Source: Promethearchaeota archaeon (GTDB taxonomy: Archaea; Asgardarchaeota; Lokiarchaeia; Sigyniarchaeales; SOKP01). Taken from it: a stretch of DNA of 12,059 nt. Below, in pieces: positions 1-12,059 of this stretch. The position numbers were made by a program, and so were the translations under genes. Numbering within the stretch: position 1 is the first letter of the stretch; each line of letters starts with the position of its first letter. The notes below the pieces were generated by a model. It made no database searches and was not told where the DNA came from. It worked only from the letters and a program-made list of their open reading frames with translations. The stretch is taken from the NCBI GenBank assembly GCA_008080735.1, contig SHMW01000105.1, positions 1-12,059 of the forward strand. The letters run 5' to 3'.

Positions 1-41
1 AAGGAGAACATAATTAATTTGAACAATTAAAAGTTTCAAAG

Positions 42-281
42 ATGAGTGTATCGATAGAAAAAGAAACAGCAAAGGAATTAATCACCTTTAAACTTAGTCA
101 TATCCAAAAAGAAATTCACTCCATTCTTAATAAATGGGAAGAGAATAATAGCGATGACTTTATTTCAAAGGCAAAAAGCGGTGCCCTTGAAAATGCGGAA
201 ATGGACGCAATATCAGTACGGCAACTTGTTGCAGATTATAAACGCTTAAAAGATCTTTTAGAATCAATTAAATCCGTTTAA
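42..281 (+). CDS. Small helical protein, putative antitoxin of the adjacent DUF6516/TumE-like gene
   Basis: 79-aa ORF ending 3 nt before the next ATG. Amphipathic helical pattern with 'SDDFISKAKSG.LE..E.D', resembling small proteins found next to DUF6516 genes. The function is inferred from context. Confidence 0.55.
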   Translation: MSVSIEKETAKELITFKLSHIQKEIHSILNKWEENNSDDFISKAKSGALENAEMDAISVRQLVADYKRLKDLLESIKSV

Positions 282-284
282 AAG

Positions 285-653
285 ATGATTCCTTATATTT
301 CTTTTTTACGGAAAGCTAGAGTATTAATCGTTGATTTATTGAGTGACGAGATTAGAAGTGATAAATTAAGTGAAAACCTCTCACAGCTTAAAGTTTTGTT
401 GAAATCAGGAATTATAATTTATATAAGCTACAACGAATATGGAGAATATGGATACCAAATAAACTATTCTCCAGAAAAGAATGACTTCTCAAGATTTGAT
501 AATTTTGACGATAGATGGAATGTTTCCACGAAACCACATCATTTCCATAAGGGGAATGCGGAAGTTATTGCCAGTCCAATGTCGGGAGAGCCTAATCATG
601 ATATCCCGATTCTTGTGAAATTTGTAAAGGAAGGTACAATAAATAGAAGGTGA
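285..653 (+). CDS. DUF6516 / TumE-like putative toxin
   Basis: 122-aa ORF with Y-x-Y-Q (YGYQ), RFDN and 'VSTKPHHFH', matching the family's R(Y/W/F)DN...T-x-PHH-x-H pattern. Operonic with the upstream small ORF. Confidence 0.65.
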   Translation: MIPYISFLRKARVLIVDLLSDEIRSDKLSENLSQLKVLLKSGIIIYISYNEYGEYGYQINYSPEKNDFSRFDNFDDRWNVSTKPHHFHKGNAEVIASPMSGEPNHDIPILVKFVKEGTINRR

Positions 654-750
654 GGATTTAAGGTTTTTTTCTGGCATTTTTATACCTTTGCTCCTCCTTG
701 AATAAATAATTGGTTTTAATAATAAGAATTTAAGAGTTTAATAAGTATAT

Positions 751-1525
751 ATGGCAATTATGAACTTTAGGTTTGCAAGGGTTAATGAGGAGTATGTTGA
801 GGTTTTAAAGGAGATTTAAAACATTATAGGAAATAAAATTAAGGTTTTCGAGAGGACATCGCTTAATAAAGAAACCGGATGTTCTATACAAAATAATCGA
901 GTAAACGTTTTAGGCCTTTATAAGTGCGATATCCCGAAACCTCCAGAATCGATCGGTAATTTATCTGCCTTGGAACTATTAATTATCGATAGATGTAGCT
1001 TAAAAGAACTTCCCGATTCAATTGGGACCTTAAACAATTAAAAGATTTATATATTCGATATAATAAACTTTCAACCCTTCCTGAGACAATAGATAAGTTA
1101 AAATTACTCAATTGCTTAAATTTAGGAGGAAATAATTTTTCGAAAAAAACCAAGATAATAGGAAAAATAGACTCACTTAAATTATTATCTTTAAATTATA
1201 ACCAAATTACAAAAACTCCTGAATTTATCATGGAATTATCAAATCTCGGCGCATAACAAGCTCACTAAGCTCCCAGACACGATCGGACATCTAACGGGCT
1301 GTGGTCGCTTCAACTCGACCATAATAAATTGACTTCGCTACCAGCCTCCATCGACAACCTCATTCACGTAATAACACTCTATTTACAGCATAATATGTTA
1401 AAAGTCTTGCACCGGATACAATCGATAATCTCATTCAATTAGAGTTTCTGAATTTAAAAAATAATACACTCACATCGGTTCCGGATTCACTTGGAAACTT
1501 ATCCAAACTTAAAGGAGTTCAGTTG
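751..1525 (+). pseudogene. Leucine-rich repeat protein pseudogene (about 9 repeats of 23 aa)
   Basis: Manual translation from ATG 751: MAIMNFRFARVNEEYVEVLKEI*NIIGNKIK...NNRVNVLGLYKCDIPKPPESIGNLSALELLIIDRCSLKELPDSIG / LKQLKDLYIRYNKLSTLPETIDKL...TPEFIMELSNL / HNKLTKLPDTIGHLT / LWSLQLDHNKLTSLPASIDNL...HNMLKVL / PDTIDNLIQLEFLNLKNNTLTSVPDSLGNLSKLK. One in-frame TAA (817-819) and frame changes near 1027, 1248, 1297 and 1410. The end coordinate is approximate. Confidence 0.9.
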
Positions 1526-1794
1526 AAAATCTTGAAAAGCTTAATCAAATATACTAAGAAGCCTATGAAAAATATAATATGAAATTAGTGAGCATCTTCC
1601 ATTCTCATCCCTCTGGAAACCATCCCAGCGGTGTCGATATAACCAATATGTCTCGACTCCAAGAAAGCGGATTGAAATCGTTTCAATTTATTATCTGGAC
1701 AATTATGGATAGTGAGACCAAGGATTTAAATGGGTTTATGATTTTAGAAGACGAAATAGTCCAAATCGAAGTTATAATAAAAAATTCAAAATAA
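1516..1794 (+). pseudogene. 5'-truncated JAMM/MPN+ (JAB, M67-family) metalloprotease gene
   Basis: The ORF at 1579-1794 carries the Zn-ligand motif HSHP-SGNH-PS-GV-D. The same frame extends upstream as SVENLEKLNQIY*EAYEKYN with a TAA at 1555-1557. The N-terminal strand with the catalytic Glu is missing and LRR sequence lies in its place. Confidence 0.8.
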
Positions 1795-1805
1795 AAGTGA
1801 TTTTA

Positions 1806-2444
1806 TTATTCTACTTGTTCGAAACCATTTTCGTTAATCGCGCAGATTTGAAGGTCAAACCCCGAAGCAATGTCGCGTTTACGAGAGCTAGTTATAGCAC
1901 TTTTTATGAGCTCTATAGCCTCTTGCTTTGTCATATCTGGCTTCCAATCTGCTTCTAGCACACCTAGTGAATAGGTTGAGCCGCTCCCGAATGATAAAAA
2001 TTTATCCTCTTCAAATAATGCACCTAAAAGTTCTATTCCGTATAACTTTCCTGTGTGTTCATGTTGAGAATACCCCCCAACTATCATCATAGCAAGAAAA
2101 TAGGAGCGCCCTTGGAATAGAATATTTCTTGTGACATTTGCAATGTATTTTGGTTCTGGCACTTTCCCTTTTTCTACTTCTCTTAATCGAGATAAGGCTT
2201 TTATTTGATTAATTATATATTGGGCATCAGCAACTCCACCAGAAATCGTTGCAGCTGTGTATTTATTAATTTCAAATAATTTTTGAGCTTGTTTGGATGC
2301 AACCGTATAGCCCGCAGTGGCTTGGGATTCCGTTCCAATTACCACACCATCTTTATAGACAACTCCGACTGTGGTGGTTCCCGTTTTAGCGGCTTTCTTT
2401 AAGGTTTCCTCGTTAATATCTTCTAAATTAATATCTTCCATCAT
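1806..2444 (-). CDS. psmB: 20S proteasome beta subunit
   Basis: Propeptide followed by KTG|TTTVG (N-terminal nucleophile Thr), SGGVADAQ, GSGS..SLGVLE and RDIASG motifs. Confidence 0.97.
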   Translation of the reverse strand: MMEDINLEDINEETLKKAAKTGTTTVGVVYKDGVVIGTESQATAGYTVASKQAQKLFEINKYTAATISGGVADAQYIINQIKALSRLREVEKGKVPEPKYIANVTRNILFQGRSYFLAMMIVGGYSQHEHTGKLYGIELLGALFEEDKFLSFGSGSTYSLGVLEADWKPDMTKQEAIELIKSAITSSRKRDIASGFDLQICAINENGFEQVE

Positions 2445-2614
2445 TTTACTATAAAAATTTAATTTAGTTAAAAGTTCTTTCGTTTTTAGGATATAAATAT
2501 ACTAAACCTTCATACCTATTTAGTTTTTCTCGTAAGAGAAGGAGGAAACACAAAAATTTTAATTGAATTCTGTATTAATATCCATACTATACAATTTAAA
2601 AATAGGTAGATAAA

Positions 2615-2992
2615 ATGGCACGCAGTCAAGCACGTAGCAAAAGGAGATATACAGGAAAAAAATATAAGAGATTTAGCAAAAAAAGAAAAAGAGAACTCTC
2701 AAGAGCACCTATTGAAACCCAAATAGGGAAAGAAAAAAAGAAAAAACAGAGAGTAATGGGTGGTAATCACAAATTAAAGCTTTTTTCAAGTTCCTCAATT
2801 AACGTAACAGATCCCAAGACCCAAAAAACCCAGAAAACCGAGATTTTGGGATTTGAAGAAAATTTAGCCACAAAAGACTTTAACAGACGACATATTCTTA
2901 CTAAGGGGGCTATTGTCAAGACCGATTTAGGAAATGTAAAAATTACCAGTCGCCCTGGCCAAGATGGACAATTGAATGGTGTTTTAATCTAA
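2615..2992 (+). CDS. rps8e: 30S ribosomal protein S8e
   Basis: SKRRYTG...KKRKREL, RVMGGN.K.KL, ILTKGAIVKT and ITSRPGQDGQLNGVL signatures. Confidence 0.98.
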   Translation: MARSQARSKRRYTGKKYKRFSKKRKRELSRAPIETQIGKEKKKKQRVMGGNHKLKLFSSSSINVTDPKTQKTQKTEILGFEENLATKDFNRRHILTKGAIVKTDLGNVKITSRPGQDGQLNGVLI

Positions 2993-3141
2993 TTTTACAG
3001 ACTTCATTTATTCTTTCACTTATCAGTTCTGAGATTTTTATTAAAAGCGTTAAAAATGGTCTAGTCTTTTTATATGCAATCATTAGTTTTTAATTATATT
3101 CATTTTTAGGTATTGTGAATAATTATTAATTAATTATAAAA

Positions 3142-3969
3142 ATGGCATTTAAGAAGACAAGATCATTATTTGAGAACATTATGGTATCATTCAATAAAAA
3201 AACACTTCTTCAAATCGGAAACATTCTCACACCTATTATTTGTTTTACAATCTTAGGAATACTTTCCATAGGACAAGGAGATTTTACTAATATATTTGAA
3301 TCTGAAAGTGAGAGTCTAATTGATCCAATTGATTTTACTTTTGCTATCTGGGGACCGATCTTTTTATTTCTTATTATATTTCTCGTTTATCAAGCGAGGG
3401 GTATATTTAAACCTATTGAGGAGAAGCCAGAATTGGAATTTGTAGATCAAGTAAGCATCTATTTTATGCTATCAACTGTATTGACCTCTTTGTGGTATAT
3501 CTTCTGGATATATCGTATAATCTGGCTTTCTACATTATCTATGATTTTCTATTTAATCTCTCTGATTATAGGTTACTTAAGACTAAATTTAAATCTTAGG
3601 GAACGCTCTAATATGGAGAAAGTGGCAATTTATATTCCTTGGAGTATGTATACAGCCTGGATCACAGCTGCAACTATTGTCTCAATTACGACTTTTTTTG
3701 AGAGCATCGGTTTTAATGATCCCGCTTTTCTTTTCAGTGATGAGTATTGGGGTGTAATTATCCTTGTTGTGACACTTATAATCTACACCGCAGTTTTATT
3801 AACCCGAAATGATTTTGTATACGGAGGAGTAGGCATTTGGGTATTGATAGGAATAATTTCTCAACGTCTGGTCTCTCCAGTTTTAGTATGGGAAGTATTA
3901 ATCACCGCAATAATAGGGCTAGTTCTATTAATAATCACAATTATCTATCAAGCTATTAAAAACGAGTAA
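3142..3969 (+). CDS. TspO/MBR-like tryptophan-rich multi-pass membrane protein
   Basis: 'P..FTFAIWGPIF', 'WYIFW' and 'PWSMYTAWITAATI' motifs with about 8 hydrophobic segments. The true start may be ATG 3181. Confidence 0.75.
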   Translation: MAFKKTRSLFENIMVSFNKKTLLQIGNILTPIICFTILGILSIGQGDFTNIFESESESLIDPIDFTFAIWGPIFLFLIIFLVYQARGIFKPIEEKPELEFVDQVSIYFMLSTVLTSLWYIFWIYRIIWLSTLSMIFYLISLIIGYLRLNLNLRERSNMEKVAIYIPWSMYTAWITAATIVSITTFFESIGFNDPAFLFSDEYWGVIILVVTLIIYTAVLLTRNDFVYGGVGIWVLIGIISQRLVSPVLVWEVLITAIIGLVLLIITIIYQAIKNE

Positions 3970-4040
3970 TTTATCAATTAAAACTAAATTTTTTCTTTTC
4001 TTTTAGTTCAATCTAATAACCATATATTGAATGTTCATCA

Positions 4041-4059
4041 TAAGAAACGTTTATAAACG
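4041..4059 (+). promoter_or_regulatory. Candidate BRE + TATA box
   Basis: AAGAAACG followed by TTTATAAA (4050-4057), within the 12-bp palindrome CGTTTATAAACG (4048-4059). Confidence 0.35.
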
Positions 4060-4161
4060 AGTTTTGAATATTTTTCATTTAGAATTATATTTGAATTCAT
4101 GATATTGGATATATTAAATAGATCTCTCGAAATTCTAAATGCAAATGGTGATGATTAAGAG

Positions 4162-4284
4162 TTGATAATAAGTGCTTCTAGAAAGACTCATAAACAAATC
4201 AATACTCTATTGATTTTAATTTTATTAATAACCTCTTCGATCTTGGCATTTTTTTTGACAAGTGTAATATTTATAAACGATTAG
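4162..4284 (+). CDS. Possible 40-aa single-pass membrane peptide or gene remnant
   Basis: TTG start with GGTGA 10 nt upstream. Translation MIISASRKTHKQINTLLILILLITSSILAFFLTSVIFIND has a basic stretch then about 22 hydrophobic residues. Not in the ORF track, whose shortest entry is 62 aa. Confidence 0.35.
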   Translation: MIISASRKTHKQINTLLILILLITSSILAFFLTSVIFIND

Positions 4285-4321
4285 CGGTTTATGAAAGGGT
4301 TATGATTTAGAAAGAAAAAAG

Positions 4322-4693
4322 TCATTCCTGAATCTTTATATTCTTCACATTTGCGGACTTTCCTTCTATAATTTCCGTATCTTTGCTTCCACAATGCTTA
4401 CATTGAAAAAGTTGCAGTCCTGTTAATTTAGCCTCTTCAGTGATGCTCACTGTCGAAATTTTCCCGCACTTATTGCATTTAATCTTTCCGGGAGTCATTT
4501 CAATACGCAGCTTTGCCCCTTCAGCTATAGTTCCTGTAGTTGCCATTTTAAATGATTGTTTTAATAGCTCGGGTACAATAAGGGTCAATTCACCTACTTC
4601 TAAATAGACCTCAGAAATCCTCTTCGCATTGTACTTCTTTGCCGTTTCTTCCGCGATTTTAAAAATATTATGGGCAAATGCAAATTCGTGCAT
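4322..4693 (-). CDS. hypA: Hydrogenase maturation nickel metallochaperone HypA/HybF
   Basis: N-terminal MHE nickel-binding motif, VGELT.I.PE.L...F, two CxxC motifs (CNKC, CKHC) and C-terminal EIIEG. Confidence 0.96.
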   Translation of the reverse strand: MHEFAFAHNIFKIAEETAKKYNAKRISEVYLEVGELTLIVPELLKQSFKMATTGTIAEGAKLRIEMTPGKIKCNKCGKISTVSITEEAKLTGLQLFQCKHCGSKDTEIIEGKSANVKNIKIQE

Positions 4694-4696
4694 AAT

Positions 4697-4993
4697 TTAG
4701 GACTTTCCTCTGGTCTTTCTAATTTCTTTTGCGATTTCTTTAAGAACTTTTGATTTTTTCTTCCCTTTCGTATTGATTAGTACTCTACCGGATTCTTCCC
4801 ACCACGATTTTGGGTATTTTAAGGATGATTCTATTTGTATTTGATATCCTAAACTTTTGGCTGCGATCGCGAGGTCCTTTATCGTGACTTTTTCGATTGC
4901 TAAATTCTCCGGAAGTCGCCTTCCTTCACTTCTAGTCCTTTTTGCATCGAAATACTGGGGCCAAAATATTAAAAACGGGGTTCTTTTTCGCAT
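4697..4993 (-). CDS. srp19: Signal recognition particle 19 kDa protein
   Basis: WPQYFDAKRTRSEGRRLP..LA, YPKSWW...GRV and KSKVLKEIA motifs. Confidence 0.96.
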   Translation of the reverse strand: MRKRTPFLIFWPQYFDAKRTRSEGRRLPENLAIEKVTIKDLAIAAKSLGYQIQIESSLKYPKSWWEESGRVLINTKGKKKSKVLKEIAKEIRKTRGKS

Positions 4994-5149
4994 AGAAATG
5001 GCATCATTATTCTAGTTATGATCATAAAAATGTAATATTATAAATAAATTATTGATTCAGATTATAATTCTGAGATCGATATTCTAATCAAAGGAGTAAA
5101 ATAAATACTAAGAAGTGGAAAAAAATGGAAAAAAGGGAATAATATTATA

Positions 5150-5977
5150 CTATTTCCCTTGAAATTCTGGCTTCCGTTTTTCTAAAAAAGCGGAAACTCC
5201 TTCTGCCACATCTCTTGAGGTGGAATTGATTGCGTATCCCATCTGTTCGAATTGAAGCCCTATATCTAATGGTACTTGAGATCCGTAATCAATCGCTTTT
5301 TTTATTACGAACAAACTGTTCGTTGGAGCACCCCCCAACCATGAAGCTTTTTCATCTACAAATTCTTCGAACTTGTTATCATCTATTAGATAAGATACAA
5401 TCCCCCATTCATGCATTTTTTCTGCGGAATACTGCTCTCCGAAAAACATCATCTCTTTTACTCGATATTTACCCAAATGATGAACTAAACGTTGAGTCCC
5501 TCCATTTGCGGGGAATATCCCACGTCTAATTTCTGGAAACCCAAAAGTTGATCTTTTGGAAGCAATTACGATATCACACACCAATACTAATTCAAATCCC
5601 CCACCTAAAGCATATCCATCAACAGCAGCGATTAGAGGTTTTGGAAACTTTTCTATTTGGTTATAGCATTTGTGCCTTCTGTACATAGCATGACTCTGAT
5701 GTCGAAGATTATCGCGATCCAGATCGGGAAATCCGCGTTCCGACAAATCTGCTCCAGCAGAGAATGCAGGCTTTTTTGTAAAATCTCTGGTACCTCTTAG
5801 CACCACACAGCGGGCTCTGGGATCCACTTCTAATGCTGCTAAGGCATCCGCTATTTCTTCAAGAGTATGATTGTTTAATGCATTTAATTTATTCGGGCGA
5901 TTTAATAAGACAACTGCATAATTTCCCTCTTCGTTATACTCGATCATTAAATGCTCAAAATTCTTCGATTCTGACAT
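5150..5977 (-). CDS. Enoyl-CoA hydratase/isomerase (crotonase family)
   Basis: LNRP.KLNAL, AFSAGAD oxyanion loop, PKPLIAAVDGYALGGGFEL and PEIRRGIFPANGGTQRL with both catalytic Glu, C-terminal AFLEKRKPEF. Confidence 0.95.
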   Translation of the reverse strand: MSESKNFEHLMIEYNEEGNYAVVLLNRPNKLNALNNHTLEEIADALAALEVDPRARCVVLRGTRDFTKKPAFSAGADLSERGFPDLDRDNLRHQSHAMYRRHKCYNQIEKFPKPLIAAVDGYALGGGFELVLVCDIVIASKRSTFGFPEIRRGIFPANGGTQRLVHHLGKYRVKEMMFFGEQYSAEKMHEWGIVSYLIDDNKFEEFVDEKASWLGGAPTNSLFVIKKAIDYGSQVPLDIGLQFEQMGYAINSTSRDVAEGVSAFLEKRKPEFQGK

Positions 5978-6188
5978 GATTCTCCCATTTTCTATAATTT
6001 TTTGAGTTAAATGTAGTATATTTTAATATTAGGGAAGAGGGATTTCATAATAATCTTTTCTTATTGTGGAATATAATAGATTGAAAATAATTATCAAGTT
6101 TACTTTTCAGAGATAAGAATATTTAGATTAGAACTTATATATTCAAAAAAATTATGAAAATAAAAAAATAGATGTTGAGCTTAGCTTA

Positions 6189-6954
6189 TTACAGAAAAAT
6201 TCTTTTTATCCTATCCGGCATTAAAAATCCAATATATCCCAGCAGAACTGCCATAGTGATGAAAAAGCGTGCGCTTAGTAATATAGATATCTCACTGAAA
6301 AAGATCTCAAATATACTTCCAGTTAAAAAAAGTATTCCCGCAAACAATAAAAATTTGCCTTGTAATCGTACCTTGGGCTCTTCGGATCTGAATGTTTGTA
6401 TTACAAACCACCCTGCTGATGCTAAAAAAAATCCCGAGGGAGATCGATAAATATACCCAACTAAATGGTTGATATACAACTTGTATTGGTTCTATTGGTT
6501 TACCTAATAAGGTGTAATCTGTGAATATTATTGCGATATATAGGAGTTCTAAAAATGATAATAAGAACCCCGAGATAATCATAATATCCCGTCTCTTGTT
6601 CTTTTCAATCTGCGCGAGTGAGGTGATCCCTCTTATCCAGAAAAAGATAGCGATACTAATGAAGCCACCATGGAAGAGAAAATGTAATTCCCATGGAGGT
6701 ATAATATTGAAAAAAAGTGTTGTTATAAAATTCAGCGCCACTCCAGACCATAGCGTAGCTCCACCAATAAAAACCACCCCTATATTAGAAATGGTATAAT
6801 ATTTCAACTTTATACCCTTATAAATCATTCTTATGGCAATCAATAAGCAAAAACAAATGAATATTAAGGTCGCGAGTCCCATAGCAATTAATTCAGGATT
6901 TTCTAGCATATAGGAAAAAGGATTTGTCCAATTTTGTAAGAGATTTTTTATCAA
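6189..6954 (-). pseudogene. Multi-pass (about 7 TM) membrane protein gene split by a 1-nt frameshift in a T8 run
   Basis: ORFs 6307-6954 and 6189-6479 join into one hydrophobic 254-aa protein (...SISLGIF|LASAGWFVIQ...) if one base is removed from A8 at 6424-6431 (T8 on the coding strand). Confidence 0.8.
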
Positions 6955-7002
6955 ATATAATCACTATTGATGATCCTTACTTATCAATTTAGTATGGGCT
7001 TC

Positions 7003-7020
7003 TATATAAATGTTTTTTTC
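7003..7020 (-). promoter_or_regulatory. BRE + TATA promoter for the 6954-6189 gene
   Basis: Minus strand reads GAAAAAAACA-TTTATATA, about 50 nt upstream of the TTG at 6954. Confidence 0.55.
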
Positions 7021-7031
7021 ATTATAGGTTT

Positions 7032-7069
7032 AAAAAAAGGATCATGAGCTTCAGTGGAAGGATGATCCC
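7032..7069 (-). terminator. Hairpin plus U7 terminator downstream of the FG-GAP protein gene
   Basis: Minus strand: GGATCAT-C-CTTC-CACT-GAAG-CTC-ATGATCC-TTTTTTT, starting about 35 nt after the stop at 7103. Confidence 0.6.
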
Positions 7070-7102
7070 AGATATCAAAATATATAAGAATGAAGTTGAA
7101 TC

Positions 7103-8857
7103 TTAACTGCTGACCAATGGGTTCTCAAACCAGACTACTGCAAGATACACAAATCCTAAAGAATTGAATTCCTCACAATTTGCTACGATATCTAAATCTC
7201 CGTCAAGATCCATATCAATGAACTGGGCTTGATCCCATTTCTCACCGTTATATTCTCCCAATCCGATAAATCCATCACCCCATTTTATCACATTAGTTTG
7301 CCATGTGGCGTTTGCGAAATTAGAACCAGAATAATTCATCCAATAAACCACCGCTTTGTCTCTTGGTAAATATCCATCATGGTGGATAAGCATTCCTAAA
7401 ATGTCCGGTTTTAAATCTTTATTTAGATCCCCTATTTCTAAAGTCCGAGTTCTCCATGTAGTAAATGGTGGTTTAGAAATTTTTACTAAATCCCACCTTG
7501 TCCCTCCATCCGAATTGTTAAAAATATAGATTTGGGAGACTGTAGAAATAAGTACTTCGGGAAATGAATCGTTATTAAAGTCATAGAGAGCGACTTGCTC
7601 TTTGGTGTAGAAATCTGGGTTTTGATAAATTATTGTTTTATTCCATTCGAGAATTTGGTTTGGATTTCCTGCACCAGGATTCTCATACCACAGGATTTTT
7701 TGATCACTGGCTTTAGTATCCCAATCTGAATTACAGACTACAATATCATCATCACCGTCTTGATCAATATCTCCAAATTCGAATCCATGAGCACTCTCAA
7801 TTGTAGAATCAATATTGTGGACTTTCCAATTAGACATATTTCTACTCTGAATCTTATCGTTCGGTGCCTCTAGCCACTTTAATCCTGCTTTCGGATTAGT
7901 CCCTCGCCCTCCTACCACTATGTCTGTAAAATTATCCTTATTTATATCATATCCCCTTACGAAGTGAAATTGCCCTTGATTTCGAGTATCGGGAATATCA
8001 GTACTCATAATCCATTTTTCGGGATTTTCAGATTCACTAGCGTTTGGGGCCCATATAATTAGAACCCCTGATTGAGCTCCAAACTCCTCTCCATGAGCTA
8101 CCACCACATCTGTATTGTTATCATTATCAAAATCTCCGAAAGCTGAACTCTCCGCATTTTCTATTCTTCCAATATTAATCGCTTTCCAACGCTGATGAAC
8201 ATTCGCCGTCCCGGGATGGAATGCTATACGTAAATGTCCATCCCATTCATAATTCGTGATATAATCATCAAATCCATCTTTATTCACATCAGCATTATCT
8301 AATCCATTAGGTAATACATATCCGGGATTATCTATCTGATGAAGCTTCCATACCTGCACGGACGGATCTACAGGAAGAGTTCCTCGTGCTAAAAATCCAT
8401 ATGGAATAATGATGGATAAGACAATTATAAAAATTAGAATTCGAGTAATTATCAATTTATTCTTTGTAAAATAGCCAATTGTTCTAATGAATAATCCAAT
8501 AATATACCCTAAAACAAGTATTCCAACAAGAAAAAACAAGATATAATTTTTGCTATAGAGGAAAACCAAAAGAACCGCAAATGATATTCCAAGCAATTGA
8601 TAGAGTGAAAAATCCTTATATCTAACATAAACCACCAATTTTCTGGAATTAAGAATTTTAATCACATAAAAAATGAGTGCTGGAATTATTATGATTAGAG
8701 AGAATCCAATGCTCATAAAAATTATAAAACCTAACAAATAAAAGTTTATAACAAAATCAACTATTCCATATAGAATAATAAGAAGTGAAATGAAATTCAA
8801 AATCACCATGAGATAAGAAATATCAACTTTACTGATATTCTTTTTCAGAATTTCCAT
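7103..8857 (-). CDS. Membrane-anchored FG-GAP/VCBS-type repeat beta-propeller protein
   Basis: About 5 N-terminal hydrophobic segments, then seven DxD/NxDxxxD-type loops: DVNKDGFDD, DFDNDNNTD, DINKDNFTD, DIDQDGDDD, DFNNDSFPE, DLNKDLKPD, DMDLDGDLD, with WYENP/WFENP strands. Confidence 0.85.
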   Translation of the reverse strand: MEILKKNISKVDISYLMVILNFISLLIILYGIVDFVINFYLLGFIIFMSIGFSLIIIIPALIFYVIKILNSRKLVVYVRYKDFSLYQLLGISFAVLLVFLYSKNYILFFLVGILVLGYIIGLFIRTIGYFTKNKLIITRILIFIIVLSIIIPYGFLARGTLPVDPSVQVWKLHQIDNPGYVLPNGLDNADVNKDGFDDYITNYEWDGHLRIAFHPGTANVHQRWKAINIGRIENAESSAFGDFDNDNNTDVVVAHGEEFGAQSGVLIIWAPNASESENPEKWIMSTDIPDTRNQGQFHFVRGYDINKDNFTDIVVGGRGTNPKAGLKWLEAPNDKIQSRNMSNWKVHNIDSTIESAHGFEFGDIDQDGDDDIVVCNSDWDTKASDQKILWYENPGAGNPNQILEWNKTIIYQNPDFYTKEQVALYDFNNDSFPEVLISTVSQIYIFNNSDGGTRWDLVKISKPPFTTWRTRTLEIGDLNKDLKPDILGMLIHHDGYLPRDKAVVYWMNYSGSNFANATWQTNVIKWGDGFIGLGEYNGEKWDQAQFIDMDLDGDLDIVANCEEFNSLGFVYLAVVWFENPLVSS

Positions 8858-9066
8858 TTTTAAGAAATTAATAAGAAAATTTGTAGAGTTATTTAGAATT
8901 CGATTTCTAGATATTTATTATTTATGAAATGGGATCACAATAAGGTCATAAAAACAAGAAAGAGTTGGATAGATTTAAGTGTGAATATGAGAAAAATTAA
9001 AAAAATAAGGAACTTTCTAAAAAATATCAACAAAATAATGAGTATTATTCCCCAAAATAAACGGCT

Positions 9067-9170
9067 GGGAGGGTAGTCTAGCTTGGTATGATTCTCGGCT
9101 GGGGGCTGAGTGTTCCAATCAAGAAGATTGGTCCAAGTACAGGTCGCGGGTTCGAATCCCGTCTCTCCCA
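9067..9170 (+). tRNA. tRNA-Pro (GGG) with a 30-nt insertion (about 9111-9140) in the variable region
   Basis: Acceptor stem GGGAGGG/CTCTCCC with discriminator A; D arm GTCTAGCTTGGTATGAT; anticodon arm CTCGG-CTGGGGG-CTGAG (GGG at 9101-9103); T arm GCGGG-TTCGAAT-CCCGT. CCA is not encoded and a T-rich tract follows. Confidence 0.93.
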
Positions 9171-9419
9171 CTATTTACTTTCTCTTTAAATCTTCCTTTT
9201 TATTTCAATAAAGTTGATGATGAAATAGCTTTTTCTTAGAATCAAAAATTTCAGCGGAAGATATCACTCCCATAATACCCAGATATATATAAAACCGCAG
9301 GAAACATCTATTTCACGAAGATTAGATCTATATTACTTTAATCATTTGTAATAATAATTTAAATTGTAAAGAATATTAAATCAAATCAACTAACAAATAA
9401 TTCACAAATTTGTAATAAT

Positions 9420-10070
9420 ATGTTATTTCTAAACAATCCCGAAGCGACTGATGACGCATTAAGCATCCTTCGCGACCCTATAAATTTCAATTTTTATGTA
9501 ATTTTCCTCTTGGTGGCTGTATTATACCTTTATTTCAATGAGATGAATAAAGGAAATTGGAATGGGATTGCCGCGGGGATGATGCTCTACATGATTCATT
9601 GGTTTGTAGAAATTATCAACGGAATAGTTCAATTTTTTTCAGGACACGCCTTATGGACAGTACCGACAGGAACCGCATATTTGGTACTCATAGGGTTGGG
9701 AATAGAATTAAATCTGATGTTTGCGATAGCTGGGTTAGCAACAAGTAAATTATTACCAGAAGATCGAAGTGAAAAAATATTCGGTATTCCCAAGATGCTT
9801 TTGATAGGTATTGGAAATGCGGCTTTGGCGTCGATAATCGAGATCTTTTTAATTATGACACCCGCATTTGTATGGGTATACGAATGGTGGAACGCGCTTA
9901 CGGTGTTTATTTTTGTGTATATTCCCTTCTTTGTGGGTGCGGCATATGCTTATTACTGGAATCCGAAAAAGCAAAAATTGGTAATAGGGTCAATCGCTCT
10001 GATTAACGTAGTGCTATTGATAATATTTGCGGGGATTTTACCGGCTATTCTTGGTACAATTGTTATCTAA
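9420..10070 (+). CDS. Hypothetical multi-pass membrane protein
   Basis: 216-aa ORF with 6-7 hydrophobic segments containing buried polar residues (HWFVEIIN, GIELNLMF, IIEIFL). T-rich tract after the stop. Confidence 0.8.
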   Translation: MLFLNNPEATDDALSILRDPINFNFYVIFLLVAVLYLYFNEMNKGNWNGIAAGMMLYMIHWFVEIINGIVQFFSGHALWTVPTGTAYLVLIGLGIELNLMFAIAGLATSKLLPEDRSEKIFGIPKMLLIGIGNAALASIIEIFLIMTPAFVWVYEWWNALTVFIFVYIPFFVGAAYAYYWNPKKQKLVIGSIALINVVLLIIFAGILPAILGTIVI

Positions 10071-10232
10071 TCTTTATCTTCTCTTTTATTTTTATTTTAT
10101 TATTTTTTCTATCCAATTTCCTGATTAAAAGAATAGGATCAAGCATAAATTCTAGAATCTATAAAAAGAATGTTTTTTAGCATAAATAATGGTTTGTAAC
10201 TAATAGATTATTAAAATTTCAGAGGTGTAAGA

Positions 10233-11060
10233 ATGGAATTCACGATAAACTCAAAAATAGAACTTAATAATGGTCTTGAAATGCCGAGATTTGGGCTTGG
10301 AACATGGAAATTAAAGAGAGAATCAGTGGTAAACCCAGTAAAATGGGCATTAAACATGGGATATCGCTTAATTGATACAGCGACTTTTTACAGAAATGAA
10401 AAGTATATTGCCAAAGCTATAAAAGAGAGCGGGCTTTCAAGAGATGAGTTATTCATAACCTCAAAAGTGTGGGACACAGATCAAGGGTATGACAATACTT
10501 TAAGTGCATTTGAAAACAGTCTTAGAAAATTAGATACAGAGTATTTGGATTTATATTTGATCCATTGGCCAAGAAAGAGAAGGAATGAGACATGGAAAGC
10601 GCTTGAAAAATTGTATTCAGATGGAAAAGTAAAAGCGATCGGAGTGGCGAATTTTGCCATCCAACATCTTGAGGAAATAATAGACACACATGATATTATA
10701 CCTGCAGTAAACCAATTTGAACTTCACCCATTTGATTATTCTGATGAGCAAGATTTAATCGATTATTGCAGAAATAATGATATAAAGGTAGAAGCTTATA
10801 GTCCCTTAACCCATGGGAGAAAATTAAACCATCCAACATTGAAGAAAATAGGAGAAAAATATGATAAATCCGCTGCTCAAGTCTTAATTCGCTGGAGTCT
10901 CCAACAAAATTTTATTTGCATACCCAAATCCGGGAGTGAAAGTCATATCAAAGAAAATGCAAATGTGTTTGATTTCAAATTATCAAGTGAAGATATGGAA
11001 GAAATAAATACTATTAAAGCAAATTTTAGATTATTAGATGATACGAGTAAATGGAACTAA
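10233..11060 (+). CDS. Aldo/keto reductase (2,5-DKG reductase / AKR5-like)
   Basis: GLGTW, GYRLIDTATFY, ITSKVW, DLYLIHWP (D-Y-K-H tetrad), AIGVAN, AYSPL, IPKS. GAGGTG ribosome-binding site upstream. Confidence 0.95.
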   Translation: MEFTINSKIELNNGLEMPRFGLGTWKLKRESVVNPVKWALNMGYRLIDTATFYRNEKYIAKAIKESGLSRDELFITSKVWDTDQGYDNTLSAFENSLRKLDTEYLDLYLIHWPRKRRNETWKALEKLYSDGKVKAIGVANFAIQHLEEIIDTHDIIPAVNQFELHPFDYSDEQDLIDYCRNNDIKVEAYSPLTHGRKLNHPTLKKIGEKYDKSAAQVLIRWSLQQNFICIPKSGSESHIKENANVFDFKLSSEDMEEINTIKANFRLLDDTSKWN

Positions 11061-11072
11061 ATCTTCGAAAAG

Positions 11073-11906
11073 GTGAATAGTGAACTCATGAATTTGAATA
11101 TTGAATCGACCTATAAGCTTAATAATGGACTTGAAATACCTATTTTAGGTTTCGGTACATGGGATTTAAGAGGTAAAACAGCGCTTAATGCAACAATTTG
11201 GGCATTAGAATCGGGGTATCGTTTAATAGATACTGCCTCTTTTTATAACAACGAGGTTGAAGTGGGAGAGGCGATCATCGCAAACGGGATATCTCGAGAG
11301 GATATCTTCATTACCACGAAAGTCTGGGAGACTGAAATGGGGTACCAAAATACGATAAATGCGTTTGAAAGGAGTCTCAATCGATTGAATGTGGATTATA
11401 TCGATCTGTATCTTATTCATTGGCCCCGGGCAAAACGCTTGGAAACCTGGCACGCAATGGAAACGCTGTATGAAGAAGGGAGGGTAAAAGCAATTGGAGT
11501 TAGTAACTTTAAAATTAGTCATTTAGACCAGATATTAAATAATTCAGAAATTATACCAACAGTAAATCAGATAGAATTTTCTCCCTTTCTTTTTCAAAAA
11601 GAACTCTTAGAACATTGCCGAGATCATAACATTAAAATAGAAGCATATGCCCCACTCACGAGAACAAATAAATTTAATAATCCCGTTATTGGAGAGATGA
11701 GCCAGAAGTACGAAAAAAGTCCTGCTCAAATATTAATCCGATGGGGGCTTCAACATCACTTAGTAGAGATCCCACGATCCAGCAGTAAAAGGCATATAAA
11801 AGAAAACGCGGACATTTTTGATTTTGAAATTGATATTAACGATATGGAAAAGCTTGATGGTCTTGATGAGGGGTTCCGAGCCGTCGAGGATCCCATATTC
11901 GATTAA
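11073..11906 (+). CDS. Aldo/keto reductase (2,5-DKG reductase / AKR5-like), tandem paralog
   Basis: GFGTW, GYRLIDTASFY, ITTKVW, DLYLIHWP, AIGVSNF, IPRS. AGGTGA at 11071-11076 suggests the real start is ATG 11088. Confidence 0.95.
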   Translation: MNSELMNLNIESTYKLNNGLEIPILGFGTWDLRGKTALNATIWALESGYRLIDTASFYNNEVEVGEAIIANGISREDIFITTKVWETEMGYQNTINAFERSLNRLNVDYIDLYLIHWPRAKRLETWHAMETLYEEGRVKAIGVSNFKISHLDQILNNSEIIPTVNQIEFSPFLFQKELLEHCRDHNIKIEAYAPLTRTNKFNNPVIGEMSQKYEKSPAQILIRWGLQHHLVEIPRSSSKRHIKENADIFDFEIDINDMEKLDGLDEGFRAVEDPIFD

Positions 11907-11969
11907 GCTTATTTTTTTGCAAGATAAAAATTTTTTGAATTTCTCTAGTTTATCATTTGAATGATGAGA

Positions 11970-12059
11970 GTGAACTACATATCCCCTCAAGGGGGTGGCT
12001 TCAACCATTCGGCTAGGCCTTTGCGACGCTAACTTCATTCGGTTGTTCGGGGCATTCAC
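11970..12059 (-). mobile_element. Right end / omegaRNA scaffold of an IS200/IS605- or IS607-family (TnpB-type) element, cut by the window edge
   Basis: Abrupt GC-rich segment. Minus strand ends GAAGCCAC-CCCC-TTGA-GGGG-ATATGTAGTTCAC, the typical GAAGCC...hairpin...GTAGTTCAC right-end pattern. It translates to a TnpB-tail-like EATPLRGYVVH. Confidence 0.8.

Follow-up and report, generated by a model that had tools for sequence, protein, structure and literature searches.

The probable right end of a decaying tnpB-only IS200/IS605-family element, with an overlapping omegaRNA scaffold, at a contig edge in a Promethearchaeota genome

Described TnpB systems and the locus at the contig edge

All characterised TnpB elements encode their guide at one location, the right end of the element (PMC10097598, PMC10278001). 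The omegaRNA of ISDra2 has a scaffold of 116 nt, in which a tetraloop occupies positions -20 to -17 and nucleotides -5 to -3 pair with nucleotides -103 to -105 (PMC10097598). TnpB has already been documented in Asgard archaea (PMC10691335), including the groups Cas1H-Asgard-1 and Cas1H-Asgard-2, whose loci contain an Asgard Cas1 and in which a conserved GTTCAC-containing motif, GTTCACTCA, lies downstream of a variable (hypervariable) stretch that follows tnpB (Altae-Tran et al. 2023, PMC10691335).

We analysed a stretch of 12,059 nt (the window) that constitutes the whole of contig C105 in a 4.1-Mb, 140-contig MAG of a Promethearchaeota archaeon. Position 12059 is the end of this contig and lies inside a repeat. 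The window contains the tail of a tnpB gene, the last part of an omegaRNA scaffold that overlaps this tail, and a TTCAC terminus at 11970. We put at roughly 88% the probability that an IS200/IS605-family, tnpB-only (IS1341-like) element of Promethearchaeota has its right end at 12059-11970 on the minus strand, where the contig end cuts it off, with a copy that is most likely non-autonomous or decaying and a guide that would be the neighbouring DNA.

The element resembles ISDra2 in several respects. Its tetraloop is at -21 to -18, and AUUCAC at -6 to -1 is predicted to be able to pair with GUGAAU at -90 to -85. As in ISDra2, the scaffold shares sequence with the 3' end of tnpB and extends to the right end of the element, so that the guide would be the flank, and the protein combines a RuvC D-E-D set with a zinc finger. 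However, the alignment of the cognate TnpB (P0001, described below) with ISDra2 TnpB reaches only E = 4.6e-11, the host is an Asgard archaeon, the element lacks a tnpA, and TTTAT is the likely TAM where ISDra2 has TTGAT. The published Cas1H-Asgard groups are likewise Asgard TnpBs with a conserved GTTCAC-containing motif bordering a variable stretch downstream of tnpB, but their motif follows the variable stretch, whereas here GTTCAC precedes the variable flank. Cas1 linkage of the kind found in those groups was considered and rejected, since the sole Cas1 of the genome is on contig C17 and adjoins no copy of the element. The terminus in the window reads ...GTAGTTCAC and ends at 11970; in several copies it is followed by TC, and we set it beside the published aCas1-linked motif GTTCACTCA (PMC10691335).

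The boundary of the element is defined by its repeat copies. The 90 nt at 11970-12059 (minus strand), representing the 3' part of the transposon right end and a scaffold fragment whose 5' side is cut by the contig end, recur at 94-97% identity on four other contigs of the same genome (C73, C52, C61 and C39), giving five copies when C105 is included. These matches end at, or no more than 6 bases from, the equivalent of position 11970. A DNA search of 60 related genomes recovered the same element in six genomes including the source genome, most copies being in the same genus. In an alignment of 27 copies from six Promethearchaeota genomes, similarity is even through ...GTA(A/G)TTCAC and falls to zero beyond it, the TTCAC end corresponding to window position 11970. 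Similarity stops in all 27 copies after GUUCAC (11970-11975, minus strand), which is the right-end terminus and would also be the 3' strand of a putative pseudoknot. The original prediction had anticipated a boundary at TTCAC among copies and had pointed to a drop in GC content just past 11970. Both were confirmed: the flanks beyond TTCAC are unrelated, and GC content is 0.53 within 11970-12059 vs 0.22 in the adjoining 63 nt (11907-11969) and 0.336 genome-wide. The base directly after TTCAC is T in 19 of the 27 copies, in a genome of about one-third T, and this excess may reflect a target preference for T following the TAM.

The transposon end is located 64 nt past the stop codon of an aldo/keto reductase gene, and the two are convergent in orientation. 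This gene belongs to a tandem pair of aldo/keto reductase paralogues on the plus strand (10233-11060 and 11073-11906; PF00248 at 8.5e-58 and 6e-54). Elsewhere in the window, an Rfam tRNA match at 9067-9170 (plus strand, 41.8 bits) is interrupted by about 31 inserted nt behind the anticodon arm; ARAGORN found no tRNA in the window, and the match is probably an intron-bearing archaeal tRNA.

By its position, the flanking DNA at 11950-11969 (minus strand), 5'-UCUCAUCAUUCAAAUGAUAA, would be the guide, of which the first 16 nt would be used if the system is ISDra2-like. The guide had been placed at 11969-11950 in the original prediction, and as far as position goes this reading was correct. The sequence occurs only once in the genome, where the closest 16-mers have 2 mismatches; neither an exact match in viral contigs nor a second genomic site within 2 mismatches and with relevant context was found. 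A guide that has no other target is what is expected if it is merely flank, since in the TnpB model the guide targets the empty donor site of the element itself. We also considered whether the flank TCATCATTCAAATG might be a degenerate left end, given its resemblance to the sequence with which the left end starts, TTATCATTGAAAATG. It is not followed by a hairpin, and contig C12 has a similar 16-mer within ordinary sequence; the resemblance was put down to chance.

Structure and conservation of the scaffold RNA

The minimum-free-energy fold of the 90-nt RNA consists of a closing helix between GUGAAU and GUUCAC, a stem of CAACCG/UGGUUG that encloses GUUAG/CUAGC and GUC/GGC, and a hairpin of CCCC-UUGA-GGGG. 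In the minus-strand DNA, CAACCG/TGGTTG pairs 12045-12040 with 12007-12002, and GTTAG/CTAGC pairs 12033-12029 with 12016-12012. The nested stems, the CCCC-TTGA-GGGG hairpin and the GTGAAT/GTTCAC pairing, all of which had been read from the DNA beforehand, lie exactly where they were described, and the computed fold gives the same nesting. The energy of the fold is no lower than expected by chance (z = -1.08; 32 of 200 shuffles were equally stable). The region is considered non-random because it is a repeat with a shared boundary, to which covariation adds.

The unexceptional folding energy is what might be expected if the stems were a chance structure, or if the sequence belonged to another class of non-coding RNA. 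Yet Rfam searches at gathering and permissive thresholds gave no credible family, either for the window edge (in 11700-12059 nothing reached the gathering threshold, the best score being 16.3 bits vs a threshold of 90) or for the full-length element of the congeneric MAG G002, so that no Rfam class offers a better match than the one proposed. In addition, the repeat, its boundary and the adjoining tnpB tail fully account for the sequence, and we regard the chance of such an origin as next to negligible.

An alignment of 25 complete right ends (A1) was used to derive a consensus fold and from it a covariance model, R1, which matches the window right end at model positions 59-128 with 58.3 bits. 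In this framework GUGAAU (12054-12059, minus strand), the putative 5' strand of the pseudoknot, pairs with the terminal GUUCAC in the minimum-free-energy fold. It is followed by CCCC (12049-12052, minus strand), which in the consensus fold of the 25 complete copies is the 3' strand of stem P2, with its GGGG partner beyond the contig end. Stem P3 (12002-12045, minus strand), comprising CAACCG/UGGUUG around GUUAG/CUAGC and GUC/GGC, is present in both the consensus and the minimum-free-energy folds and includes the tnpB stop codon. The terminal hairpin P4 (11983-11994, minus strand; CCCC-UUGA-GGGG) is defined by the 27-copy alignment and by covariation, and is the subterminal hairpin of the right end and the counterpart of omegaRNA stem 4. 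In the window copy P4 is weakened by G>A and T>A changes in its 3' strand (GGGGATATG vs GGGGGTTTG), and pair-breaking changes in P4 occur in three of the five right ends of the genome, this one included.

Compensatory changes support the last two stems, P3 and P4. When 39 sequences were aligned to R1, 91.6% of cells were paired and 23 of 33 pairs had changed on both sides, values that none of 500 shuffles reached and that slid controls fell far below; this alignment was fitted to R1 itself, and its support for P1 and P2 derives from four distant sequences that the model itself had aligned. Among the 34 close copies only, compensatory changes were found in 10 pairs, belonging to P4 (6 of its 8 pairs) and P3 (4 pairs), while P1 and P2 showed wobble changes and no compensatory ones. 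The GUGAAU/AUUCAC pairing showed, across 35 copies, mainly wobble changes (G-U/U-G), few mismatches and no compensatory change, a pattern compatible with a pseudoknot.

The same data bear on whether the right end acts purely as DNA, that is, as a hairpin and cleavage site for a Y1 transposase, the other stems being incidental and no guide RNA being made. Covariation is best supported in P4, the hairpin that TnpA would be expected to bind and that resembles the hairpin of the left end, and both P1 and P2 are without compensation within the family. However, P3 lies outside the subterminal hairpin and has compensatory pairs as well, and identity among eight full copies is 0.81-0.88 over the last ~150 nt vs about 0.76 in the body of tnpB. 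Five independent deletion derivatives (see below) have moreover retained at least about 136 nt of the right end, and the layout is like that of the solved ISDra2 omegaRNA, the guide being encoded there in every characterised TnpB element (PMC10097598, PMC10278001). A role confined to the DNA level is on balance quite unlikely, and we retain the reading of an omegaRNA scaffold.

R1 also gave weaker matches exactly 3' of other tnpB genes (C91:16335-16469 and C104:12060-12176, both on the minus strand, and C1:104421-104537 on the plus strand) and one orphan match (C85:14350-14491, plus strand). The C91 gene, the only one of these compared, has 30-33% protein identity. In all four right ends, GUAGUUCA(A/C) comes directly after a covarying UUUA/UUAA hairpin, from which it appears that one type of right-end terminus is common to several IS families of the genome.

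The tnpB gene, the left end and the probable target motif

The window carries the last 14 codons of tnpB (ECPEQPNEVSVAKA) together with a TAG stop codon at 12015-12013 (12013-12057 in all, minus strand), and the same tail is found in C52, in C73 and in the intact TnpB P0001 (...ECPEQPNEVSVAKT*). A frame encoding EATPLRGYVVH had drawn attention at first for running past the element end. It is indeed open to 11760, but the coding frame of the element is that of ECPEQPNEVSVAKA; the EATPLRG frame differs from it, has no Pfam match and was rejected as spurious.

We found the rest of the 3' end of tnpB in the other copies. On C52, C61, C73 and C39, the DNA directly 5' of the 90 nt encodes ...CHRCG...CSRCGLTYDRDVNAAINIAQR...ECPEQ..VSVAKA*, corresponding to the TnpB zinc finger and the third RuvC motif; the 3' ends of the sister-copy genes read CHRCG...CSRCG...DRDVNAAINIA, with the CxxC..CxxC and DRDxNA motifs present. 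An uninterrupted cognate TnpB of 398 aa, P0001, is encoded with this right end at G002:C101 in a MAG of the same genus (G002, Promethearchaeota archaeon TEKIR_8). P0001 matches PF07282 at 3.9e-23 as well as solved TnpB and Cas12f chains, and in the best alignment, which is to a Cas12f, the motifs IGIDRGE, ALEDL, DRDLNAS and two CxxC motifs are in register. The protein has the RuvC D-E-D residues and the CxxC zinc finger. The proposed association of this scaffold with tnpB is thus borne out by the sister copies and by the congener alike.

Other genomes of the group hold mostly damaged versions of the gene. In the sister genomes G001, G003 and G020, most full-length tnpB copies have nonsense codons or frameshifts at differing positions. 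The full-length gene is open only at G002:C101; the copy at G001:C23 is also free of stop codons, but its match ends at residue 392. In the source assembly, a tblastn search with the intact TnpB matched residues 1-52 and 328-398 only, and nothing encoding residues 53-327 was found, although contigs down to 240 nt had been kept.

Upstream of tnpB, the left end reads TTTAT(C/T)ATTGAAAATGCGAGAAAACTC, followed by a palindrome, a TTTTAAAT box and the ATG. The palindrome, ATCCCTTAAGGGAT, shows covariation among species and is similar to hairpin P4 of the right end. The two ends are asymmetric, with a subterminal hairpin at the left and at the right and no inverted terminal repeats. The motif TTTAT(C/T)A stands before every left end, nine in the source genome and 10 in relatives. 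Since the flanks are unrelated apart from this motif, the target motif, or TAM, is likely to be all or part of TTTAT. Six other genomes of the genus were searched for an empty site with the right-hand flank, and only the coding part of the reductase aligned (65-69%), without a junction; we therefore infer both the TAM and the exact left boundary, where the motif borders the element.

The full element of G002 consists of the left-end hairpin, a TATA-like box, tnpB and the right end. It has no transposase gene and is IS1341-like on this account, resembling the tnpB-only IS200/IS605 elements of the IS1341 group in layout, an assignment made by architecture alone. The source genome has a single Y1 transposase gene, at C36:69-437, which is coupled to a different tnpB (N-terminus MINRAIKIHLYPNQEQ). 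This tnpA-tnpB element was considered as the missing upstream part of the window copy and rejected, because the N-terminus of its tnpB is unrelated.

Decay of the family, and what the locus may mean

Several copies in the source genome are deletion derivatives. Two of them, C52 (about 305 bp) and C39 (about 255 bp), are complete mini-elements. In these, a GAT microhomology marks the junction of the left end with the final tnpB codons (~70 in C52, ~55 in C39), which the right end follows. C73 has kept both gene ends only, and C62 has kept the left end and an N-terminal stub. Gene-less derivatives of IS200/IS605 elements are already documented. The two mini-elements resemble PATEs, the gene-less IS200/IS605 mini-elements, but differ in retaining the whole guide-RNA scaffold and not hairpins alone. 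Five independent deletion derivatives were resolved (C52/C39, C73, G1_C403 and G20_C158).

This IS family is also found at the ends of contigs, and so accounts for several breaks in the assembly. Left ends lie at the end of C97, the end of C74 and the start of C50, and right ends at the end of C73, the start of C61 and the end of C105. The ends of C97 and C73 overlap by 49 nt, and at the contig ends of C74 and C50 the assembly breaks off after a left end and the first part of the 5' UTR. C105 itself ends about 78 nt upstream of the last private SNP of the window copy. Its break is uninformative on what follows, because k-mer assembly is expected to stop at such a position on running into a repeat.

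Just past the contig end there might be a complete and intact tnpB, perhaps with a functional promoter, in which case the locus would be an active RNA-guided nuclease with the guide as read. The uninformative break, the contig ends of C74 and C50 and the intact gene of the congener would all accommodate such a gene. However, residues 53-327 are encoded nowhere in an assembly that kept contigs down to 240 nt, all four copies that can be read further upstream are internal-deletion derivatives, the copies of the sister genomes are mostly pseudogenes, and P4 of the window copy is weakened. Taken together, these observations make an intact gene at this locus unlikely.

The tnpB fragments, the deletion derivatives, the weakened P4 and the pseudogenes of the sister genomes instead suggest that the TnpB family of the source genome is decaying, and that the window copy has more probably become a relic than remained part of a working RNA-guided system. 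The original prediction of an Asgard RNA-guided system stands as regards a TnpB right end with its scaffold and guide position; as for activity, a relic is the likelier state of the locus, given that no intact cognate tnpB was found in the assembly and that P4 is weakened.

If the element works according to the ISDra2 paradigm, a transcript spanning it would be trimmed to a scaffold of ~100-136 nt with ~16-20 nt of flank (UCUCAUCAUUCAAAUG...). By the same analogy, TnpB loaded with the trimmed RNA would cut the rejoined empty site, consisting of the TAM (probably TTTAT) and the flank, and the element would then be restored by recombination.

The gene-less copies might also have been kept because they are functional, as stand-alone guide-RNA cassettes that are read by a TnpB encoded elsewhere and form a dispersed guide set for the cell or for the transposon family. 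This is hinted at by the retention of at least about 136 nt of scaffold in each of the five deletion derivatives and by the higher conservation of the scaffold than of the gene. We consider it very unlikely; if true, such cassettes would be intermediate between the omegaRNAs of transposons and guide arrays like those of CRISPR.

In conclusion, our reading of the locus as the right end of a decaying, tnpB-only element leaves knowledge of TnpB biology unchanged. It does show that repeats of this kind fragment assemblies of Asgard MAGs. Potentially, the family may be of use for annotation and possibly as a source of a candidate compact nuclease. Overall, the element adds one further TnpB/omegaRNA family to those documented in Asgard archaea; its right-end boundary is defined, TTTAT is its probable TAM, its scaffold has been modelled, and a congener carries one intact gene for the nuclease.
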